From positions 2,472 through 66,471 of the forward strand of contig JBBRDN010000001.1 in assembly GCA_038203875.1 (NCBI GenBank): a stretch of 64,000 bases of DNA. Reading direction: 5' to 3'. This DNA is from Verrucomicrobiota bacterium. Its GTDB lineage: Bacteria > Verrucomicrobiota > Verrucomicrobiia > Limisphaerales > CANJSG01. The notes below the pieces were generated by a model. The model saw only the letters and a program-made list of their open reading frames with translations. It did no database searches and was not told the origin of the DNA. The translations under genes and the position numbers were made by a program. Below are positions 1 to 64,000 of this stretch, piece by piece. How positions within the stretch are numbered: the stretch's first letter is position 1; each line of letters starts with the position of its first letter.

Positions 1-495
1 CGCGAACTCGGCCCGCTGATCGCCGCGCTGCTGGTGCTGGCCCGCGCCGGCGCCGCCAACGTCGTCGAGCTCGGCACCGCCCGGGCTTTGGGCGAGGTGG
101 AGGCGTTGGAGTCCCTCGGGATCGATCCGGTGCATTACCTCGTCGTGCCGCGCGTCATCGGCATGGCCGTCTCGATCTTCGGACTGACGGTCTACCTGAT
201 CGTCGTCGCCATCCTGAGCGGCTTGTTGTTCGCCTTCCTCCAGGATGTGCCGATGTCTCCCAGCGACTACTTCGGCCAGCTCGCGGGGGCGTTGCTCTGG
301 CAGGACTTCGTGCTTCTGGCCCTGAAGACGCTCTCCTTCGGCGCTGTCATCGCTCTGATCACGTCGTTCCAGGGACTGGCCAGGCCGCTAAAGCTGGAGG
401 ACGTTCCCGCCGCCACGGCCCGTGCGGTGGGCGAAAGCGTGGTCGTCTGCGGTCTCCTGGATGCGGTGTTCCTGATCGTCTATCTGCTGATCTGA
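1..495 (+). CDS. mlaE: MlaE/YrbE-family ABC transporter permease (5' end outside window)
   Basis: Frame 1 is open from base 1. It reads RELGPLIAALLVLARAGAANVVELGTARA...EALESLGIDP, which matches the conserved MlaE core. The C-terminal half is hydrophobic. Confidence 0.8.
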   Translation, partial: RELGPLIAALLVLARAGAANVVELGTARALGEVEALESLGIDPVHYLVVPRVIGMAVSIFGLTVYLIVVAILSGLLFAFLQDVPMSPSDYFGQLAGALLWQDFVLLALKTLSFGAVIALITSFQGLARPLKLEDVPAATARAVGESVVVCGLLDAVFLIVYLLI

Positions 496-562
496 AGCGA
501 AGCACGCATGGCCACGAACCAACACGGATCAGCACCCCGCCCATGCGGCTAGGCCGTTCACC

Positions 563-1348
563 ATGCCCGACGCATCTTTCAACCTAGCCGAGCCCCTCGT
601 CGAACTCGTCGACGTGACGGCCGCATTGCCGGAAGCCGATGACGCGCCCGAAGCCCGGGGTGTGAGCTGGTCGATCGAGCCCGGACAGTTCTGGGCCATC
701 GGCGGTTTGCCGGCAGCCGGCGAAAGCTGCCTGTTGCCGACTGCGGCCGGGTTGATGCGCCCGACTGCTGGAGTCGTCCGGCTTTTCGGCCGCGCCATCG
801 CCTCGGATACGGGCGAAACCGAGCTGCTCGAAACGCGTCGCCGCATCGGCCTCGTCTTCTCCAACGGCGGCCGCCTGTTCCGCGACCAGTCGGTCCTCGG
901 CAACATCACCATCCCTCTCCGCTATCATTTCGATCTGCCGCTCGACGAGGCCGAGTCCCGGACGGAAGCACTGGTCGAAATGCTGGGGCTGAAGCCCTGG
1001 CTGCATCGTTCCGCGATCACGCTTCCGCTGGTCTGGCAGCAGCGCACTGCGCTGGCCCGCGCGTTGGCCCTCCAGCCCGAAGTCCTCTTCCTCGACCGCC
1101 CATTGTCGGCCCTAGATTTTTCCCACCGCGGCTGGTGGCTGGAGTTTCTCGGCGAGCTGGCGGCCGGCTTGGACGGGTGGCCGCCGGTGACCGTGGTCGT
1201 CGGCGGCGATTCCATGAAACCCTGGCTGGGGGTGGCCTCGAATTTCGCCTGTCTCGACGAAGGCCGCTGGGAAACGGTGGCGGACCCGGCCGCGTCGGAC
1301 CACGATGCCCGCGATGTAACGAGACGCTTCACCCGGAAGAAGAACTGA
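563..1348 (+). CDS. MlaF-like ABC nucleotide-binding protein with degenerate catalytic motifs
   Basis: ABC NBD-like layout between the permease and the MCE gene. Walker A position reads GLPAAGES, Walker B position reads VLFLDRP, and the D-loop reads SALD. See finding. Confidence 0.7.
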   Translation: MPDASFNLAEPLVELVDVTAALPEADDAPEARGVSWSIEPGQFWAIGGLPAAGESCLLPTAAGLMRPTAGVVRLFGRAIASDTGETELLETRRRIGLVFSNGGRLFRDQSVLGNITIPLRYHFDLPLDEAESRTEALVEMLGLKPWLHRSAITLPLVWQQRTALARALALQPEVLFLDRPLSALDFSHRGWWLEFLGELAAGLDGWPPVTVVVGGDSMKPWLGVASNFACLDEGRWETVADPAASDHDARDVTRRFTRKKN

Positions 1349-1380
1349 CGCGATCCCGTAGCCGATCCCGAATCACAATC

Positions 1381-2661
1381 ATGGCACTGCAAGATCTAAC
1401 TCCTCAGCTCCGAACGCGGCTCGGCAAGGTCGAGCGCCTGGTCGGCGTCTTCGTCACTGTGGCGACGCTGCTGCTCGTCGTCGGGTTCGGCTACTACGTC
1501 CGCCACATGGCGAAGAAGAAGGGGTGGTTCGACGCCAAGGTGGAATACAGCACCGGCGTCAACAACGCGGCCGGGTTGGCCGTTGGTTCCAAGGTGAAGT
1601 TGATGGGATTTGATGCCGGAGAAATCACCGCCATCGTTCCGAACGAACCTTCCTCCACGATCGGTGTGACCGTTTTCTTCAACGTGCGCGAGCCGAACTT
1701 CGGCTACATCTGGACCGACTCGAAGGTGAAGGTCGTGTCCGGCGACCTCCTCGGCGGCCGTGTTCTGGAAGTCACGAAGGGAGCCGAATACTGGGCCCTG
1801 GCCACCGTGTCGCAGAAGGCCGGAGGGGAAATCCTGGTGCTGGACCACAAGCTCCTGAATGCGGGTTACAGGGAGATCACCAACCGGCTGGTCGAGGCCG
1901 AGGCGCTCAAGACGGGCCGGACGGTGGATGCGTTCCGCGTCGGGGTCCTCGCGCAGAAGGGGCTCTACGATCTCCAGGACACCGTTAAGTCGAACGCCCC
2001 GCAGTTCTACGTCCGCCGGCAACCCGGCAAGGCCTACTGGATCGACGCCCAGGAATCCCGTCCCATCGGCGAACGCCTCGAACAGATCGGCGACATCGTC
2101 GAAGCCGCATTGCCGTCGTTCCTCGCCCTGACCAACCAGCTCAAGACCATCCTCGCCAGCGCCGCCTCCGCCACCGAGAAGCTTGACGCCATGCTGTCCG
2201 ACGCCCGTCCCGCCGTGACCAATCTTGCCGCGTCGACGACCAATCTCGCCCAGATCCTCGCCAACGCCGCTTTCATCACCGCCAACCTGACCAACGGCCA
2301 GGGTTCGCTCGGTGAATGGCTCATCACGACCAACATCAACGGCCAGCTCGACCGCACGTTCGGATCGGCCAACGCCGCCATCGGCTCTGCGAACGACGTC
2401 CTCATGACGGCGAACACGAACCTCCAGACGTTGAACCGTTCGCTGGAAGGAATTGCCGGCATCACTTCGAACCTCAACGTCCAGGTTCAGGCCAACTCGA
2501 ACATGCTCTCCTCGATCACCCAGATCGTGACCAACAGCGACAACTTCATCCTCGGCCTCCAGCGCCATTGGTTGCTGCGTTCCGCATTCAAGCCCATCGC
2601 GACGAACAAACCGCCCAAGAAGAGCACCTCGCCGCCCGGCCCCATCCGTGTGCGGCCGTGA
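1381..2661 (+). CDS. MCE/MlaD-family substrate-binding protein with long helical C-terminal extension
   Basis: Starts at MALQDLTPQLRTRLGKVERLVGVF. It has an N-terminal TM helix, then an MCE-type segment (GLAVGSKVKLMGFDAGEITAIVP) and an N/T/L-rich helical tail. The upstream part of ORF 1135..2661 overlaps the NBD gene and looks non-coding. Confidence 0.8.
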   Translation: MALQDLTPQLRTRLGKVERLVGVFVTVATLLLVVGFGYYVRHMAKKKGWFDAKVEYSTGVNNAAGLAVGSKVKLMGFDAGEITAIVPNEPSSTIGVTVFFNVREPNFGYIWTDSKVKVVSGDLLGGRVLEVTKGAEYWALATVSQKAGGEILVLDHKLLNAGYREITNRLVEAEALKTGRTVDAFRVGVLAQKGLYDLQDTVKSNAPQFYVRRQPGKAYWIDAQESRPIGERLEQIGDIVEAALPSFLALTNQLKTILASAASATEKLDAMLSDARPAVTNLAASTTNLAQILANAAFITANLTNGQGSLGEWLITTNINGQLDRTFGSANAAIGSANDVLMTANTNLQTLNRSLEGIAGITSNLNVQVQANSNMLSSITQIVTNSDNFILGLQRHWLLRSAFKPIATNKPPKKSTSPPGPIRVRP

Positions 2662-2674
2662 GGGAGGTTTCAAT

Positions 2675-2802
2675 TCACTGGTGCACGAAGATGATCCGGC
2701 TGCCGGCGGACTCGAACCGGAAGTCGACTTTCCGGAGATCCTTCAACGCCCGGGTGATCGCCTCGTGCCGGTCCGGCGCCGCGTAGAACATTATGAAGCC
2801 GC
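2675..2802 (-). pseudogene. Orphan 3'-terminal fragment of a GHMP kinase gene (duplicate of 3809..3936)
   Basis: The minus strand reads ...FIMFYAAPDRHEAITRALKDLRKVDFRFESAGSRIIFVHQ-TGA. This is about 95% nt-identical to the 3' end of the intact gene at 3809..4792. No upstream coding continuation exists. Confidence 0.8.
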
Positions 2803-3810
2803 TGACTGAGCCTGCTAAAAGCATGGCGGCGAGACAGCGTCGGTGAAGCCGGTCAAAAAGCGGCCACGCTCGGAAGGAGTCATGTTGGGGCTAAAACAGC
2901 CGGCAGCGGGCGCTTTGCAAAGCACGCTGACAAACCGACCGAACCAGAGTCAAAGCGGTGCCAAGTCCCTAGCGGAAATAGTCGGGGATGTCCGATCCGC
3001 CAAAGACAACGTAAGCGGCTCCGTTTGAGAGAATCTGGAGATGCACCCGGACCCGTGCCGACGAAGGCGCAGTCGATGGAAGCTGGCACGGCTCCGGCGA
3101 TCTAGGGTTGGCGGCCAGCAGTGACTCGCCAATCGTTCCGGAAACCGCCACCGGCAGAAATGACATGGTTTGGGAAAAACGCTCTTCGGAATCGGCCACT
3201 GCTCCGCGCGACAGCTGTAGTTCAACATCGTAGCCATTGGCCCAGCGGTTGGTGGATTCGAGATAGCGGCGTTGGTTGGCGGAGAACGAAACGATATGGG
3301 GAAAGTTTGTGAGCAAACGCATGACCTTTTCATTTCGCAGGAAGCGGCCCAGATCCGTCGTCGCAGAGAAAGCAGGCTCTGCCAACGCCTCGGGGTAGGA
3401 CTTCGCCGCGATTACCGTTTTCAGTTGGCCTAAGGAGAAGTTGGTGGTCGTGCGGCCAGTTTCTGACAAAAGGCGAATGTTACTTGCGCGGATCAGGGCA
3501 TCTCGAAGCAACAATTGGGTTGCCCGTGCATGCTCTTGGGGTGCGACATCGACATCGTAGAGTAGGGAGCCCTCCATCCCGCAATGGATCGAGTTGGAAG
3601 CCATCAAAGAGTAGATGTGTCGAGACGTGATCTTGTCCATGCCACCGATAGAGGCCACTAAAACCCTTTCATCGCGCCATGATGGTTGCTTGGCTGCGTG
3701 CAGGCGGTCGAGATAGTGGAGACTTGACCAGACAACTAGCTGCAACGCCAAGCGAACCATCCGTTGCTTAAAAGTGGATAAGGGCTGGGTTGTCATGAAC
3801 TGGCGTGATT
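2803..3810 (-). mobile_element. ~1 kb accessory insert bounded by 126-bp direct repeats (2677..2802 and 3811..3936)
   Basis: Visibly AT-richer than its flanks. It is bracketed by two copies of the GHMP kinase 3' end. No recombinase or transposase is present. Confidence 0.4.
2969..3796 (-). CDS. Hypothetical protein (cargo of the insert)
   Basis: 275-aa ORF starting 12 nt after the GHMP kinase stop and co-oriented with it. AT-richer codon usage. No motif recognised. The C-terminal ~50 aa may be non-coding read-through. Confidence 0.45.
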   Translation of the reverse strand: MTTQPLSTFKQRMVRLALQLVVWSSLHYLDRLHAAKQPSWRDERVLVASIGGMDKITSRHIYSLMASNSIHCGMEGSLLYDVDVAPQEHARATQLLLRDALIRASNIRLLSETGRTTTNFSLGQLKTVIAAKSYPEALAEPAFSATTDLGRFLRNEKVMRLLTNFPHIVSFSANQRRYLESTNRWANGYDVELQLSRGAVADSEERFSQTMSFLPVAVSGTIGESLLAANPRSPEPCQLPSTAPSSARVRVHLQILSNGAAYVVFGGSDIPDYFR

Positions 3811-4792
3811 ACTGGTGGACGAAGATGATCCGGCTGCCGCTGGACTCGAAGCGGAAGTCGACTTTCCGGAGATCCTTCAACGCCCGGGTGATCGCCTCGT
3901 GCCGGTCCGGCGGCGCGTAGAACATCATGAAGCCGCCGCTGCCCGCGCCGAGCAGCTTGCCGCCGGTCGCACCCGACTTGCGCGCGGCCGCATACCACGC
4001 GTCGATGCGGTCGTTGCTGATCTGCGCGGCCAGGCTGCGCTTGAGTTCCCAGTTCTCGTGGATGATCTCGCCGAAGGCGTCGAGGTTGTTCCGTTCGAGC
4101 TCGGACTTGAGGTTGAAGGCGAGGTCGACCATCCGGCGCATGGCGTCCTGTTTCTTCTTCTGCGAATCCACGGCGGACTGCTGGTTCTTCAACACCGAGG
4201 ACGCGCTGCGGGTCAGGCCCGTGTAGAAGACGAGGATGCGCTCCTGCAGTGCCGAGATCGTCGTGCGACGGCAGATGATCGGGTCGACGCTGACGGTGTC
4301 GTCGGGGTTGAAGCGGATGAAATTGAAGCCCCCGTAGGCCGCGGCGTATTGATCCTGCTTTCCGATGGGTTCGCGGCAACGCTCGATCTCGATCTCGCAG
4401 CATTCCCGCGCCAGCGTCTCGGCCGAGGCGTGCCGGCCCTGGAACGCGTGCAACGCGTGGAGCAGGCCGATGGTGAAGGTGCTGGAGGAACCAAGCCCGG
4501 TGCCCTTGGCCGGAATGTCGGCGACGCTGGTGATCTCGATCCCGCCCTTGGGCCCGGCCATCTTCATGGCTTCGCGGACGAGCGGATGTTTGATGCGTTC
4601 GATGCTTCCGGCCTCCTCCGTGCGGGAGTAGCTCACGCGGATGCGGTCGTCGAACTTCTGGTTCACCTGGATGTAGATGTAGCGGTCGATGGCGGTGGAA
4701 ACGACCGCGCCGCCGAACTTGCGGTAGAAGACCGGCAGGTCGCTCCCGCCACCGACGAAGCTCATCCGCAAAGGAGTCCGGCTGATGATCAT
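3809..4792 (-). CDS. GHMP-family sugar kinase (HddA/heptose-phosphate kinase-like)
   Basis: N-terminus RTPLRMSFVGGGSDLP; GHMP motif IPAKGTGLGSSSTF; C-terminal GAGSGGFMMFY. Confidence 0.85.
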   Translation of the reverse strand: MIISRTPLRMSFVGGGSDLPVFYRKFGGAVVSTAIDRYIYIQVNQKFDDRIRVSYSRTEEAGSIERIKHPLVREAMKMAGPKGGIEITSVADIPAKGTGLGSSSTFTIGLLHALHAFQGRHASAETLARECCEIEIERCREPIGKQDQYAAAYGGFNFIRFNPDDTVSVDPIICRRTTISALQERILVFYTGLTRSASSVLKNQQSAVDSQKKKQDAMRRMVDLAFNLKSELERNNLDAFGEIIHENWELKRSLAAQISNDRIDAWYAAARKSGATGGKLLGAGSGGFMMFYAPPDRHEAITRALKDLRKVDFRFESSGSRIIFVHQ

Positions 4793-4876
4793 GTGGCGGA
4801 AGGTTGAATATCCAGACGCGCGAAGGCGAGCGGAAGAACGCTGCTCCTGGCCCGGTTCGGCGAGGTCACGTCAGCA

Positions 4877-4934
4877 ATCAACATTGGCCCATAGGGTATC
4901 AACAAAGCATCAACAGGCCGGCCGGCCTGTTGAT
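4877..4934. promoter_or_regulatory. ATCAACA repeat cluster ending in a 26-bp perfect palindrome (candidate operator)
   Basis: ATCAACA occurs at 4877, 4898 and 4909 (spacing 21 and 11 nt), with an inverted copy TGTTGAT at 4928. ATCAACAGGCCGGCCGGCCTGTTGAT (4909..4934) is a perfect palindrome. It lies in the divergent intergenic region between the GHMP kinase and OMPLA genes. Confidence 0.35.
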
Positions 4935-4993
4935 CAGGGACACTGCCCTGTCCCCTCTTGTGCCGTGCGGGTGCGGGCTCCTACACTCTCTCA

Positions 4994-6238
4994 ATGGGCA
5001 AACTGTGCATTCTCCGGTTCCGCATCCTGTCGCTGGCTTTGCTGGCCGTCATCGGACTTTCCGCCGGCGCGTCGGAGCTGGTTACGACGCTCTCGACCGC
5101 GACCGAAGTCCTGACGAACGGTCAGAAGCTGACGATCTGGCTCAACATCCTCAATCCCGGCAACGCCACGGAGGATTTCGCCGTCCCGCCCAAGCTCCCC
5201 GCCACCGTCGTATCCGGCAGCCAGCGTGTGCCGTTCGACCTGACCCTGGCCGCCGATGCGAACGCGGACACCCGGCAGGTGGCGGCGGGTTCCTTTGTCC
5301 GGGTGCCGTATGTCTTCATCGTGCCGGTGCAGATCGAGGGACAGCTCCTCGTCATGATGACGAATCCGCCCCACAGTTCGATAAGCCTGACGGTGGTCGC
5401 GCCGAAGAGCCCGATGTTCGCGCCCCTGCCAAGGCCGGTCACCGCGGAGGAGAAGGCGGCGCCGGAGCAGCCGAGGATCCCCTTCGATGCGAACGACTAT
5501 TTCCGCCGGCACTTCTTCGGCTACGACCAGGTCTACTTCATAGCCGGCCCGGAAACGCCGACGGCCAAGTTCCAGTTCAGCCTCCGTTACCGGGTGCTCG
5601 ACGTGGACGACACCGGGCTCGGGTGGGTGGCTCAAAAGCTGTCCTACGCGACGAACATCTATCTCGCCTACACCCAGGTGTCGCTCTGGGACCTGCTCGC
5701 CCCTTCATCGCCCTTCCTCGACACCAGCTACAAGCCGGAGATCCACTACTGGTGGCGCAACGTCACCGGGCAGAAGGACGACTCCCATTGGTTCCACATG
5801 GACCTGCAGGCCGGCTACCAGCACGAGTCCAACGGCAAGGAACCGCCCGCTTCGCGCAGCGTCAACATGCTCTACCTCCAGCCCACGCTTTTCTTCGGCG
5901 ACCGCAACGCCTTCCACATGTCCCTCGGAGTGAGGGCGTGGGTCTATATCCTGGACCTGGTCGACAATCCCGACATCGCCGACTACCGGGGGCATTTCGA
6001 TGTCCGCGCGATGGTCGGCTGGCCGGACCATGTCCAGCTCTCGGTCCTCGGTAGGGCGGGGGACAGCTTCGACCACGGCAGCGCCATGCTGGACCTGAGC
6101 TACCCGCTCTTCGGCCGGTCGGGCCGCGGGCTCAGCATGTATCTGCACGCCCAGTATTTCGTCGGCTACGGGGAGACCCTCCTGGAATACAACCGCCGCT
6201 CGGACGCCATTCGCTTCGGGTTCTCCATCTACCGGTGA
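4994..6238 (+). CDS. pldA: Outer-membrane phospholipase A (OMPLA) with ~170-aa N-terminal extension
   Basis: Signal peptide MGKLCILRFRILSLALLAVIGLSAGA. OMPLA catalytic block YQHESNGKEPPASRSVNMLY (His-x-Ser-Asn-Gly plus downstream Asn). C-terminal FVGYGETLLEYNRRSDAIRFGFSIYR. Confidence 0.85.
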   Translation: MGKLCILRFRILSLALLAVIGLSAGASELVTTLSTATEVLTNGQKLTIWLNILNPGNATEDFAVPPKLPATVVSGSQRVPFDLTLAADANADTRQVAAGSFVRVPYVFIVPVQIEGQLLVMMTNPPHSSISLTVVAPKSPMFAPLPRPVTAEEKAAPEQPRIPFDANDYFRRHFFGYDQVYFIAGPETPTAKFQFSLRYRVLDVDDTGLGWVAQKLSYATNIYLAYTQVSLWDLLAPSSPFLDTSYKPEIHYWWRNVTGQKDDSHWFHMDLQAGYQHESNGKEPPASRSVNMLYLQPTLFFGDRNAFHMSLGVRAWVYILDLVDNPDIADYRGHFDVRAMVGWPDHVQLSVLGRAGDSFDHGSAMLDLSYPLFGRSGRGLSMYLHAQYFVGYGETLLEYNRRSDAIRFGFSIYR

Positions 6239-6306
6239 CCATGATCCGGATGGTGGAGAAGCCAAAACCGTTCGCGGGCTGCAAGTCCGTGGTCTAGGCT
6301 CGCGCC

Positions 6307-6732
6307 ATGTGGAAGAATGTTCTCGGCGTGGCCTTGGGTCTGTTCATCGGCCTCGTCATGCTTGGGTTCATCGAGTTCATCGGACAGCTCGTGTTTGCGC
6401 CAAAGGAAGGCGTGGACATCAACGACCCGGTCGCCATGAAGGAGCTCCAGGCCAACCAACCGATCCCGAAACTGGCCGTGCTCCTCGCCGCCTGGTCGCT
6501 TGGCGCCCTGGCCGGTGGCTGGGTCTGCTGCGAGCTCGCCGGGCCGCAGCGCATCAAGGCCGCCCTCGTCGTGGGATTCCTCCTCCAGCTCGTCAGCATC
6601 CGCGTCTTCATGAAGGTCCCGCATCCCATGTGGCTCGTGATCGCCACCCAGTTGGTCATCCTGCCCAGCGCCTACGGTGGAACTCGTATCACCCTCTTCA
6701 TCGAGAACTGGTATCGGAGCAAACGAAGCTGA
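6307..6732 (+). CDS. Small integral membrane protein, function unknown
   Basis: 141 aa with about 4 hydrophobic helices. GC-rich third codon positions consistent with the host genome. Confidence 0.55.
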   Translation: MWKNVLGVALGLFIGLVMLGFIEFIGQLVFAPKEGVDINDPVAMKELQANQPIPKLAVLLAAWSLGALAGGWVCCELAGPQRIKAALVVGFLLQLVSIRVFMKVPHPMWLVIATQLVILPSAYGGTRITLFIENWYRSKRS

Positions 6733-6920
6733 GGAGCGCGGCCTGCCTTGCTGCGCTTCGTTTCGTAGGCCAGGCGTCCCCGCCCGGTCAGTGAGTGCTG
6801 TGACCGGGAAGAACAGCGACGAATGCCGGATCGGATCTCGCTGAGGCCCTGATTCCGCTTTGCGCCGAGTTTGCGCTCGCCGTGGCGTGCGGTGTGGAGG
6901 ACAAGGCTGCTGTCACCCGC

Positions 6921-8339
6921 ATGAAGCCACGCACGCTTGCCCAGCTTACCTTCGTCGTTTCGTTGATCGTCCTGTGCGGCTTCGCTGACGCCGCCGACCG
7001 GAAACCCAACATCGTCGTCGTGCTGGCCGACCAATGGCGTCCGCAGGCCTTCGGCTTCGCCGGTGATCCGAATGTCCGCACGCCGCGCTTCGACCGGCTC
7101 GCGGGTGAAAGCGTCCGTTTCGTCAACGCCGTCAGTGGCATGCCCGTCTGTTCGCCTTGCCGCGCGTCCTTGATGACCGGCCAGCGCCCGCTGACCCACG
7201 GCGTCTTCGTCAACGACGTCCAACTGAACACCAACGCCGTCACTATCGCCAAGGTCCTCCGGTCGTCCGGCTACGACACCGCCATGATCGGCAAGTGGCA
7301 CATCGACGGCAGAGGCCGCTCCAACTACATCCCGCCCGAACGCCGGCAGGGCTTCGACTATTGGAAGGTCCTTGAATGCACCCACGCCTACTCCAACTCG
7401 TTCTACTACGCCGATGGGCCGGAGAAGCTGAAGTGGCCCGGCTACGATACGTTCGCGCAGACCAGGGACGCCTGCGACTTCGTAAAAGCCCGCGCCAAGA
7501 CCGGCAAACCCTTCGTCCTCTTCCTCGCCTGGGGACCGCCGCACGATCCCTACTTCACCGCCCCGGCCAAGTATCGTGCGCTCTACGATCCCGCCACGCT
7601 CAAGCTCCGGCCGAACGTCCCCGCCGCGCTCGAAGCCGAGACGCGCAAGATCCTCGCCGGCTACTACGCCCACTGCACCGCACTCGACGACGCCATGGGC
7701 GAACTCCTCGACACCCTCAAGGAATCCGGTGCGGCCGACGACACCGTCTTCCTCTTCAGCGCCGACCACGGCGACATGCTCGGCTCGCAGGGCCAGTTCA
7801 AGAAACAGCGCCCCTTCGATGAAGCCGTGCGTGTGCCCATGCTCGTCCGCTGGCCCAAGGGGCTCGGGACCAGGCCGCGTTCGTTGGAGGCGCCGATCAA
7901 CTCCGAGGACATCATGCCCACCCTTCTCGGACTCGCCGGAGTGCCCATCCCCAAGTCCGTCGAAGGCCTCGACTACAGCGGCCATCTGCGCGGCGGCAAG
8001 AATCCCGGCGACAACGCCACCGTCATCCTCTGCGCTTCGCCCTTCGGCGAATGGGAACGTCGTGTGGGCGGCCGCGAATACCGCGGCGTCCGCACCGACC
8101 GCTTCACCTACGTCCGTGACCTGAAAGGCCCGTGGCTCCTCTACGACAATTCGACCGATCCGTATCAGACAAACAACCTCGTTGGCGTCGCGTCGCAAGC
8201 TGAACTCCAGGTGACCTTGGACGCGCTTCTGACACGCAAGCTGAAGGAACGTGGCGACGAATTCCGCCCCGGCCCCGACTACATCCGCCAATGGGGCTAC
8301 ACCGTGAACGCCAACGGGACGGTGCCTTATGCGAACTAA
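6921..8339 (+). CDS. Sulfatase (Cys-type, formylglycine-dependent)
   Basis: Signal peptide MKPRTLAQLTFVVSLIVLCGFADA. Sulfatase signature CSPCRASLMTG (CxPxR). GKWH and FLFSADHGDMLG motifs. Confidence 0.9.
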   Translation: MKPRTLAQLTFVVSLIVLCGFADAADRKPNIVVVLADQWRPQAFGFAGDPNVRTPRFDRLAGESVRFVNAVSGMPVCSPCRASLMTGQRPLTHGVFVNDVQLNTNAVTIAKVLRSSGYDTAMIGKWHIDGRGRSNYIPPERRQGFDYWKVLECTHAYSNSFYYADGPEKLKWPGYDTFAQTRDACDFVKARAKTGKPFVLFLAWGPPHDPYFTAPAKYRALYDPATLKLRPNVPAALEAETRKILAGYYAHCTALDDAMGELLDTLKESGAADDTVFLFSADHGDMLGSQGQFKKQRPFDEAVRVPMLVRWPKGLGTRPRSLEAPINSEDIMPTLLGLAGVPIPKSVEGLDYSGHLRGGKNPGDNATVILCASPFGEWERRVGGREYRGVRTDRFTYVRDLKGPWLLYDNSTDPYQTNNLVGVASQAELQVTLDALLTRKLKERGDEFRPGPDYIRQWGYTVNANGTVPYAN

Positions 8340-8360
8340 TGCCGAGTTCCTGAGCCCGTG

Positions 8361-8385
8361 GTAGGGCAGGCATCTTGCCTGTGCC
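8361..8385. repeat. REP-like GC-rich hairpin (GTAGGGCAGGC-N5-GCCTG family)
   Basis: GTAGGGCAGGCATCTTGCCTGTGCC is self-complementary. Related arms occur at 36294, 36397 and 9943. Confidence 0.4.
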
Positions 8386-8474
8386 GCCCGCCGAGGGCAC
8401 TCGCATGGACGAGCCTTCCGACCGCGCGATTTTTGGCTGCCATTCCCGCGGATGGACGAATAGGAATTGAGCGC

Positions 8475-9431
8475 ATGAGTATTCCCTCCCTCCGATCCTC
8501 AGGCCGATGGACCGGCCTTTTCGTTTCCATGGTTGTCGGTCTCATGTTCGGTTTTGCCGGATCTGCAGCCGCGCAGTTGGTCTTTGAGGAATCGTTCACC
8601 TACCCGGACGGCAAGATCGTGGGCGCTCCCGGATCGCCGTGGATCACAAACTACGCGCCGACCAACGAGGCCAGCGTGGTCTCGCGAGCCCTCTACCTGA
8701 CGCAGACTAACCAGGAGAGCATCCGCCGTGACTTTCCCGCAGTGGTCAACTCCGGTGCGCTCTACTCGCGCATGGTGGTCAACTTCTCGGAGTTGCCTCA
8801 AGGCCAGGGAAACTATTCCGCGTTCTTCAGGGTGAGCGGCACGGACAATCTCCGCTGTCGGATCTGGGCCACGACCAACGGCGCGGCCGCCGGCAGGTTC
8901 CGGCTCGGCATTACGACCATCTTCGTCCCGCCCACGATCGTGGAGAGGGATCTGTTCCTCGGCACGAACTACGTCGTGGTCTCGCGCTACGACGTCGCGA
9001 CCTGCCGATCCACCCTTTGGCTCGAGCCGACCGACGAAGGCAACTCCGCAAACCGGGTGGACGACTTCACCAACGTCGGCGCGAGTTCCATTGGGCACTT
9101 CGGTTTCCTCCAAACTGCCTTCTACCAGGCGGGCGCCGGCAACTACATCGGCGCGCTCACCGTGGACGACCTGCGAGTGGGCCGGACGTTCGAGGAGGTG
9201 ATGCAGACGGTGAAGTTCACCTCGGTCACCAACGCCTCCAACGGCACGATAGGCTTCAAGGCCAGCGGTCAGGCCACGACGAACTACACGCTCCAGGCCT
9301 CCACCGACCTTTTCACGACGGACTGGGTGAGCCTCGCGACGAACGCCGCAGGAGCGAACGGCCTCTTCAACCTCTCCGACACTTCGGCCACCAACCATCC
9401 CGCCCGGTTCTACCGCCTGATCAAGCAGTGA
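8475..9431 (+). CDS. Secreted protein of unknown function with C-terminal Ig-like/sorting-type domain
   Basis: Signal peptide MSIPSLRSSGRWTGLFVSMVVGLMFGFAGSAAAQ. The C-terminal ~90 aa are beta-rich and end in ARFYRLIKQ. Confidence 0.65.
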   Translation: MSIPSLRSSGRWTGLFVSMVVGLMFGFAGSAAAQLVFEESFTYPDGKIVGAPGSPWITNYAPTNEASVVSRALYLTQTNQESIRRDFPAVVNSGALYSRMVVNFSELPQGQGNYSAFFRVSGTDNLRCRIWATTNGAAAGRFRLGITTIFVPPTIVERDLFLGTNYVVVSRYDVATCRSTLWLEPTDEGNSANRVDDFTNVGASSIGHFGFLQTAFYQAGAGNYIGALTVDDLRVGRTFEEVMQTVKFTSVTNASNGTIGFKASGQATTNYTLQASTDLFTTDWVSLATNAAGANGLFNLSDTSATNHPARFYRLIKQ

Positions 9432-9643
9432 GCCGGGAGCCGAGTTGGCTTGCGCCGGTCGCCTTGTGCCCCGCGTCGCCGGCGGTGAAGAGATTCGCCG
9501 GGTCCATGGTGACTTCGGATCCGGTGGACCGATCTCGTCCACCAGCCTTCCCGCCTTCAACGCCGAGTCGACCACTTGGCTGACCTCAGGTTGCTCTCCG
9601 GGGACCTCTTCCGGCTGACGCGCGATGGCCGCGCCCCTAACCT

Positions 9644-9747
9644 GCAAGCTGAAGGAACGCGGCGACGAATTCCGGCCCGGCCCCGACTACATCCGCCAAT
9701 GGGGCTACACCGTGAACGCCAACGGGACGGTGCCGTATGCGAACTGA
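9644..9747 (+). pseudogene. Orphan 3'-terminal fragment of the sulfatase gene (duplicate of 8236..8339)
   Basis: Four mismatches over 106 nt against the intact copy, including stop TAA->TGA. It encodes ...KLKERGDEFRPGPDYIRQWGYTVNANGTVPYAN but has no upstream coding continuation. Confidence 0.8.
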
Positions 9748-9975
9748 TGATCCGGTGGTGCCGTGTCGTTTGGGGACCTGCTTTTGTTTCGGGTGGCGCA
9801 GGCCTCCGGCCTGTTCATTCCGGCGTCCTCGCCGGAAAGCGTTGAGCGTGTCACCTAGCTCCGCGAGGCTGGCGCCTCGGCTTTATGAACGCTCTGGTTT
9901 CAAGCGGATGCTTCAAACTGTTCCCGGCGCGACGCCCGGAACGGCAGGCGTGACGCCTGCGCCACCCACCAACCA

Positions 9976-11604
9976 ATGCCAACTACAATGAAACGACGAC
10001 AGTTCCTCCAACACCTCGGCGTCGCTGGTCTTGCGGCGGCTTCGTTTGGATCAGCAGCCGGTTGCCGCACCGGCGGAAGCGGTGCCACGCCGCGTTGGTC
10101 CGAACTTTCCGTGGCCGAGATCCAGAGGCGCATGGCAGCCGGTTCCCTCACGTCGGAGCAACTGACGAACTACTTCCTCCGCCGGATCGACCAGCTCGAC
10201 CGCAACGGTCCACGCCTCAACTCCGTCATCGAGTTGAATCCCGAGGCCGTCGCCATTGCTCGGGCGCTTGATGACGAACGCCGGACCAAGCGTCCGCGCG
10301 GTCCGCTCCACGGCGTGCCCGTGCTCATCAAGGACAACATCGCCACCCATGACCGGATGCAGACGACGGCGGGTTCGCTGGCTTTGGCCGGGTCCATCGC
10401 GCCGAAGGACGCCTTCATCGTCTCGCGGCTCCGCGCCGCCGGAGCCGTGCTGCTGGGCAAGACGAACCTCAGCGAGTGGGCCAACTTCCGCGGCAACCGG
10501 TCCATCTCCGGCTGGAGCGGACGCGGCGGGCTCACGCGCAATCCGCACATGCTCGACCGCAACACCTCCGGCTCCAGCTCCGGTTCCGGTGCGGCCGTGG
10601 CGGCGGACTTGTGCAGCGTGGCCGTCGGCACGGAGACGGACGGCTCCATCGTCTCGCCCGCGTCCTACTGCGGCATCGTGGGCCTCAAACCCACCGTCGG
10701 CCTCGTCAGCCGCTCGGGCATCATCCCCATCTCGTCCACGCAGGACACCGCCGGACCCATGGCCCGCACCGTGGCCGATGCGGCCGCATTGCTTGGCGCA
10801 ATGACAGGCGTGGATTCCTCGGACGCCGCTTCCGCCAGCTCGAACAGCGCGTTGGCCAAGGAAGACTTCACCCGCTTCCTCGATTCGGCCGCGATGAAGG
10901 GCGCGCGCATCGGCGTTGCCCGGAACTTCTTCGGCTGGCATCGCCGCATCGATGTCGTGATGGAAGCAGCGCTCAAGACGCTCCGCGACCAGGGCGCCGA
11001 ACTTGTCGATCCCGCCAGCCTGCCCGCGCGCACGGCGTTGGGAGACGCGGAATATCAGTTGATGCTCTATGAGTTCAAAGCCGGCTTGAACGCCTACTTC
11101 GCCTCGCTCGGCGATGCCGCGCCCGTGAAGTCGCTCGCGGAACTGATCGCCTTCAACGAACGCCACGCCGACCGCGAGCTGAAGTTCTTCGGCCAGGAGA
11201 CGCTCATCGAAGCGGAGTCAAAAGGGCCGTTGACCGAGGCGCGTTACCTCGAAGCGGTGGCCAAGGCCCGCAAGTGGGCCCGCGAGGACGGCATCGACGC
11301 GCTGATGGACAAACATCGTCTCGACGCCATCGTCGCGCCGACGACCGGTCCCGCGCACGCGACCGAGCTGCTCTCCGGCGATCGTGGACTCGGCGGCAGC
11401 TCGTCCTACGCGGCCGTGGCCGGTTATCCGGCGATCACCTTGCCTGCCGGAACGATCTTCGGACTGCCCATGGGCATCTCCTTTTTCGGCCGCGCCTGGA
11501 GCGAAGGAAAGTTGATCGGCCTGGCCCACGCCTTCGAGTTGGCGTCGAAAGCCCGGCGAACGCCCACGTTCCGGCCATCCTTCGACGAACGGATGGAAGG
11601 TTGA
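9976..11604 (+). CDS. Amidase-signature family amidase, Tat-exported
   Basis: Twin-arginine leader [19 protein letters not shown]. Amidase-signature motifs [12 protein letters not shown] and [13 protein letters not shown]. Confidence 0.9.
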
Positions 11605-11660
11605 CCGGCGCAGGCTGGGTTACGGGTGGCCACCCTCGGCGCCCGGCGAGGAGGGGTTCA

Positions 11661-11686
11661 TCCGCGAAGGGCGCGAAGGACGCCAA
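11661..11686. repeat. Dispersed intergenic repeat (inverted copy at 14369..14395)
   Basis: TCCGCGAAGGGCGCGAAGGACGCCAA versus the reverse complement of 14369..14395, TCCGCGAAGAGCGCCAAAGAACGCGAA. 21 of 26 positions are identical. Confidence 0.4.
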
Positions 11687-11927
11687 TAAAAGCGGCGTAG
11701 CAGCGCACGCCTTCCAGCCGCTCAGCGACTTTCGGACGAGGCCTTTGTTTCCGCCAGGTTTTGGACTGCGTCGGTGCTCCGACGCTTTGGGCTTCGATCT
11801 TCTTTCGGCCTTTGGCCTTCGCGTTTCGTCATTCTCGAAGGCGTCCCATCTCGACGAACCCGCTTCCACGCCTATGCTCGCCGCCGCTGCCGGGGCTGTC
11901 GGCTTTGTGCGGCGACGAAGTTGAGCC

Positions 11928-13514
11928 GTGATGAATGATGAAACGCTGGGCGGGCGCCTGAAGGCCGCCGTCGAACTGCTGGAAGAGGCCGCACGCAACC
12001 GCGCCATCCTGGCCGTATTGACCGAGGAGGAGCGCGCGCGCTTTCTCCAGGCCGCCGGGCAGATCTACTGCCCCGATCTCGCCGAACGCCGCCGCCTGGT
12101 GAAGGCCAAGGTCCGTATCCAGAAGGCCGAGAAACGCGACCGCGACGACGAGGTCCTTTCGCAGACCGGCATCCGCAAGCTTCGCAGCCAGGCCGTCTTC
12201 ACCACGCCGAATTTCCTCCCGCCCGTCGGCTTCGAGCAGATCGAGATCAGGGACAACCCGGACTTTCGCGAAGTCGTCGAGCCGCAGAACTGCTACATCT
12301 GCAAACAGGACTTCAAGGTCATCCACCACTTCTACGACCAGCTCTGCCCGGCCTGCGCGGAGCTGAACTTCCGCAAGCGCACCGAGTCCGCCGACCTGCG
12401 CGGACGCGTCGCGCTGCTGACCGGCGGCCGGGTGAAGATCGGCTACCAGTCGGGCATCAAGCTGCTGCGGGCCGGGTGCCAGTTGATCGTCACGACGCGG
12501 TTCCCGCGTGATTCCGCCGCGCGTTACGCGATGGAGCCGGACTTCGCCGAATGGGGCCATCGCCTGGAGATCTTCGGCCTCGACCTGCGCCACACGCCGA
12601 GCGTGGAAGCCTTCTGCCGCCATCTGCTGGCCACTCGGGACCGACTCGATTTCATCGTCAACAACGCCTGCCAGACCGTGCGGCGTCCGCCCGATTTCTA
12701 TCAGCACATGATGGAGCTGGAGACGGCGTCGCTCGACACCCTGCCGGAAGACGCCCGCCGTCTGCTCGGCGCCTACGAAGGCCTGCGCGGCTACAACCTG
12801 CTGCCGGATGGTGGTAGCCGCCGAGGTGACGAGGCGGAGTCCACATCGTCGGCAGTCGTTGCGCCTTCTCACGTCGGCGGCCATGGGGTGAACACGGCTT
12901 TGGCCGGCCTCGCGCACGCCGCAGAGCTGTCGCAGGTGCCGCTGTTGCCGGAGGAACTGGAAGCACAGAAGGGTTTGTTCCCCGAGGGTCGGCTCGACCA
13001 GGACCTGCAACAGGTCGACCTGCGTGACCGGAACTCGTGGCGCTTCCTCATGGCCGAAGTGCCCACGGTGGAATTGCTGGAAGTCCAGCTCGTCAACGCC
13101 GTCGCGCCCTTCGTGCTCAACGCCCGGCTCAAGCCGCTCATGCTGCGCACGCCCGAACGCGACAAGCACATCGTCAACGTCTCCGCCGTGGAAGGTCAGT
13201 TCTACCGCAAGTTCAAGACCACGCGGCACCCGCACACGAACATGGCCAAGGCCGCGCTCAACATGATGACGCGCACCGCCGCCGCCGACTACCACGCCGA
13301 CGGCATCCACATGAACGCGGTGGACACGGGCTGGGTGACGGACGAGGACCCGGTGCAGATCGCCGAGCGCAAGGTGAAGGAGCACCGCTTCCATCCGCCC
13401 CTCGACATCGTCGACGGCGCGGCGCGCATCGTCGATCCCATCATCGACGGCATCAACACGGGCCGCCACTTCTGGGGCAAGTTCCTCAAGGACTATGTGG
13501 AGACGGAGTGGTAG
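11928..13514 (+). CDS. SDR-family oxidoreductase with N-terminal zinc-ribbon extension
   Basis: Rossmann motif LLTGGRVKIGYQ and NNAC motif. N-terminal CYICKQ...CPAC. Long insert inside the SDR fold. Confidence 0.8.
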   Translation: MMNDETLGGRLKAAVELLEEAARNRAILAVLTEEERARFLQAAGQIYCPDLAERRRLVKAKVRIQKAEKRDRDDEVLSQTGIRKLRSQAVFTTPNFLPPVGFEQIEIRDNPDFREVVEPQNCYICKQDFKVIHHFYDQLCPACAELNFRKRTESADLRGRVALLTGGRVKIGYQSGIKLLRAGCQLIVTTRFPRDSAARYAMEPDFAEWGHRLEIFGLDLRHTPSVEAFCRHLLATRDRLDFIVNNACQTVRRPPDFYQHMMELETASLDTLPEDARRLLGAYEGLRGYNLLPDGGSRRGDEAESTSSAVVAPSHVGGHGVNTALAGLAHAAELSQVPLLPEELEAQKGLFPEGRLDQDLQQVDLRDRNSWRFLMAEVPTVELLEVQLVNAVAPFVLNARLKPLMLRTPERDKHIVNVSAVEGQFYRKFKTTRHPHTNMAKAALNMMTRTAAADYHADGIHMNAVDTGWVTDEDPVQIAERKVKEHRFHPPLDIVDGAARIVDPIIDGINTGRHFWGKFLKDYVETEW

Positions 13515-13550
13515 CACCGTTGGCGGTTGCGAGACGCTTCATACGGTGTC

Positions 13551-14159
13551 ATGCGTTCCAAAGTGCGGCAGATAAAACATGCATTTCTGGTGCTTCTGGT
13601 TTTCGCAGCTGCAAGCTGCGAACGCACACCGGTAACGAATCCTGTTGAATCGATGAAATCAGAACAGTGGTGGACATACCTTGCAGATTACGACGGTTTC
13701 CCGGGTTCAACCGTGGTGGATCTCGGCCTGAAGCCTCAAGCGCCTGTCCCAGGCCTCCCAACGGTTCTAGTCACAGGCGTAAGCTATGAATCGTCTCCAG
13801 AAAGTTCCGGGCTACCGACTCCTGATGAATTGATCTTTCTCACTAAACTTAGTGCCAAGCGGCTCGCGTTAATCGCCTCAAAATCGAAGGCTGTTTTTGC
13901 CGGAACCTTCACTCACAAGAGCGAGCGATTGGATTACATCTACATCTCTGATTCCACCGGCCTAGAGTCGATTTTGCGGGATTTCTACAAGACGGAATGC
14001 CCGGATCGACGTCCATACATCAACTTGAAGAGCGATCCTCGGTGGGAGGCGTATTTGAGCTTCCTCTTCCCCAACCAGCAGGCGATCGACTTCTACCGAG
14101 CCGAATCAGAGCGTGAAAATGAACGCCGACGCCGTGAGGCGACTTCCAAAGGCCGGTAG
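13551..14159 (+). CDS. DUF695-like protein with lipoprotein-type leader
   Basis: MRSKVRQIKHAFLVLLVFAAASC leader, then a WWTYLADYDGFPGSTVVDLGL...LPTVLVTGVSY pattern typical of DUF695. Markedly AT-richer than its neighbours. Alternative starts at 13527 and 13653. Confidence 0.6.
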   Translation: MRSKVRQIKHAFLVLLVFAAASCERTPVTNPVESMKSEQWWTYLADYDGFPGSTVVDLGLKPQAPVPGLPTVLVTGVSYESSPESSGLPTPDELIFLTKLSAKRLALIASKSKAVFAGTFTHKSERLDYIYISDSTGLESILRDFYKTECPDRRPYINLKSDPRWEAYLSFLFPNQQAIDFYRAESERENERRRREATSKGR

Positions 14160-14314
14160 GGCGAAGGCTCCCGCCGAGCCGCCTCATATCTTTGTCGAAT
14201 CAAGGCAGGCTACGGCGGCATCTCCCTACGCTTGGGTCAGCCAAAGGCTTCCCACGAGGAACCGCGTGTCAGGTGAACACCTCTGGAAGGCTCGGCGGGA
14301 GCCTTCGCCCTACC
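14155..14314. repeat. MITE/REP-like element with 26-bp perfect terminal inverted repeats
   Basis: GGTAGGGCGAAGGCTCCCGCCGAGCC (14155..14180) and its exact reverse complement at 14289..14314, separated by 108 nt. The left arm overlaps the stop codon of the DUF695-like ORF. Confidence 0.5.
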
Positions 14315-14484
14315 GTTCCAGTTGTTCGTTGTGCGTCTGCTTTGTCCGTGACTTCTGCGGTCCATCTCTTCGCGTTCTTTGGCGCTCTTCGCGGACGAGA
14401 TGGTCCCGGCCTCTCAATGCGGCGGGGCTGCTCGGCTCCAGCGGAGCCGCCTGTTTATTAGCCACGTCGGCAAACAAGAGCCCC

Positions 14485-14532
14485 CCAAGCTCCGTAGGAG
14501 CGGCCTCGATAGGTCGCTCCTACGGAGCTTGG
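14485..14532. repeat. 18-bp perfect-stem hairpin (REP-like)
   Basis: CCAAGCTCCGTAGGAGCG, then a 12-nt loop, then CGCTCCTACGGAGCTTGG. Confidence 0.5.
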
Positions 14533-14775
14533 CGGGAACCAGGTTTGCGGTTGCTTTAAACAGGACGGCCTACGGGCCTGAGCTGTGGGGGATTTCCCAG
14601 AAAGAACCAGGTTGTCAGGCGAATGCCCGGGCCGCTCGGCCGGAGCTATTGCCGCACAGCTTGCCCTTCCGCATCGAGTGCTCGTGATGCTCCGGTCATG
14701 TCCGCGCCTTTGGCGGTTCAGATTTCTCCCAAGTCGAAAGCCCGCGTTGACTTCCTCGGCCGAGGCCAACATTTT

Positions 14776-14959
14776 CCGCCGGTCAGAATCATGAACCGCC
14801 ACCGCGCCAATTCCGTCATCGTATGCAGCCGACCCCAGGCTGCTTGGATGGCCATTGCCATGAAGTGGGCTGCCAAGCGTGCAGTCCCCGGCGGTAGTTG
14901 ATCTCGAACTAAAAACGATTTCACCAAACCCGCCGGAAACACCGGCGGGTTTCTTTTTT
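14776..14959 (+). promoter_or_regulatory. Candidate transcription-attenuation leader (riboswitch-like or leader-peptide type) upstream of an EamA transporter
   Basis: Four mutually exclusive GC-rich segments: 1 = CCGCCGG (14776), 2 = CCGGCGG (14888), 3 = CCCGCCGG (14929), 4 = CCGGCGGG (14942). Segments 3 and 4 form the terminator. Segments 1:2 or 2:3 are alternative pairings. Confidence 0.4.
14926..14959 (+). terminator. Rho-independent terminator
   Basis: AAACCCGCCGG-AAACA-CCGGCGGGTTT followed by CTTTTTTC, 30 nt upstream of the EamA start codon. Confidence 0.65.
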
Positions 14960-14988
14960 CCCGTCGGCGCCACGGCACTCCAAACGAC

Positions 14989-15921
14989 ATGAGCAGCGCC
15001 AGCAACGACACAGCGAACCCGGTCCGGACCTTCACGCGGGGAGCGGAGGTCTTCCACTTCGGCTCGGTCTACCTCATCTGGGGGTCGACCTACCTCGCCA
15101 TCCGCGTGGCCGTGGAGACGATGCCGCCGTTCCTGATGGCCGGGACGCGGTTCCTCTTCGCTGGCATCTGCCTCTTCCTCTGGCTGAAAATGCGCGGGGC
15201 CGCCTGGCCGAAGGCGGTGCACTGGAGATCGTCGGCCATCATCGGAACCCTGCTGCTATTGGGCGGGAACGGCATGGTGTGCTGGGCGGAACAGTATGTG
15301 CCCTCGGGCATCGCCGCGCTGATGGTGGCCACCCAGCCGATCTGGTTCATGCTCTTCGACGCGATGCGCCCCGGCGGAGCGCGGCCGACGTTGTTGGGAA
15401 TCCTCGGACTGCTCGTCGGCTTCTCCGGCGTGGTCATCCTCGCGACGGGACGTTCGATGGGCGGAGCGGAACTGCCGATCGCGGGAATCCTCGGACTGCT
15501 GGTGGGCTGCCTGTGTTGGTCCGGCGGCTCTGTTTTCGGCAAACAACTGGAGCGCCCACCTTCACCCTTGATGGGAAGCGCGCTCCAGATGGTCTGCGGC
15601 GGCGCGGCGTTGACGCTGGTGGCGGTGTTGCGGGGAGAACCGGCGTCGGTGCGGTGGGACGCGCTCTCGAGCCATTCGCTGATGGCCTGGGTCTATCTCG
15701 TGGTCTTCGGATCTTGGATCGCGTTCGGCTCCTACGTGTGGCTGCTGGAGCACGTGGCGGCGGCCAAAGTCGCGACCTACGCGTATGTGAACCCTGCCAT
15801 CGCCGTGCTGCTCGGGTGGCTGTTCGTGGGCGAACCGTTCACGCTGCGCACCTTGCTGGCGATGGCGGTGATCCTAGGCGGCGTGTTGATCGTGCAATGG
15901 CCCCGGGCGAAGAAGGGCTAG
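14989..15921 (+). CDS. EamA/DMT-family transporter
   Basis: 310 aa with ten predicted TM helices and two EamA-like halves (FGSVYLIWGSTYLAIR...; ...VYLVVFGSWIAFGSYVWLL). Confidence 0.85.
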   Translation: MSSASNDTANPVRTFTRGAEVFHFGSVYLIWGSTYLAIRVAVETMPPFLMAGTRFLFAGICLFLWLKMRGAAWPKAVHWRSSAIIGTLLLLGGNGMVCWAEQYVPSGIAALMVATQPIWFMLFDAMRPGGARPTLLGILGLLVGFSGVVILATGRSMGGAELPIAGILGLLVGCLCWSGGSVFGKQLERPPSPLMGSALQMVCGGAALTLVAVLRGEPASVRWDALSSHSLMAWVYLVVFGSWIAFGSYVWLLEHVAAAKVATYAYVNPAIAVLLGWLFVGEPFTLRTLLAMAVILGGVLIVQWPRAKKG

Positions 15922-16130
15922 GCGGTGTTGCCCTTTGTCCCCGGCCGCGTTACCGGCGGGGCACTTCGCGGTGCCGATGCCGGACAGGTTCTTCTCGGTG
16001 CGGATGAAGAGCCGGCCCTGCGTCCTGGCGGGCTAGGCTTGGACGTTTTCTCCGAGGGGATTTCTCGCGAGCACACGGAACTCCCTTCGGGCCGCGTCCA
16101 GCATCGCGGCAAGAGCGGTGGATGGAGCTT

Positions 16131-18440
16131 TCAGGGGGATGCTGACGGGGGTTTTCCGAAAAGAAGCCTCAGGCTGTTGAGCACGACGATGACGGTGCTG
16201 CCCTCGTGGCCGACAACGCCGAGGGTGAGCGGGACCGGCCCCAGCGTGGCTGCCACCGCGAGCACGACGACGGTGCCGAGCGAGATGACGAGATTCTGTT
16301 TGATGATCTTCTTCGCACGAAGGCTGAGCTGGTAGGCGGCCCAGAAGTTCTCGATTCGGTCGTGCATCAGGATGACCTCGGCCTGTTCCAGGGCGGCATC
16401 GGAGCCGCGTGCGCCCATGGCCACGCCGACATGTGCGGCGGCAAGGCTGGGGGCGTCGTTCACACCGTCGCCGATCATGGCGACCTTGTGGCCGGCCTGC
16501 GCCAGTTCGCGGATAGCGTCGACCTTCTGCCCGGGCTGGAGGCCGGCGCGGACTTCATCGACGGGAACAAGCTTCTGCAGCTGGCGCCCGGCGGATTCGC
16601 GGTCGCCCGTGAGCACGAGCGAACGGATGCCGGCTTTGCGGAGCCGTTCGATGACGGGCTTCGACTCGGGCCGGACTTCGTCGCGCAGGAGGACGCGGCC
16701 GCGAAGCTCCCCGGCTTTTAGCCAGACGACGGATAAGCCGGCATCGCTGTCGTCGGCGGACGGCGGACCAGCCGGATCGTTCTCGAAAACCCAGTCGTGT
16801 TTGCCGAGCCGCACGAGCTGGCCGTCGACCTTGGCTTCGACGCCATTACCGGCGACGGAGGTGATCTCGGTCGCTTCGGGCACGGCGATCCCGAGCTTTT
16901 TTCCGTGGCGCGTGATGGCGCGGGCGAGGGGATGATTCGAGTGGGCTTCGACGGCGAGCGTGGACCGGAGCACGTCGGCTTCGCGGCCGGCCGGATAACT
17001 TCCCACTGAAGCCACCGTGAGATCGCCTGTGGTGAGCGTGCCCGTCTTGTCGAGCGCGACAATGTCCACCTCGGCCAGCTTTTCCACCGCGCCGCCACCG
17101 CGAAATAGGACGCCGTGCCGCGCGCCCCATGCGATGGCCGCGAGGATGGCGGACGGGATCGAAAGCACGAGCGCGCAAGGCGACGCGACGACCAGCAGTG
17201 TCATCGCCCGGTAGAACGCACTTTTGGTCGAAGCCGTCGAATGGATCGGCGGCAGGTCGAGCGCCAGCCACCAGACGAAGAACATGACGGCCACAAAGCC
17301 GAGCGCGCCCAAGGTGTAGCCGCTGCCGAAGCGGTCGGTGAAGCGTTGGCTCGGGGCCTTGAGCTTCTGCGAATCGCGGATGAGCCGGATGATCTTCTCC
17401 AGCGAACTTTCCGATGCGGGTCTGAGCACACGCACGTCCACGGCACCCCAGAGATTCAACGTGCCGGCCATGACAGTGTCGCCGGCCGTTTTTTCGACGG
17501 GCGTGGCTTCGCCGGTCAGGTTGGATTCGTCGGCGGCGGTGCGGCCTTTCGTGACCTCCGCATCGACGGGGAACTGGCTGTCCGGCCGGATGCGGAGCAT
17601 CAGGTCCTTCACCAGCGATTCTACGGGGAACTCCTTTTCCGAGCCGTCTTGTTGGATGACCAGCGCCGTCTTCGGCGCCGCCTTGAAGAGCGATCGGATC
17701 TCGCGCTGGGTCCGGCCCATGGCGTAGTGCTCCATCGCGCCGGAAAACGAGAACAGGAAAAGCAGGGTCGCTCCCTCCGCCCATGCGCCGATCGACGCGC
17801 AGCCGGCAGCCACGGCGAGCATGAGGAAATGGACGTCGAGCACCTTCTTCCGCAGGAGCTCCCAGACCTCCTCCGCAGGTCCCCACGCCCCGCACAGATA
17901 GGCGCCGATGAAGGCGGCCAGACTCCAGGGCCCTTCGAGGACAAGGCCCCCGAGCAGGCCCAGCGCACCGCAGCCCAGGGCGAGCGCCAGCTGGATCTTC
18001 CATTCGTCGAGCGAATGGTCGTCATCCGGAACCTCCACTTCGCGGGGCTTGAACGTCGGGATCGGGAGATTTCGCCAATGCCAGAACGAGGGGGCCGTGG
18101 GACACGTGAGGCGCGACACCGTCAGCTTGCCGGCGGTGACGGAGGCGGTGGACTGCGGCAGGGTGGTGAACAATTCGGACTTGGGACAATCACCGCACGA
18201 GCCCTCGTTCCTCGCCAGCGGACAACCCGCCTCGGCCTCCTGGGCTGCGGCCACCGCCTTAAACAACGCATCCTGGACCTGGGAATTCGGTTTCCCAGAA
18301 AACGAGGCCAGCGCACCGGACCCTTCGCCCGGGTTCAAGGTGACCGCTTCAAGCGTCGGGTCCGAGGCGATCAGATCCGCCACGGACCGCGCCAGGCAAA
18401 GATCGCCGGCGCCGTTGGTGGTTGCGGTCTGTCTGCTCAT
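16131..18440 (-). CDS. Heavy-metal translocating P1B-type ATPase (SPC / HEGST subtype)
   Basis: DKTGTLT, GDGVNDAPSL, TM motif VVASPCAL and GHEGSTVIVVLNSLR. Cys-rich N-terminus (CPLARNEGSCGDCP). Confidence 0.9.
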   Translation of the reverse strand: MSRQTATTNGAGDLCLARSVADLIASDPTLEAVTLNPGEGSGALASFSGKPNSQVQDALFKAVAAAQEAEAGCPLARNEGSCGDCPKSELFTTLPQSTASVTAGKLTVSRLTCPTAPSFWHWRNLPIPTFKPREVEVPDDDHSLDEWKIQLALALGCGALGLLGGLVLEGPWSLAAFIGAYLCGAWGPAEEVWELLRKKVLDVHFLMLAVAAGCASIGAWAEGATLLFLFSFSGAMEHYAMGRTQREIRSLFKAAPKTALVIQQDGSEKEFPVESLVKDLMLRIRPDSQFPVDAEVTKGRTAADESNLTGEATPVEKTAGDTVMAGTLNLWGAVDVRVLRPASESSLEKIIRLIRDSQKLKAPSQRFTDRFGSGYTLGALGFVAVMFFVWWLALDLPPIHSTASTKSAFYRAMTLLVVASPCALVLSIPSAILAAIAWGARHGVLFRGGGAVEKLAEVDIVALDKTGTLTTGDLTVASVGSYPAGREADVLRSTLAVEAHSNHPLARAITRHGKKLGIAVPEATEITSVAGNGVEAKVDGQLVRLGKHDWVFENDPAGPPSADDSDAGLSVVWLKAGELRGRVLLRDEVRPESKPVIERLRKAGIRSLVLTGDRESAGRQLQKLVPVDEVRAGLQPGQKVDAIRELAQAGHKVAMIGDGVNDAPSLAAAHVGVAMGARGSDAALEQAEVILMHDRIENFWAAYQLSLRAKKIIKQNLVISLGTVVVLAVAATLGPVPLTLGVVGHEGSTVIVVLNSLRLLFGKPPSASP

Positions 18441-18623
18441 CAGGGACGAACACTTCCAGCGAACACGGGTTCGTTCCAGTGGGAAAGCTGCCGCGCGATT
18501 GGCGTGAGCCGGCCGTGGATTGCCTTGGGGACGGTCTTCCGCCGTTCTCCGGAGCGCACGGCTCGCACTTTGAGACGCGACGGGTCGGGCGGGCTCAACT
18601 CAACCAATGCGAACGAAGTTCGA

Positions 18624-19334
18624 TCAACACTTCGGCGACTTGCGCTTCTTGCCGATCGCGCTGCGGGCTTCGAACTTCTCGATACGTTCGGGCGCGAACG
18701 GAATCGTGCCGCAGTTCCCGATCTGCTCGACGGCGATCTTGCCGATGCCCTTGGCGGTGGCGACCGCGACTTGGTGGAGGGGTTTGACGTAGCAGGCGAT
18801 GGCGATGACGAAACTGTTCATCGCGTATTTGAGCCGATCAGGCTGCTGGTGGATCGACTTCGCCACGCGTTGCAGGTGCGACTTGATCTCGGCCAGGTCG
18901 AGGACCGCGTCCTCCTGGATTGCGACCATGCTGCTGTAGGTCTGCCAACCGGCGGAAGCGATGGTCGCGTCCTTCGATTCGATCCACTTCAAGGCCATCT
19001 CCCGGCCATGCGGGCCCGCGGACGCCACCCACGGGACCGTGAACTCGGCGACCCAGTCGCAGGTGGCGCCCTCGATCCACTTTTGAAGGTCCTTCCTGGT
19101 CATCTTCGCGTCGTCCGCGATCAGCCCGGCGAGATACATCACGTCGGCGATTCCGGTGTCGTAGAGATCCAGGGCGAGCTGGTAGTCTTTCTTCACCCGT
19201 TTCTGGATCTTCTTCAGGTCCTCGACCTTCATGCCGAGGCACGGCTCCTTGGCACCGCCGTTGTTCACCCAGTTCTTTTTGGCATGGGCGTTGGCTGCTT
19301 TCGTGAGTTCGGCGACAATGTCCTTGGCGTTCAT
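18624..19334 (-). CDS. HEAT-repeat protein, DNA alkylation repair (AlkD-like) family suspected
   Basis: 236 aa, all-helical. The pattern LALDLYDTGIADVMYLAGLIADD...WIEGATCDW resembles the DNA alkylation repair enzyme family. Assignment is by eye only. Confidence 0.55.
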   Translation of the reverse strand: MNAKDIVAELTKAANAHAKKNWVNNGGAKEPCLGMKVEDLKKIQKRVKKDYQLALDLYDTGIADVMYLAGLIADDAKMTRKDLQKWIEGATCDWVAEFTVPWVASAGPHGREMALKWIESKDATIASAGWQTYSSMVAIQEDAVLDLAEIKSHLQRVAKSIHQQPDRLKYAMNSFVIAIACYVKPLHQVAVATAKGIGKIAVEQIGNCGTIPFAPERIEKFEARSAIGKKRKSPKC

Positions 19335-19416
19335 TTTGGCTCTCCCTGAGGTTGCAGTGGTGTGGGTTTTTATCCGTGTGCTTTATGGAGTGGGCTGCTC
19401 AGGGCGCGCAAACGTG

Positions 19417-19509
19417 GTGTAACGGCCCAAGCTCAGCGACGGCGGCCACGAGTCGCGCCGCTTGCAACCCGGACGGGACGCCGCCATTCGCTCCAGCGCA
19501 TCGCTAGGT
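19417..19509 (-). repeat. attC-like site A (degenerate cores)
   Basis: The plus strand reads GTGTAAC...GCTAGGT. The arms pair imperfectly (GCTCAGCGACGGCGGCC / GGACGCCGCCATTCGCTCCAGC). It begins 5 nt after the cupin stop codon. Same length as site B, and it shares the blocks CCAAGCTCAGCGA, TTGCAACC and CAGCGCAT. Confidence 0.5.
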
Positions 19510-19514
19510 CTTGT

Positions 19515-19874
19515 TCACTTTGATTTGGCGTAGTCGATCATGCCTTGGAAATCGATGACCACAGCCGCTTCATCTCCAACCGTCCAAGCGTCGTGCCCTG
19601 AGGGCAGAAGCGACACATCGCCGGGTTTGCAGTCGAACCCTGTGCCATCATCCATCTGGATGTGGAGTATGCCCGAGACGTGATACTGGAAATGAGGTGC
19701 CTCACAACTCTTGGTCTTGGCGAGAGGCTGGAGAGATTCAGCCCATCTCCAACCTGGTTCAAATATACACCGTCCGATCGTCGCGCCGCCGATCGTGATG
19801 ATCTCTAGTCGGCCTTTCGGGAACTCGCGAATTTCGTCAGGAGCTCCGAAATGTTTTAGTTCTGCTGTGTCCAT
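19515..19874 (-). CDS. Cupin-domain protein (cassette ORF)
   Basis: 119 aa with a beta-rich cupin-like core (HFQYHVSGILHIQMDDGT...PGDVSLLPSGHDAW). AT-richer than the genome background. Confidence 0.75.
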   Translation of the reverse strand: MDTAELKHFGAPDEIREFPKGRLEIITIGGATIGRCIFEPGWRWAESLQPLAKTKSCEAPHFQYHVSGILHIQMDDGTGFDCKPGDVSLLPSGHDAWTVGDEAAVVIDFQGMIDYAKSK

Positions 19875-19930
19875 AATGATTGAGGTGCTATTGGAGTTTT
19901 GTTTTGCGGTTGAGAGAAAAAGTGGAAGAC

Positions 19931-20023
19931 GCCTAACGATCCAAGCTCAGCGAGCCGGCGCACGGGACGCGTGGATTGCAACCGGAGCGCGATGGCCGGG
20001 TCCGCTTCAGCGCATGGTTAGGT
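19931..20023 (-). repeat. attC-like site B
   Basis: The plus strand reads GCCTAAC...GTTAGGT, which is ACCTAAC...GTTAGGC on the ORF-sense strand. Both ends fit RYYYAAC / GTTRRRY. The imperfect inverted arms carry single-base bulges. It lies 13 nt after the stop of the Zn-ribbon ORF. Confidence 0.6.
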
Positions 20024-20036
20024 GCCATCGTATGTA

Positions 20037-20267
20037 TCACGGAATGTTGATCGGAATGATGGTGGAAGGCTGATCAATCGGGGTCGCCTCCTGGGCGAGT
20101 TGGCTCTGTTTCCGGCTCGCCTCCAACTCTGCCGTCTTCTTTTCGAGTGCGTCAGTCTCCGCGCCCGTGAAACGAAGCTCCTCAGGAATGAGCGCTCCGC
20201 AAAACCCGCACTTCGGCAACCTCCGGGTGTAGAGGGCTCGCTGGCAGTTTGGGCAGTGATGTTTCAT
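20037..20267 (-). CDS. Small zinc-ribbon protein (cassette ORF)
   Basis: 76 aa with CPNC...CGFC, followed by a coiled-coil-like tail. AT-richer composition. Confidence 0.55.
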   Translation of the reverse strand: MKHHCPNCQRALYTRRLPKCGFCGALIPEELRFTGAETDALEKKTAELEASRKQSQLAQEATPIDQPSTIIPINIP

Positions 20268-20280
20268 AGCGCGAAGTGCC

Positions 20281-20333
20281 GCCTAATATTGTTACCAAGC
20301 CGCACCCGGTGCAGCCCATCACAACGGTTGGCC
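20281..20333 (-). repeat. Possible short degenerate attC-like site C
   Basis: The ORF-sense strand reads GGCCAAC-CGTTGTGA...TGGTAACAAT-ATTAGGC, with one mismatch to each core consensus. It lies 14 nt upstream of the Zn-ribbon start. Confidence 0.3.
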
Positions 20334-20533
20334 AGCGGATGGTTTTCCGTTGGTCCTGAGATAAGGAGGTTTTCCCGTGTTTGCCAGCAACTTCATGCAG
20401 TTCACCACACAGGTGGAGGGGCTCCACTGGGGAAGCCGCTTCGGCGCCGACGTTCGGTCCTTCTCTTCCTCTTCGTCCTGCTCCTAGTCATGGGACGAGG
20501 ACGAGAAGGAGAACGACGAAGAGCATTGGGACT

Positions 20534-21862
20534 TCAGGCTTTCTCCGGAGGCGTCCATGTCCCCTCCGCCCTGGCCACGTAGGTGGCGGCGGTAAGGTCG
20601 CCTACGACGTTTACCGTCGTTCGGCACATGTCGAGGATGCGGTCCACGCCGAGGATGATGGCGATGAGGCCGGGGTCCACGCCGATGGTTCCCAGCACCA
20701 CGATGATGAATGGGATCGACGCCGCCGGAATGCCCGCCGTGCCGACGCTTCCGAGGATCGCGAGGTATGCCACCATGATCTGCTGGCCGAGCGAAAGGTC
20801 GACCCCGGCCAACTGCGCGAGGAAAAGCACCGTCACGCCCTCGTAGAGCGCGGTGCCGTTCTGGTTGGCCGTCGCACCGACGGTCAGGACGAAGCTGCTG
20901 ATGTCCTTCGGCAGCTTCAGATTTTCCTCGGCCACGCGGAGCGTCGTGGGAAGCGTTGCGTTCGAGGACGAGGTGGAGAAGGCGGTCAGCATGACCGTCT
21001 TGATGCGACGGAAGAAGTCCAGCGGCGACATGCCCGAGAGCCATTTCACCGCGATGGAGTAGACTACGAAGCAGTGCAGACCGAGGCCGAGGAGCACGGT
21101 GAACATGAAGGCCGCCAGAGCGCCCAACAGCTCGAAGCCGAAGCGCGCCGTGTTGGTGAAGATCAAGCAGGCCACCGCGACGGGCGCGATCTTCATGATG
21201 ATGTCGATCAGCTTGGCCGAGATGGATTGGAGCCCCTCCAACGCATCGATGAAGCCCCGCGTCTTCTCCTGCGGCAGCAGCGTGGTCGCGCCGCCCAGCA
21301 GCAGGGTGAAGATCATCAGGTGAAGCAGATTCGGCGTCTCAGTCGCGACGGAGGCGAGGGGGTTCGTGGGGATGAACGTCTTCACGACCTGCATGGCGGG
21401 CGAATCCACGGGGCCTGTCTGCTTCGTTGCAGCCACACGCTTCTCGGCGTCGCCGGCGAACTTGGCCTGCAGTTCCTTTTTCACGTCGTCGCTGATGCGT
21501 TTGCCCGGCTGGATGACGTTCGTCGCCAGGATGCCGATGGCGACGGAGATCGCGGAGATGATCGCGCAGTAGGCCAGGCACCGGATGCCCACGCGGCCCA
21601 GCTTGCGCACGTCGCCGAAGCCCGCGACGCCGACGATGAGCGAGGAGAAGACGAGCGGAATGACCGTCAGCAGGAGCAGCCGGAGGAAAAGGGTGCCGGC
21701 GGGTTCGGTGACGTTCTCGATCGTCCACCGGACGTGGGGATGATCGCCGCCGAGGATCCTGTTGGCCAGAAGCCCTCCGACGGCTCCGACGACGAGTCCC
21801 CAGATGATCGCGGTGTGGGCGCCCTTCTTCGGGCGGTTTTGCGGAGCATGCGCCTCGGCCAT
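20534..21862 (-). CDS. Dicarboxylate/amino acid:cation symporter (DAACS family)
   Basis: FSTSSSNATLPTT and VGATANQNGTALYEG motifs. The start is chosen at MAEAHAPQNRPKK, because the longer ORF start overlaps the divergent gene. Confidence 0.9.
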   Translation of the reverse strand: MAEAHAPQNRPKKGAHTAIIWGLVVGAVGGLLANRILGGDHPHVRWTIENVTEPAGTLFLRLLLLTVIPLVFSSLIVGVAGFGDVRKLGRVGIRCLAYCAIISAISVAIGILATNVIQPGKRISDDVKKELQAKFAGDAEKRVAATKQTGPVDSPAMQVVKTFIPTNPLASVATETPNLLHLMIFTLLLGGATTLLPQEKTRGFIDALEGLQSISAKLIDIIMKIAPVAVACLIFTNTARFGFELLGALAAFMFTVLLGLGLHCFVVYSIAVKWLSGMSPLDFFRRIKTVMLTAFSTSSSNATLPTTLRVAEENLKLPKDISSFVLTVGATANQNGTALYEGVTVLFLAQLAGVDLSLGQQIMVAYLAILGSVGTAGIPAASIPFIIVVLGTIGVDPGLIAIILGVDRILDMCRTTVNVVGDLTAATYVARAEGTWTPPEKA

Positions 21863-21947
21863 GGGGCGGGACGCTAGCGGCCGATCCCGGGCCCGCCAAG
21901 ACTTGCCGCTCCTTGACCCTAAGAAACGGTTCCGCAAAGTCGCCGCG

Positions 21948-22565
21948 ATGGAAGATTCCACCCAGTCCGCCTCGCGGCGCCGTCAACGCGCCCTCGTCGC
22001 CGCGCTCGTCATCGCCGGGTTTGCCGGTCTCGCGGCGGGCTTTGCAGCGGCGTCGCTCAAGGTCGAGACCGCGCCCAAGTTTGGATCCTTCTGGCTGCTG
22101 CTCGGGGCAAGCTTGTTCACGACGGTGTTGACGATTTCTCGCCTGCCGGTGTTCCGCAGCAGCGCGACCGCACTGTCGCCGATGTTCCGGCGTTCGGTGG
22201 CCGCGATGGTGCCCGTGATGCTGGTGGGACTGTTCTTCGGGTGGTTCGTGTCGCGTGGACCGTTCAACGCGGCCGGCATGATTGTCCTGTCAGGCCTTTG
22301 GATGATGCTTCTCGGGTGCGGTTGGCTGGCGAACGCGGCTTTCCTGCCGGGAGGCGTCGCGTGGCTCGGCTGGATGATGCTGGTGCTCGGTGCGGGTGCG
22401 GCCACTTTGGGCCACGCCGGACCGGTCGATGTCTCGTGGCGTGTGGCGAACCTCGTGGTGGGTCTTGGCTTCGGCATCCCGCATCTCCTCGCGGCAATGT
22501 TTGTCCTGAAGCTCTCCGGCAAAGACAAACCGCAGCCAAAGCAGTTCGCGCCGAAAGCGGACTGA
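21948..22565 (+). CDS. Integral membrane protein, function unknown
   Basis: Starts at MEDSTQSASRRRQRALVAALVIAGF, followed by about 6 hydrophobic helices. Confidence 0.55.
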   Translation: MEDSTQSASRRRQRALVAALVIAGFAGLAAGFAAASLKVETAPKFGSFWLLLGASLFTTVLTISRLPVFRSSATALSPMFRRSVAAMVPVMLVGLFFGWFVSRGPFNAAGMIVLSGLWMMLLGCGWLANAAFLPGGVAWLGWMMLVLGAGAATLGHAGPVDVSWRVANLVVGLGFGIPHLLAAMFVLKLSGKDKPQPKQFAPKAD

Positions 22566-22584
22566 CCACGGCCCAACTTCGTCT

Positions 22585-23469
22585 TCAGTGCTTGGTGCCC
22601 TTCGCGGTGAGGAAGACCGCGGCGAGGATGAGGACGCCGCCGATGGTTCGCTGAAGCATCGCCCGGCCACCGGCGGCATGGCGTTCGGTGTTCTTGAGGC
22701 GGTGGCCGATGAACCAGACGAAGGCGATGCTGAGCAGGCCGCGCGTGGAGTAGACCACGTTGGCTCCCGCGGCGTCCTTCCAGATGCCGATGCTTCCCGT
22801 GATGAGGATCGCCTGGATGCCGGACATCCCGACTCCGAAGCCGAGCCACTTCCAAGCCGCCGCAGGAGCGCGCAGTCCGGAACGCCCGAAGAACGCCAGG
22901 CCCACCAGCGAAAACAAACCCATCGACGTGAAAAGGAGCGCGAGGAAGTTCCAGACGCCGAAGCGTGAGGCCCACATCTGGATCAGCACGTCCGTCAACG
23001 CAAAGGCGCCCGCGCAGCCCAGCGCCAGCGCCGTCGTGAGACCGAGGCTCCGGCCGGGGCGAAGATCGGTGAAGCCCATCACCAGCACGCCGGCGGTCGT
23101 CAGGCCGGCGGCGGCCCATTGAGAAACGGTCAACGGTTCGCGGAAGACAATCCACAGGATCAGCGCGACGAAGGTCACCTTGGAACCCAGGAGCGCCGTC
23201 GCAACGGATACATCGCCCACGCGGAGGGAGGCGACGTTCATCAAATGCCCCAGGGCAAACGGCACGGCCGCGATCACGGGCAGATACCAGAGTTCCCATG
23301 GCACCGGCTTGGAATCGACGAAGATCAACGGAAGGAACAGGAGCCCGAGCACGACGTTGTTCACCACCACCGCATGGACGACGCCCGCGCCTTCGGCATA
23401 GGCGCGCTTGTAGATGAGCGACCCCAGCGCGAAGGAGATCGCGGCGAGAAAAGGCAGCAGCAGATACAT
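22585..23469 (-). CDS. EamA/DMT-family transporter
   Basis: 294 aa with ten TM-like segments and a duplicated EamA-like organisation. Confidence 0.8.
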   Translation of the reverse strand: MYLLLPFLAAISFALGSLIYKRAYAEGAGVVHAVVVNNVVLGLLFLPLIFVDSKPVPWELWYLPVIAAVPFALGHLMNVASLRVGDVSVATALLGSKVTFVALILWIVFREPLTVSQWAAAGLTTAGVLVMGFTDLRPGRSLGLTTALALGCAGAFALTDVLIQMWASRFGVWNFLALLFTSMGLFSLVGLAFFGRSGLRAPAAAWKWLGFGVGMSGIQAILITGSIGIWKDAAGANVVYSTRGLLSIAFVWFIGHRLKNTERHAAGGRAMLQRTIGGVLILAAVFLTAKGTKH

Positions 23470-23524
23470 CGGAACGGCGCAAACTGAGCGGCGGGCGGGC
23501 CGTTAGGTCAACGCCAAGGCCTTC

Positions 23525-26500
23525 CTACTTCTGGCCCCGTTTCGACAGCAGCCAACCGACCAGGTGGTTGAAATCGTCGGGCTTGAGGAGTTCGCCGAAG
23601 TTGTCGGGCATGAGGGAGGCCTTCGATTCTACGCGGTCCTTGACCTGCGATTTCTGCACCTTTATCTCGGCGCCGGCCGCGTCGGCGAGGATCAACATGG
23701 CACCCTCTTCGCGCCGGAAAAGACCGCTGACAATCTCGTCGTCCTTCAACGTGAGGATAGTCGGTTGGAACGCATGGTCGACGTTGCGGCTTGGATCGAG
23801 GATGTCCTCGCAGAGGCGTTCGAGCCCGCGGCTTCCCACTCCGTCGAGCTGCGGGGCGACGAGTCCACCGACACCATCGATGCGATGGCACGCGGCGCAG
23901 TTGAGTTGGTAGAGCTCCTGGCCTCGGGCGAGGTCCACAGAAGAGGCTTTGAACCCGGCCCTGCGGGCGTCGATGAGCTTCTGGCGTTCTCCATTGGCAG
24001 GGGGAAGATCCTTGGTCAGCGCGGCCAAACGGGTTTCAAAGTTGTCCGGTTTGGAGGCGCGGAGGCGCTCGACAAGCCTGGTGTCGGTGAGGACATGGGC
24101 GGTGACCTTGCCGCCGGCGATGCCTTGGAGGAGCGCTTCGGCACCGCTGCGTGAACCCGATAACGTGGAGGCGATCTGCTTCTGCAAACGACTTGGAGCG
24201 GACCCGAGAAATGCGACAACGGACGCACGCGCTTTCGGTTGATCGGCTTCAGACAACGCTGTGGCGATGTCTTCCACGCCGGACGCCCCAGGCTGGAGGC
24301 GGGCGGCCAGATTGTCGGCGTAGGATGCGTCCTGGCCCAGGAGAAACCGCAGCAGCGCGGCCTGGGCTTTGGTGCCGAAGCGGCCGTCGTCCAGCGGACG
24401 CAGTTTGCCGACGAGCGCCGGACTCGGGAATGCGGAGGCGAGTTGCACGACGTCGAGGGCGCGGTCGGCCACGTCGCGCGGGGCGACAGCGGGCAAGCCG
24501 ATGACCGCTGGTTCGATGCGGCCGATGGCCAGCCAAGCATAGGCGCTGCCGGTATCGCCATCGACGACTTCGAGCACGGCGGATTTGCCAACTTCATCGG
24601 CGGAAAAAGTCCACTCGATCATGCGGGCAACGTCATTGCGGGGTGGTTTGGCTTCGCGGAGCACATGGCCGTCGGCGGACTTGAGCACGACTTTGTTCAC
24701 GCCCTTCGCGGGTTGGTCGGGTTGTCCGTCGTGGCCGCAGAGGTAGAAGGAAAGTTTGGCGGGAAGAGAGAACGACCTGCTGCGAAGGATGCCCGTGAGC
24801 GCTTCACCTCCCGGCGCCAAGGAGCTGATGAGCTGGGCTGATTGGCCGTCGGCGCATTTCCGGTCCTGGAAGATCCACGGGATGGCGGTCTCGGCACCGG
24901 CAAGGGGGACGGCCTGCCATTCGGCTGAGGCCGTGGCGAGCGAGTCTACAAGCTGGCCCGCGAGCGTGCGGCCCCAATCGACGACGGCTTCGGGTGTGGA
25001 CGCGCCGCGTTGGCCGAGGCCGGACTGGACGGACTTCAACAACGCGAGCTGCATGGTCGGATCGGCCGCGAACTTCTCGCGGGCGAACGCGGCGATGGTC
25101 CCTGCGCTCGAGGCGTCGCCATGCCGGGCGGCGTGTTGGAGCAATGCGCTGACTTTGGTGGAATCGGTTCCAAGTCTCGGAAGTTCGGCCAGGATATAAC
25201 GGGCGGCATCGGCGGACGGGACGGCGGGAATGATGTCGGCGATGAGGGCGCGCTGTTGTTCCGACAACTTGGCCAGTGCGTCAAAAGAACCGGAAAGCGT
25301 GAGCGTGTCGCGGATGGCTTTTCGCAGGACATAGACGAGGTGGGTGTCGGCGCGGTCGGTGGTGGCGAGGGTTTCGACGAGGGGTTTCAGCACGCTGACG
25401 CCGGGGAAGTTGCCAAGGGCTTCGGCGGCGCAACGTCGGACCAGGGCGTCCTTGTCGGTCAAACCGGAGAGCGCGACGGCGTGGGCGGCTTGAACGTAGT
25501 CGGTGTGCTTCGTCATTCCGGGCGACCGGTCCTGCTGCAGCATGTCCGCCGCGACGCGTTGGCTGTGGATGCGGACAAGCGGATCGGTGGACTTCGAGGC
25601 TTCGAGCAGGGCCGCAGGGGTGGGTCCGCTGTTCGGCGAGGGCGGGTTCAGCCGATGAAGCAGCCAGAGCGAATGGATCAGACGGAGCGAGTTGTCTTGA
25701 TTCGAGGTATCAGTTTCGACAGAGGCGGATGCCTTGGCACCGAAGCGGTCTTCTATCTCCGACATGGCGAGCAGGCGACGCGGGAGATTTGGCGACCCGA
25801 GTTCTTTCACGAGATCGGGCAGTGATTCGGCTAGCTTGGCCGGACGCAGCTGGGTTGAACCATTCTCGCCTTTGTAGACCACGCGCCAGATGCGGCCGCG
25901 CTCGCGGTCGCGCCCGGGATGGGTCAGCGGCACTTCGTAGTGGCCGATGATGCGGTTGTAGAAGTCAGCCACGTAGAGCGCGCCGTCAGGACCGAGGATG
26001 TTGTCCACGGGTCGGAACCACGGGTCGGTCGTAGTGAGGAAATCAGGCTGCTCGACGGCCTTGGGCGTGGAGCCAATGAAGGTGATCTTGTCCCGGTTCA
26101 ACCGGCTGGTCATGACGTTGCCGATGAAAAACGTGTCCTGGTATTCGGCGGGCCAGAGGTTGTCTGCGTAATAGAACGCGCCATCGATGGCCGTGCTGCC
26201 ATGGGCGTGCTCGATCATGACGGGCGCGAAGCCGAGGCCGTCATGCGGCTTGCCGAAGCTTGGATAATAACCGCCGGCGAGAAGCTGGTAGAGCGGCGCG
26301 CTGTGGCAGTCGCTGGAGTAGAGATTGCCACGTGGATCGAAAGTGAGGCCGAAGGGGTTCACCTGGCCGTGGGTGTGGTGCTCCAGCTTGGAGCCGTCGG
26401 GCCGGAAGCGGTAGGTGTTGCCTGAGTTCAGGTGGACGACGGAGCCGTCGCGGTTGGTGATCCAGGAATCGTTGTTGAAGCCGTGCGTCGCGTAGATCCA

Positions 26501-27124
26501 GCCGTCGAAACCCCGCCGGAACGAGGCCTGGTTGCCGTGGGTGTCGCGGGTGACATCGAACGGACCGTAGAGCGGGGTGCGTTTGTCGGCCCTGCCATCG
26601 CCGTCGGTGTCCTCCATTAGCCAGATGTAGGGGATGCTCCAGACGACGGCTTTCCAATGTCTGTCGTCCGTGCGGAACGGATAGATGCCGATGGGGATGT
26701 TCAGCCCATCGGCGAACTGGGTCACCTTGCGCGCCCGGCCATCGGGACCGAAGTCTTCGAAGATCATCAGCCGGTCGCGGCCGGGGCGATTCGTCGGAGC
26801 GGCCCATGGATACTCGATGCTGGTAGTCGCCCAGAGGCGGCCAGCGGCATCGAAGGCGAGGTTCATCGGCTTGTTGATGTCGGGTTCAGCGGCCACGAGC
26901 TGGATGTCGAAGCCGGGCGGCAGCTTGAACTTGGCCCTTTGTTCAGGCGGGTTTGCGGGTTCAGTCGCCCTGACCATGTCGGCGAATGGATCCGTCGCTG
27001 CACAGGCGAGAGTCGTTCCCAGGATCAGGGCGGCAACGGTTCGAAGCAGGAGAGCGGACAGCATGGCAAAGTGGGACGGGTTGCAGCGAACGCTATTCGA
27101 GACGGGGGAAGTAGGGGAAAACAA
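23525..27124 (-). CDS. PVC-type heme-binding CxxCH protein with membrane-bound dehydrogenase beta-propeller and HEAT-like domains
   Basis: Signal peptide, then an N-terminal soluble-dehydrogenase-like propeller (GLTFDPRGNLYSSD, LYVADFYNRIIGHYE), a long helical repeat region, and a C-terminal cytochrome c motif CAACHRIDGVGG. Confidence 0.85.
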   Translation of the reverse strand: MFSPTSPVSNSVRCNPSHFAMLSALLLRTVAALILGTTLACAATDPFADMVRATEPANPPEQRAKFKLPPGFDIQLVAAEPDINKPMNLAFDAAGRLWATTSIEYPWAAPTNRPGRDRLMIFEDFGPDGRARKVTQFADGLNIPIGIYPFRTDDRHWKAVVWSIPYIWLMEDTDGDGRADKRTPLYGPFDVTRDTHGNQASFRRGFDGWIYATHGFNNDSWITNRDGSVVHLNSGNTYRFRPDGSKLEHHTHGQVNPFGLTFDPRGNLYSSDCHSAPLYQLLAGGYYPSFGKPHDGLGFAPVMIEHAHGSTAIDGAFYYADNLWPAEYQDTFFIGNVMTSRLNRDKITFIGSTPKAVEQPDFLTTTDPWFRPVDNILGPDGALYVADFYNRIIGHYEVPLTHPGRDRERGRIWRVVYKGENGSTQLRPAKLAESLPDLVKELGSPNLPRRLLAMSEIEDRFGAKASASVETDTSNQDNSLRLIHSLWLLHRLNPPSPNSGPTPAALLEASKSTDPLVRIHSQRVAADMLQQDRSPGMTKHTDYVQAAHAVALSGLTDKDALVRRCAAEALGNFPGVSVLKPLVETLATTDRADTHLVYVLRKAIRDTLTLSGSFDALAKLSEQQRALIADIIPAVPSADAARYILAELPRLGTDSTKVSALLQHAARHGDASSAGTIAAFAREKFAADPTMQLALLKSVQSGLGQRGASTPEAVVDWGRTLAGQLVDSLATASAEWQAVPLAGAETAIPWIFQDRKCADGQSAQLISSLAPGGEALTGILRSRSFSLPAKLSFYLCGHDGQPDQPAKGVNKVVLKSADGHVLREAKPPRNDVARMIEWTFSADEVGKSAVLEVVDGDTGSAYAWLAIGRIEPAVIGLPAVAPRDVADRALDVVQLASAFPSPALVGKLRPLDDGRFGTKAQAALLRFLLGQDASYADNLAARLQPGASGVEDIATALSEADQPKARASVVAFLGSAPSRLQKQIASTLSGSRSGAEALLQGIAGGKVTAHVLTDTRLVERLRASKPDNFETRLAALTKDLPPANGERQKLIDARRAGFKASSVDLARGQELYQLNCAACHRIDGVGGLVAPQLDGVGSRGLERLCEDILDPSRNVDHAFQPTILTLKDDEIVSGLFRREEGAMLILADAAGAEIKVQKSQVKDRVESKASLMPDNFGELLKPDDFNHLVGWLLSKRGQK

Positions 27125-27327
27125 AACCGGGCCAGACAGACTGGGGAAGTCCGAAAGGCCCGGGGAGTTTCGAGTTCAAGTAGGATTACGGGGAGGTTCC
27201 GAAGATTGGTTGAACACCCGACCTTCGGAAATTTGATGAGCGGCCAAAGAGCGATGGCACATTCTCTGATAGCTATGCCGTAACCTGCGAGATGTATCCT
27301 GCATGGTCCGACTTTGGTCAAGGAGCC

Positions 27328-27349
27328 TCTTGTGAAAATTTTCACAAGG
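27328..27349. promoter_or_regulatory. CRP/FNR-family-type operator (TGTGA-N6-TCACA)
   Basis: CTTGTGAAAATTTTCACAAG is a 20-of-20 perfect palindrome containing TGTGA-AAATTT-TCACA. It lies in the divergent intergenic region between 23525..27124 (-) and 27478..27882 (+). Confidence 0.45.
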
Positions 27350-27477
27350 GCGGCAAGTGCCTTGGTATCAGGCAGCAGTTCCGAGAATCAATTGTCCGTG
27401 CTGGCGGGGAATTTGGGTGTGTGGAAATTCACCATGCCCTGCTTGTCATCCGGCGGAAGGTTTCCCATGCTGCGCAC

Positions 27478-27882
27478 ATGGCTGAGATTGCAAAGTTCGT
27501 CCACCACGGCGCGGCACAGATCACTCCGAAGGTCCTCAAGGGCATCCACCGCAAGCTTCCGCTGCTGAAGCTGGAGTTCGCGCAGATCAACGCGCCCAAG
27601 TTTCCGCACTTGGTTGAGCAGTTGGAATTCCTGGCCGACGTGGTCGAGGACTTCGCCGACGGCGCGGGGGAGGATATTCCGTATGTGACCGCCGCTGCGT
27701 CGGCCTTCGCGCTGGTCTATGCCCATCGTCAGATGGATTTAATCCCCAACTCCATCCCCGAGTTCGGCCATGCGGACGACTCGGCCGTTGTCCGGGCCGT
27801 TCTGATCGAACACGAGCGGGCTCTCGGCGCGCACGCCATGAAGATCGGCATCGCCTGGGCGAAGATCACGGTGAAGGCCTGA
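27478..27882 (+). CDS. DUF1232 (YkvA-like) domain protein
   Basis: DLIPNSIPEFGHADDSAVVRAVL matches the DUF1232 core. The start is uncertain, since the ORF is open from 27292. Confidence 0.6.
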   Translation: MAEIAKFVHHGAAQITPKVLKGIHRKLPLLKLEFAQINAPKFPHLVEQLEFLADVVEDFADGAGEDIPYVTAAASAFALVYAHRQMDLIPNSIPEFGHADDSAVVRAVLIEHERALGAHAMKIGIAWAKITVKA

Positions 27883-27907
27883 TCTGTCCGGTTCATTTCG
27901 ATAATGC

Positions 27908-27943
27908 AAAAGGGCAGGCGTTGTCGCCTGCCCTTTGTGTTTC
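27908..27943. terminator. Bidirectional Rho-independent terminator between convergent genes
   Basis: AAAGGGCAGGCG-TTGT-CGCCTGCCCTTT. The T-run on the minus-strand side (TTTTGCATT) is better than on the plus side (GTGTTTC). Confidence 0.6.
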
Positions 27944-27961
27944 AGGTGGGGACTTGGAGGC

Positions 27962-29212
27962 TCAATTACCCTTCACATCGAAGCAGAAGAGCAGTTCCTG
28001 ATCGCGCAGGAAGAGCTTGCCGTTGACGACGACGGGGTGGGTCCAGATTTTCCCCCTGTTGCTGCGCTGCTTGGTTTGGGGATCCAGCTTGAAACGCCCG
28101 TGCTCCGCCCAACCCTTGGGAGACGCTTCGGCCAAGACAACCGTTCCAGTGTCTTCTTCGAGACAATAGAGCATGCCGTCTGCGAAGTGAGTGGCACCTT
28201 TGCGGAGAGACTTGCTGTTCCAGACTTCCTCGCCGGTCTTCAGGTTCTGGCTGACCCAAGCATAGCCGTCAGAATGGCCGTAGACGTTGCCGTCGACCAG
28301 GACCACGCCGCCGTGGTGGTTCTTCATGACCTTGTTCTCGTAGACCGTGGTGACAGAGCCGTCGGAACCCAGCTTGACCGCCTTGCAACCGGCTCCATAG
28401 CCGGCCGTGACGTAGACCATGTCGTCCACGGCGATCGCCGTCGGAATGACGGCGGTTCGGCCAAAGGGGAATTCAGACCTCCACAGCACCTTGCCGGTGG
28501 CGGGATCGACTCCGAAGAATTTCTTCTCCACCAACTGCACGATCTGCGGTTTGCCGCCGAAGGTGAAAAGGATCGGGGAGGAATAGTGGGCCGCGTCCGT
28601 GAGATCGGTCGATTGCCAGGCGATGGCTCCTGTCTTCTTGTCCAACGCTGCCATCGTGCCGTTCGGGCCGCCCGGCGTGCAGATGATGTTGTTGCCGGAA
28701 ATCAACGGCGATTCGGTGTAGCCCCAAACGGGAACCTTGCCTCCGAGATCGTCGACGAGGGACTTCTGCCAGACCATCTTGCCGTCCTTGGGCTGGGAGC
28801 AGATAAGGTTTCCCTGGCCGCTGATGGCGTAGACGAGGCCGTTGTGCACTGTGGGAGTGCCGCGCGGTCCATCACCCCAATCATTTTTCAACTTGGCCCC
28901 AAACGGCGTAGACCAGAGTTCGGTCCCTTTGGTGACGTCCACCGCGATGAGGAACTCCTGCTCACCCCGGAGGCCGAGGGTGAAGAGCTGGTTGCCGACA
29001 ATCGAGTAGCCGGCGTAGCCAAGCCCTGCTCCCTCGAAAAGCCAGAGGCGTTTGGGACCGCCTTCCGGCCACTTCTTGAGCAGGCCTTTGTCGGGCGAAT
29101 GGTCGTCGCGGTTGGGGCCGCGCCATTGGGGCCAGTCGGCCGCGATGCCGCTGCCGATGGCCAAAGCTCCGAAGAGCAGGGATGCGGTGAGAGATTTGAG
29201 CGAGGATTTCAT
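27962..29212 (-). CDS. PQQ-like beta-propeller repeat protein (secreted)
   Basis: Signal peptide MKSSLKSLTASLLFGALAIGSGIAA, then DWPQWRGPNRDD and repeated propeller blades. Confidence 0.8.
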   Translation of the reverse strand: MKSSLKSLTASLLFGALAIGSGIAADWPQWRGPNRDDHSPDKGLLKKWPEGGPKRLWLFEGAGLGYAGYSIVGNQLFTLGLRGEQEFLIAVDVTKGTELWSTPFGAKLKNDWGDGPRGTPTVHNGLVYAISGQGNLICSQPKDGKMVWQKSLVDDLGGKVPVWGYTESPLISGNNIICTPGGPNGTMAALDKKTGAIAWQSTDLTDAAHYSSPILFTFGGKPQIVQLVEKKFFGVDPATGKVLWRSEFPFGRTAVIPTAIAVDDMVYVTAGYGAGCKAVKLGSDGSVTTVYENKVMKNHHGGVVLVDGNVYGHSDGYAWVSQNLKTGEEVWNSKSLRKGATHFADGMLYCLEEDTGTVVLAEASPKGWAEHGRFKLDPQTKQRSNRGKIWTHPVVVNGKLFLRDQELLFCFDVKGN

Positions 29213-29277
29213 GATGGAGGTGAAGGTTGCCGAAATAGGACCGTGCGCAAGGAAGACGGTTTTGGGTTCGCTGAAAT

Positions 29278-30393
29278 TCAGCGGGACATGACGCGGCCGA
29301 GCCCGAACTGGTCTCCGTTCAGAACAGGCTTTCCGCCGGCGAAGTGAATTTCGATGAGCTTTTCGCTGTGCACTTCGCGGCCCAGCTCGTCCTTGAGCGC
29401 CACGATGATCTTGCGGGACGCCACGTCGAAGACCTCGCCGGTCGACGGGTAGGCGAGCTTCCCGTCGAGCGAGAAGGTGATCCAGCCCGGCTGGTCCCGG
29501 ACCTGGATCGTGGCGACCTGCTTCGGCGGCATGACGGTCGCGTCGAAGATGTGCATGCACTGGTTGGCGCCGTCCGCCAGCCAGAGTTCCTTTTCATCCG
29601 GCGTCAGGCCGATGCCGTGGCTCGGGCAGCCGTGGCGTTTGACAGGCCCCTTCTGGAATCCCGTGACCTCCACCCGATGCAGCATCTTGCCGGAGCGCAC
29701 ATCGCCGATCTCGAAGCCGAGCAGGTCGTTCACATTCACGAAGGCCAGCGTCTGCGCCCCGTTCACGGTGAACGGCCGAACCGGCGCGCTGAAGGGCCCG
29801 ATGTCGCGGGCGAGTTTATGCGTGGCGACATCGGCAACGCGGAGCAAAGGGGACTTCAGACCCGCCAAGTAGGCCTTCGATCCATCGAGCCCGACGATGG
29901 TGTTGTGGGCGCCCGAATCCGGAACGAGCTTGGTGATCACGGTCCCGTCGAAGGCATTGACGACGTGCCAGTGAGGACCTTCCAACGACGGCAGGTAGAT
30001 CGTCTTCCCATCCGGCGTGATCGACATCCGGTCGCAGCCGCCTTCGTAGGATTTTTCCCAGAGCACCGCGTCCGTCGTCAGGTCGAAGCACGTCAGCGTC
30101 TTGAGCGTGCTGACGTAGAGACGGCCCGTGGTCGCGCTGGCGCAGACGCCCTTCACGTTCAACGGCTGCCCCTTTTCATCCAGCCCACGCGCGGCGATGC
30201 GGCGGACGAACTTGTGCCCGTGGTCGATGTCGAAAACCAGCACGCCATGTCCGCCGAGTTCGAGGTAGTTCCTGATCCCGGGCTCGGCGACGTAGAGGAA
30301 GCGCCCCGTCTGGCCTGTGGCCGGTTTCAAGTCCGCCGCGAACGTCGTCGCAACGAAATGGGCGCAGAGCAGCAGAAGGAGGAAGCGTCTCAT
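29278..30393 (-). CDS. Secreted beta-propeller protein (YncE/lactonase-like fold suspected)
   Basis: Signal peptide MRRFLLLLLCAHFVATTFA. Repeated blade-like segments (RLYVSTL, TIYLPS, KAYLAG, ELWLADG). Confidence 0.7.
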   Translation of the reverse strand: MRRFLLLLLCAHFVATTFAADLKPATGQTGRFLYVAEPGIRNYLELGGHGVLVFDIDHGHKFVRRIAARGLDEKGQPLNVKGVCASATTGRLYVSTLKTLTCFDLTTDAVLWEKSYEGGCDRMSITPDGKTIYLPSLEGPHWHVVNAFDGTVITKLVPDSGAHNTIVGLDGSKAYLAGLKSPLLRVADVATHKLARDIGPFSAPVRPFTVNGAQTLAFVNVNDLLGFEIGDVRSGKMLHRVEVTGFQKGPVKRHGCPSHGIGLTPDEKELWLADGANQCMHIFDATVMPPKQVATIQVRDQPGWITFSLDGKLAYPSTGEVFDVASRKIIVALKDELGREVHSEKLIEIHFAGGKPVLNGDQFGLGRVMSR

Positions 30394-30524
30394 GGTATGT
30401 GGGCTGCGAGCGAAACGCCCGTGACCCTGGCAGACAAGACCCATTTACCGCCCGGCCATCGCGATAATCAGCTTCGAGCACTCCTTCCCAGCGACCGGCC
30501 GATCAGGTTAGGCTCACCCCTTCG

Positions 30525-31406
30525 ATGTCCAACACTCCGGAATCCAATCCAACCTTTCGCGCCGGCATGGTCGCCGTGCTCGGCCGCACTAACGCAGGCA
30601 AATCCACCCTCGTGAACGCGCTCGTCGGCCGCAAGGTCTCGATCGTCACGCCCAAGCCCCAGACCACGCGCGAAGCCGTCCAGGGCGTCGTCCACCGGCC
30701 CGAGGGCCAGATCGTCTTCGTCGACACCCCCGGCTTCTTCAAGACCCACGCCAGCGCCCTCGTCGACAAGCTCCACCAGCGCGCGCGGCGGGCTCTCGAC
30801 GGCATCGACGCCATCCTGCACGTCGTCGATCCGACCAAGGAGATCGGCGAAGAAGAGGAGATGGTCGTCGCCGTTCTCGCGAATGTTCCCCAGGCCAAGA
30901 TTCTTTGCCTGAGCAAATCCGACTTGGAGGTCCGTCCTGCGTCCGCCGCGTGGCGCGCTCGTGCCACCGGCTACAAGGCCATCATCGAAGTCTCCGCCAT
31001 CAACGGCCACGGCCTCGAAGAACTGGTGGCCGCGTTGATGAAGTCCATGCCCGTCGGCCAGGCGCTTTATCCCGAGGACGAGGTCACCAACACCTCCCGC
31101 GAATTCGCCGCCGGTGAACTTATCCGTGAACAGATCTACCTGCAGATGGGCGACGAGATCCCCTATCGCACCCGCGTCGAGATCGGTTCCATCGAGGAAC
31201 GGAAAACCAAGCTGGGCGAACCGCTCATCGCCGTCCTCGCGACCATCCTCGTGGCCAGCGACCGCTACAAGGCCATGGTCATCGGCGCCGGCGGCCAGCG
31301 CATCCGCCAGCTCAACTCCGATTCGCGGAAGGAACTCGAACATCACTTCGGCAAGAAGGTCTTCCTCGACTGCGACGTCATGGTCGACAAGACGATCCTC
31401 GATTGA
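30525..31406 (+). CDS. era: GTPase Era
   Basis: G1 GRTNAGKSTL, PQTTR, G3 DTPG, and a C-terminal KH domain (IGAGGQRIRQL). Confidence 0.95.
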   Translation: MSNTPESNPTFRAGMVAVLGRTNAGKSTLVNALVGRKVSIVTPKPQTTREAVQGVVHRPEGQIVFVDTPGFFKTHASALVDKLHQRARRALDGIDAILHVVDPTKEIGEEEEMVVAVLANVPQAKILCLSKSDLEVRPASAAWRARATGYKAIIEVSAINGHGLEELVAALMKSMPVGQALYPEDEVTNTSREFAAGELIREQIYLQMGDEIPYRTRVEIGSIEERKTKLGEPLIAVLATILVASDRYKAMVIGAGGQRIRQLNSDSRKELEHHFGKKVFLDCDVMVDKTILD

Positions 31407-31840
31407 GCCCCCCGAAGAACATGCCCCGGCCGAAGACCTCCATTCCCGCCGATGCCGTCCGAGTGGGCTCCAGTCGGATCAACGGCCGCGGCATCTTCGC
31501 CGCCGCGCCGCTGCCCGGCCGACGCAAGTTGGGTGAGATCACCGGCCAGTTGGTGAAACTCCCCGGAGCGCGCCAGTCCATCGCCCATGCACCCAAGATC
31601 TACTTCGTGGAGCTGGATGAGGAATGGGCGCTCGACTGTTCGGACGGCGGGCCGTTCAAGCACCTGAACCACTCTTGCGAACCCAACTGCTACCTCCGCA
31701 TCTTCAACCGCCGCCTCGAAGTCTACAGCCTTGGCTCCATCGCGGAGGGAATTGAACTGACGGTCGACTATGGCGTTACGCCCCATGCCGGCGGAATGAA
31801 GTGCGGCTGCGGCGCGAAGAACTGCCGCGGCGTGCTCTGA
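31403..31840 (+). CDS. SET-domain protein (putative lysine methyltransferase)
   Basis: GRGIFA, NHSCEPNC, ELTVDYG and post-SET CGCGAKNC. Its ATG overlaps the era stop (ATGA). Confidence 0.85.
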   Translation: MSPPKNMPRPKTSIPADAVRVGSSRINGRGIFAAAPLPGRRKLGEITGQLVKLPGARQSIAHAPKIYFVELDEEWALDCSDGGPFKHLNHSCEPNCYLRIFNRRLEVYSLGSIAEGIELTVDYGVTPHAGGMKCGCGAKNCRGVL

Positions 31841-31907
31841 CGCAGGTAGGGCGTATCCTCCAGGTCCATCGCTCCCTGAGGCCGCCATTTCGGGCGGTTG
31901 ACGCTTT

Positions 31908-33698
31908 GTGTCCGCCTGCCACTTTCCGTCCGTGAATCGTCCGCTGCTTTCCCCGGTCCGTCCGGCGCGCTGGTTGGCCAGCCTGGCCGTCGCCTGCTTC
32001 TCCCTGCTTCCCGTCGTCGCGCAGGAGCTGCCCGTGAAGGAGCACACGCTCTCGAACGGGATGAAGATCCTCCTCGTGAAACGCGAGGGCGATCCGACCA
32101 TCGCCGCCGGCTGGGTGGCGCACGTCGGCAGCGCAAACGAACGTCCCGGCATCACCGGCATCGCGCATCTCTTCGAGCACATGATGTTCAAGGGCACGCC
32201 CACCATCGGCACCAAGGACGGCAAGAAGGACGCCGAGGTCATGGCGGAACAGGAACGCGTCCGGGACCTCATGCGCGCCGAGGAGGCCAAGGTCCGCGCC
32301 GCTTGGCGCCGCGGCGACGTCGATGATCCGGCGAAATATGAGAACATGACGCCGCGTTGGCGCGAGCTGGAGGCGGACTTCAAGAAACTCATCCAGGCCC
32401 AGCGCGACATCCTCGTGAAGAACGAATTTGACCGCATCTACAGCGGCCAGGGCGCGTCCGGCATGAACGCCTTCACCACCGAGGATCTGACAGGCTACTT
32501 CATCGTGGTGCCGGCGAACAAGCTGGAGCTGTGGTGCTGGATGGAATCCGAACGGCTGCTGCGGCCGGTCTTCCGGGAGTTCTACGCCGAGCGCGACGTC
32601 GTCTTCGAAGAACGCCGGATGCGCGTCGAGTCCACGCCGCTCGGAAAGTTCGCCGAGAGCTTCAACTCGATGGTTTGGGAGTCGCATCCCTACGGCTGGC
32701 CGGTCATCGGCTGGCCTTCGGACATTCCGGCCATCTCGAAGAAGGACGCCGATGAATTCTACGGGCTGTATTACCAGCCGCAGAACTTGACCGCGATTTT
32801 GGTCGGCAACTTCGAGACCGACACGGCGCTCGCCATGGCCGAGAAATACCTCGGACGCATTCCACGCGGTGCGCAGCCCGCGCCCGACGTGATCACGTGG
32901 GAGGTGAAACAGCTCACCGAGAAACGCATGTATGCCGAGGCGGAAACCAATCCGCAGGTCGACATCGTCTGGCACACGGTTCCATTCCGGCACAGGGACT
33001 CCTACGCGCTTCAGGTTCTTTCACAGCTCCTTTCCGGCCGCACCGGCCGCCTCTACAAGGGACTCGTCGTCGGGTCCAAGGTGGCGACCGAGGCCTACGG
33101 CCAGCAGCAGTCGCAGAAGTGGGCCGGCATCTTCAACGTCGGCGGCGAAGCGTCCGAGAGGAAGACCCCCGAGGAAGTCGAGACCGCGCTCTACGCCGAG
33201 CTGGAGAAGCTGAAGACGGATGAGGTCCCCGACATCGAGCTGCAGAAGGTGAAGAACCAGTTCGCCGCCGGCGAATACCGGAAGCTCTCCGGCAACATGC
33301 CGATCCTCTACCAGCTCATCTTCAACGAAGGCCGTGGCTCCTGGGTCGAAATCAACGAAGCCGGAAAGAAGCTCCAGGCCGTCACGGCCGCCGACGTGAA
33401 ACGCGTCGCCGCGACCTACTTGATCAAGGAAAACCGCACCGTCGCCATCTACACCCGCAAGGCCGGCACCAAGGTCGACGAGGATGCCGATCTGACCGGA
33501 CTCGAGCCGCAGCAGAAGCCTGTCGTGAAGCAGTTCATGAACGCGATCGCCACCGTGAAGGATGTCGCCCAGCTTGAAGCGCAGAAGGCGCAGTTCGAGG
33601 GCCGACTCAAGTCGGCCAACGACAAGACCAAACCCTTCGTCACGATCATGCTGAAGAAGCTCCAGGCCCGCATCGACGAGTTGAAAGCCGCCAAGTGA
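31908..33698 (+). CDS. M16-family zinc peptidase (catalytic subunit type)
   Basis: Inverted zinc motif HLFEHMMFKGT (HxxEH). Secretion signal. The exact start is uncertain. Confidence 0.85.
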   Translation: MSACHFPSVNRPLLSPVRPARWLASLAVACFSLLPVVAQELPVKEHTLSNGMKILLVKREGDPTIAAGWVAHVGSANERPGITGIAHLFEHMMFKGTPTIGTKDGKKDAEVMAEQERVRDLMRAEEAKVRAAWRRGDVDDPAKYENMTPRWRELEADFKKLIQAQRDILVKNEFDRIYSGQGASGMNAFTTEDLTGYFIVVPANKLELWCWMESERLLRPVFREFYAERDVVFEERRMRVESTPLGKFAESFNSMVWESHPYGWPVIGWPSDIPAISKKDADEFYGLYYQPQNLTAILVGNFETDTALAMAEKYLGRIPRGAQPAPDVITWEVKQLTEKRMYAEAETNPQVDIVWHTVPFRHRDSYALQVLSQLLSGRTGRLYKGLVVGSKVATEAYGQQQSQKWAGIFNVGGEASERKTPEEVETALYAELEKLKTDEVPDIELQKVKNQFAAGEYRKLSGNMPILYQLIFNEGRGSWVEINEAGKKLQAVTAADVKRVAATYLIKENRTVAIYTRKAGTKVDEDADLTGLEPQQKPVVKQFMNAIATVKDVAQLEAQKAQFEGRLKSANDKTKPFVTIMLKKLQARIDELKAAK

Positions 33699-33727
33699 AC
33701 CCAGCCCACATGACTTCCCGAATCACC

Positions 33728-35236
33728 ATGAAGCCTCTTCTCAATGCGGCCCTGCTTGGTTTCCTCGCCGTCAGTTCCTCGTTTGCCGCCGACATCCCGG
33801 ATCGTCCGGAGAAGCTGAAGTTCCCCTCGCTCACCTTCACGCCGCCGAACCCGGACGACTACCGCGTGCAGCTCAAGGCCGGCCCGGTGGCTTACGTCGT
33901 GCCGGACCGCGAACTGCCGTTGGTCAGCATCTCCATCACCGTCCGCACCGGCGGCTACGTCGTGCCCGAGGGCAAGGAAGGCCTCGAAGAACTCACCGGC
34001 CATCTCATCGCCCGCGGCGGCACGGCATCGAAGAAGGCCGAAGAACTTGAAGAACGCCTCGCCTTCCTTGCGGCCCAACTCGGTTCGTCCGTCGGTGAAA
34101 CCCGCGGCAGCGTTTCCCTCAACCTCCTCTCCAAGGACCTCGACGAGGGCCTGTCCATCCTCCGTGAAGTCCTGACCCAGCCACGCTTCCAGGACGACAA
34201 GCTCGCCCTCCGCAAGCAGCAGATGGTGCAGTCGATGAAGCAGCGCAACGACGAGTCCGAAGCCATCGAGGACCGCGAGGCGTCGTTCCTCGCCTACGGG
34301 GAAAAGTTCTGGGCCAACCGCCAGACCACCGCCGCTTCCGTCGAGGCCGTCACCCGCGTCGACATCGAGGCGTTCCACAAGCGCTGGTTCCATCCCGCCA
34401 ACTTCACCATCGCCGTCAGCGGCGACTTCGAACGGGAGGCCATGGTTGCGCGGTTGGAGAAGCTCCTCGGCGACTGGCCGTGGCAGGGCGACAAGCCGCC
34501 CGCCGTTCCAACCGACACCCAGATGGCCTCGCCCGGGGTCTACATGGTGAACAAGGACGTCAACCAAGGCCGCGTGACCGTCATGCTGCCCGGCATCCTG
34601 CGCGAGGATCCCGACTTCATGCCCGCACGCCTCATGAACTACATCCTTGGCGGCGGCGGATTCACCTCGCGGTTGATGACGCGTATCCGTTCCGACGAAG
34701 GGTTGGCCTACTCGGCCGGCTCGAGCGTGCCCGGCGGCCTGGACTACCCGCTCGCCGTCACGGCCTCGTTCCAGAGCAAGTCCCCCACCGTCGCCTACGC
34801 AACGGCGATCATCCTCGAGGAATTGGCCACGGTGCGGAACCAGCCCGTGAGCGACGAGGAGCTGAACTCCACGAAGAAGTATTTCACCGAGGTCTTCCCG
34901 CGCACCTTCGCCAGCAAGTCGGCGGTGGCCGGGACCTTTGCCGATGACGAATTCACCGGCCGCTTCGCCAAACATCCCGATTTCTGGAAGACCTACCGCG
35001 ACCGCCTCAACGCCGTGACCAAGGCCGACGTGCAGCGCGCCGCACAGCGCATCCTCAACACGAACAACCTCGTCGTCCTCGTCGTTGGCCAGAAGGACGA
35101 GGTGCTCAAGGGCCACCCGACCCACAAGGCTTCGCTCAAGGAAATCGGCCGCGGGTCCGTCAGCGAGCTGCCCCTGCGCGATCCGCTCACCATGAAGCCT
35201 ATCACCAGCGGCGAAGTGAAGCCGACGGAGAAGTGA
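33728..35236 (+). CDS. M16-family peptidase-like protein lacking HxxEH (non-catalytic partner type)
   Basis: M16 fold pattern with GHLIARGGT where HxxEH would be. Signal peptide MKPLLNAALLGFLAVSSSFA. Overlaps or abuts the upstream M16 gene. Confidence 0.8.
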   Translation: MKPLLNAALLGFLAVSSSFAADIPDRPEKLKFPSLTFTPPNPDDYRVQLKAGPVAYVVPDRELPLVSISITVRTGGYVVPEGKEGLEELTGHLIARGGTASKKAEELEERLAFLAAQLGSSVGETRGSVSLNLLSKDLDEGLSILREVLTQPRFQDDKLALRKQQMVQSMKQRNDESEAIEDREASFLAYGEKFWANRQTTAASVEAVTRVDIEAFHKRWFHPANFTIAVSGDFEREAMVARLEKLLGDWPWQGDKPPAVPTDTQMASPGVYMVNKDVNQGRVTVMLPGILREDPDFMPARLMNYILGGGGFTSRLMTRIRSDEGLAYSAGSSVPGGLDYPLAVTASFQSKSPTVAYATAIILEELATVRNQPVSDEELNSTKKYFTEVFPRTFASKSAVAGTFADDEFTGRFAKHPDFWKTYRDRLNAVTKADVQRAAQRILNTNNLVVLVVGQKDEVLKGHPTHKASLKEIGRGSVSELPLRDPLTMKPITSGEVKPTEK

Positions 35237-35300
35237 CGCTTGAAACGGCGATGACAAACGGATTGTGGGGCACGCAGCTAGTCCCCTAGTTTTTCAGCTC

Positions 35301-36272
35301 ATGAAGATCTTCGTCACGGGTGGTGCTGGATACATCGGGTCCGTCTTCGTCGAGGAGGCGCTCAACGCCGGCCACCAAGTCACGGTCTACGACAACCTCA
35401 CCGAGGGACACCGCTCCGCCGTCGATCCGCGCGCGGCCTTCGTCCAGGGCGACTTCAACGAGCGGGAACACATCTTCGCCGCCGTGAAGGCCGCCGCGCC
35501 CGAGGCCGTCGTCCACTTCGCCGCCAACGCGCTCGTGGGCGAGTCGATGATCAATCCGTCGAAGTATTTCCGGAACAATGTGGCCGGCGGATTGAACCTC
35601 ATCGACGCCGCCCAGCAGAACGGGGTGAAGAAGTTCGTCTTCAGCTCGACCTGCGCGACCTTCGGCACGCCGGACCGTGTGCCCATCGACGAGACCACGA
35701 CGCAGAAGCCGGTGAATCCCTACGGCGAGTCCAAGCTGATGTTCGAGAAGATCCTCCAGTGGTATCACCAGATCCACGGGTTGGAGTTCGTCGCCTTCCG
35801 CTACTTCAACGCCGCCGGGGCCAGCGAGCGTTTCGGCGAGAATCATCGTGTCGAGTCGCACCTCATTCCCAACGTGCTCAAGGTGGCGCTCGGCCAGGCC
35901 AAGGAATGCCAGATCTTCGGCACGGATTATCCCACGCCCGACGGCACCTGCGTGCGCGACTACATCCACATCGTCGACCTCGCGCAGGCCCATCTGCTCG
36001 CGCTCAAAGCCGGCACGACGGGCTTCTTCAACCTCGGCAACGGCGACGGCTACAGCGTCCGTGAAGTGATCCAGATGTGCGAGAAGATCACGGGAAAGAG
36101 CATCCCCGCGATCGAGAAGCCGCGCCGTCCCGGCGATCCGCCGCGGCTCGTGGCCGCCGCCAACAAGGCGTTCACGGAACTGGGTTGGAAACCGAAGTAT
36201 CCCACGCTCGAGGACATCGTCCGCACGGCGTGGGACTGGCACGTGAAGAATCCGACGGGCTACCGCGATTGA
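35301..36272 (+). CDS. galE: UDP-glucose 4-epimerase
   Basis: MKIFVTGGAGYIGS, YGESK and DYPTPDGTCVRDYIHV-type block (DYPTPDGTCVRDYIHIVDL). Confidence 0.9.
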   Translation: MKIFVTGGAGYIGSVFVEEALNAGHQVTVYDNLTEGHRSAVDPRAAFVQGDFNEREHIFAAVKAAAPEAVVHFAANALVGESMINPSKYFRNNVAGGLNLIDAAQQNGVKKFVFSSTCATFGTPDRVPIDETTTQKPVNPYGESKLMFEKILQWYHQIHGLEFVAFRYFNAAGASERFGENHRVESHLIPNVLKVALGQAKECQIFGTDYPTPDGTCVRDYIHIVDLAQAHLLALKAGTTGFFNLGNGDGYSVREVIQMCEKITGKSIPAIEKPRRPGDPPRLVAAANKAFTELGWKPKYPTLEDIVRTAWDWHVKNPTGYRD

Positions 36273-36293
36273 CAGTCTTTCCGAAGCGACAAA

Positions 36294-36420
36294 GTAGGGC
36301 GGGCATCCTGCCTGCCCATGGAGGTCTCTTTGCGAATGCCTGACAGTGCGATCGGATCGGACGACGGGTGTGAACGATGGAACCCCAGTCAGGACGGGGC
36401 AGGCTGGAAGCCCGCCCTAC
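36294..36420. repeat. MITE/REP-like element with GTAGGGCG termini
   Basis: GTAGGGCGGGCATCCTGCCTGCCC (36294..36317) versus the reverse complement of 36397..36420, GTAGGGCGGGCTTCCAGCCTGCCC (2 mismatches). Located 22 nt after the galE stop. Confidence 0.5.
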
Positions 36421-36450
36421 GTTCATCAGCACCGTTACCCATGAGACTCG

Positions 36451-36807
36451 TCATTGCTTCGGCAGGAACGTGAAGGCGACGGCGGCAAGGATGCAGAGAA
36501 AGGCGGCGAGGTGGTTCCAGCGGAGTGTTTCGCCGAGATAATTCACGGCGAACACGGCGAAGACCGTCAGCGTAATGACCTCCTGGATGATCTTGAGCTG
36601 CGTGGCCGAGTAGACATTGTTTCCCCAGCGATTGGCCGGAACCATGACGACATATTCGAAGAAGGCGATGCCCCAGCTGACGACGATGGCCTTCAAGATG
36701 GGCTGGTCCTTGTGCTTGAGGTGTCCATACCAGGCGAACGTCATGAAGACGTTGGAGACGGTGAGCAGGACGATGGGAAACCAGCGGCTCTGGGTCAGGT
36801 CGCTCAT
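36451..36807 (-). CDS. DMT-superfamily small membrane protein (DUF486)
   Basis: 118 aa with 4 TM helices and [11 protein letters not shown] near the N-terminus. The start overlaps the hisF stop by 4 nt. Confidence 0.75.
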
Positions 36808-37577
36808 AGACGGACCGGCAATCCGCGCGACGCGAGATGCCTCTTCACATCGCCCACGGTGAATTCGCCGTAGTGGAAGATGCTCGCCGCCAAAACGGCG
36901 TCGGCCCGGCCTTCGAGGAGGACTTCAGCCATGTGTTCCAGCGAACCGGCCCCGCCGCTCGCCACGACGGGGACACCGACGGATTCGCTGACGCGCCGCG
37001 TGATGACGAGGTCGAACCCCTTCCTCGTGCCGTCGCCGTCGATGCTATTCAGCACGATCTCGCCCGCGCCGAGCGCGACGGCCTGCTTCGCCCATTCCAG
37101 CGCGTCCATGCCGGTGTCCTTGCGGCCGCCGTGCGAGAAGACGCGCCAAGACTCGGATGACACGCGTTTGGCATCGATCGAGACGACGATGCACTGGCTG
37201 CCAAATTTCTCCGCGCCTTCGCGGATAAGATTCGGCGTGGCCAGCGCGGAGGAGTTGATGCTGACCTTGTCGGCCCCGGCCCGGAGCATCTGGCTCATGT
37301 CGGCGACGGCGCGGATTCCGCCGCCGACGGTGAGCGGCATGAAGCACTGGTCAGCCGTGCGCTCGATGACCTCGATCATCGACGTCCGGCCGTGGGCCGT
37401 CGCCGTGATATCGAAGAAGACCATCTCGTCCGCGCCCTGTTCGTTGTAGCGGACGGCGAGTTCGACGGGGTCGCCGACGTTCTTCAGTTCGCCGGCTTCC
37501 GCCCGGCCGAACTGGACGCCGCGGGTCACCTTGCCGTCGTGGACGTCAAGGCACGGGATGACACGTTTGGCCAGCAC
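36804..37577 (-). CDS. hisF: Imidazole glycerol phosphate synthase cyclase subunit
   Basis: [23 protein letters not shown]..., GADKVSINS and VVASGGAG blocks. Confidence 0.95.
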
Positions 37578-37599
37578 GGGAATGAAAGTCCCGATGAAA

Positions 37600-37986
37600 T
37601 CACTTCGAAGGGCTGAACTTGCCGCCGTTGTTCTTGAACTGCCCCTTGGTGTAGAGGACGACGTTGATGGAGGCGAAGGGCTTGGTGGTGGAGAACGTGT
37701 AGCCCGCCTTCTTCACGGCGGCGTAGATCTCCTCCTTGGTCATGGGCTTGCCGGTGGTCACCTGCTTGACCACTTCCTTCAGGGAAACGGCGTTGCGGGT
37801 CCGGGGGGCCTTGGCCTTCGCCCTGGCCGGCGCGACGGAACGAACGACGGCGGCAGGAGCCGAAACCGTGGCGGTCTCGGAGCCGAGGACGGCGTTTATT
37901 TCAGACAGCCGTTTCTCGAGGGACTGCTTTTCGTTGACGAGGGAAGTTCGGAGGGCGGCGAATTTCTTGAGCGTATCGTTCTTCAT
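37600..37986 (-). CDS. Hypothetical protein with coiled-coil N-terminus, basic linker and winged-helix-like C-terminus
   Basis: Starts at [16 protein letters not shown]. Has an AKAKAPRTR linker. C-terminal [17 protein letters not shown]...GKF resembles HARE-HTH/H1-like DNA-binding modules. This is a weak call. Confidence 0.5.
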
Positions 37987-38049
37987 ATGAAGCGGTGGAA
38001 GTAACTGACTAATTACCGGAACACAAGGCCGCATTAGCTGCCAGCACGG

Positions 38050-40461
38050 TCAGCGATAAATCAGATAACGCTCGCGGCGTTCAAGGAACGAGGCCAACGC
38101 CGCGCTCCATCGCCCATGGGATTCAGGCAGCGACGCGCCGTTCTTCACGTCCTGGGTCGCCCCGGGATTTCCGACCAGCGTCTCGAACTTCGGCAGGTTG
38201 AACTCCTTCGGATAGTGTTTCTCAAGCGCCGACGCGACCGCGATGCCGATGTCGACGGACCGGAGGAGTTCCCGGTCGGTCACCGTCATCGTGACTCCGT
38301 GGCAGAGTTTCTTGGCATGGACGCTTGAGGTCGGGGTGAAGGAGGTGGCGGCAAACTTGACTCCGGCAAGGTTGAGCGCGGTGAGCTCCTTGGCGAGCAT
38401 GGTCCCGTCGATCCACGGGGCGCCGACGACTTCGAAGGGCATGTCCGTCCCCCGGCCGACGGAGACCGGGTTGAACTCCACGAGGCCGACACCGGGATAG
38501 AGCGCGGCCTGGTCGAGTTTCCGGATGTTCGGCGACGGATTGATCCATGGGAGCTTCGTCTCGTCGAACCACAGAGCGCGCGTCCAATTTTCGACTGGCA
38601 CGACGGCGAGCTTGGACTTGTAGCCGAGCTCTTCGTTGAACATCCGAGCCAGTTCTCCGACGGTCATCCCGTGGCGCACAGGCAACGTATGGTAGCCGAT
38701 GAAGCTCTGGAACCGGGTCTGCACCGGGCCTTCCACGATGCGCCCGCCGATGGGGTTCACTCGGTCGAGCACCATGATCTCAACTCCGGCCCGCGCGGCG
38801 GCGTCCATCGCGCCGCCCATGGTGGAGACGTAGGTGTAGAAGCGGCAGCCAATGTCCTGGATGTCGAAGACGACGACGTCGACCTGCTTGAGAAGATCCT
38901 GCCGCGGCTTGCGCGATTCCATGGCGAGCTTGGTGTAATTCGCCTCGCTCATTCCGGCCGGGCGCTTGGGGCTCTCGGGATAAAGGCTGTAAACCTTCAG
39001 GCCGGTCTTCTGGTCGATGGAGTCGCCGACCTTCTCGTCGACTTCGCCACGGATGCCGTGCTCGGGGCCGAAGAGCATCGTGAGCTTCACGCCGGGCGCG
39101 TTGAAGAGCAGGTCGATGGTGGAATTGCCGTCGCGGTCGCGGCCGGTGTGGTTGGTGATCAGGGCGACCTTCTTGCCCGTGAGCGGCGCGAAGCCGTCGC
39201 GCTTGAGGACGTCGATGCCGTTGAGGACTGGTTTGTTCGTGTCCGACTGGCCGCGGGGTTGGAGCGCGCCGGGGACCTTGGCGAAGGCGAATCCGGCAAC
39301 CGACTGCGCGGACAATGTTCCAAGCGTGCCGTAAAGCGGGAGGATGTTGCCGTTGCCGTCCGGGTGAACGCGGTTGCTGAGGAAGATGTAGAAGGTCTTG
39401 GAGAAAGGATCGACCCAGAAGATGCAGCCGGTGAAACCGGTATGGCCATAGCTGCCCACGGGAAACTCCGTGCCGCGCGGACGTGAGTAGACCGAATCGA
39501 TGTCCCAGCCGAGGCCGCGACGGTTCCACGATCCGGCGGGCGACTGCACGGAGGTCATCAGGCGAACGGTCTCGGGCTTGAAGATCCGCACTCCATCGAG
39601 TTCACCGAGGTTCAGCATCATGCGGGCGAAGCGTGCGAGGTCGGCCGTGGTGGTGAAGAGCCCGGCATGTCCGGCCACGCCGCCCATGCGGCGCGACGTG
39701 GGATCGTGGACTTCACCCTGAAGTGCCTTACCCGCGATCTTCTCGGTCGGAGCGATGCGCGAAGCCGGGAAGCGGTTGAGCGGGAGATAACCGCTGTCCT
39801 TCATGCCGAGCGGACCAAACACCTTCTCGGCGGCGAATTCGTTCAGCGGCTTGCCGCTGACGCGATGGACGATCTCGCCGACGAGGATGTAGTTCGGATC
39901 CGAGTAGCGGAAGAAGGTGCCCGGCGGATGCGTCACCTTGAGCGCGCAGGCAAGCGAGATGGCCTTGTCGTAGCCGCTCCAAGCCGGAGTCGCGGGAAGT
40001 CCGGCGATCAAGCCCGACGTGTGCGTCATCAGATGCCGGACGGTGATGGCCTCCTTGCCGCCGCCCTTGAACTCGGGGATGTAGCGCGAGACCGGCGCGT
40101 CGACTTCGACCTTGCCCTGTTCGATCAGGAGCATGATCGACGGCGTGGTGGCGATGACCTTGGTCAGCGACGCGGCGTCGAAGAGCGTCGTCTCGTCCAT
40201 CGCCTCGGCGGCAGGATCGAGAGTGCGGGTGCCGTAGGCCTTGTGGTAGTTGGAACCGTTCCGCTCCAGCCAGAACGTCGCGCCGGGCATCTGCTGCTTT
40301 GTGATGAACGATTCGATTGCGGAATCGATTTCCGGAAGCTTCGCTGCGTCCAACGCCGGCGCTGGAAACGGGGCAGGGGGCGACGTGTTTCGGCAGCCCG
40401 GTGTAGTGAGGCCGAGGCCAACGAGCAGGAGGGCCGAGATCAGCGGGGCGAGACGGTTCAT
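38050..40461 (-). CDS. Fusion protein: beta-lactamase-fold serine hydrolase (N-terminal) + DUF1343/NamZ-type exo-muramidase (C-terminal)
   Basis: Lipoprotein-like leader MNRLAPLISALLLVGLGLTTPGC. SxxK motif DAASLTKV and a YSDPNY-type block. The C-terminal half has VALITNHTGRDRDGNSTIDLL...FGPEHGIRG, typical of DUF1343. Confidence 0.85.
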   Translation of the reverse strand: MNRLAPLISALLLVGLGLTTPGCRNTSPPAPFPAPALDAAKLPEIDSAIESFITKQQMPGATFWLERNGSNYHKAYGTRTLDPAAEAMDETTLFDAASLTKVIATTPSIMLLIEQGKVEVDAPVSRYIPEFKGGGKEAITVRHLMTHTSGLIAGLPATPAWSGYDKAISLACALKVTHPPGTFFRYSDPNYILVGEIVHRVSGKPLNEFAAEKVFGPLGMKDSGYLPLNRFPASRIAPTEKIAGKALQGEVHDPTSRRMGGVAGHAGLFTTTADLARFARMMLNLGELDGVRIFKPETVRLMTSVQSPAGSWNRRGLGWDIDSVYSRPRGTEFPVGSYGHTGFTGCIFWVDPFSKTFYIFLSNRVHPDGNGNILPLYGTLGTLSAQSVAGFAFAKVPGALQPRGQSDTNKPVLNGIDVLKRDGFAPLTGKKVALITNHTGRDRDGNSTIDLLFNAPGVKLTMLFGPEHGIRGEVDEKVGDSIDQKTGLKVYSLYPESPKRPAGMSEANYTKLAMESRKPRQDLLKQVDVVVFDIQDIGCRFYTYVSTMGGAMDAAARAGVEIMVLDRVNPIGGRIVEGPVQTRFQSFIGYHTLPVRHGMTVGELARMFNEELGYKSKLAVVPVENWTRALWFDETKLPWINPSPNIRKLDQAALYPGVGLVEFNPVSVGRGTDMPFEVVGAPWIDGTMLAKELTALNLAGVKFAATSFTPTSSVHAKKLCHGVTMTVTDRELLRSVDIGIAVASALEKHYPKEFNLPKFETLVGNPGATQDVKNGASLPESHGRWSAALASFLERRERYLIYR

Positions 40462-40637
40462 CGCCGCGAAAGATAGGACCGGGAAACGCGAACCCAAACG
40501 AAAAGCCGAAGCGTTTCTGCTACGAAAGTAGGCCGAGCCTGTCGGTCCGGCGCTCCGGGTCCGGGAGAGGTCGATGATTGCAATTCATGCGGATTGCCTT
40601 TGCCCCAACGTAACCCTAGCGTTGCCGAATCGGCTCC

Positions 40638-41687
40638 ATGAAAAACAAATCTGCCTCCTCACGTCGCGGCATCATTGCCGGCGGCAACTGGATCATCGAC
40701 CAGGTCAAAGTCGTCGACGTCTATCCCCAGCGTGAACAACTCGCCAACATCCGCGCGCAACACCAGGGCTCCGGAGGCTCGCCCTACAACCTGCTTGTCG
40801 ATCTCTCCAAGGTCGGAGCCGGATTTCCTCTGACCGGAGCCGGTCTTGTCGGCAAGGATGCCAACGGCGAAGTCATCCTCGCCGACTGCAAGAAGCACAA
40901 GATCGACACGAAGCACCTCGGCACGACCAACGAGGCCGCCACGTCCTTCACCGACGTGATGACCGAGAAGGACGGGGGTCGCCGCACGTTTTTCCACTAC
41001 CGCGGGGCCAACGCCCTCTGGAACGGGGCTGACATCGATTTCTCCAAGCTCAAGTCCAAGATCTTCCACCTCGGTTACCTCCTGCTCCTCGACGCGATGG
41101 ACGCGCCCGATGCCAAGTTCGGCACCAAGGCCGCCAAGATCCTCAGCGCCGCCCAGGCCGCCGGCCTCAAGACCAGCATCGACGTCGTCAGCGAGGACAG
41201 CGACCGCTTCGCCCGGGTCGTCAGCCCCGCCCTGAAGGCCGTCGACTATTGCATCATCAACGAGATCGAGGCCGGCAAGGTCACCGGGTTCAAGCTCCGT
41301 GGCGCCGATGGCAAGCTCGACACCGTGTCGGTCCGCCACGCCGCCGGGGCCCTGCTCCAGCAGGGCGTGAAGGAACTCGTGGTTATCCATTTCCCCGAAG
41401 GCGGCTTCTGCCGCACGCGCAAGGGCGAGGATGTCTGGCAGAGCTCTCTCAAACTCAGCGCCAAGAACATCGCCGGCACCGCCGGAGCCGGAGACGCCTT
41501 CTGCGCCGGAGTCCTCCTCGGCCTGCACGATGAGAAGCCGCTCCAGGAATGCCTGGAGATGGGCGTCTGTGTGGCGGCCGCGTCCCTCAGCGATCCGACC
41601 TGCACCGGCGGCGTGAAGAAGCTGGCCGACTGCCTGGCACTCAAGAAGAAGTTCGGCGTCCGCGCCTCACTGAACAGCGAGGATTGA
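40638..41687 (+). CDS. PfkB-family carbohydrate kinase
   Basis: Ribokinase-like fold pattern with C-terminal GAGDAFCAG motif. Confidence 0.85.
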   Translation: MKNKSASSRRGIIAGGNWIIDQVKVVDVYPQREQLANIRAQHQGSGGSPYNLLVDLSKVGAGFPLTGAGLVGKDANGEVILADCKKHKIDTKHLGTTNEAATSFTDVMTEKDGGRRTFFHYRGANALWNGADIDFSKLKSKIFHLGYLLLLDAMDAPDAKFGTKAAKILSAAQAAGLKTSIDVVSEDSDRFARVVSPALKAVDYCIINEIEAGKVTGFKLRGADGKLDTVSVRHAAGALLQQGVKELVVIHFPEGGFCRTRKGEDVWQSSLKLSAKNIAGTAGAGDAFCAGVLLGLHDEKPLQECLEMGVCVAAASLSDPTCTGGVKKLADCLALKKKFGVRASLNSED

Positions 41688-41781
41688 GTTGGCCGGGGCA
41701 GCAACCCGTGTCGACTCGCGGCAACGACGCGCTGAGCGACAACTGAGAGTGACCGACTAGTTTCCTAGGGCCCGCAGGGCC

Positions 41782-42129
41782 TCACCGGTTCGGAATCTGG
41801 ATGCGTGCAACGTTACTCGATCCGTCAAAGTAGAACGCGATCTGGTTGGTGCCAGGGCCGAAGAAATGAAGCCCGAGCCACGGAAATCCTGCATCGAAAT
41901 CGAAAGACGATCCGTAGGTCCATGACGGATTCAAGCCCAACAGCCCGGTGTGGCGAGACTTCGGCTCACCCAGAAGTTCCGTGACTCTCCTGTGGGAATC
42001 GCCGATCCGAATCTTCCGTGCGATGGCGAGATGCCGTGCGGCAGTGAATACAACGGCCACATAACCCGCGAAGACGAACGTAGCGATACCCAGGAGAACC
42101 CATATCGCTTTCTTGCTCCGAAGGGTCAT
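41782..42129 (-). CDS. Hypothetical membrane-anchored protein
   Basis: 115 aa with an N-terminal TM helix (KAIWVLLGIATFVFAGYVAVVF). AT-richer than its flanks. No motif recognised. Confidence 0.5.
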   Translation of the reverse strand: MTLRSKKAIWVLLGIATFVFAGYVAVVFTAARHLAIARKIRIGDSHRRVTELLGEPKSRHTGLLGLNPSWTYGSSFDFDAGFPWLGLHFFGPGTNQIAFYFDGSSNVARIQIPNR

Positions 42130-42141
42130 CGGTCTCTGAAC

Positions 42142-43428
42142 TCACACGGCCTTCAACCGCTTCACCAGCACCTTGGAGTTGCGGCCGCTGGAGTCGTATT
42201 TGTCGCGGCGGCCGGGGGGCAGATCTTCGGGGGTGCCTTCTCCGAAACCGCCCTTGGTCTGGAAGTAGGTGAAGGCCTGCGTCGATAGCGTAAGCAGGTC
42301 GTCGAGTTGGAGTTCGCGGGCCTTGTTCTCGACGAACTGGATGAGCTTCTTGCCGATGCCCTGGTTCTCGTGCGTGGGCGCGACGAAGAGGCAGGCGAGC
42401 TCGCCTTTGTTGTGCTCGGGGTAGAGGTGCAGCGCGACGCAGGCCACGGGGTTGCGGTCGATCTCGTAGAGGTAGTATTCGCCGATCTGCTTTTCGAGTG
42501 TCGCCTTGGTGCGGCGGACGAGCTCCTCCGAATCCACGGCGGACTGGGTAATCTTGAGGATGGCGGCGACGTCCTTCTTCTGGGCGCGGCGGATCTTTTC
42601 GTATTCGTTGGCGTAGACCATCGTGCCGACGCCTTCGTTGGAGAACATCTCGGCCAGCAATCCCTCGTCCTCCCTGCCGTTGATGATGTGGACGCGCGCG
42701 ATGCCGTTGCGGCAGGCGGTGGCGGCGGACTGGGCCTTGGTGAAGATTTCGGGGGAGAAGTCCGCCTTGCCCTTCGAGAGCATGGCGTCGAGCTGGGCCA
42801 CAGGCAGATGACGGACCACTTTCCCCTGATGGACGATCCCGTCGGTCGTCGTGATGTAGATGAGCTTGGCCGCGTGCAGGGCTTCGGCGACTTCCAGCGC
42901 GACGGTGTCGGAGTTCACGCGGAAGGTTTTCCCTTCGCCGTCGAACCCGAGCGGCGGGATCACCGGGATGATGCCGGAGCTGACGAGTTGCTGGAGGAAT
43001 TCGGTGTCGATGCGCTCCACCTTGCCGGTCATCTGGTGGTCAAGTCCGTGGAGGATGCCGAGCGGATGGGCGATGACGGCGTTGGTGCTGGCCGCTCGGA
43101 GATCGTTCGCGGCCAGGCCTTCGAGGATCTCGTGGGTCAGGCGGTTCGCGGCGGTCAAGGCGAGCTTCAACGTCGCCTCGTCGGTCACGCCGTTGCCGGA
43201 AAGGTCCGTCGGAATGATGCCCTGCTGCTCGCCGAGTTCGCGGATCTGGAGGGCGGCGCCATGGACGAGGACGACGCGGATGCTCAGGGACCGGAGGACC
43301 GCGATGTCTCGGAGAAGATTGGCGAAGTTGTCATCCGTGATGATCGCGCCGTCGACGGCGATGACGAACGTCTTTTCCCTGAAGCTCGGGATGTATTGGA
43401 GGATGCCGCGAAGGTCGGTTGGTTTCAC
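42142..43428 (-). CDS. argA: Amino-acid N-acetyltransferase (N-acetylglutamate synthase type: amino-acid kinase + GNAT domains)
   Basis: N-terminal AAK fold (FVIAVDGAII...VLVHGAALQI). C-terminal GNAT with acetyl-CoA motif QGIGKKL. Confidence 0.85.
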   Translation of the reverse strand: MKPTDLRGILQYIPSFREKTFVIAVDGAIITDDNFANLLRDIAVLRSLSIRVVLVHGAALQIRELGEQQGIIPTDLSGNGVTDEATLKLALTAANRLTHEILEGLAANDLRAASTNAVIAHPLGILHGLDHQMTGKVERIDTEFLQQLVSSGIIPVIPPLGFDGEGKTFRVNSDTVALEVAEALHAAKLIYITTTDGIVHQGKVVRHLPVAQLDAMLSKGKADFSPEIFTKAQSAATACRNGIARVHIINGREDEGLLAEMFSNEGVGTMVYANEYEKIRRAQKKDVAAILKITQSAVDSEELVRRTKATLEKQIGEYYLYEIDRNPVACVALHLYPEHNKGELACLFVAPTHENQGIGKKLIQFVENKARELQLDDLLTLSTQAFTYFQTKGGFGEGTPEDLPPGRRDKYDSSGRNSKVLVKRLKAV

Positions 43429-43627
43429 GAGTGTCTGTTCGGATCGGATGTCGCAATGCGCTGAGTATAGGATTGCCGGTTCGATTCAAGACGATTGTGA
43501 TGCCGCTACGAAGGACACCATGCACGCTCCGAGATCCGGCTCCGCCAACATCGTCAGCTTTTGGTCGCGCTTGAATCGAAGCGCGCGCTGGATTTCGAGA
43601 AACTTTATCCGCTGAACCTGGAGGCAA

Positions 43628-44281
43628 ATGCACCTCGAAGCACACGCGCTCCTTGGCTGGGCCATTGCCAACATGGTGAAGGGCGATCGACACACCCGTG
43701 TCTGGTGCGTCGCGGCGGCTTCGGTGCCGGATCTGGATGCGTTGACCTACCTGGCTGGAGCGGATGCCTACCGCGACTGGCATCACACTTTCGGGCACAA
43801 CGTTTTTCTCTGGGGCATCATGACCGCGCTGGCGTTTTGGAAACTGGGACGGCCACTCGGCGCGTTGATGGTGGGGATCAGCTTTGGCAGTCATCTTCTG
43901 ACCGACTTCTACTTCAGCGGTTGGAGGCTCTACCTGTTCTGGCCTCTCAGCCGCAGCGGCTACGTCTCGCAGCATTCGGTGGATCTGGGGAACTGGATCA
44001 ACCTTGCCCTGATCTACGGGCTGATCGGCGTCGCGTTCCTCATCGCGCTGTGGCGAAAGCGGACCCCGATCGAACTCTTCTCGCCGGCTTTAGACTCGCT
44101 AGTGATTTCGGTCCTTCGCCCCAAGACGTCGGTCTGCGGAGACTGCTCCCAGCCTTCAAACTTGGATTGCGCCCGCTGCGGTTCGCCCGTCTGTGCGAAG
44201 CACGCGCGGGTTGGGAAACGCTTTCGCGTCGAATGTCTCAAGTGCGGGCAAGCCAAGTCGGCAAGTTCCACTCCAATCTGA
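43628..44281 (+). CDS. Membrane-bound metal-dependent hydrolase (YdjM/DUF457-like) with C-terminal zinc ribbon
   Basis: MHLEAHALLGW...PDLDAL...WHHTFGHN pattern of DUF457. C-terminal CGDC...CARCGSPVC...CLKC. Confidence 0.7.
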   Translation: MHLEAHALLGWAIANMVKGDRHTRVWCVAAASVPDLDALTYLAGADAYRDWHHTFGHNVFLWGIMTALAFWKLGRPLGALMVGISFGSHLLTDFYFSGWRLYLFWPLSRSGYVSQHSVDLGNWINLALIYGLIGVAFLIALWRKRTPIELFSPALDSLVISVLRPKTSVCGDCSQPSNLDCARCGSPVCAKHARVGKRFRVECLKCGQAKSASSTPI

Positions 44282-44284
44282 ACG

Positions 44285-45238
44285 TCACTTCGGCCACGGG
44301 CAGCGGAACAGCGTCGGGCGGATGTCCAGCGGGTGCGCCTTGCGGCCGAGGCCGTTGTTGTCCGTCACCATCCAGAATCCACCGGCGTCCACGGCGAGGC
44401 CCTCCATGTTGCCGGTGTTGAAGCGCGTCAGGTAGGCGAACTCCGGATCACGTTCGCAGGCAGACCAGTCGTATTCCGCCACGACCCTCTTGGTCGCCGG
44501 ATCGACTTCCAGGATCTGCGCGCGGCTGCGGACGAGGATGAATAGATGGCCCTTGTAGGCGGCGAGATCGGAGAAGTGGGCCTCGTTGATCAACGGCACG
44601 TTGTAGGTCGGGCAGAAATCGTCGATGACCTTCAGCGTCCCAAGGTCCACCACGATGATGCGCGGCAGGCTGCGTTCATTGGCGACGAAGAGGTGGTTGC
44701 CGATGACCGCCACGCCCTCGAAGGATGCGTTGCCGTCCTTCGGATCGAAATACTTCGCGACCGGCGACCAGTCGATGGCGAGCCGTTCCAACGACGATCC
44801 ATCCGGGCTCATGTGGAGAATCCAGCGGTTGGCCTCCTCGCAGATGTAGATGCGGCCTTGGTCGTCGCGGGTCAGGCCCTCTATGTCGTAGCGGTCGATC
44901 TTGTCCTTGTTGAAGGGCGCAAGCTGCGCCGGCTTCAGGAACTGCGGCAGGACAGTGAGGCTGGCGGTGTGGGTGCCCTTCGGGAAATCGATCCGGTAAA
45001 GGTTCGTGTGGTTGTCGCACAACGTCCACAGCTCGCCGTTCGGCTGGAGCATTAGCGCGGAGGAATCGAAACGCCCGTCGGCCGGAAGGTTGATCTGCCA
45101 TGCCGCGGATGGCTTTAGGACGAAGCGTTGCGGCGCTGGAGGGTTGGTCTCCTGCGCGGAGGTCCGGCAGCCGGTGGCGTCGAAAGCCAACAGGCAAAGG
45201 AATGCGAGGCTAGGAAGGTTCTTGAGCGACGATTTCAA
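44285..45238 (-). CDS. Lipoprotein, beta-propeller-like (SdiA-regulated/phytase-like family suspected)
   Basis: Lipobox LAFDATGC. Repeated blade-like segments. The family assignment is tentative. Confidence 0.55.
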   Translation of the reverse strand: MKSSLKNLPSLAFLCLLAFDATGCRTSAQETNPPAPQRFVLKPSAAWQINLPADGRFDSSALMLQPNGELWTLCDNHTNLYRIDFPKGTHTASLTVLPQFLKPAQLAPFNKDKIDRYDIEGLTRDDQGRIYICEEANRWILHMSPDGSSLERLAIDWSPVAKYFDPKDGNASFEGVAVIGNHLFVANERSLPRIIVVDLGTLKVIDDFCPTYNVPLINEAHFSDLAAYKGHLFILVRSRAQILEVDPATKRVVAEYDWSACERDPEFAYLTRFNTGNMEGLAVDAGGFWMVTDNNGLGRKAHPLDIRPTLFRCPWPK

Positions 45239-45257
45239 CGCGGAAGAGGCAACGGCA

Positions 45258-47321
45258 TCAGAAAGGGGAGTTGTTGTGCGGACGGAGATTCCATTCCTCC
45301 AGCAGATGCTTCGGGATCTCGCCTAGGAAACGCGACGGTTGCTGGAAGACATCGCCGGTCATGCCCGGCGTGAAACGCATCAGCGGATAGGTCAGATAGA
45401 GTTCGTTCTTCGCGCGCGTCACGGCCACGTAGAAAAGCCTGCGCTCCTCCTCTTCGCCGTCGGTGCTGTCGGAGGAACGGCCGGAGGGGAACATCCCGTC
45501 GCAGAGCATGATGACGAAGACGATGTCGAACTCGAGGCCCTTGGCCTGGTGGACGGTGGAAAGCTTGAGCTGCTCCTGGTCGCGAGAGGCGGCGGCGGAT
45601 TCGGAGGACTCCACGTTCGTCATCAGCGCGAGCTGGCTGAGAAATTCGTCGAGCGACTCGAAACGCTCTGCGAATTCGGCCAACTGCTTCACGTCTTCAA
45701 GGCGCTGGCGGTAGTTCGGGAACTCTTCCTTCAAGTAGTCCTCGTAAACCGCGAGCAGGATCAGGGCGATCATCTTGCCGGGCTTGCTCCGGACGTCCGG
45801 CGCTTCGATCTGCGACATCGTGGCGGTGAACTGGGCCCACGCGACGGCAGCTTTCTTCGGCACGAGGTTGGAGAGACGCGCAAGGGCGACGGCGAGGGCC
45901 GGACGCTGCGGGGCAGGAAGGGCGGTGGCCGCGTTCATCTCCGTGATTACGTCGACGCGGTTCATTGCGGCGAAGAGCGCCTCCCAGAGCTTCTCCGCCG
46001 CCTTGCCGCCGATGCCAGGAAGCATCCGGGCGAGTCGCTTGAACGCGAGTTCGTCCTTCGGGTTCGACACCATCCGGAGAAAGGCGGCGATGTCCTTGAT
46101 GTGCGCCTGCTCGAAGAAGCGGATGCCGCTGGTGATGGAGAAAGGGATGTGCCGCCGCGTCAGTTCCAACTGCAGTTCCAGCGCGTGGAAGTGCGAGCGG
46201 TAAAGCACGGCGATGTCGTTCAAACTCACGCCCTCGTCGCGGAGTTCGAGCACGCGCTGGCAGATGAAGCCGGCCTGCTCGCTGCCGTCGTTGCACGGGA
46301 TGAGCGCCGGCTTCAGCCCGGACGCACGCGCGGCATTCAGGACTTTTTTGAACTGCTGGGTGTTCGGCGCGATGACGGCGTTGGCCACTTCGAGGATCTC
46401 CGGCGTGCTCCGGTAGTTGGTCTCGATCCGGTGGACGGACGCGCCGGGGTAGCGCTCGGGGAACTTCAGGATGTTTTGGAAGTTGGCTCCGCGCCACGCG
46501 TAGATGCTCTGCGCGTCGTCGCCCACGACGGTGAGGTTTCGATGGCCGGCGGCGAGCACTTCGATGATCTCGCTCTGGAGCGAGTTCGTGTCCTGATACT
46601 CGTCGACGAGGATGAACTGGAAGCGGCGTTGGTAGACCTCGCGGACTTCGGCGTGGTCGCGCAGGAGCTTCAGCCAAAGCACGAGCAGGTCATCGAAGTC
46701 CATGCCGTTGGCCGCACGCTTGCGCTCGATGTAGAGCCGGGCGACGCGTTCGATCTCGGGCGCGAGGTGGGCGAAGTATTCGTAGAACTGGCCGAGCGTT
46801 TCGGCGATGGACTTCCTCGTGTTGACGCTCATCGAGAAAATGTCGCCGAGCACATCCGCCTTTGGGAACCGCGTCTCCTTCGTGTCGATCTTGGACTCGG
46901 CGAGGCAGGTGGTGATCAGGTCCTTCGCGTCCTCACGGTCGAGGATGGAGAAGTCGGAAGTGAAGCCGAGCAGGGCCGCGTGTTGGCGGAGCATGCGGTT
47001 ACCGATGCTGTGGAAGGTGCCGCCCCAGAGCGCGCGCAGCTCGGTGCCAAGCAGGTCTGTCACACGCCGCATCATCTCGCGCGCGGCCTTGTTGGTGAAG
47101 GTCAGCAGGAGAATCCGTTCCGGGGCGATGCCCTGTTCCAGCAAGAAGGCCACGCGGTAAGTGAGCGTGCGTGTCTTGCCCGAGCCGGCCCCGGCGATGA
47201 TGAGCGACGGCCCCTGCGGTGACATCACGGCGGCCAGCTGCTGCGGATTCAGCTCCCCGGCGTAGTCGATCTGGAGATCGGCCGGAGCCTGGGTGTTGTG
47301 CAGCACGTAGTCCCGGGACAT
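45258..47321 (-). CDS. ATP-dependent DNA helicase, UvrD/PcrA/Rep family
   Basis: Walker A AGAGSGKT, motif II VDEYQDTN, and VGDDAQSIYAWRGA. Confidence 0.9.
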   Translation of the reverse strand: MSRDYVLHNTQAPADLQIDYAGELNPQQLAAVMSPQGPSLIIAGAGSGKTRTLTYRVAFLLEQGIAPERILLLTFTNKAAREMMRRVTDLLGTELRALWGGTFHSIGNRMLRQHAALLGFTSDFSILDREDAKDLITTCLAESKIDTKETRFPKADVLGDIFSMSVNTRKSIAETLGQFYEYFAHLAPEIERVARLYIERKRAANGMDFDDLLVLWLKLLRDHAEVREVYQRRFQFILVDEYQDTNSLQSEIIEVLAAGHRNLTVVGDDAQSIYAWRGANFQNILKFPERYPGASVHRIETNYRSTPEILEVANAVIAPNTQQFKKVLNAARASGLKPALIPCNDGSEQAGFICQRVLELRDEGVSLNDIAVLYRSHFHALELQLELTRRHIPFSITSGIRFFEQAHIKDIAAFLRMVSNPKDELAFKRLARMLPGIGGKAAEKLWEALFAAMNRVDVITEMNAATALPAPQRPALAVALARLSNLVPKKAAVAWAQFTATMSQIEAPDVRSKPGKMIALILLAVYEDYLKEEFPNYRQRLEDVKQLAEFAERFESLDEFLSQLALMTNVESSESAAASRDQEQLKLSTVHQAKGLEFDIVFVIMLCDGMFPSGRSSDSTDGEEEERRLFYVAVTRAKNELYLTYPLMRFTPGMTGDVFQQPSRFLGEIPKHLLEEWNLRPHNNSPF

Positions 47322-47440
47322 GGCGGCGATTCAACGGCCCGCCCGGAAAAAGGGAATGCTGAATCCGGAGAACGAAGCCCCGGGGCCGACGGGGAAGTTG
47401 AACCGCACCTCTTGGCCGGGTGGGAACGCCTAGTCACGCC

Positions 47441-48328
47441 CTACACGTCGCACAGCTTAACCGCTTCGTTCAACGAGGCGACCTTGTCGCGGAGGGGGAT
47501 GAACTCCTGGCCGACGAAGCCGTCGTATTTCACCTCGAGCAGCGACTTCATGATGGGCGGGTAGTTGATCTCCTGCGTGTCGTCGATCTCGTTGCGGCCG
47601 GGATTGCCGGCGGTGTGGACGTGGCCGATCCAAGCCTTGTGCTGGCGGATGCGGCTGATGACGTCGCCGTGCATGATCTGGACGTGGTAGATGTCGAAGA
47701 GGACCTTGAGCCGGGGTGAACCGATGCGTTTGCAGATCTCGACGGAGCGTTCGATGTCGTCACAGAAGTAATCCGGGTGGCCCTTCATGGTGGTGGCCAC
47801 CTTGGAGTTCAGCATCTCCAGGCAGAGAGTGACCTTCTTCTCCTCCGCATACCCGACGATCTGCTTCAGTCCATCGACCATGTTCTTCATGCCCTCTTGG
47901 TCGCTCAGGCCGCGGCGGAAACCGGAAAAGGTGATTACGGAATAGAATCCGGCGGCGGCCGTGGCATCGATGCTCTTGCGCAGGCTGGCGAGGCATTCGG
48001 GCCACTCTTCCTTGTGAGCGAAACCCTTGGCGAATCCGTGGCTGCCGGTGAGGGCGCAGACGAGACCGAGTTCCTTGAGCAGCGGGAAATTCTCGGGTCC
48101 GGTCAGCTCGACCGACTTGAGTCCCATGGCGGCGGAGTGTTTCGCGAGCTCGGCCACGGGCATCGGGTTGAAGCACCATGGGATGACGGACTGTTTGATC
48201 CGGCCGTTCTTGGCGACGTAGAGCGGTTCGGCGGCCGAAGCTTTTGACGACAGAATGGCGGGTGCGGCGGCTAGGGCGGCGGCGGATTTTTTCATCCAGT
48301 GGCGGCGTGAAGAAGGTTGTGGGCTCAT
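47441..48328 (-). CDS. Xylose-isomerase-like TIM-barrel protein (hydroxypyruvate isomerase/sugar phosphate isomerase family), Tat-exported
   Basis: Twin-arginine leader SRRHWMKKSAAALAAAP. The TIM-barrel family pattern ends ...GHVHTAGNPGRNEID. Confidence 0.8.
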   Translation of the reverse strand: MSPQPSSRRHWMKKSAAALAAAPAILSSKASAAEPLYVAKNGRIKQSVIPWCFNPMPVAELAKHSAAMGLKSVELTGPENFPLLKELGLVCALTGSHGFAKGFAHKEEWPECLASLRKSIDATAAAGFYSVITFSGFRRGLSDQEGMKNMVDGLKQIVGYAEEKKVTLCLEMLNSKVATTMKGHPDYFCDDIERSVEICKRIGSPRLKVLFDIYHVQIMHGDVISRIRQHKAWIGHVHTAGNPGRNEIDDTQEINYPPIMKSLLEVKYDGFVGQEFIPLRDKVASLNEAVKLCDV

Positions 48329-48502
48329 GGCGGGGAGATGCTGGTGGAAGCCAGCCAAGCCGCCCCTCCCCTGACAAGTCCCGTTGCCGGAAAAGATTTG
48401 GGGCCGGATCCACAATGGGCCTCGGTTCCTCCAAGTGCCCACGGCAAACCCGGCCCCTGCCTTCAACCCATCCGCACCACACAGTGCAGCGGGAGATCCT
48501 GT

Positions 48503-48796
48503 TCAGCTCATCCAGTTGCGGACCAGCTCGACGAAGTTCGACCAGCCACCGCCGAAAAGCTTCAACGCGTCGGCCATATACCAGACAGCCGCCGCCGCGA
48601 CGGCCCCGAAGATCACGAACAACATCTTGTCACCCGCGCTTCCCGTCCTCAGCTCGGCCTCGGCTTCGGCCCGGGTGGCCAAGAGCGACCTTGCTTCCGG
48701 GCTGAGCGGCTTCTGCGGCCGGGCATCGGCCGTGTCCGGCTGTCCGGGTGCCGAGATCGGCCCGTAGATCTTCGGCAGTGTCGTCGTCGTTTGCAT
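48503..48796 (-). CDS. Possible small membrane protein
   Basis: Single TM helix (MLFVIFGAVAAAAVWYMA). The start is taken at MQTTTT. Coding status is uncertain. Confidence 0.35.
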   Translation of the reverse strand: MQTTTTLPKIYGPISAPGQPDTADARPQKPLSPEARSLLATRAEAEAELRTGSAGDKMLFVIFGAVAAAAVWYMADALKLFGGGWSNFVELVRNWMS

Positions 48797-48964
48797 GGTC
48801 GTTCCCGTTCTTGCTCTCGTTCGCCATGTCTTACCCGCGACGACGACCTGGAGTTTCAACTATTCAGCGGCACGGTGGAGGATTCTTGTGTGACGAACTG
48901 GTTTCTTTTCGTGGCGGAACCGCAACGGGTTGCCCCGGACGGCCGGGAGTCCTAGCGTCGCCGC

Positions 48965-49699
48965 TTGCCAACTGAGCCGAACACGATGGTCCCCGCGAAA
49001 TCCGGTCCGGTGTCCGGATGTCGCTCCGCCGTGTCGGTTGTGATCCCCACCTGGAACGAGGCGGAAGAACTGCCTGAGACCCTCCGCAGGCTGGGGGCTG
49101 CTGACGGGATCCATGAAATCATCGTCGCCGATGGCGGAAGTGCCGATGCGACCCGAGCGGTCGCCGAATCGGCGGGCGCCCGATGGCTTGAAGCTCCACG
49201 GGGTCGTGGTGGGCAGCTGCGGGCCGGCTGCGCGGCGGCGACGGGCGACGTAGTCGTCATGTTGCACGCGGACACTTGGGTTCCACGGAACTTCGCTGAA
49301 GCGGTCCACCAAAGCCTCGCGAAAGCGGATGTGGTTGGGGGAGGATTCTGGAAAGTCTTCCGGCGTCCGACATTGCTGATGCGCGGGTCGCGGTTGAAAT
49401 GCTGGCTGCGACTCAAAGCGGGTGGTCTCGTGCTTGGAGACCAGGGGATCTTCGTGCGGCGCGAAGTCCTTGAGAGGATTGGTGGAGTGCCGGATCTGGC
49501 GATCATGGAGGAGTTCGAGCTCTGTCGGCGGCTGCGAGACGAAGGGCGGCTTGTCCTCGCGCCGGCGACCGTCGTGACATCGGAACGGCGCTTCCGGCAG
49601 TTGGGCGTATTGCGCACCTACGCGCGGATGTGGCGGGTCAGCCTCGCGTATCGTGCGGGTGTCCCACCAGACGAACTGAAACGGATATACGAACGGTAA
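48965..49699 (+). CDS. Family-2 glycosyltransferase
   Basis: VVIPTWNEAEEL...IIVADGGSADAT (GT-A fold with DxD-type region). Confidence 0.8.
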   Translation: MPTEPNTMVPAKSGPVSGCRSAVSVVIPTWNEAEELPETLRRLGAADGIHEIIVADGGSADATRAVAESAGARWLEAPRGRGGQLRAGCAAATGDVVVMLHADTWVPRNFAEAVHQSLAKADVVGGGFWKVFRRPTLLMRGSRLKCWLRLKAGGLVLGDQGIFVRREVLERIGGVPDLAIMEEFELCRRLRDEGRLVLAPATVVTSERRFRQLGVLRTYARMWRVSLAYRAGVPPDELKRIYER

Positions 49700-49763
49700 C
49701 GGTGATGAGGACTCGATGGCGCGGGGTTGCACGTCGCCGTCCAGCGGAGAACGATTGGGCGGA

Positions 49764-50495
49764 ATGGCGAACAAGTTCTACCAGCCGGGAACCGAGCGGG
49801 CGCAGAAGGTCAACGACCTCTTCGCCGCCTTAGCCCCGCGCTACGATCTGATCAACGACCTGCAGAGCTTCGGGCTGCATCGCTGGTGGAAGCGCCGGAT
49901 GCTTTCATTGGCGGAGGTCTCACCCGGGAATGCGGCGTTGGATCTTTGCTGCGGCACAGGCGACGTGGCCTTCGCCCTCACGAAACGAGGGGCCAAGGTG
50001 GTCGGTTTGGACTTCAGCGAACCAATGTTGGCCGTGGCGCGCCGCCGCGGCGACAGCCGGACGGCGGAAGGAAAAGTTGCTCCGGAGTTTCTCCAAGGCG
50101 ACGCGATGAACCTCCCGTTCGCCGATGCGAGCTTCGACGTGGTGACGATGAGCTACGGGCTTCGCAATCTGGCGGATTGGGATCGTGGATTGAAGGAGAT
50201 GTTCCGTGTGGCCAAACCGGGCGGACGCATCCTGGTCCTCGATTTCGGCAAGCCGGATGACCCGTGGCTGCGTGCGGCCTACTTCGCCTATCTTGGTCGG
50301 CTAGTGCCGGTCTTCGGCCGCGCCTTCTGCGGCGATGCGGATACGCACGGCTACATCCTGGAATCGCTGCGGGCGTTCCCGGCGCAGCGCGGCATCGAGT
50401 CCCGCATGCGCGATCTGGACGGCCGCGCGGTCCGCGTGGTGAACCTGCTCGGCGGGGTCATGGGCATCAACATGGCCGTGAAACGGATTGGATGA
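49764..50495 (+). CDS. ubiE: Demethylmenaquinone/ubiquinone C-methyltransferase
   Basis: YDLINDLQSFGLHRWWKR, SAM motif LDLCCGTGD, and YGLRN. Confidence 0.9.
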   Translation: MANKFYQPGTERAQKVNDLFAALAPRYDLINDLQSFGLHRWWKRRMLSLAEVSPGNAALDLCCGTGDVAFALTKRGAKVVGLDFSEPMLAVARRRGDSRTAEGKVAPEFLQGDAMNLPFADASFDVVTMSYGLRNLADWDRGLKEMFRVAKPGGRILVLDFGKPDDPWLRAAYFAYLGRLVPVFGRAFCGDADTHGYILESLRAFPAQRGIESRMRDLDGRAVRVVNLLGGVMGINMAVKRIG

Positions 50496-50583
50496 CGAAG
50501 TCGGAACGGCAAATTCCGAAGGACGACGGAGACCTGAATTCTACTTGGCCTTCGCGCTTCGGAGTTCCGCCGAACAGGCGGCG

Positions 50584-51051
50584 TCAGTAACGCGATTTCT
50601 TGCGCGGCTGATATCTGCCGTGGCCGGAGAGCGTGTAGTTCGTGCCGTTGATCCACGGCTGTTCCTGCAGATCGAGCTTGAGCGTCCGGGGGAGAAGTTC
50701 GATCTCGTGACCGAGCAGGTTAAAGGTCAGCGCGCCGGGCAGGAAGGTGCCATCGAAGTAGGGCATCTCGCCGAAGGCCGGAGTGTTCGTCGTGTTGAAG
50801 AAACGGACGAGCGTCGAGGGCGGCCGGTTGGTCAGGGTTTTGTCCGAGACGCGGATGGTGACGTTCGAGATGCCAAGGGCTTCCTGCGAGATCGTCAGGG
50901 CCGGGTGGCCGGCTTCGTCGGTGGCGAAGGCCACGTTCCACGGTCCCTTCACGACACGGCGATGCTCGAGCCAGCTGAAACCCACCACATAGATGATCAG
51001 GGTCACGACGAAAACCGCGACGACCTGCTTGCCAACGCCTTCCGAATTCAC
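50584..51051 (-). CDS. Hypothetical membrane-anchored protein
   Basis: 155 aa with an N-terminal TM helix (VVAVFVVTLIIYVVGF). No motif recognised. Confidence 0.5.
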   Translation of the reverse strand: MNSEGVGKQVVAVFVVTLIIYVVGFSWLEHRRVVKGPWNVAFATDEAGHPALTISQEALGISNVTIRVSDKTLTNRPPSTLVRFFNTTNTPAFGEMPYFDGTFLPGALTFNLLGHEIELLPRTLKLDLQEQPWINGTNYTLSGHGRYQPRKKSRY

Positions 51052-51194
51052 CCGCGGACTGTTGGTGCGGAGGTGCCACCCGTCAAGCCACCTGCCAAAG
51101 CCGGATTGACTCGGGAATCGGTTCTGACGCTAAAACGTGGTTCTGCTGATGCGGAGCGCCCTCTCTCCACGGTTCTTCCGGGCGGTCCAGATTC

Positions 51195-51524
51195 ATGAGC
51201 GAAAACAGACTCTTCGGGAGAAATCTGTCCTACTAGGCACTTAAAAACGTCCTGACCTACCTTTTCTCACAGGTCGGCTCTGTCGCGTCGGTCAACCTGA
51301 TGTTCGACAAGTTCACCGGAAAATCACGCGGCTTCGCCTTTGTGGAGTTCTCCTCCGCCGACGAAGCGACCAAGGCGGTCGAAATGTTCCACAACGATTA
51401 ATTCCAAGGCCGGCCCCTGAGGGTCAATGTCGCGCGCCTCCCGGAGGAATACCCCCCGCGTGAAGGCAGCTACCGTGATGGTCGGGGCGGAGATCGTGGT
51501 TCGCGAGGAGGCGAAGGCTTCTGA
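51195..51524 (+). pseudogene. RRM-type RNA-binding protein gene interrupted by two in-frame stop codons
   Basis: A single frame reads MSENRLFGRNLSY-TAG-ALKNVLTYLFSQVGSVASVNLMFDKFTGKSRGFAFVEFSSADEATKAVEMFHND-TAA-FQGRPLRVNVARLPEE...RGG-rich tail-TGA. RNP1 (RGFAFVEF) is intact. Stops are at 51234..51236 and 51399..51401. Confidence 0.65.
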
Positions 51525-51554
51525 GGCCCATTCGACCGTTGGATGATTTTGCAA

Positions 51555-51587
51555 AACGGACCCGGGGAACGGTCCGTTCTGCGTTTA
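51555..51587 (+). terminator. Possible terminator after the RRM gene
   Basis: AACGGACC-8 nt loop-GGTCCGTT followed by CTGCGTTTA (weak U-tract). Confidence 0.35.
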
Positions 51588-51600
51588 AGGGAATATCGGT

Positions 51601-51630
51601 TTGACACTTCCAAGCCGCGACAACTAGCGT
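51601..51630 (+). promoter_or_regulatory. Candidate sigma70-type promoter
   Basis: TTGACA (51601), 18 nt spacer, then TAGCGT (TAnnnT). About 17 nt upstream of the 51648 start. Confidence 0.3.
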
Positions 51631-51647
51631 CCGCTTAAATAACCCGT

Positions 51648-52115
51648 ATGTCAGAGAACATTCCTTCTCCGTCCGGTGGCGCCGTGCCCCCCAAGCCTGC
51701 TGAAGCCAGCAAGGTTCAACCCAAGCAGGCTACTGTCCGTATCGCCCTCCCGCCCAAGCCGGCCGGTGGCGGTGCGACGATTCGTCTTCCAACGGCGGCG
51801 CCGGCCGCGCCTACTCCGGCGTCCGCAGGTGCTACGGTTCGCCTGCCGACGGCAGCTCCCGCATCTTCTTCCGCTCCGACCGCGCCCAAGCCGCCGGCTC
51901 CGAGCGCTACTCCGGCGTCCGTGTCCAGGCCCGCTCCGGCCCCGACGAAAACTGCCGCTCCGGTTGCTCCCGCTACCCAGAACAGGCAGTCCCGCCCCGC
52001 TTCGGCGTCAGTCTCCGGTCTCGACAAGGCGCTGAGCGTTGTCGCGATGGTGGCGGCTCTCGCCGGGCTTGGTGTGGTGGCTTACCTCGTCTGGGGTCTT
52101 CCGACGACGCTGTAA
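51648..52115 (+). CDS. Pro/Ala-rich protein with C-terminal membrane anchor
   Basis: Three tandem AT[VI]R[IL]..LP..AP motifs, low-complexity P/A/S/T sequence, and a C-terminal TM helix LSVVAMVAALAGLGVVAYLVW. Confidence 0.55.
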   Translation: MSENIPSPSGGAVPPKPAEASKVQPKQATVRIALPPKPAGGGATIRLPTAAPAAPTPASAGATVRLPTAAPASSSAPTAPKPPAPSATPASVSRPAPAPTKTAAPVAPATQNRQSRPASASVSGLDKALSVVAMVAALAGLGVVAYLVWGLPTTL

Positions 52116-52136
52116 CCGATCCCTGATCCTACTGCC

Positions 52137-52466
52137 ATGGCATCAGCGAACGTCCTCACCCTGACCAAGGAGAATTTCGACGCCGAAGTCATGAGGTCCA
52201 CCGTGCCGGTGCTCGTGGACTTTTGGGCAGAATGGTGTGGTCCGTGCAAGATGATTGCTCCCGTTCTCGACGAGATTGCGGCCGAATATCTCGGAAAAGC
52301 CAAGGTCGGGAAGATCAACGTCGACGAGCAGTTCGAGCTGGCCCAGAACTTCCGCGTCTCCTCGATCCCGATGCTGCTCGTGATCAAGAACGGCCAGGTC
52401 GTCGACCAGTTCGTCGGTGCCCGTCCGAAGTCCGAATTCAAAGCCAAGTTGGACAAGGCCCTTTGA
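52137..52466 (+). CDS. trxA: Thioredoxin
   Basis: 109 aa with VDFWAEWCGPCKMIAP. Confidence 0.95.
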   Translation: MASANVLTLTKENFDAEVMRSTVPVLVDFWAEWCGPCKMIAPVLDEIAAEYLGKAKVGKINVDEQFELAQNFRVSSIPMLLVIKNGQVVDQFVGARPKSEFKAKLDKAL

Positions 52467-52484
52467 CGTCGATGGAACGTCGCC

Positions 52485-53489
52485 ATGCCGTTCCTCGTCC
52501 TCCCCAATCAGTTTGAACGACGCGCCGAGCTGTTTCATCAGCTCGGCGCTTTGCTTTCAGCCGGTCTTCCGGCGATCCAGGCGCTCGAACACCTCGCGAA
52601 GAATCCACCGGCAAGGGCCTTTCGACGGCCATTGCTCCGGGTCCTCGAACGGATCGCGCAGGGCGACACGTTCAGCGGTGCTCTTCGAGGCGCGGATACC
52701 TGGCTGACGGTCTTCGACCTCTCCCTGATCGAAGCGGCGGAGCAGAGCGGGAGGATGGATTCCACCTTCAAGATGCTGGCGGGCTACTACCGGGACCGGG
52801 CGACGCTCGCCCGCAAGATCATCTCCGGCTTGTCCTACCCGATCCTGGTGCTTGCGTTCGCCCTGTTGATCTTTCCCCTAAATCTGTTCCAAGGATTGTT
52901 CCTTCACGGCAAGGTTCTGCCTTTTGTCCTCAATAAAGCGTTGTTCTTCGGCCTCATCCTCGGGGTTCCGATCCTGATCATGAGCCTGCTTCAGCAGAAG
53001 ACCGCGGAACGGTTCCGGAGCGTGATCGAGTCCTTCTGCCGGCCGATTCCGATCCTCGGCGGCACGATGCGCGACCTCGCGCTGACCCGTTTCACCGCCG
53101 CCTTGGGCGCTCTCCTGAGTGCCGGAGTTCCCGTGCTAGGCGCGTGGGAAATCGCGTCGCGGGCCAGCGGATCCCCAAGACTCATCCGGACCATCGCCGG
53201 ATTTTCCGAAGGCTTTGAGCTTGGGAAAACGCCTTCTGAGCTCGTGACGGAATCCGGTGAGTTCCCCGACCTGTTCTGCAATCTCTACGCGTCCGCCGAG
53301 ATCAGCGGACAGCATGACCAAACCCTCGAACGCCTCCACGCCTACTACAACGGCGAGAGCATCCGGAAGCTGTCCATGCTCGCCGAATGGACGCCGAGGG
53401 TGGTCTATATCGCCATCGTCATCTACGTCGCGTTCCAGATCATCAACTTCTACACCGGCTACTTCAGCAACATCGGCAGCCTCTCCTAG
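52485..53489 (+). CDS. Type II secretion/type IV pilus platform protein F family (compact, two T2SSF repeats)
   Basis: Repeats LIEAAEQSGRMDSTFKMLAGYY and LYASAEISGQHDQTLERLHAYY, each followed by TM helices. Confidence 0.75.
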   Translation: MPFLVLPNQFERRAELFHQLGALLSAGLPAIQALEHLAKNPPARAFRRPLLRVLERIAQGDTFSGALRGADTWLTVFDLSLIEAAEQSGRMDSTFKMLAGYYRDRATLARKIISGLSYPILVLAFALLIFPLNLFQGLFLHGKVLPFVLNKALFFGLILGVPILIMSLLQQKTAERFRSVIESFCRPIPILGGTMRDLALTRFTAALGALLSAGVPVLGAWEIASRASGSPRLIRTIAGFSEGFELGKTPSELVTESGEFPDLFCNLYASAEISGQHDQTLERLHAYYNGESIRKLSMLAEWTPRVVYIAIVIYVAFQIINFYTGYFSNIGSLS

Positions 53490-53506
53490 TCGCCCATCGA
53501 CCCGCC

Positions 53507-54211
53507 ATGTCCCTGCGCCGTCTCGATCAGATCCTCTCCAGTTGCGGCTACTGCACCCGCAGTGAAGCGCGCGACTGGTTGCGTGGCGGTCGCGTGACGG
53601 TCGACGGCCAGCCCGCTTCAAAGCCGGATGCGAAGGCTGATCCGACCAGGGTCCTCGTCGACGGAAAACCCATCGAAGCGCCGGATGGGTTGCTGGCGAT
53701 CTACCACAAACCAGCCGGCCTGGTTTGTTCCCGGGACGAACGGGAAGGCGATTCCATCTATGGAGCGTTGCCCGCGCTTTGGTCGGAACGAAATCCGCAG
53801 GTGACGTCGATCGGCCGTCTCGACAAGGACACGACGGGGCTGCTGTTCATCACCGACGTCGGCGAGCTCGTCCAACGTTGGACGTCCCCCAAGCACAAGG
53901 TGCCGAAGATCTACGAAGTCACCGTTGACCACGAATTGCCGGTCGGCCTTGCCGAGCTTTTTGCCGCGGGCACGCTGCAATTGGAAGACGAAGACAAGCC
54001 CTGCTTGCCAGCCAAGTTGGAGATCATCGGTCCGCGCGCGGCTCGTCTGGAATTGATCGAAGGAAAGTTCCACCAGGTGAAGCGCATGTTCTCCAGCCAG
54101 GGCTGCAATGTCGTCCGGCTTCATCGCAGCCGCTTCGGTGACTTCGATCTGACCGGCCTCGCGGAAGGCGAGTGGCGGCTGCTGGAGTTGCCGGCCGGAT
54201 TCTCGCGTTGA
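53507..54211 (+). CDS. Pseudouridine synthase, RsuA/RluB family (S4 domain + catalytic domain)
   Basis: N-terminal S4-like RLDQILSSCGYCTRSEARDWL. Catalytic GRLDKDTTGLL. KFHQVKRM. Confidence 0.85.
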   Translation: MSLRRLDQILSSCGYCTRSEARDWLRGGRVTVDGQPASKPDAKADPTRVLVDGKPIEAPDGLLAIYHKPAGLVCSRDEREGDSIYGALPALWSERNPQVTSIGRLDKDTTGLLFITDVGELVQRWTSPKHKVPKIYEVTVDHELPVGLAELFAAGTLQLEDEDKPCLPAKLEIIGPRAARLELIEGKFHQVKRMFSSQGCNVVRLHRSRFGDFDLTGLAEGEWRLLELPAGFSR

Positions 54212-54224
54212 ACGGAGGCCGCCG

Positions 54225-55094
54225 TTACTTGCCCTGCACGCCGCGCAGATAGGCCAGCACCAAGTCCGGCAGGTCGTCGCTGTAGCCGCCTTCCAGCACG
54301 CTGAAGAACTTTACGCCGCAGTCCCGCAGTCGCGCGCCGAGCCATTCGTAGTCTTCCGCCTCCAGCAGTTCCTGCGCGATCGGATCCCGGGCGTAGGCGT
54401 CGAAGCCCGCCGACACGCCGATGAGATCCGGCTTGAAGGCGAGCAACCGCTCAAGCGACTGCTTCAGGGCGCCGCGGTAGATCTCGCGGGGTGTGCGCGG
54501 CGGCAGGGGATAGTTGAAGCAGTTGTTTCCAACGTCCCTCAGCCCAGTGCCAGGATAACACGGCGACTGGTGGACGGACGCGAACGCTGCGTGCGGATGA
54601 CCGAGGAGAATCGCCTCGGTGCCGTTGCCATGGTGGACGTCGAAGTCGAAGACCGCGACCCGGTTGACGCCCATGGCCAGCGCGTCCAACGCCGCCACGG
54701 CGATGCCGTTGAAGTAGCAGAAACCCATCGCCCGGTCCCTCGTCGCGTGATGTCCCGGCGGCCGCAATAGGCTGAAGGCGGCCTTGCCCTGGCGCGCCAG
54801 TTGCATGGCCTTGATGGCGCCGCCGACGGAGCGGCGGGCGTGTTCGGTGATCTTGGGATGGTTGGGAGTGTCGGCGTCGAAGTCGCCCTTGGCCGTGTCC
54901 ACGTCGCGGATCAGAGCCGGCGAATGCGCCCGCAGCAGTTGATCGAGATCGACCTCTGCCGGCTTGTCCCAGGTGATGGCGACGTCGGTTTGAGCGCGAA
55001 GCCGTGCGAGCGTCCCGGCGATGCGCGCGGGTTTCTCGGGATGGCCGGGCGCGGAATACTCCACGCAGCGTTCATCGGTGATGACGATCATCAT
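54225..55094 (-). CDS. Histone deacetylase-family (acetylpolyamine/acetoin-utilisation type) amidohydrolase
   Basis: RPPGHHA, FDFDVHHGNGTE and SAGFDA motifs. Confidence 0.85.
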   Translation of the reverse strand: MMIVITDERCVEYSAPGHPEKPARIAGTLARLRAQTDVAITWDKPAEVDLDQLLRAHSPALIRDVDTAKGDFDADTPNHPKITEHARRSVGGAIKAMQLARQGKAAFSLLRPPGHHATRDRAMGFCYFNGIAVAALDALAMGVNRVAVFDFDVHHGNGTEAILLGHPHAAFASVHQSPCYPGTGLRDVGNNCFNYPLPPRTPREIYRGALKQSLERLLAFKPDLIGVSAGFDAYARDPIAQELLEAEDYEWLGARLRDCGVKFFSVLEGGYSDDLPDLVLAYLRGVQGK

Positions 55095-55164
55095 GTGACG
55101 CTAGCGAGATCGCGACGGCTCAGCCATGAACTTCAGGACCATCGCGCGCGGCCTGCCCCGAATC

Positions 55165-57111
55165 TCATGGCCCCGGCTTCAATCGACTGACGATCTCGTC
55201 CACGTCGAACACGCACCCGCCCCATGTGCCGCCGCTGACGCCCTGGAGCGCGGCCCACAGCCGGGTGTCGTCGGGAAGGTTCTTGTGAGGCGCCAGGTCC
55301 TCGCGGATCGAACGTGCGGCCAAAAGGCGCGCGCCTTCTTCCGGGGAAAAACGTTCGGCGCCCTCGCCGATGAAATCGACGGAACCAACGAGTTGGTTGC
55401 GATCAACAACGATGCGGATGATGTCGCCGTCGCGCAGTTTTCCGATCGGTCCGCCGGCCAATGCTTCGGGTCCCACATGGCCGATGCATGCACCCGTCGA
55501 GACGCCGGAGAAGCGGGCGTCGGTGACCAACGCGACATGTTTGCCGAAGGGCAGGAACTTGAGCGCACTGGTGACCTGGTAGGTTTCTTCCATGCCCGTG
55601 CCCATCGGCCCGACGCCTGCGAGGACCATGACGTCGCCGGCTTTGATGCCCCCGCCTTTGATCGCGGCGATGGCGGCGCGTTCGCTGGGGAACACGCGGG
55701 CCGGGCCTTCCTTGCGATAGACGCCGTCGGCATCGACGACGGAAGGATCGATGGCGGTGCTCTTGATGACGCAGCCTTCGGGCGCAAGGTTGCCGCGAGG
55801 GAAGGTGACGGTGCTGGTGAGTCCACGGGCTTTCGCCTGATCGGGCGACATGATGACGTCGTCGGGATCGACACCGTCGCGCTCGCGAAGGATCTCGCGG
55901 AAGCGCGTCCGGCGTTCGCTCGTTTCCCATCCGTCGAGCACTTCGCCCAGGCTGTGACCGGTCACGGTGAGAACATTTGTGTCCAGCAGGCCTAGGCGGC
56001 GGAGATGCAACATCACTTCCGGCACGCCCCCGGCGAGGAACGCCCGGACGGTCGGATGATAGACGGGGCCGTTCGGCAGGACACTGACGAGGCGCGGCAC
56101 ACGGCGGTTGACGTCGCTCCAATCGTCGACAGTCGGTCGCCGAAGCCCGGCGGCGTGGGCGATGGCCGGGATGTGGAGCAGGAGATTGGTCGATCCGCCA
56201 AAGGCCGCATGGACAACCATCGCGTTGCGGATGCTGGCGTCGGTAAGGATGTCGCGGCTGAGGATGCGGCGGGCTTCGAGTTCGACCAGGGCCTGGGCGG
56301 AACGCACGGCGAGATCGGTCCAGACGGGTTCTCCCGAAGGCGCGAGCGCGCTGTGAGGAAGGGAAAGTCCGAGGGCTTCGCCGACGACCTGCGAAGTGGC
56401 CGCCGTGCCGAGGAACTGGCAACCGCCTCCGGGTGAACCGCACGCTCGGCACCCGAGGTCGGACGCTTCCTGGAGCGAGAGAAGGCCATGCGAATACCGT
56501 GCGCCCAGTGTCTGCACCGCTCCGAGGTCTTCACCGTCGGATGGAGGCAGGGTGACTCCGCCGGGAATAAGCGTGACGGGCAGATCACGCATTCCGGCCA
56601 ACGCCATCATCATCGCTGGAAGACCCTTGTCGCAGGTGGCGATGCCGAGAACGCCCGATCGGCAGGGCAGGGAACGGGCGAGGCGGCGGAAGATCTGCGC
56701 GGCGTCGTTCCGGTAGGGCAGGCTGTCGAACATTCCTGCTGTCCCCTGGGTCCGGCCGTCGCAGGGATCCGAGCAGAAGGCCGCGAAGGGAATGGTCTTC
56801 AACTTCCGGAACTCTTCGGCTGCCGCCTGCACGAGCAGGCCTATCTCCCAGTGGCCCGTGTGGTATCCGAGTGCGATGGGTTTTCCGTCGGGCGCGCGCA
56901 CGCCGCCCTGGGTGCTGAGGATGAGATACTGTTTCCGACCGACTTCCTCGGGATTCCAGCCCATCCCGACGTTTTGCGTCAGGCCGAAGAGGTCGCCGCT
57001 CGGGCGGTTCAGCAACATGTCGGCGTCGAGAGGGAGGCTTCCCTCAGGCCCCGGCGCCCTGGTGCGGATGCGGTAGATCTCGGGATTGTCCGGGAACAGT
57101 TCGAACGGCAT
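55165..57111 (-). CDS. IlvD/Edd-family dehydratase, YjhG/YagF (xylonate dehydratase)-like
   Basis: The N-terminus is colinear, as I recall it, with E. coli YjhG (IYRIRT...[15 protein letters not shown]...GMGW). Also [23 protein letters not shown] and [12 protein letters not shown]. Confidence 0.85.
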
Positions 57112-57165
57112 GCGCGGAGTGAAGCAGCGCCTGCCGACTAAGGAAGACGAAATCTTTTCCGCCCT

Positions 57166-58047
57166 TCACTTCGCCGCAGCGGCTTTCCGGATTTCGCCCA
57201 CAAGATCGTCGGCCGTCCATTTGTTCTCCGGGACGATCGCCTGGACCCGCCCGGCGGCGTCGATGACGACGGTGCGGAGATTGTGGCTGATTGAATTGCT
57301 GGCCTTCCAAAACTTCAGGCCGAAATGGTCCGCCAGCGCGGTGATCTCGATCAAGTCGCCTGTGACGAAGCTCCAGCGTTTAGGATCATGCTTGTAGCGT
57401 GCGGCGTAGGTCTTGAGGACGTCGGGGGAATCATTCTCCGGGTCCATCGTCACAGACCACATCCGCCAGTTTTTCGGAGCTGAAGAATCGGTCGTCAGTG
57501 TGGCTTGGGCTTTCCGAAAGTTCTCGGACATCAGCGGACAAAAGGTCGGGAACGGGCAACTTGTGAAGATGAAGGTCAGGGCGATGGCGTTTCCCTTGAG
57601 CGAATGAAGGCTGACGGCTTTTCCCAGTTCATTGGTCATGGTGAAGTCGGGCATGACGTCCCCAACCTTGAGCTCCTCGACCGCACGCGAAGGGCGGAAC
57701 TGGGGTTTCGGTTCGGGCGCGTCCGGCGATTCGCTGCCGACCTTTTTGATCGATTCGATCCAACCGTCGTCCGGCGTGACAACCAGTTTGAACTGCACGA
57801 TGTCGTTGGAGGCGAGTCCGGACATGAGTTTCCGGTCTTTGACGGCGATCGGCATGGTCATCGCCTTCATGTAGCCGGGGATCTCCTCGTGCCGGATGAC
57901 CAGTTCCGAGTCCTTGGACCGGACTTCCCGGACCACGCCTTTGACCACATAGGACTGCTGGTTGGTTCCGACTTTGCCCGTGGCCGCACAGCCGGTGATT
58001 GAGACGATGGACGCCAAAAGGGAGGCAATGCGCGTGAAGAAGTTCAT
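57166..58047 (-). CDS. SCO-family thiol-disulfide/copper chaperone protein with N-terminal CusF-like metal-binding domain
   Basis: Lipoprotein leader ...SITGC. N-terminal VKGVVREV...LVIRHEEIPGYMKAMTMPIAV. Thioredoxin-fold FIFTSCPFPTFCP. Confidence 0.8.
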   Translation of the reverse strand: MNFFTRIASLLASIVSITGCAATGKVGTNQQSYVVKGVVREVRSKDSELVIRHEEIPGYMKAMTMPIAVKDRKLMSGLASNDIVQFKLVVTPDDGWIESIKKVGSESPDAPEPKPQFRPSRAVEELKVGDVMPDFTMTNELGKAVSLHSLKGNAIALTFIFTSCPFPTFCPLMSENFRKAQATLTTDSSAPKNWRMWSVTMDPENDSPDVLKTYAARYKHDPKRWSFVTGDLIEITALADHFGLKFWKASNSISHNLRTVVIDAAGRVQAIVPENKWTADDLVGEIRKAAAAK

Positions 58048-58103
58048 GCTGGAGGTCAGAATTCGCACTCCATCGACCACGGGTCAAGCTGTCGCCCGGC
58101 CGC

Positions 58104-58131
58104 TTGACACGAAGGGTCTCACTGATAGGCT
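58104..58131 (+). promoter_or_regulatory. Candidate sigma70-type promoter of the rpmH operon
   Basis: TTGACA (58104), 16 nt spacer, then TAGGCT (TAnnnT). 47 nt upstream of the rpmH ATG. Confidence 0.3.
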
Positions 58132-58177
58132 GCGCGGCCCTTGAACTCTGGCCGGTGGCCGGAGCGGGGACTATTTT

Positions 58178-58315
58178 ATGAAGCGCCAGTATCAACCTTC
58201 GAAGATTCGCCGGAAGCGTCAGCATGGTTTCTTGGCCCGTAGCCGCAGCAAGAGCGGTCGAGAGATCCTCCGCCGCCGCCGCAATCTCGGCCGCAAGCGC
58301 CTCACCCCGGTTTGA
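58178..58315 (+). CDS. rpmH: 50S ribosomal protein L34
   Basis: Absent from the ORF track (45 aa): [45 protein letters not shown]. Canonical L34 sequence and position ahead of rnpA. Confidence 0.95.
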
Positions 58316-58323
58316 TCGTCTGA

Positions 58324-58704
58324 ATGTCTGCCGCCGGTCCAGCCCGCCAGACGCTGCCGGCGCAACGTCGTCTCCGGGCTCCGGGCCAGTTCGCCCGGGC
58401 TCGTGAAGAGGGCCAGCGGCTCGCCTGCGGGTCTTTGATCCTGAACTGGGTCTCGGCGAGGAATGCCGCGAGCGGGCTTCGCCTAGGGGTCGTTTCGAGC
58501 AAGAAGGTTGGACCGGCCACCGTCCGAAACCGGGCCCGAAGGCTTCTCAGGGAAGTTTTCCGCCGTCACCAGCATGAGATTGGCCGGCCGGTGGATCTGG
58601 TCCTCGTGGCCAGAAATTCCATCGCACGTAAGTCGTATTCCGAGGTCGAGCGCGATTTTCTCAAGGCACTCCGCCAGCAGGGTTTGTTGAAGGCCAATCC
58701 GTGA
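58324..58704 (+). CDS. rnpA: Ribonuclease P protein component
   Basis: [25 protein letters not shown] (RNR motif). Synteny rpmH-rnpA-yidD-yidC. Confidence 0.9.
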
Positions 58705-58967
58705 TCCAGCGGTTGATCATCTTTGCGGTTCAGCTTTACCGCTGGACCCTTTCGCCGGCCAAGCGGTTGCTCTTCGGAGCCTCGGCCGGTTGCCGGTTTT
58801 ATCCCTCCTGCTCGCAATATGCCGTCGAGGCCGTCCAGCTTCATGGCGCCGGTGCGGGTTCTGTTCTGGCGGTTCGCCGTCTGTGCCGCTGCCATCCTTG
58901 GGGTGGATGCGGTTTGGATCTCGTTCCGCCGGTCGATCGTCCTCAATCCTCTGAAGCCCTCTCCTGA
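58701..58967 (+). CDS. yidD: Membrane protein insertion efficiency factor YidD
   Basis: YRWTLSP...[14 protein letters not shown]...CHPWGG. 4-nt overlap with rnpA. Confidence 0.9.
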
Positions 58968-58973
58968 TTTCCC

Positions 58974-60749
58974 ATGGATCGTAAGTCCATCCTCGTCATC
59001 GCCCTGTCGCTCGGCCTGATCGTCCTGTGGCAGGTCGTGCTCGTTCCGAAGTTGTATCCGCCGAAGGTGGTGCCTGCGGGAAGTTCCAACCTGGTCGCGT
59101 CGGCTTCGAACGCCGTTGCCCCCTTGGTTCAGGCCGAAGTTGCAGCCTCGACAAATGTCCCGGTCCGACCGGTGACGTCGGTTGCCGAGCAGTTGATCGT
59201 CATCACCAATGGTGCCTCCGTCCTTACCTTCACGTCGCACGGCGGTGGCGTGAGGGAGATTGGCCTGACGAACTACAAGGCCATCATTTCGCGCGACCGG
59301 AAGACCAACAGCGGGCCGCAGGCGGTCGCCACCTTGAATGCCGGAGCGCAGTTGCCCGCGTTGTCCCTGCTTGGCGGCGCGGCCCTGGAAGGCGACGGAA
59401 TCTATGCGCTTACCCAGGTCGGCGCGGGCGTTAGAGCCGAGAAGGCGCTGCCCGGTGGTCTGGTCATCATCAAAGAATTTCTCCCGACCTCGAACTATCT
59501 CATCAGTGCCAGCACGCGGCTCGAGAACCGGGGAACCCAGCCGCTGCTCATCCCGGAGCACCAGTTCCTCGTGGGCACTTCCACGCCTCTTACTCCGCAT
59601 GACCTGCCGCTCAATCAGGGCGCGATGTGGTATGACGGTGGAACCCCTACGCTTGCGGATGAAGGATGGTTCGCGAATCGCACCCTTGGATGCATCCCCG
59701 GAACGCCGCGAACCGAGTATCGCGCCGGCAACAGCAACGTGGTCTGGGCCGAGGTCCACAACCAGTTCTTCGCCATTGCGGTCATTCCCGCGACGAACCA
59801 GCCGCCAGCCGCCGTCTACGTAAAACACTTTGACCTGCCGCCGCCTTCCAAGGCCGTCGTCGATGCAGACTCACGGGCCAACCTGAAACCCGTCGCCTTC
59901 CAGGCCGGACTGGTCTACCCGGCGCAAAGCCTCGCGGCGGGCGAATCGATCTTCCGCGGATATACCGTCTATGCCGGACCGAAGGAGTATGACCGCGTCG
60001 CCAACATCGGCACCGAGCTGAACAACAACCTCGACGCGTTGATGAACTTCGGCCGGTTCTTCGGCTTCTTCGCCCGCATCCTTTTAATCGCGATGAACGG
60101 CCTGCACGGTCTGGGCCTTTCCTACGGCCTCGCGATCATCGCGATCACGATCATCATCAAGCTCCTTTTCTGGCCCCTGACCAACGCTTCGACGAAGTCG
60201 ATGAAGCGCATGGCGGCGCTCCAGCCGCAGATGAAGGCCATTGCCGAAAAGTATAAGGACGATCCGCAGAAGAAGAACCTGAAGACGATGGAGTTCATGA
60301 AGGAACACAAGGTCAGCCCCGTGGCCGGCTGCATCCCCATCTTCATCCAGATCCCGGTGTTCATCGGCTTCTACACGATGCTGAACAGCGCGATCGAACT
60401 TCGGGGCGCCAGTTTCCTCTGGGCCTTCGACCTGTCGCAGCCCGACTACCTCTTCACCATCCCGGGACTGGGTCTGCCGTTCCACCTGATGCCGTTCTTC
60501 TGGGCCGCGAGCACCTGGTGGCAGACCAGCCTGACGCCGACATCCCCGGGCATGGACCCCGCGCAGCAGAAGATGATGAAGCTGATGCCGTTCATGTTCT
60601 TCTTCTTCCTCTACAGCACGGCCTCCGGTCTTACCGTCTACTGGACCGTGCAGAACCTGCTGAGCGTGCTCCAGACCAAGATCACCAAAGCCGGCGAAGA
60701 CCCGGCCAACAAGGCCAAGAAGGCCGTCATCGTGAAGGCCAAGAAGTAG
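58974..60749 (+). CDS. yidC: Membrane protein insertase YidC
   Basis: N-terminal TM helix, large periplasmic domain, and a conserved C-terminal core (KLLFWPLTNASTKSMKRMAALQPQM...GCIPIFIQIPVFIGFY...YWTVQNLLSVLQ). Confidence 0.95.
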   Translation: MDRKSILVIALSLGLIVLWQVVLVPKLYPPKVVPAGSSNLVASASNAVAPLVQAEVAASTNVPVRPVTSVAEQLIVITNGASVLTFTSHGGGVREIGLTNYKAIISRDRKTNSGPQAVATLNAGAQLPALSLLGGAALEGDGIYALTQVGAGVRAEKALPGGLVIIKEFLPTSNYLISASTRLENRGTQPLLIPEHQFLVGTSTPLTPHDLPLNQGAMWYDGGTPTLADEGWFANRTLGCIPGTPRTEYRAGNSNVVWAEVHNQFFAIAVIPATNQPPAAVYVKHFDLPPPSKAVVDADSRANLKPVAFQAGLVYPAQSLAAGESIFRGYTVYAGPKEYDRVANIGTELNNNLDALMNFGRFFGFFARILLIAMNGLHGLGLSYGLAIIAITIIIKLLFWPLTNASTKSMKRMAALQPQMKAIAEKYKDDPQKKNLKTMEFMKEHKVSPVAGCIPIFIQIPVFIGFYTMLNSAIELRGASFLWAFDLSQPDYLFTIPGLGLPFHLMPFFWAASTWWQTSLTPTSPGMDPAQQKMMKLMPFMFFFFLYSTASGLTVYWTVQNLLSVLQTKITKAGEDPANKAKKAVIVKAKK

Positions 60750-60784
60750 CCCGACGCCGCCGGACCCGAAACACTTTCACCACC

Positions 60785-61240
60785 ATGTCAGCCATCGCCA
60801 AAACCACGCTTGAAGAACTCCTCAAACACCTCGGCTTCGAAGCCACGGTCGAGGAGCTCCCCTCCGAAGACGGTATTCTTCTCAACGTCACCACCGCCGA
60901 CTCCGCCGCCCTGATCGGCCGGGCCGGGCAGACCTTGGCGGATCTCCAGTCGCTCTTGAACCGCCTCGTGCTGCAGAAGGATTCCACCATCCCGCGCGTC
61001 ACCGTCGATGTCGGAGGCTTCCGCCAGCAGAACGCCCTGGCCCTCGTCCAGAAGGCCAAGGAAGGCGCCGAACGCGTCCGCCGTTTCGGCGACGTCGTCG
61101 AACTGGAGCCGATGAATTCCTATGACCGCCGCGTCGTCCACCAGTCGCTCAAGGACGATCCGGACATCGAGAGCCATAGCGTCGAGATCGAAGGATCCGC
61201 CAAGAAGGTCATCATCCTCCGCCCGAAGAGCGCGGCTTGA
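60785..61240 (+). CDS. jag: Jag/KhpB-type RNA-binding protein (KH + R3H domains)
   Basis: IGRAGQTLADLQSLLN (KH-like). C-terminal R3H block MNSYDRRVVHQSL. Follows yidC. Confidence 0.85.
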   Translation: MSAIAKTTLEELLKHLGFEATVEELPSEDGILLNVTTADSAALIGRAGQTLADLQSLLNRLVLQKDSTIPRVTVDVGGFRQQNALALVQKAKEGAERVRRFGDVVELEPMNSYDRRVVHQSLKDDPDIESHSVEIEGSAKKVIILRPKSAA

Positions 61241-61267
61241 TCCGCCGGCCTGTAGGGAAACGATTCT

Positions 61268-61298
61268 AAAAGAGCCGCGCATCACAGCGCGGCTCTTT
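61268..61298. terminator. Bidirectional terminator hairpin between convergent genes
   Basis: AAAGAGCCGCGC-ATCACA-GCGCGGCTCTTT, 12-bp perfect stem with short T-runs on both sides. Confidence 0.55.
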
Positions 61299-61325
61299 CA
61301 ATTTCAGGACAGCCTCCGACCGCTG

Positions 61326-62825
61326 TCAGTCCTCCCGCTTCGTGGCGTGCAGCTTGCGCAGTTCGGTCTTCAGGATCTTGCCGGTGGCGTTGCGGGGAAG
61401 CGCGGGCAGGACGAAAGCACGGCGGGGGACCTTGTAGTCGGCGAGGTGGCTTTTGAGGAACTCGATCAGGGCGCGCTCATCGAGCGTGATGCCGTGGTCG
61501 AGTGAAACATACGCGACAGCCCGTTCTCCGCGGCGGTCGCAGGGTTCGCCGATCACGGCTGCTTCGCGGATGCCCGGGAACTTGTAGAGCACCTCCTCGA
61601 TCTCGCGTGGATACACGTTCATGCCGTTCGGCTTCAGCATGTCCTTCTTCCGGTCGGTGATGTAGAAGTAGCCGTCGGGGTCGGCTTTGCCGATGTCGCC
61701 TGTGAGGAGCCATTCCTCGCGCATGGATGCGGCGGTCGCGGTCGGGTTGTTCCAGTAGCCAGCCATGACGTTGCCGCCCCGGACGCAGATTTCGCCTTCT
61801 TCTCCGTCAGCGAGGAAATTGCCCGACGCGTCCTGCACTGAGACTTCCACGCCATGGATCGGCACGCCGATGGAGCCGGCTTTCCACGGGCCCTGGACCG
61901 GGTTGATGGTGACGACGGGGCTGGCTTCGCTGAGGCCGTAGCCCTCGATCAGGGGGACTTCCGGGAACCGCTCGGTGAACATCCGCAGGATCTCGCCGGG
62001 CAACGGACCTGCGCCGCTGATGCAGAGGCGGAGCGGCAGTTTGATCCCGGCAGGAAGGCCGGCCAAAGCGCGGAAGAGCGAGGCCATCGCGGGCAGGATG
62101 GAGCCGCGGTTGGCAATGATTTCCTGCACCATCGCCTTCTGTTGCGTCAGGCCCCGGACGAGGACGATCGAACCGCCGGTGAGCAGCGGCAACAGGATGC
62201 AGACCGTCAGCATGAAGCTGTGGAACATCGGCAGGAGGAGAACGAAACGGTCGTGGTCGACGATGCGGAGAACCTTCCGGCAGGACTCGACGTTGTGGAG
62301 CAGGTTGCCGTGCGTGAGCATCGCGCCCTTCGGATGGCCGGTCGTTCCGGAGGTGTAGACGATGACCGCGAGATCGCCGGATGTGCGCGTGGCGAGCGGA
62401 GCGGCTTCGGTCCTGGCCTGTCCGAGATCCTCCAGGTGTTCGATGTCCCATGTGCGCAGATCCGGCAGCCTGTCACGGAGGACCGCCAGCGTCTCCTCCA
62501 TCGCCTGTTCCGCCAGCAGCACGTCGACTCCCGCGTCATTGATGATGAAAGTGATTTCGTCCGGCTTGAGGAACGTGTTGAAAGGAACCACCACGGCGCC
62601 GGCCATCAGCACGCCGAACATCGCGGGCACGAACTCGGGACGATTCTTCAGCAGCAGGCCGACGCGCATGCCGGGCTCCACGCCGAATTTCTCCTTGAGC
62701 AGATGGGCCACGGCCCGCGCCTGATGCAGTAGTGCGCCGTAAAGCACGGAGGAATCGCCCCAGTGGATCGCGGGCTTGTCCATCGACGCCGTGGCCGAGT
62801 TGGTGAAGGCGGAAGCGAGGTTCAT
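61326..62825 (-). CDS. Long-chain-fatty-acid--CoA ligase / AMP-dependent synthetase
   Basis: AMP-binding motif YTSGTTGHPKG. GYGLSE, TGDIG and the C-terminal lysine region PRNATGKILK. Confidence 0.9.
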   Translation of the reverse strand: MNLASAFTNSATASMDKPAIHWGDSSVLYGALLHQARAVAHLLKEKFGVEPGMRVGLLLKNRPEFVPAMFGVLMAGAVVVPFNTFLKPDEITFIINDAGVDVLLAEQAMEETLAVLRDRLPDLRTWDIEHLEDLGQARTEAAPLATRTSGDLAVIVYTSGTTGHPKGAMLTHGNLLHNVESCRKVLRIVDHDRFVLLLPMFHSFMLTVCILLPLLTGGSIVLVRGLTQQKAMVQEIIANRGSILPAMASLFRALAGLPAGIKLPLRLCISGAGPLPGEILRMFTERFPEVPLIEGYGLSEASPVVTINPVQGPWKAGSIGVPIHGVEVSVQDASGNFLADGEEGEICVRGGNVMAGYWNNPTATAASMREEWLLTGDIGKADPDGYFYITDRKKDMLKPNGMNVYPREIEEVLYKFPGIREAAVIGEPCDRRGERAVAYVSLDHGITLDERALIEFLKSHLADYKVPRRAFVLPALPRNATGKILKTELRKLHATKRED

Positions 62826-62967
62826 GCTTCCGACGTTAGCGATGAGTTTTGAAAAATGAAGCGCCGGTTGTGTGGTGGCCTTCCGTCATTGGTCGGATGC
62901 CCGTTGGATCGAGGTGGATCGAACCTTTTGCTTCCGGTGTCGCCCCGTGTCGTCTACACCCGCCGCG

Positions 62968-63978
62968 ATGGCTGGAACCTGTTTTGTCACCGGAGCCTCG
63001 GGCTTCATTGGCGCGAACCTCGTCCACGCGCTCAACGCGCGCGGATTCGCCGTGCGCGCCCTGCTTCGGCCCGGGGCCGATCTGCGTGGACTCGAAGGTG
63101 CCGACTACGAGGCCGTTCCCGGCGATCTGCTTGATTCACCGACGAAGCTCGCTGCCGCCATGCGCGGCTGCGACCGGTGTTTCCACGTCGCCGCCAGCTA
63201 CCACCTGTGGCTCCGCGACTACGTGCCCATGTATGCCGCCAATGTTGACGGCACGCGCAACCTCCTCACCGCCGCCGCCGAGGCCGGCTGTTCCCGGATC
63301 GTCTACACCAGCACCGTCGGCTGCATCGGGTTGCCCAAAGCGGACGGGCAGGGACGCTTCACACCGACCGACGAAGCCACGCCCGTCTCCGAGGCGCAGA
63401 TGAGCAACCACTACAAGATCTCCAAGTGGCGCGGCGAAGTCGTCGCCCGCGAATTTGCCGCGAAGGGATTGCCCGTTGTCATCGTGAATCCCAGCGCGCC
63501 CGTCGGTCCGCGCGACGTGAAACCCACGCCCACCGGCAAGGTCATCGTCGACTTCATCCATCGCCGGATGCCCGCCTATCTCGACACGGGCTTGAACTGG
63601 GTCCACGTCCGCGACGTCGCTGAGGGTCACATCCTCGCGGCGGAGAAGGGCCGGATCGGCGAGCGCTACATCCTCGGAAACGCCGACGGCAACTGGTCGA
63701 TGAAGGAGGCGTTGCTGGCCTTGCAGGAGGTCTCCGGCGTGCCCGCGCCGAAGATGCGCGTGCCCTACTTCGTGGCCTACGCCGCCGCCGTGGTGGACGA
63801 AGGCGTCTCCAAGCTGACCGGCAAACCGCCGAAGGCCCCGTTGGCCGGCGTGAAGATGGCGGCCTACAAGATGTGGTTCAGCCCGGCCAAAGCCATCCGC
63901 GAACTCGGCTTGCCGCAGACATCGCCCAAGCAGGCACTGGCCGACGCAGTGGAATGGTTCCGGGCGAAGGGATATTGA
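62968..63978 (+). CDS. NAD-dependent epimerase/dehydratase (hopanoid-associated sugar epimerase HpnA-like / dihydroflavonol reductase-like)
   Basis: FVTGASGFIGANLV, and YxxxK as YKISK. The start is taken at MAGTCFVTG. Confidence 0.8.
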   Translation: MAGTCFVTGASGFIGANLVHALNARGFAVRALLRPGADLRGLEGADYEAVPGDLLDSPTKLAAAMRGCDRCFHVAASYHLWLRDYVPMYAANVDGTRNLLTAAAEAGCSRIVYTSTVGCIGLPKADGQGRFTPTDEATPVSEAQMSNHYKISKWRGEVVAREFAAKGLPVVIVNPSAPVGPRDVKPTPTGKVIVDFIHRRMPAYLDTGLNWVHVRDVAEGHILAAEKGRIGERYILGNADGNWSMKEALLALQEVSGVPAPKMRVPYFVAYAAAVVDEGVSKLTGKPPKAPLAGVKMAAYKMWFSPAKAIRELGLPQTSPKQALADAVEWFRAKGY

Positions 63979-64000
63979 ATGCTCTCCTGTTTCACCAGTA

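Follow-up and report, generated by a model that had tools for sequence, protein, structure and literature searches.

Displaced gene 3′ ends as probable scars of gene gain beside a kinase and a sulfatase gene in an uncultured Verrucomicrobiota bacterium

Introduction

Homology-facilitated illegitimate recombination (HFIR) is known from Streptococcus pneumoniae, Acinetobacter baylyi and Pseudomonas stutzeri, with junctions that carry 3–10-bp microhomology and, in its classical form, with deletion of the recipient DNA beside the anchor (PMC3240628). Homology-anchored integration that leaves duplications of 109–950 bp was shown in an E. coli lacZ system (PMC3240628). The structures reported here resemble HFIR in having a homologous anchor at one end and an illegitimate junction at the other, a foreign insert of about 1 kb, no dedicated recombinase and a short microhomology at the illegitimate junction (9 nt at junction J2, below). 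They differ from it in that ~100–126 nt of the anchor is duplicated, not deleted, and in that the "foreign" DNA is the chromosome of a close relative. A Campbell-type single crossover likewise yields direct repeats of the homologous end on both sides of an insert; here, unlike in that model, the donor alleles of one of our two genes, a sulfatase, appear to start upstream of the repeat.

A second comparison is offered by C-terminal displacement in rhs, CDI and T6SS effector-immunity loci (PMC2935791, PMC5361080). As in Rhs displacement, the resident 3′ end is pushed downstream and orphaned by an incoming 3′ end with a downstream gene, such events happen repeatedly, and the range of possible donors is limited by homology in the conserved part. 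The genes concerned here, however, are a sugar kinase and a sulfatase with neither toxin tip nor immunity gene, and the old and new ends, which are 92–95% identical, encode nearly the same peptide, so the displacement is a by-product rather than a means of protein diversification. Integrase-mediated islands at gene 3′ ends have the same order of gene, replacement end, cargo and displaced end, whereas our cases have no recombinase, att core or element ends and their cargo ends in truncated genes.

Results

A displaced kinase 3′ end with an empty site and a donor arrangement in relatives

Throughout, the window is the whole 64-kb stretch of DNA that was analysed. Its first case lies at the 3′ end of a GHMP kinase gene and comprises the following features.

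1381..2661 (+), MlaD/MCE-family gene (Pfam MlaD), convergent on the kinase; recipient-type downstream flank
2675..2802 (−), orphan: displaced original kinase 3′ end, 41 codons and TGA
2803..2820 (−), junction J1: ~17 nt of putative filler separating the orphan from the histidine-kinase fragment
2815..2883 (−), truncated 5′ end of a cNMP-binding histidine-kinase gene, MTPSERGRFLTGFTDA..., followed by an out-of-context stop; came with the donor fragment
2884..2968 (−), donor-type intergenic spacer between cargo ORF 1 and the histidine kinase, inside the blastn alignment to L047
2969..3796 (−), cargo ORF 1, 275 aa, low GC3
3811–3936, gene-attached repeat copy: the kinase's last 126 nt, stop TAA, donor-type
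3809..4792 (−), intact GHMP (HddA-like) kinase; Pfam GHMP_kinases_N/C, NCBIfam HddA-like

A reading of the letters and open reading frames alone (the sequence-only reading) had described 2677–2802 and 3811–3936 as direct repeats of 126 nt with 6 mismatches, both encoding the last 41 kinase codons and a stop, with only 3811–3936 continuous with the gene. Re-alignment and blastn bear this out (120/126 positions identical, E = 1.6e-55), and the longest exact run common to both copies is 59–61 nt. The same reading took the orphan for the original gene end. Its TGA (2675–2677) lies 13 nt from the MlaD/MCE stop at 2659–2661, and in a close relative, L001, the kinase runs through TGA and 14 nt into the MlaD stop, directly convergent on it: an empty site, looked for and observed directly. 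Because the TGA, the downstream spacer and the MlaD stop are those of this empty site, the orphan is the original end; its TGA and following spacer also match an orphan in another relative, L004. Collinearity with L001 extends over window 2160–2802 (L001 5411–4769), the MlaD gene is collinear with L001, L002 and L004, and the two outer flanks of the window are of the recipient type, as in L001.

The interior of the locus has a different affiliation. Window 4841–2821 aligns unbroken to L047 38–2063 (blastn), and the alignment to L047/L048 spans the kinase, a homolog of the cargo, the spacer and 64 nt of the histidine-kinase gene. The order in these two assemblies is kinase, 276-aa ORF, histidine kinase, and insert 1 is collinear with it; this donor arrangement, too, is a direct observation. 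The attached kinase copy ends in TAA then TCA, the same as in A-type L047, and the histidine-kinase stump matches the start of the L047 gene, MTPSERGRFLSGLTDA. J1 is delimited by the end of L047 collinearity at window 2821 and the beginning of the repeat at 2802.

Insert 1 (2803–3810) has a GC content of 0.565 vs 0.64 in the flanks, which agrees with its earlier description as AT-richer, and GC3 is 0.64 in cargo ORF 1 vs 0.91 in the kinase. That the 275-aa ORF begins 12 nt past the kinase stop on the same strand also held. The idea of a discrete one-ORF cargo did not, as the insert additionally holds the donor spacer and the first ~21 codons of the histidine-kinase gene. Cargo ORF 1 was said to have no recognisable motif and indeed returned nothing from Pfam, NCBIfam or PADLOC. 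It has one homolog, 63% identical and likewise downstream of a GHMP kinase (13 nt), and a ~155-aa unnamed domain common to 93 proteins. An AF2 model (pLDDT 84) predicts alpha/beta domains after an N-terminal helix; neither a Foldseek search against the PDB nor a profile search of PDB sequences gave a significant match. No identical protein was found on look-up for the kinase, cargo 1 or P0001.

The same site is occupied differently elsewhere. L004 carries a different cargo of 2.2 kb with its own orphan copy, its repeat copies being 15% divergent and its repeat boundaries at the kinase gene unequal to those of the window, and L002 has a 148-aa ORF and no repeat. A mirror-image orphan, derived from an amidase 5′ end, is found in L135. 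When metagenomes were scanned with the kinase, all relatives recovered were at ≤75% identity and none had gene-end repeats. Since relatives have both empty and differently occupied sites, the order of gene, replacement end, cargo and displaced end arises from integration, as had been proposed from the letters alone.

A second displaced end at a sulfatase gene

The earlier suggestion that the architecture recurs at a nearby gene was confirmed by a second repeat pair, 8218–8341 and 9626–9749 (E = 6.7e-48), at the 3′ end of a sulfatase gene. Both repeat pairs finish at the stop codon.

6882..8339 (+), sulfatase (Pfam Sulfatase); its 3′ end, 8216–8341, is the gene-attached copy, donor-type with CCT and TAA
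8475..9431 (+), cargo ORF 2, 318 aa, member of a verrucomicrobial family of secreted proteins
9432..9632 (−), AP_endonuc_2 remnant (xylose-isomerase-like TIM barrel), decayed and internal, roughly aa 182–275
9624..9632 (+), junction J2: 9-nt microhomology GATGGCCGC, where the AP_endonuc_2 and sulfatase alignments overlap
9624..9749 (+), orphan: displaced original sulfatase 3′ end, TGA stop at 9745–9747

Allele comparison assigns the two copies as at the kinase. The orphan agrees with the consensus of the relatives at CGC, CCG and TGA, and CCG...TGA is present in 5/5 relatives' sulfatases; the CCT and CGT of the attached copy occur in none of them. Substitutions private to the window cluster at gene positions 1230–1332, starting ~66 nt upstream of the repeat, with 9 in one 100-nt bin vs ~3.5 expected, a contrast that is statistically weak for a donor tract.

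Insert 2 was not a discrete cargo either, as it ends in an AP_endonuc_2 pseudogene remnant. In a protein alignment the remnant shows a frameshift and an internal deletion, and by blastn it is 77% identical to L133 6757–6912 and L136 2565–2720, two relatives in which an intact AP_endonuc_2 gene converges on the sulfatase. At J2 the parental sequences are GATGTCCGC (AP_endonuc_2) and GATGGACGC (sulfatase), and GATGGCCGC matches each at 8/9 positions. The truncation of AP_endonuc_2 may record an earlier insertion-deletion event.

Cargo ORF 2 belongs to no Pfam family. Its 52 homologs lie in varied genomic surroundings, and no sulfatase occurs in the homolog contexts checked (L050–L052, L137 and L138). 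A donor of insert 2 or of the L004 cargo was found in none of the databases searched. The 54-aa members of the sulfatase cluster, considered as possible orphans, turned out to be unrelated proteins.

Extent of the pattern in the window and in the clade

A self-alignment, which the sequence-only reading had proposed at genome scale, was run on the genes of the 64-kb window: the final 200 nt of each of the 51 predicted genes were compared with the 4 kb that follow it. The kinase and the sulfatase were recovered and no further gene was (2 of 51). The process is nevertheless recurrent, as had been suspected, with four cases in this clade: 4 events in about 140 kb vs 0 in more distant loci totalling about 1.1 Mb, in a sample biased by choice. 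Further direct repeats in the distant loci proved to be intragenic repeats, pilin N-termini or intergenic palindromes. Repeat lengths are similar in three cases (126, ~124 and ~100 nt), and 3/3 attached copies end in TAA. The third TAA gene of the window (54225–55094) has a convergent RsuA-like gene downstream and no orphan end was found there.

Recombinases were sought by a Pfam scan of the cargo ORFs and all predicted window genes, with gap ORFs inspected by eye. No recombinase, integrase or transposase was found in either insert or elsewhere in the 64 kb, which extends the absence noted earlier for the locus to the whole window. No reverse transcriptase is associated with either insert, and no motif that could represent a common att core or defined element ends recurs among the repeat pairs and insert ends. 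None of the cargo matched Pfam, NCBIfam or PADLOC, searches for toxin, immunity and defence families were negative, and the window gave no Rfam or tRNA hit. The attC hairpin (RYYYAAC...GTTRRRY) is absent from both inserts, and an integron cassette was rejected on that ground; attC-like repeats occur in the window only at 19420–20023. A PilC/T2SS-F-like gene at 52485–53489 is the sole transformation-related gene seen.

Discussion

Both structures are very probably scars of gene gain, left by recombination between related genomes that differ in the genes beside the same conserved gene. Each acquisition would have brought ~1 kb from a related strain, anchored in the last ~125 bases of the gene. 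As insert 1 carries the start of a histidine-kinase gene and insert 2 an AP_endonuc_2 remnant, the inserts are arbitrary fragments of related chromosomes and not discrete elements, and the process is a known mode of bacterial gene gain that calls for no new mobile element.

In full, the account that we favour, and consider likely, is recombination with a donor at one homologous and one illegitimate end. A piece of donor chromosome, holding the 3′ part of the conserved gene, the extra gene(s) and the stump of the next gene, would enter the recipient and undergo homologous recombination at one end, within the conserved gene. The second end would lack a partner and would be joined illegitimately through a short microhomology ~125 nt upstream of the recipient stop, probably by a template switch or by priming on the second copy. 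The outcome would be a donor-type 3′ end on an intact gene, then the cargo, then the recipient's last ~125 nt, orphaned together with the native downstream sequence. As expected of an HFIR anchor, the attached copies run on from the gene without a break and have donor alleles. Against this account stand the duplication of the recipient 3′ end, where classical HFIR products show recipient deletion, the ~17 nt of filler in J1, the lack of a donor for insert 2 and for the L004 cargo in the databases searched, the statistical weakness of a donor tract upstream of the repeat, and the similar repeat lengths and shared TAA stops considered below.

We infer the route of DNA entry, and the linear or circular state of the intermediate, from the products. 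A linear one-ended route strikes us as an evenly balanced call. A Campbell-type event is a possibility of lower rank, though a serious one: the donor fragment would have been circularised by joining its ends at J1 or J2, and a single RecA crossover would have taken place inside the ~125-nt homology. The observed architecture is exactly the product of such a crossover, the E. coli duplications of 109–950 bp arose in this way (PMC3240628), and the same model was put forward for Rhs tips (PMC2935791). The kinase alleles suit it as well: the orphan has the private alleles on the 5′ side (ATA, GCG) and the attached copy the odd ones on the 3′ side (GTC, TAA), a split compatible with a crossover that fell between positions 24 and 86 of the repeat. 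The circle would carry only ~125 nt of homology, so the repeat would be the whole homology of the circle, and a circle holding the repeat alone cannot yield donor alleles upstream of it. The attached sulfatase copy, however, is donor-type across the whole repeat, with the statistically weak private cluster starting ~66 nt upstream, and no circle was observed. The best reading of the general route is HFIR-like or Campbell-like, with displacement of the original 3′ end as in Rhs.

A purely random process predicts neither the similar repeat lengths nor TAA in all three attached copies. One speculative alternative, which we hold improbable, is that units of gene end plus cargo are recombinase-free mobile cassettes in this Verrucomicrobiota clade, with an unusually high rate of events. 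The ~100–126-nt repeats would permit RecA-mediated excision as a circle and re-insertion into strains with the conserved gene, and the TAA stop would travel along as a marker of the first capture.

An assembly artefact, in which the empty site and a separate molecule or strain variant were misthreaded through the 59–61-nt exact stretch, appears quite unlikely. The sequence is probably metagenome-derived, the longest exact stretch shared by the copies is merely ~60 nt, and a path swap there would produce a fully ordinary, L002-like kinase allele. J1 and J2 must nonetheless be present in real reads, and a 1.1-kb circle without replication function is unlikely at chromosomal coverage. L004, an independent MAG, shows this architecture too, and its copies, at 15% divergence, are not confusable; both cargo proteins are recorded on a single 28-kb JGI contig.

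Slightly less credible still is site-specific integration of small elements (integrase-less satellites or decayed islands) with an attP that mimics the target 3′ end, one of the two mechanisms raised by the sequence-only reading. Phages and ICEs typically integrate at gene 3′ ends and supply a replacement end, both insert 1 and the L004 cargo have a higher AT content than the DNA around them, and the TAA stops could be element-borne. The idea lacks support because no att core is common to the repeat pairs and the inserts have no element ends: the targets differ without a core in common, the insert ends are truncated chromosomal genes of a related locus, the repeat boundaries of the window and L004 are unequal at the same gene, and the mirror-image case of L135 lies at a gene 5′ end. 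An integrase-mediated island was rejected on the lack of a recombinase and an att core and on the truncated-gene ends, neither integrase nor transposase being present in the inserts or the 64 kb.

An ancient local segmental duplication or a diversity-generating retroelement with template and variable repeats, either of which would give a near-identical ~125-nt pair at a gene 3′ end and about 1 kb downstream, can be discounted almost entirely, the former by the empty site of L001, the donor arrangement of L047/L048 and a cargo that is no copy of local sequence, the latter by mismatches of C/G and other types that are not adenine-specific and by the lack of a reverse transcriptase.

Acquisition scars of one-sided homology have seldom been documented in natural genomes with empty site, donor arrangement and junction together, and all three are identified here in uncultured Verrucomicrobiota. 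Should the TAA bias and the tight spread of repeat lengths stem from the mechanism and not from selection or chance, the case would become more interesting. For annotation, a gene end that lies orphaned about 1 kb away from the parent gene is a signature of recent acquisition and reveals the original allele. These loci provide a concrete example of how small strain-specific genes can build up beside conserved genes without mobile-element machinery.

Duplicated gene ends in the window

A repeat finder run over the whole 64 kb returned two long direct-repeat pairs, both within the first 12 kb, and no third pair of such kind elsewhere. Each pair holds a gene 3′ end twice, once joined to the intact gene (attached copy) and once displaced downstream of an insert (orphan):

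2677-2802 and 3811-3936: kinase repeat pair, 126 nt, 6 mismatches
3809-4792, minus strand: GHMP (HddA-like) kinase gene, its 3′ end being the first repeat pair
8218-8341 and 9626-9749: sulfatase repeat pair, 124 nt
6882-8339, plus strand: sulfatase gene, its 3′ end being the second repeat pair
3809-3811, 8337-8339 and 54225-54227: TAA stop codons of the kinase, the sulfatase and a third gene

The search for other duplicated gene 3′ ends proposed in the sequence-only reading, comparing the last 200 nt of 51 predicted genes with the 4 kb downstream of each, matched the kinase and the sulfatase only (E-values of 1.6e-55 and 6.7e-48); the observation thus holds, well beyond what chance would give. 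Repeat finder and composition confirmed the remaining details reported for the kinase site, namely the length and mismatches of the repeats, the TAA/TGA difference, the 13 nt from the orphan stop to the convergent MlaD/MCE gene stop, the 12 nt from the kinase stop to the start of a 275-aa ORF (cargo 1) and an AT-richer insert (GC of 0.565 for insert 1 vs 0.64 for its flanks; GC3 of 0.64 for its ORF vs 0.91 for the kinase).

The kinase repeat comprises the final 41 codons of the gene plus the stop, and in both pairs homology ends at the stop codon, TAA in the attached copy and TGA in the orphan. Third codon positions hold the majority of mismatches in the well-aligned core of both pairs; the sense-codon differences there are all synonymous for the sulfatase (3/3), and those of the kinase pair are two synonymous and three non-synonymous. 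Both orphans carry extra private substitutions within the 20-30 nt adjoining the junction. No adenine-specific mismatch pattern was found between repeat copies, and identical bases common to the two copies of each repeat extend over at most ~60. The window is probably a metagenome assembly; the feature is real, since the independent MAG L004 shows the same architecture with 15% divergent copies.

The kinase site in relatives

Close relatives of the kinase (94-96% amino-acid identity) were found in four Verrucomicrobiota MAGs. One of them, L001, provides the empty site anticipated in the sequence-only reading, with the kinase directly convergent on MlaD: kinase, TGA, 14 nt and MlaD stop follow in direct succession, and the MlaD 3′ end plus orphan of the window (2160-2802) are collinear with L001 5411-4769. 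L004 has flanks as in the window and a different content, an AT-rich insert of ~2.2 kb (L004 6985-9294, GC ~0.50) with two ORFs of no assigned family, one of 291 aa and a divergent one of 407 aa with coiled coils. Its attached kinase copy ends in TAA (L004 6982-6984), and the orphan kinase end after the insert, ~100 nt long, ends in TGA followed by the same spacer as that of L001. L002 harbors a 148-aa zinc-ribbon/membrane ORF without a repeat, and in L003 the neighbour is different again. An identical arrangement in all relatives, which had been named as evidence against insertion, is thus not what is seen: five close relatives present five different states.

Insert 1 and its donor arrangement

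A word-index search among 5.8 billion proteins returned only two homologs of cargo 1, itself and P0002 (63% identity), the latter located in Logan contigs L047 to L049. The combined order in the longer contigs, L047 and L048, is response regulator, GHMP kinase (TAA), 13 nt, cargo homolog, 86 nt, cNMP-binding histidine kinase and MutL. A single unbroken blastn segment (window 4841-2821 vs L047 38-2063; 2033 nt, 81.9%) runs from the kinase through the cargo and the intergenic spacer to the 64th nt of the histidine-kinase gene, which reads MTPSERGRFLTGFTDA and then a stop in the window, corresponding to MTPSERGRFLSGLTDA in L047. The orphan starts ~17 nt beyond this truncated stretch. Collinearity through the spacer into the histidine kinase rules out a one-gene element; a discrete one-ORF cargo is not supported, given that the insert also carries the spacer and the histidine-kinase start.

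Insert 1 is a fragment of this alternative (A-type) chromosomal arrangement and breaks off ~21 codons after the next gene begins. The outer flanks in the window (the MlaD operon; PLA1 through sulfatase on the other side) are both B-type, the type of L001, L002 and L004, and entry of an A-type fragment into a B-type genome is the parsimonious reading. TAA followed by TCA is the native end of the A-type kinase, as it is of the attached copy in the window, and B-type empty sites end in TGA; the attached extremity is therefore donor-type, and the orphan represents the original end of the recipient.

The kinase occupies different chromosomal loci in the two genome types, between PLA1 and MlaD here and, in L047, between the response regulator and cargo/HisK/MutL. 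Only the stretch from 49 nt before the gene start to the stop codon is homologous (window 4792-4841 vs L047/L048 and L135); from this confinement at differing loci, the gene itself appears to have moved as a sharply delimited module.

Residues 45-200 of cargo 1 (window 2969-3796) form a ~155-aa domain common to 93 cluster representatives, for which no Pfam model was found and which is fused in some proteins to LRR repeats or to BlaR1-M56 plus CarboxypepD_reg modules. The confident AF2 model of cargo 1 (pLDDT 84) gave no significant PDB structure match, and no Pfam, NCBIfam or PADLOC family was found for any cargo protein.

The sulfatase site

The sulfatase-amidase interval is another variable one among sulfatase relatives, with an intact convergent 328-aa AP_endonuc_2 gene in L133/L134 and L136, small membrane ORFs in L135 and a 168-aa ORF in L004. 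In all five relatives the sulfatase ends with CCG TAT GCG AAC TGA, as in the orphan (GTA for GCG in L004); the attached copy alone has CCT ... TAA and an upstream CGT. From cargo 2 (318-aa ORF) to the orphan, 200 nt represent a decayed AP_endonuc_2 remnant (window 9478-9632 vs L133 6757-6912, 77% identity), matching ~aa 182-275 at the protein level with a frameshift and an internal deletion. The AP_endonuc_2 and sulfatase homologies overlap at 9624-9632 (GATGGCCGC), each parent being matched at 8/9 positions, a textbook microhomology junction. Past the orphan, window 9783-9968 is similar to the L135 sequence upstream of the amidase; the interval between sulfatase and amidase was therefore short in the recipient. 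In the sulfatase, substitutions private to the window are concentrated at gene positions 1230-1332 (9 in the 1201-1300 bin vs ~3.5 expected, and 1-3 in other genomes); as the cluster begins ahead of the repeat start at ~1296, the donor tract probably starts upstream of the repeat.

In the AP_endonuc_2 remnant (window 9432-9477 and 9478-9632), the 3′ ~50 codons of the gene are missing, as is the spacer towards the sulfatase. An insertion-deletion event that truncated the AP_endonuc_2 gene therefore seems to have brought cargo 2 into the donor lineage in the first place, which would imply layered events. Just upstream of the amidase start lies an inverted repeat (9791-9827 / 9931-9967; 37-nt arms, 76% complementary, 103-nt loop), in a region 73% conserved with L135 6189-6410.

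TAA is rare in the window, closing only three of the 51 genes; both genes with a replaced end are among them (a chance of 3/1275, ~0.002, own calculation), and the third has no orphan. For the kinase, TAA is a native A-type trait, and the occupied kinase of L004 likewise stops at TAA. TGA is used by the orphans and by all empty-site relatives, save one with TAG. In both genes the TAA of the donor-type end sits exactly at the homology endpoint.

A mirror-image case

In L135, 83 nt of the amidase 5′ end recur as an orphan (5625-5707 vs 6824-6906, 88% identity) ~1.1 kb ahead of the start of the intact amidase. The intervening DNA and the position just upstream of the orphan together contain three paralogous small membrane ORFs. 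The process is therefore not tied to 3′ ends or stop codons, and affects any conserved gene next to a variable spot.

attC-like repeats elsewhere in the window

A 119-aa cupin-like ORF (19515-19874) and a 76-aa zinc-ribbon ORF (20037-20267), both small and on the minus strand, are each followed by one copy of a 90-nt direct repeat (repeat 1, 19420-19509, and repeat 2, 19934-20023; 70% identical). On the minus strand, repeat 2 starts with ACCTAAC (RYYYAAC), ends with GTTAGGC (GTTRRRY) and forms an imperfect end-to-end hairpin; repeat 1 deviates at a single position of either box. The region 19420-20267 looks like a two-cassette cluster of attC-like sites. No integron integrase was found in the window, the repeats gave no Rfam match, and their folding energies were no better than those of shuffled controls.

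Mechanism

Directly observed are the empty site, the donor arrangement, truncated neighbour genes of the donor at the insert ends, recipient alleles in the orphans against donor alleles in the attached copies, and microhomology at one junction. From these we infer that a donor chromosomal fragment would exchange inside a conserved gene through homologous recombination, and that illegitimate joining would then link its non-homologous far end to the recipient copy at a point ~125 nt short of the stop codon, thereby duplicating this stretch and displacing the original end.

The intermediate may have been linear, with a template switch, to which the sulfatase data tilt, with private substitutions upstream of the repeat. 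It may equally have been a circularised fragment integrating by a single crossover (Campbell-type), the allele pattern of the kinase repeat being compatible with a crossover inside the repeat. Site-specific recombination, offered earlier as one possibility, is not supported: neither the inserts nor the rest of the 64-kb window hold an integrase or other recombinase, transposase, reverse transcriptase or phage gene, no tRNA or Rfam family was found in the window, and the two repeat pairs have no motif in common, nor have the ends of the inserts. Neither a mobile element nor a site-specific system is involved.

Repeat lengths of ~100-126 nt may reflect survival bias, because shorter overlaps would escape detection, junctions past the stop would harm the convergent neighbour and longer repeats would quickly recombine out.

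Both ingredients are known from experiments. In homology-facilitated illegitimate recombination (HFIR), a single anchor goes together with a single illegitimate junction at 3-10-bp microhomology, yielding inserts of ~1 kb (PMC3240628); the likeness here lies in the homologous anchor and the illegitimate junction with microhomology. Re-circularised fragments entering by a single crossover left 109-950-bp duplications of the homologous end (PMC3240628). The same outcome as here is known from C-terminal displacement of rhs genes in nature, for which a circular intermediate was proposed (PMC2935791), and in T6SS effector-immunity loci (PMC5361080).

The sequence-only reading was largely right: the orphan, with TGA and spacer as in the L001 empty site and the L004 orphan, is the original gene end, and the process is recurrent, given the second case at the sulfatase and further ones in L004 and L135. 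Both structures were left behind by illegitimate recombination between strains, anchored in homology and located at hot spots where gene content varies; they belong to a known kind of process.

Follow-up and report, generated by a model that had tools for sequence, protein, structure and literature searches.

The 64-kb stretch of DNA analysed here (the window) carries, on its minus strand, two small ORFs between genes of housekeeping type. On one side lies a core gene of the sodium:dicarboxylate symporter family (20534-21961, minus strand; PF00375, 357 bits), and on the other an AlkD-like DNA_alkylation gene (18624-19334, minus strand; PF08713, 52 bits), which together with its 5' leader (19335-19416) forms the distal flank, 18624-19416. 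Followed along the minus strand, the order is symporter, attI-like region (20401 to 20287), cassette 1, cassette 2, and AlkD. Cassette 1 (19937-20286, minus strand) consists of a 76-aa ORF (20037-20267) and a 93-nt repeat, B, and measures 350 bp from crossover to crossover. Cassette 2 (19423-19936, minus strand), delimited at AA|C within the R' boxes, consists of a 119-aa ORF (19515-19874) and a second 93-nt repeat, A, and measures 514 bp. The leader of the AlkD gene abuts the R' box of A.

The first-pass annotation of this DNA had described the locus as a CALIN-type array with two small cassettes, embedded between core genes, and most of its description is borne out. Each repeat begins shortly after the stop codon of its ORF, 5 nt for A (stop 19515-19517) and 13 nt for B (stop 20037-20039), as had been claimed. 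The ORFs are indeed AT-richer than their surroundings, with 51-58% GC across 19500-20300 and 62-69% in the flanks. Of the two cassette sizes that had been proposed, about 515 bp holds for cassette 2, whereas about 260 bp falls short of the 350 bp of cassette 1.

The functional labels given to the two ORFs stand only in part. The 119-aa protein has no Pfam match of its own, but its homologue at a related locus, L032 (69% aa identity), has sub-threshold matches to Cupin_3, Cupin_2 and Cupin_6, and thus it may be called weakly cupin-like. The zinc-ribbon label of the 76-aa protein is based on a CxxC...CxxC motif and on Pfam matches that all remain below threshold. In exact-protein look-ups, the 119-aa protein was found on one 1.8-kb contig only, and no record identical to the 76-aa protein was returned. 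Cassette 2 as a whole unit has 68% nt identity to positions 55-509 of L032, where it is flanked by a second attC. A search for promoter-like sites serving cassettes 1 and 2 found none.

Sequence and fold of the two repeats

A (19417-19509) and B (19931-20023), both on the plus strand, are direct repeats with starts separated by 514 bp. They are 70% identical across 90 nt without gaps, and the blocks CCAAGCTCAGCGA, TTGCAACC and CAGCGCAT, by which they had been judged homologous imperfect palindromes, are present in both. The pattern of positions shared by A and B has only two matches in 64 kb, where shuffled sequences are expected to give none. On the plus strand, B has an R' box GCCTAAC (19931-19937) and an R'' box GTTAGGT (20017-20023), which read ACCTAAC...GTTAGGC in ORF sense and fit the RYYYAAC/GTTRRRY cores exactly. 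A has GTGTAAC (R', 19417-19423) and GCTAGGT (R'', 19503-19509), or ACCTAGC...GTTACAC in ORF sense, with one mismatch in each core. A base-by-base check thus agrees with the earlier reading of the core boxes. Crossover is predicted at A19422|C19423 in A and at A19936|C19937 in B. The plus strand of A is predicted to be the recombinogenic 'bottom' strand, and A, being mismatched in each core, may be a poorer substrate. An Rfam search of 18000-22000, with E up to 10, gave no family for A or B, and its other matches were at chance level.

When A and B were folded singly, their energies were no better than those of shuffled sequences (z from -0.7 to +0.9). Since single-sequence folds of A, of B, and of a third candidate site discussed below were all indistinguishable from shuffles, comparative analysis was taken up, and the hairpin of A and B is drawn from the family alignment alone. 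RNAalifold on 135 copies recovered just 8 pairs, and a hand-drawn structure of 23 pairs was therefore tested by pair counts: in the 135-copy alignment, 93% of the cells are paired, and sliding the pairing lowers this to 23-38%. Covariation is seen in the inner stem, where CCG/CGG and GGC/GCC replace each other as compensatory changes. For the family consensus, the fold has z = -2.3, with two bulges of 1 nt each on the 3' arm; these are a T and a C on the 3' arm of the window's plus strand, 6 bp apart. In A and B themselves, the region of the outer bulge is a small internal loop rather than a single bulge. The bottom-strand fold proposed as a check therefore yields the two extrahelical bases in the family consensus, but not energies above shuffle level for A or B singly. 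A long hairpin can be formed by the A and B repeats on either strand.

An attC family used by integrons

The family was sampled with the exact pattern CCAAGCTCAGCGA-N45-70-CAGCGCAT, which matches at least 119 loci from many phyla (numbered with L here). Conservation throughout the family extends to the central part with its loop GATTGCAACC, although sampling with an exact pattern inflates the apparent conservation. The consensus boxes are GCCTAAC...GTTAGGC. With nhmmer, 212 family sites were found, arranged in co-oriented arrays, and there was no mixed-strand locus among them. The arrays hold as many as nine sites in 4.3 kb (L021), with eight in L100 and seven each in L047 and L010. Gaps between neighbouring sites range from 219 to 2156 bp with a median near 460 bp, and the longest ORF is encoded opposite to the sites in 73 of the 93 intervals. 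Family sites are thus strand-consistent and lie at the 3' ends of small ORFs. Among individual copies, A is 84% identical to sites of L018 and L037, and B is 92% identical to a site of L074. Insertions of IS91-family elements into family attC sites were also seen at related loci.

A covariance model, R1, was built from the family alone. On the plus strand of the window it scores B at 91.6 bits (E 1e-26) and A at 71.0 bits (E 4e-20; A was aligned with 133 other copies). The next-best match in the window has 13 bits; B on the minus strand has 7.7 bits, and A scores on the plus strand only. The same model, applied to plasmid R100, recognises the attC of aadA1 with a score of 30 bits (E 4e-7); the match lies on the bottom strand, opposite to the aadA1 gene.

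Integrases, whose absence from the genome and its relatives had been named as a refuting point, are present in relatives. L044, L096 and L111 encode integron integrases matching TIGR02249 at 407, 411 and 480 bits, respectively (cut-off 265), with their genes located to the R'' side and pointing away from the sites. IntI homologues are found at more than 20 family loci, mostly in this same canonical layout, and the integrases serving the family are 50-57% identical to one another. A and B belong to an attC family that real integrons use; their identification as attC is upheld by the co-oriented arrays, the linkage to TIGR02249 integrases, the attC fold with its two extrahelical bases placed on the proper arm, and the recognition of a class 1 attC by R1.

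Cassette boundaries and the attI-like junction

Comparison with relatives locates both ends of the array. At the proximal end, the same symporter is found in L077 (95% aa and 86% nt identity) together with the same junction region, followed from exactly the same base by different cassettes, among which is one with a MazF-like toxin-antitoxin gene. The homology between the window and L077 starts exactly at a box GCCTAAT on the plus strand (20281-20287; A|TTAGGC in ORF sense), with unrelated cassettes to its left, and this box marks the start of cassette 1, with the crossover at A20286|T20287. At the distal end, L016 has the same AlkD gene and leader abutting a family attC, with a YefM/YoeB cassette. 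In L201 and L202 the AlkD gene and leader abut a half-attC relic only, and in L204 and L208 they border another integrase-less array on its distal side. No intI was found in the stretches available of L077, L016 and L201. The locus is thus not invariant, since L077, L016 and L201 carry different cassettes or none there. The varying cassette content among relatives indicates, on comparative grounds, that the array has been recombinationally active, and by the same comparison the predicted crossover bases are the cassette boundaries.

The AlkD-like gene might itself be a third cassette. An attC was sought downstream of it, at 18441-18623, and the sole match had 7.6 bits (E 8); since no convincing attC lies there, the gene is treated as a flank. 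The symporter protein was also used to scan metagenomes. Among 80 loci, none was near a family attC, AlkD or ATPase, and the best match had 63% identity; the scan does not bear on presence or absence.

The resident region beyond the junction (20287-20401, no strand assigned) is 83% identical to L077 1063-1167. It is AT-rich right after the crossover; a small hairpin, GCCGCACCCGGTGCAGC, comes next, together with repeats of GTTGG(C/T)C. The form of the junction matches nine attI junctions at integrase-bearing loci, in which GCCTAAC| is followed by 58-100% A+T over the next 12 nt, e.g. GCCTAAC|AGTATATTAAACCGCACACCCGTGCGG in L044; among these nine, L044 alone shares the short hairpin. With blastn, no similarity was found between 20287-20401 and the integrase-linked attIs. 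Its position, its crossover base, its A+T-rich start and its use by different cassettes agree with an attI, a non-hairpin resident site with integrase-binding repeats to which the first cassette is joined at G|TTRRRY. From these resemblances in form, 20287-20401 is probably an orphan attI-like site. On this reading, the empty site would read ...GGTAACAAT(A/G)|TTACACCACG.... The distance from the junction to the symporter stop codon is 247 nt.

Two statements of the first-pass annotation do not survive this comparison. A third site (candidate C, 20281-20333) had been taken as a degenerate attC. Its sequence is present as had been stated, but R1 gives it no score and its fold is no better than shuffles; these exclude it from the family. 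Its box at 20281-20287 is the true cassette boundary, and the site is better interpreted as the junction of cassette 1 with the attI-like resident site. The statement that no attI was visible is probably wrong as well, given an attI-like junction that is conserved in L077. A search for an intI remnant in 20287-20533 and in L077 1050-2037 gave noise-level matches only. The best-looking of these, between 'TQVEGLHWGSRF' in the window and 'TELAYWHWIERF' in IntI, had an E of about 1 in a 1.3-kb database and was dismissed as evidence of a remnant.

Discussion

In a CALIN, at least two attC sites lie within 4 kb of each other, as A and B do, with no integrase nearby. A tblastn search of the 64-kb window (19 kb to the left of the array and 43 kb to the right) with three IntIs gave a best E of 0.46, in agreement with the earlier statement that no integrase was visible, and the locus therefore lacks the intI that adjoins attI and array in a complete integron. 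Considering the two attC sites and the absence of an integrase from the window, we regard 19417-20401 as very probably a two-cassette CALIN on a Verrucomicrobiota-like chromosome, located between the AlkD-like and symporter genes. Every test that was run agrees with a CALIN of two small cassettes whose ORFs read towards their own attC.

The steps of integron recombination are established, and their application to this locus would be as follows. The plus strand of each attC, once single-stranded, would fold into a hairpin in which an R box of 7 bp is followed by a central spacer left unpaired and by an L-box stem with two extrahelical bases; in attC sites such bases, two or three in number and located on the R''-L'' arm of the bottom strand, set the choice of strand. 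IntI would bind the folded attC and cut the R' box between A and C (GCCTAA|C). Recombination of attC with attC would excise a cassette circle, and that of attC with attI would insert a cassette beside the resident site. The IntI would have been supplied in trans, either encoded at another place in the genome or brought in with foreign DNA; another possibility is that the recombination preceded the loss of a local intI. Recombination by IntI in this folded single-strand form would agree with the break of homology between genomes at exactly the predicted crossover base.

In its structure, the family resembles the aadA1 attC of R100. Both have the order R''-L''-loop-L'-R', cores of the form RYYYAAC/GTTRRRY, and an ORF ending just before R''. 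Both also have, on the bottom strand, a 7-bp R box, an unpaired spacer that is longer on the 5' arm, and two single extrahelical bases on the 3' arm, 6 bp apart, of which the outer lies 3 bp away from the spacer. They differ in length (93 nt in the family, 60 nt in aadA1), in the outer extrahelical base (C in the family, G in aadA1), and in the spacer (7/5 in the family, 6/5 in aadA1). Furthermore, classical mobile-integron attCs share little beyond the boxes, whereas the centre of the family, including GATTGCAACC, is conserved. With the sedentary chromosomal arrays (Vibrio VCRs, Xanthomonas), the family has in common closely similar attCs and small ORFs of mostly unknown function. The related arrays also share with these the toxin-antitoxin cassettes (YefM/YoeB in L016, MazF-like in L077) and a fixed chromosomal place with content that varies among relatives. 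Unlike sedentary arrays, the present one has two cassettes only and no integrase, and its attC type spans several phyla by contig labels.

An integron origin of the repeats is hard to replace by another. Generic REP- or BIME-like palindromes or MITE remnants could account for GC-rich imperfect palindromes in intergenic DNA, with an unremarkable fold energy for their composition and only two copies in 64 kb. However, such elements would not be expected to keep strict strand consistency in arrays, to sit at the 3' ends of small ORFs, or to adjoin integron integrases, and these features rule out a REP/BIME identity. The attC core boxes also mark where homology between genomes breaks, and R1 recognises a class 1 attC, so that this explanation has a negligible probability. 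It is slightly more conceivable, though still very unlikely, that the repeats are chiefly RNA elements on minus-strand transcripts, i.e. terminators or stabilising 3' stem-loops, with incidental recombination features. Their placement 5-13 nt past stop codons, the long hairpin possible on either strand, and a loop GATTGCAACC more conserved than recombination seems to require would suit such a role. But Rfam holds no matching family, and no T-run follows either site. In addition, attC function accounts for the bulge asymmetry between strands, for boundaries that are exact to the crossover base, and for the linkage to integrases, none of which is explained by a role as RNA. The A and B repeats may still have a secondary terminator effect.

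How an attC array came to stand here without an integrase allows more latitude. The array could be a detached piece of a complete integron, with intI and the remainder moved elsewhere in the genome by rearrangement or IS, which we consider a serious possibility though somewhat short of an even chance. In the survey of Cury et al. (2016, PMC4889954), half of the CALINs come from IntI-encoding genomes; the causes proposed include rearrangements and IS, and secondary-site insertion is listed as one origin. The IS91-family insertions in family attCs at related loci point the same way, and the cassette turnover among relatives implies that some integrase was available. Against it, neither the 19 kb to the left nor the 43 kb to the right contains an integrase, no sign of an IS was seen at the ends of the array, and both ends are conserved with L077, L016 and L201, likewise without intI in the stretches available. 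A detached piece would in any case be compatible with the CALIN explanation rather than opposed to it. Somewhat less probable is that the cassettes were inserted in trans at an attG or other secondary site, with 20287-20401 being ordinary intergenic DNA that has a usable G-T core. Efficient IntI insertion at attG, with a minimal GWT core, has been reported, and isolated cassettes discussed (Loot et al., bioRxiv 10.1101/2022.09.11.507474); like those insertions, the present array is chromosomal, outside a complete integron and between core genes, with its crossover at a G|T-type core. Secondary-site insertion as a CALIN origin (Cury et al., PMC4889954), the absence of intI or a convincing remnant beside the site in the window and L077, and the lack of blastn likeness to the attIs of integrase-bearing loci also favour this route. 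However, the target here resembles the family attI junctions, being formed like nine bona fide ones. The same base has been reused by different cassettes in two genomes (the window and L077), which speaks for a dedicated site more than for a fortuitous one, and there is a conserved attC half at the distal end in three relatives.

An integrase-less array between housekeeping genes is a known and fairly common arrangement, and as one more CALIN the present locus adds little. In the survey of Cury et al. (2016, PMC4889954), which is dominated by Proteobacteria, 95% of CALINs had no recognisable intI pseudogene beside them. The present array is similar in being chromosomal, with at least two attCs within 4 kb, no integrase nearby and no recognisable intI pseudogene, and in having few cassettes, of unknown function and without resistance genes. 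Unlike the Proteobacteria of that survey, the host here is Verrucomicrobiota-like, and an attI-like junction has seemingly been kept and is conserved in a relative with different cassettes. Cury et al. (PMC4889954) could not assess the retention of attI, as attI sites are unknown for most integrons. The locus is useful as a clean worked example: relatives of about 84-86% nt identity allow a comparison of the two ends of an integrase-less array, and cassette turnover has taken place precisely at the predicted crossover base in spite of the lack of an adjoining integrase.

The distribution of the family may have a wider meaning. This attC type occurs on contigs of more than 250 kb labelled Verrucomicrobiota, Planctomycetota, Cyanobacteria, Nitrospiraceae and delta-proteobacteria, with the reservation that many of the source contigs are MAG contigs, of which the taxonomic labels may be wrong. 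Published attC models have been reported as taxon-specific. It is tempting to speculate, though we hold it rather doubtful, that a nearly invariant 93-nt attC type shared over at least five phyla means a cassette pool of soil and freshwater bacteria that crosses phyla, contradicting the taxon-specificity of attC, and that integrase-less arrays with an orphan attI still exchange with this pool via IntI acting in trans. If the cross-phylum pattern is true, it would bear on how far cassettes travel among distant bacteria, and on inferring the taxonomic origin of a cassette from its attC sequence.

A minor observation concerns the ends of cassette 1, which are partly complementary, with GTTAGGTGCCA at the R'' box of B facing TGCCGCCTAA at 20277-20286; in the equivalent cassette of L077, the complementarity of the ends is 11/11.

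The repeats are integron attC sites

The two 93-nt sequences on the plus strand of the window, A (19417-19509) and B (19931-20023), are direct repeats with 70% identity across 90 ungapped nt, and the pattern of their common positions matches nothing else in the 64 kb (two matches, none expected). The core boxes and conserved blocks described in the first-pass annotation are present, and the two minus-strand ORFs indeed have their stop codons 5 and 13 nt from the sites. GC content is 51-58% at 19500-20300, compared with 63% for the whole window. Folded singly, neither A nor B did better than composition-matched shuffles, and an Rfam search found no family matching either. With only two copies there, the case could not be decided from the window alone.

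Scanning one genome per species with the pattern CCAAGCTCAGCGA-N45-70-CAGCGCAT returned at least 119 stretches, and of those listed five are obvious chance matches and the rest are full-length copies of the 93-nt element. The family alignment, seeded with the exact pattern, gives the consensus GCCTAAC GACCCAA GCTCAGCGACCCGGC ... GATTGCAACC ... GCCGGG T TCGCTG C AGC GCATG GTTAGGC in the plus-strand orientation of the window. An HMM built from 135 copies located 212 sites among the loci fetched from other genomes, none of which is mixed-strand, and many of the sites form co-oriented arrays (nine in 4.3 kb at L021, eight at L100, seven each at L047 and L010). Sites are separated by 219-2156 bp (median ~460 bp), and in 73 of 93 gaps the longest ORF is on the strand opposite the sites and ends a few bases from its downstream site. 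This is the anatomy of an integron cassette array, and such co-oriented arrays, with small ORFs ending at the sites, led us to reject REP elements as the identity of the repeats.

A hand-drawn attC structure of 23 pairs, comprising a 7-bp R box, a 7/5-nt spacer that is unpaired apart from a single isolated A-T pair, and an L-box stem of 15 bp, is 93% paired over the 135 copies, versus 23-38% with the 3' partners shifted. Compensatory changes (CCG/CGG versus GGC/GCC) occur in the inner stem, and the consensus fold (z = -2.3) carries two single-base bulges on its 3' arm. As a control we used the aadA1 attC of plasmid R100, whose sequence was confirmed to lie between aadA1 and qacEdelta1, downstream of intI1. 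Its bottom strand has the same geometry as the family: inner stem, bulge, 6 bp, bulge, 3 bp, spacer, R box. Because of this equivalence, the window plus strand is the attC bottom strand. As in classical cassettes, the top strand is the one that is sense for the ORFs, here the minus strand.

A covariance model of the family, R1, reported B (91.6 bits, E 1e-26) and A (71.0 bits, E 4e-20) on the plus strand only, and the next best match in the window scored 13 bits. R1 also detected the R100 aadA1 attC on the strand opposite aadA1 (30 bits, E 4e-7), a reciprocal test standing in for IntegronFinder's own attC model; all these E-values are rough.

More than 20 loci contain IntI homologues or fragments, and in nearly all of these the gene flanks the sites on their R'' side and points away from them. 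This is the canonical intI-attI-cassette layout, provided that the window plus strand is the attC bottom strand. Three complete tyrosine recombinases adjoining family sites, in L044, L096 and L111, score 407, 411 and 480 bits with TIGR02249, the NCBIfam integron integrase model (cut-off 265). The integrases adjoining family sites are only 50-57% identical to each other.

A and B are members of this attC family, and no integrase lies in the 64-kb window, the part of the genome covered here. The proposal that the locus is a CALIN, a cluster of attC sites lacking an integron-integrase, holds: the element is a CALIN as defined by Cury et al. and has two cassettes, with a zinc-ribbon-like ORF plus B as cassette 1 and a cupin-like ORF plus A as cassette 2. 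CALINs are frequent and have been described before, and Verrucomicrobia are known to carry integrons (Cury et al. 2016, PMC4889954); the window array adds a further example.

Cassette turnover among relatives

Three sets of loci came from relatives of the window organism: L077, L016, and L201/L202. In L077, a Verrucomicrobiota MAG, the symporter is 95% identical in amino acids and 86% in nucleotides to that of the window, and the intergenic stretch 20297-20401 is 83% identical. Left of the box GCCTAA(T/C), L077 carries cassettes unrelated to those of the window, namely a 138-aa ORF with a family attC and then a MazF-like ORF, and the homology begins exactly at the predicted crossover base. The two ends of the first L077 cassette are complementary at 11 of 11 nt. 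L016 has AlkD (80% aa) and its leader in common with the window up to the R' box of a family attC, and a YefM/YoeB toxin-antitoxin cassette in place of the cupin-like gene. L201/L202 have the ATPase and AlkD in common (84% nt over window 16131-19445) and keep only the L'-R' half of an attC, fused to a duplicated ATPase gene fragment. The whole cupin cassette, ORF and attC, recurs in L032 between two attCs. Since relatives differ in content and the cupin cassette recurs elsewhere, the locus is variable and the cassettes are modular.

That cassettes turned over among relatives implies an available integrase, whether in trans or before a local loss. By the standard integron mechanism, IntI would bind the folded bottom strand and cut at AA|C of the R' box; attC x attC recombination would excise cassettes, and insertion would take place at the resident site.

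The duplicated ATPase N-terminal fragment (L201 709-1062, L202 685-1038; 59% aa to residues 1-116 of the window ATPase) ends exactly at the half-attC upstream of AlkD, which points to a rearrangement or deletion that had one endpoint in an attC. In at least four contexts (the window, L016, L201/L202 and L204/L208), an integrase-less array or attC relic has the AlkD-like gene (18624-19334 in the window) as its neighbour on the distal side. These contexts differ in what lies beyond that gene (a P-type ATPase or an RND adaptor) and in the proximal flank (a symporter or a Cys/Met PLP enzyme). Homologues of the AlkD-like gene number 6368 at E<=1e-40, and many of them are 76-88% identical and lie on short contigs. 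Downstream of the gene no attC was found, and it may be either a fixed flank or a terminal cassette whose attC was lost.

A probable resident site

A degenerate third attC had been proposed at 20281-20333. This stretch is not among the R1 matches in the window, and a junction of cassette 1 with a resident site explains it better. At nine loci that carry an integrase, the join between the first cassette and the attI region reads ...GCCTAAC|, with A+T-rich sequence after it; L044 (GCCTAAC|AGTATATTAAACCGCACACCCGTGCGG) also has a small hairpin there. The junction reads GCCTAAT|ATTGTTACCAAGCCGCACCCGGTGCAG in the window and GGCTAAC|ATTAAAATTAAGCTGCACCCGGCGCAG in L077. From these sequences we read the window junction region as a probable orphan attI-like site. 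The main alternative is a reused secondary genomic insertion site of the attG type. The conserved IntI core starts 47-226 nt past the junction in real integrons; in the window the symporter stop codon lies at 247 nt, and the interval contains no credible intI remnant. A 36-codon ORF inside the attI-like region (20378-20488, plus strand) follows a strong Shine-Dalgarno-like AAGGAGG and runs in the direction that an intI would have; its match to the IntI N-terminus does not rise above noise, and neither the ribosome-binding motif nor the reading frame is kept in L077.

In the integrase-less array of a more distant relative, L208 (features at 1777-1805 and 1915-1930), the first cassette starts at ...CCACACT|GTTAGGTGTC. 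A tandem (CAACCAT)x4 repeat ~110 nt upstream of this start recalls the CCAAC repeats next to the window junction and may represent integrase-binding repeats.

No sigma-70-like promoter was found for the cassettes. Between the array and the symporter gene, just downstream of the symporter stop codon, lies a long near-perfect inverted repeat (20448-20524; CGACGTTCGGTCCTTCTCTTCCTCTTCGTCC...GGACGAGGACGAGAAGGAGAACGACGAAG) with only chance-level microRNA matches in Rfam, possibly a terminator insulating the cassettes from the symporter transcript. A weak Hammerhead_II match (18427-18481, minus strand; E 2.9, 18.6 bits where the gathering score is 37) includes CUGAUGAG, straddles the P-type ATPase start codon and is most likely due to chance.

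Distribution of the attC family

Family attCs have a median pairwise identity of 81%, a value inflated by exact-pattern collection. They occur on contigs longer than 250 kb labelled Verrucomicrobiota, Planctomycetota, Cyanobacteria, Nitrospiraceae and delta-proteobacteria, the cyanobacterial instance being a complete Nodosilinea chromosome. Many loci are MAG contigs with uncertain taxonomic labels, and we suspect mis-binning or mislabelling for several short contigs labelled Klebsiella or Bifidobacterium. Published attC models have been reported as taxon-specific, and attCs also cluster by environment. This distribution would be the sole feature beyond expectation, and carries no weight yet given the pattern-based sample.

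A multi-copy element of ~2.6 kb (L112 224-2825, 4459-7061 and 7497-8000; also L107, L022, L034 and L065), with copies 99.2-99.7% identical, is inserted directly past the GTT of the R'' box in three different attC sites (left junction ...GGTT|GAACGAAGCC..., right end ...TGTGTT). It encodes a 291-aa Xer/IntI-like tyrosine recombinase, which scores 171 bits with TIGR02249 (below the cut-off of 265), and an IS91-family transposase (Y2_Tnp and Zn_Tnp_IS91). The element resembles an IS91-family member that favours attC sites, and its insertion could be one way in which such arrays are split.
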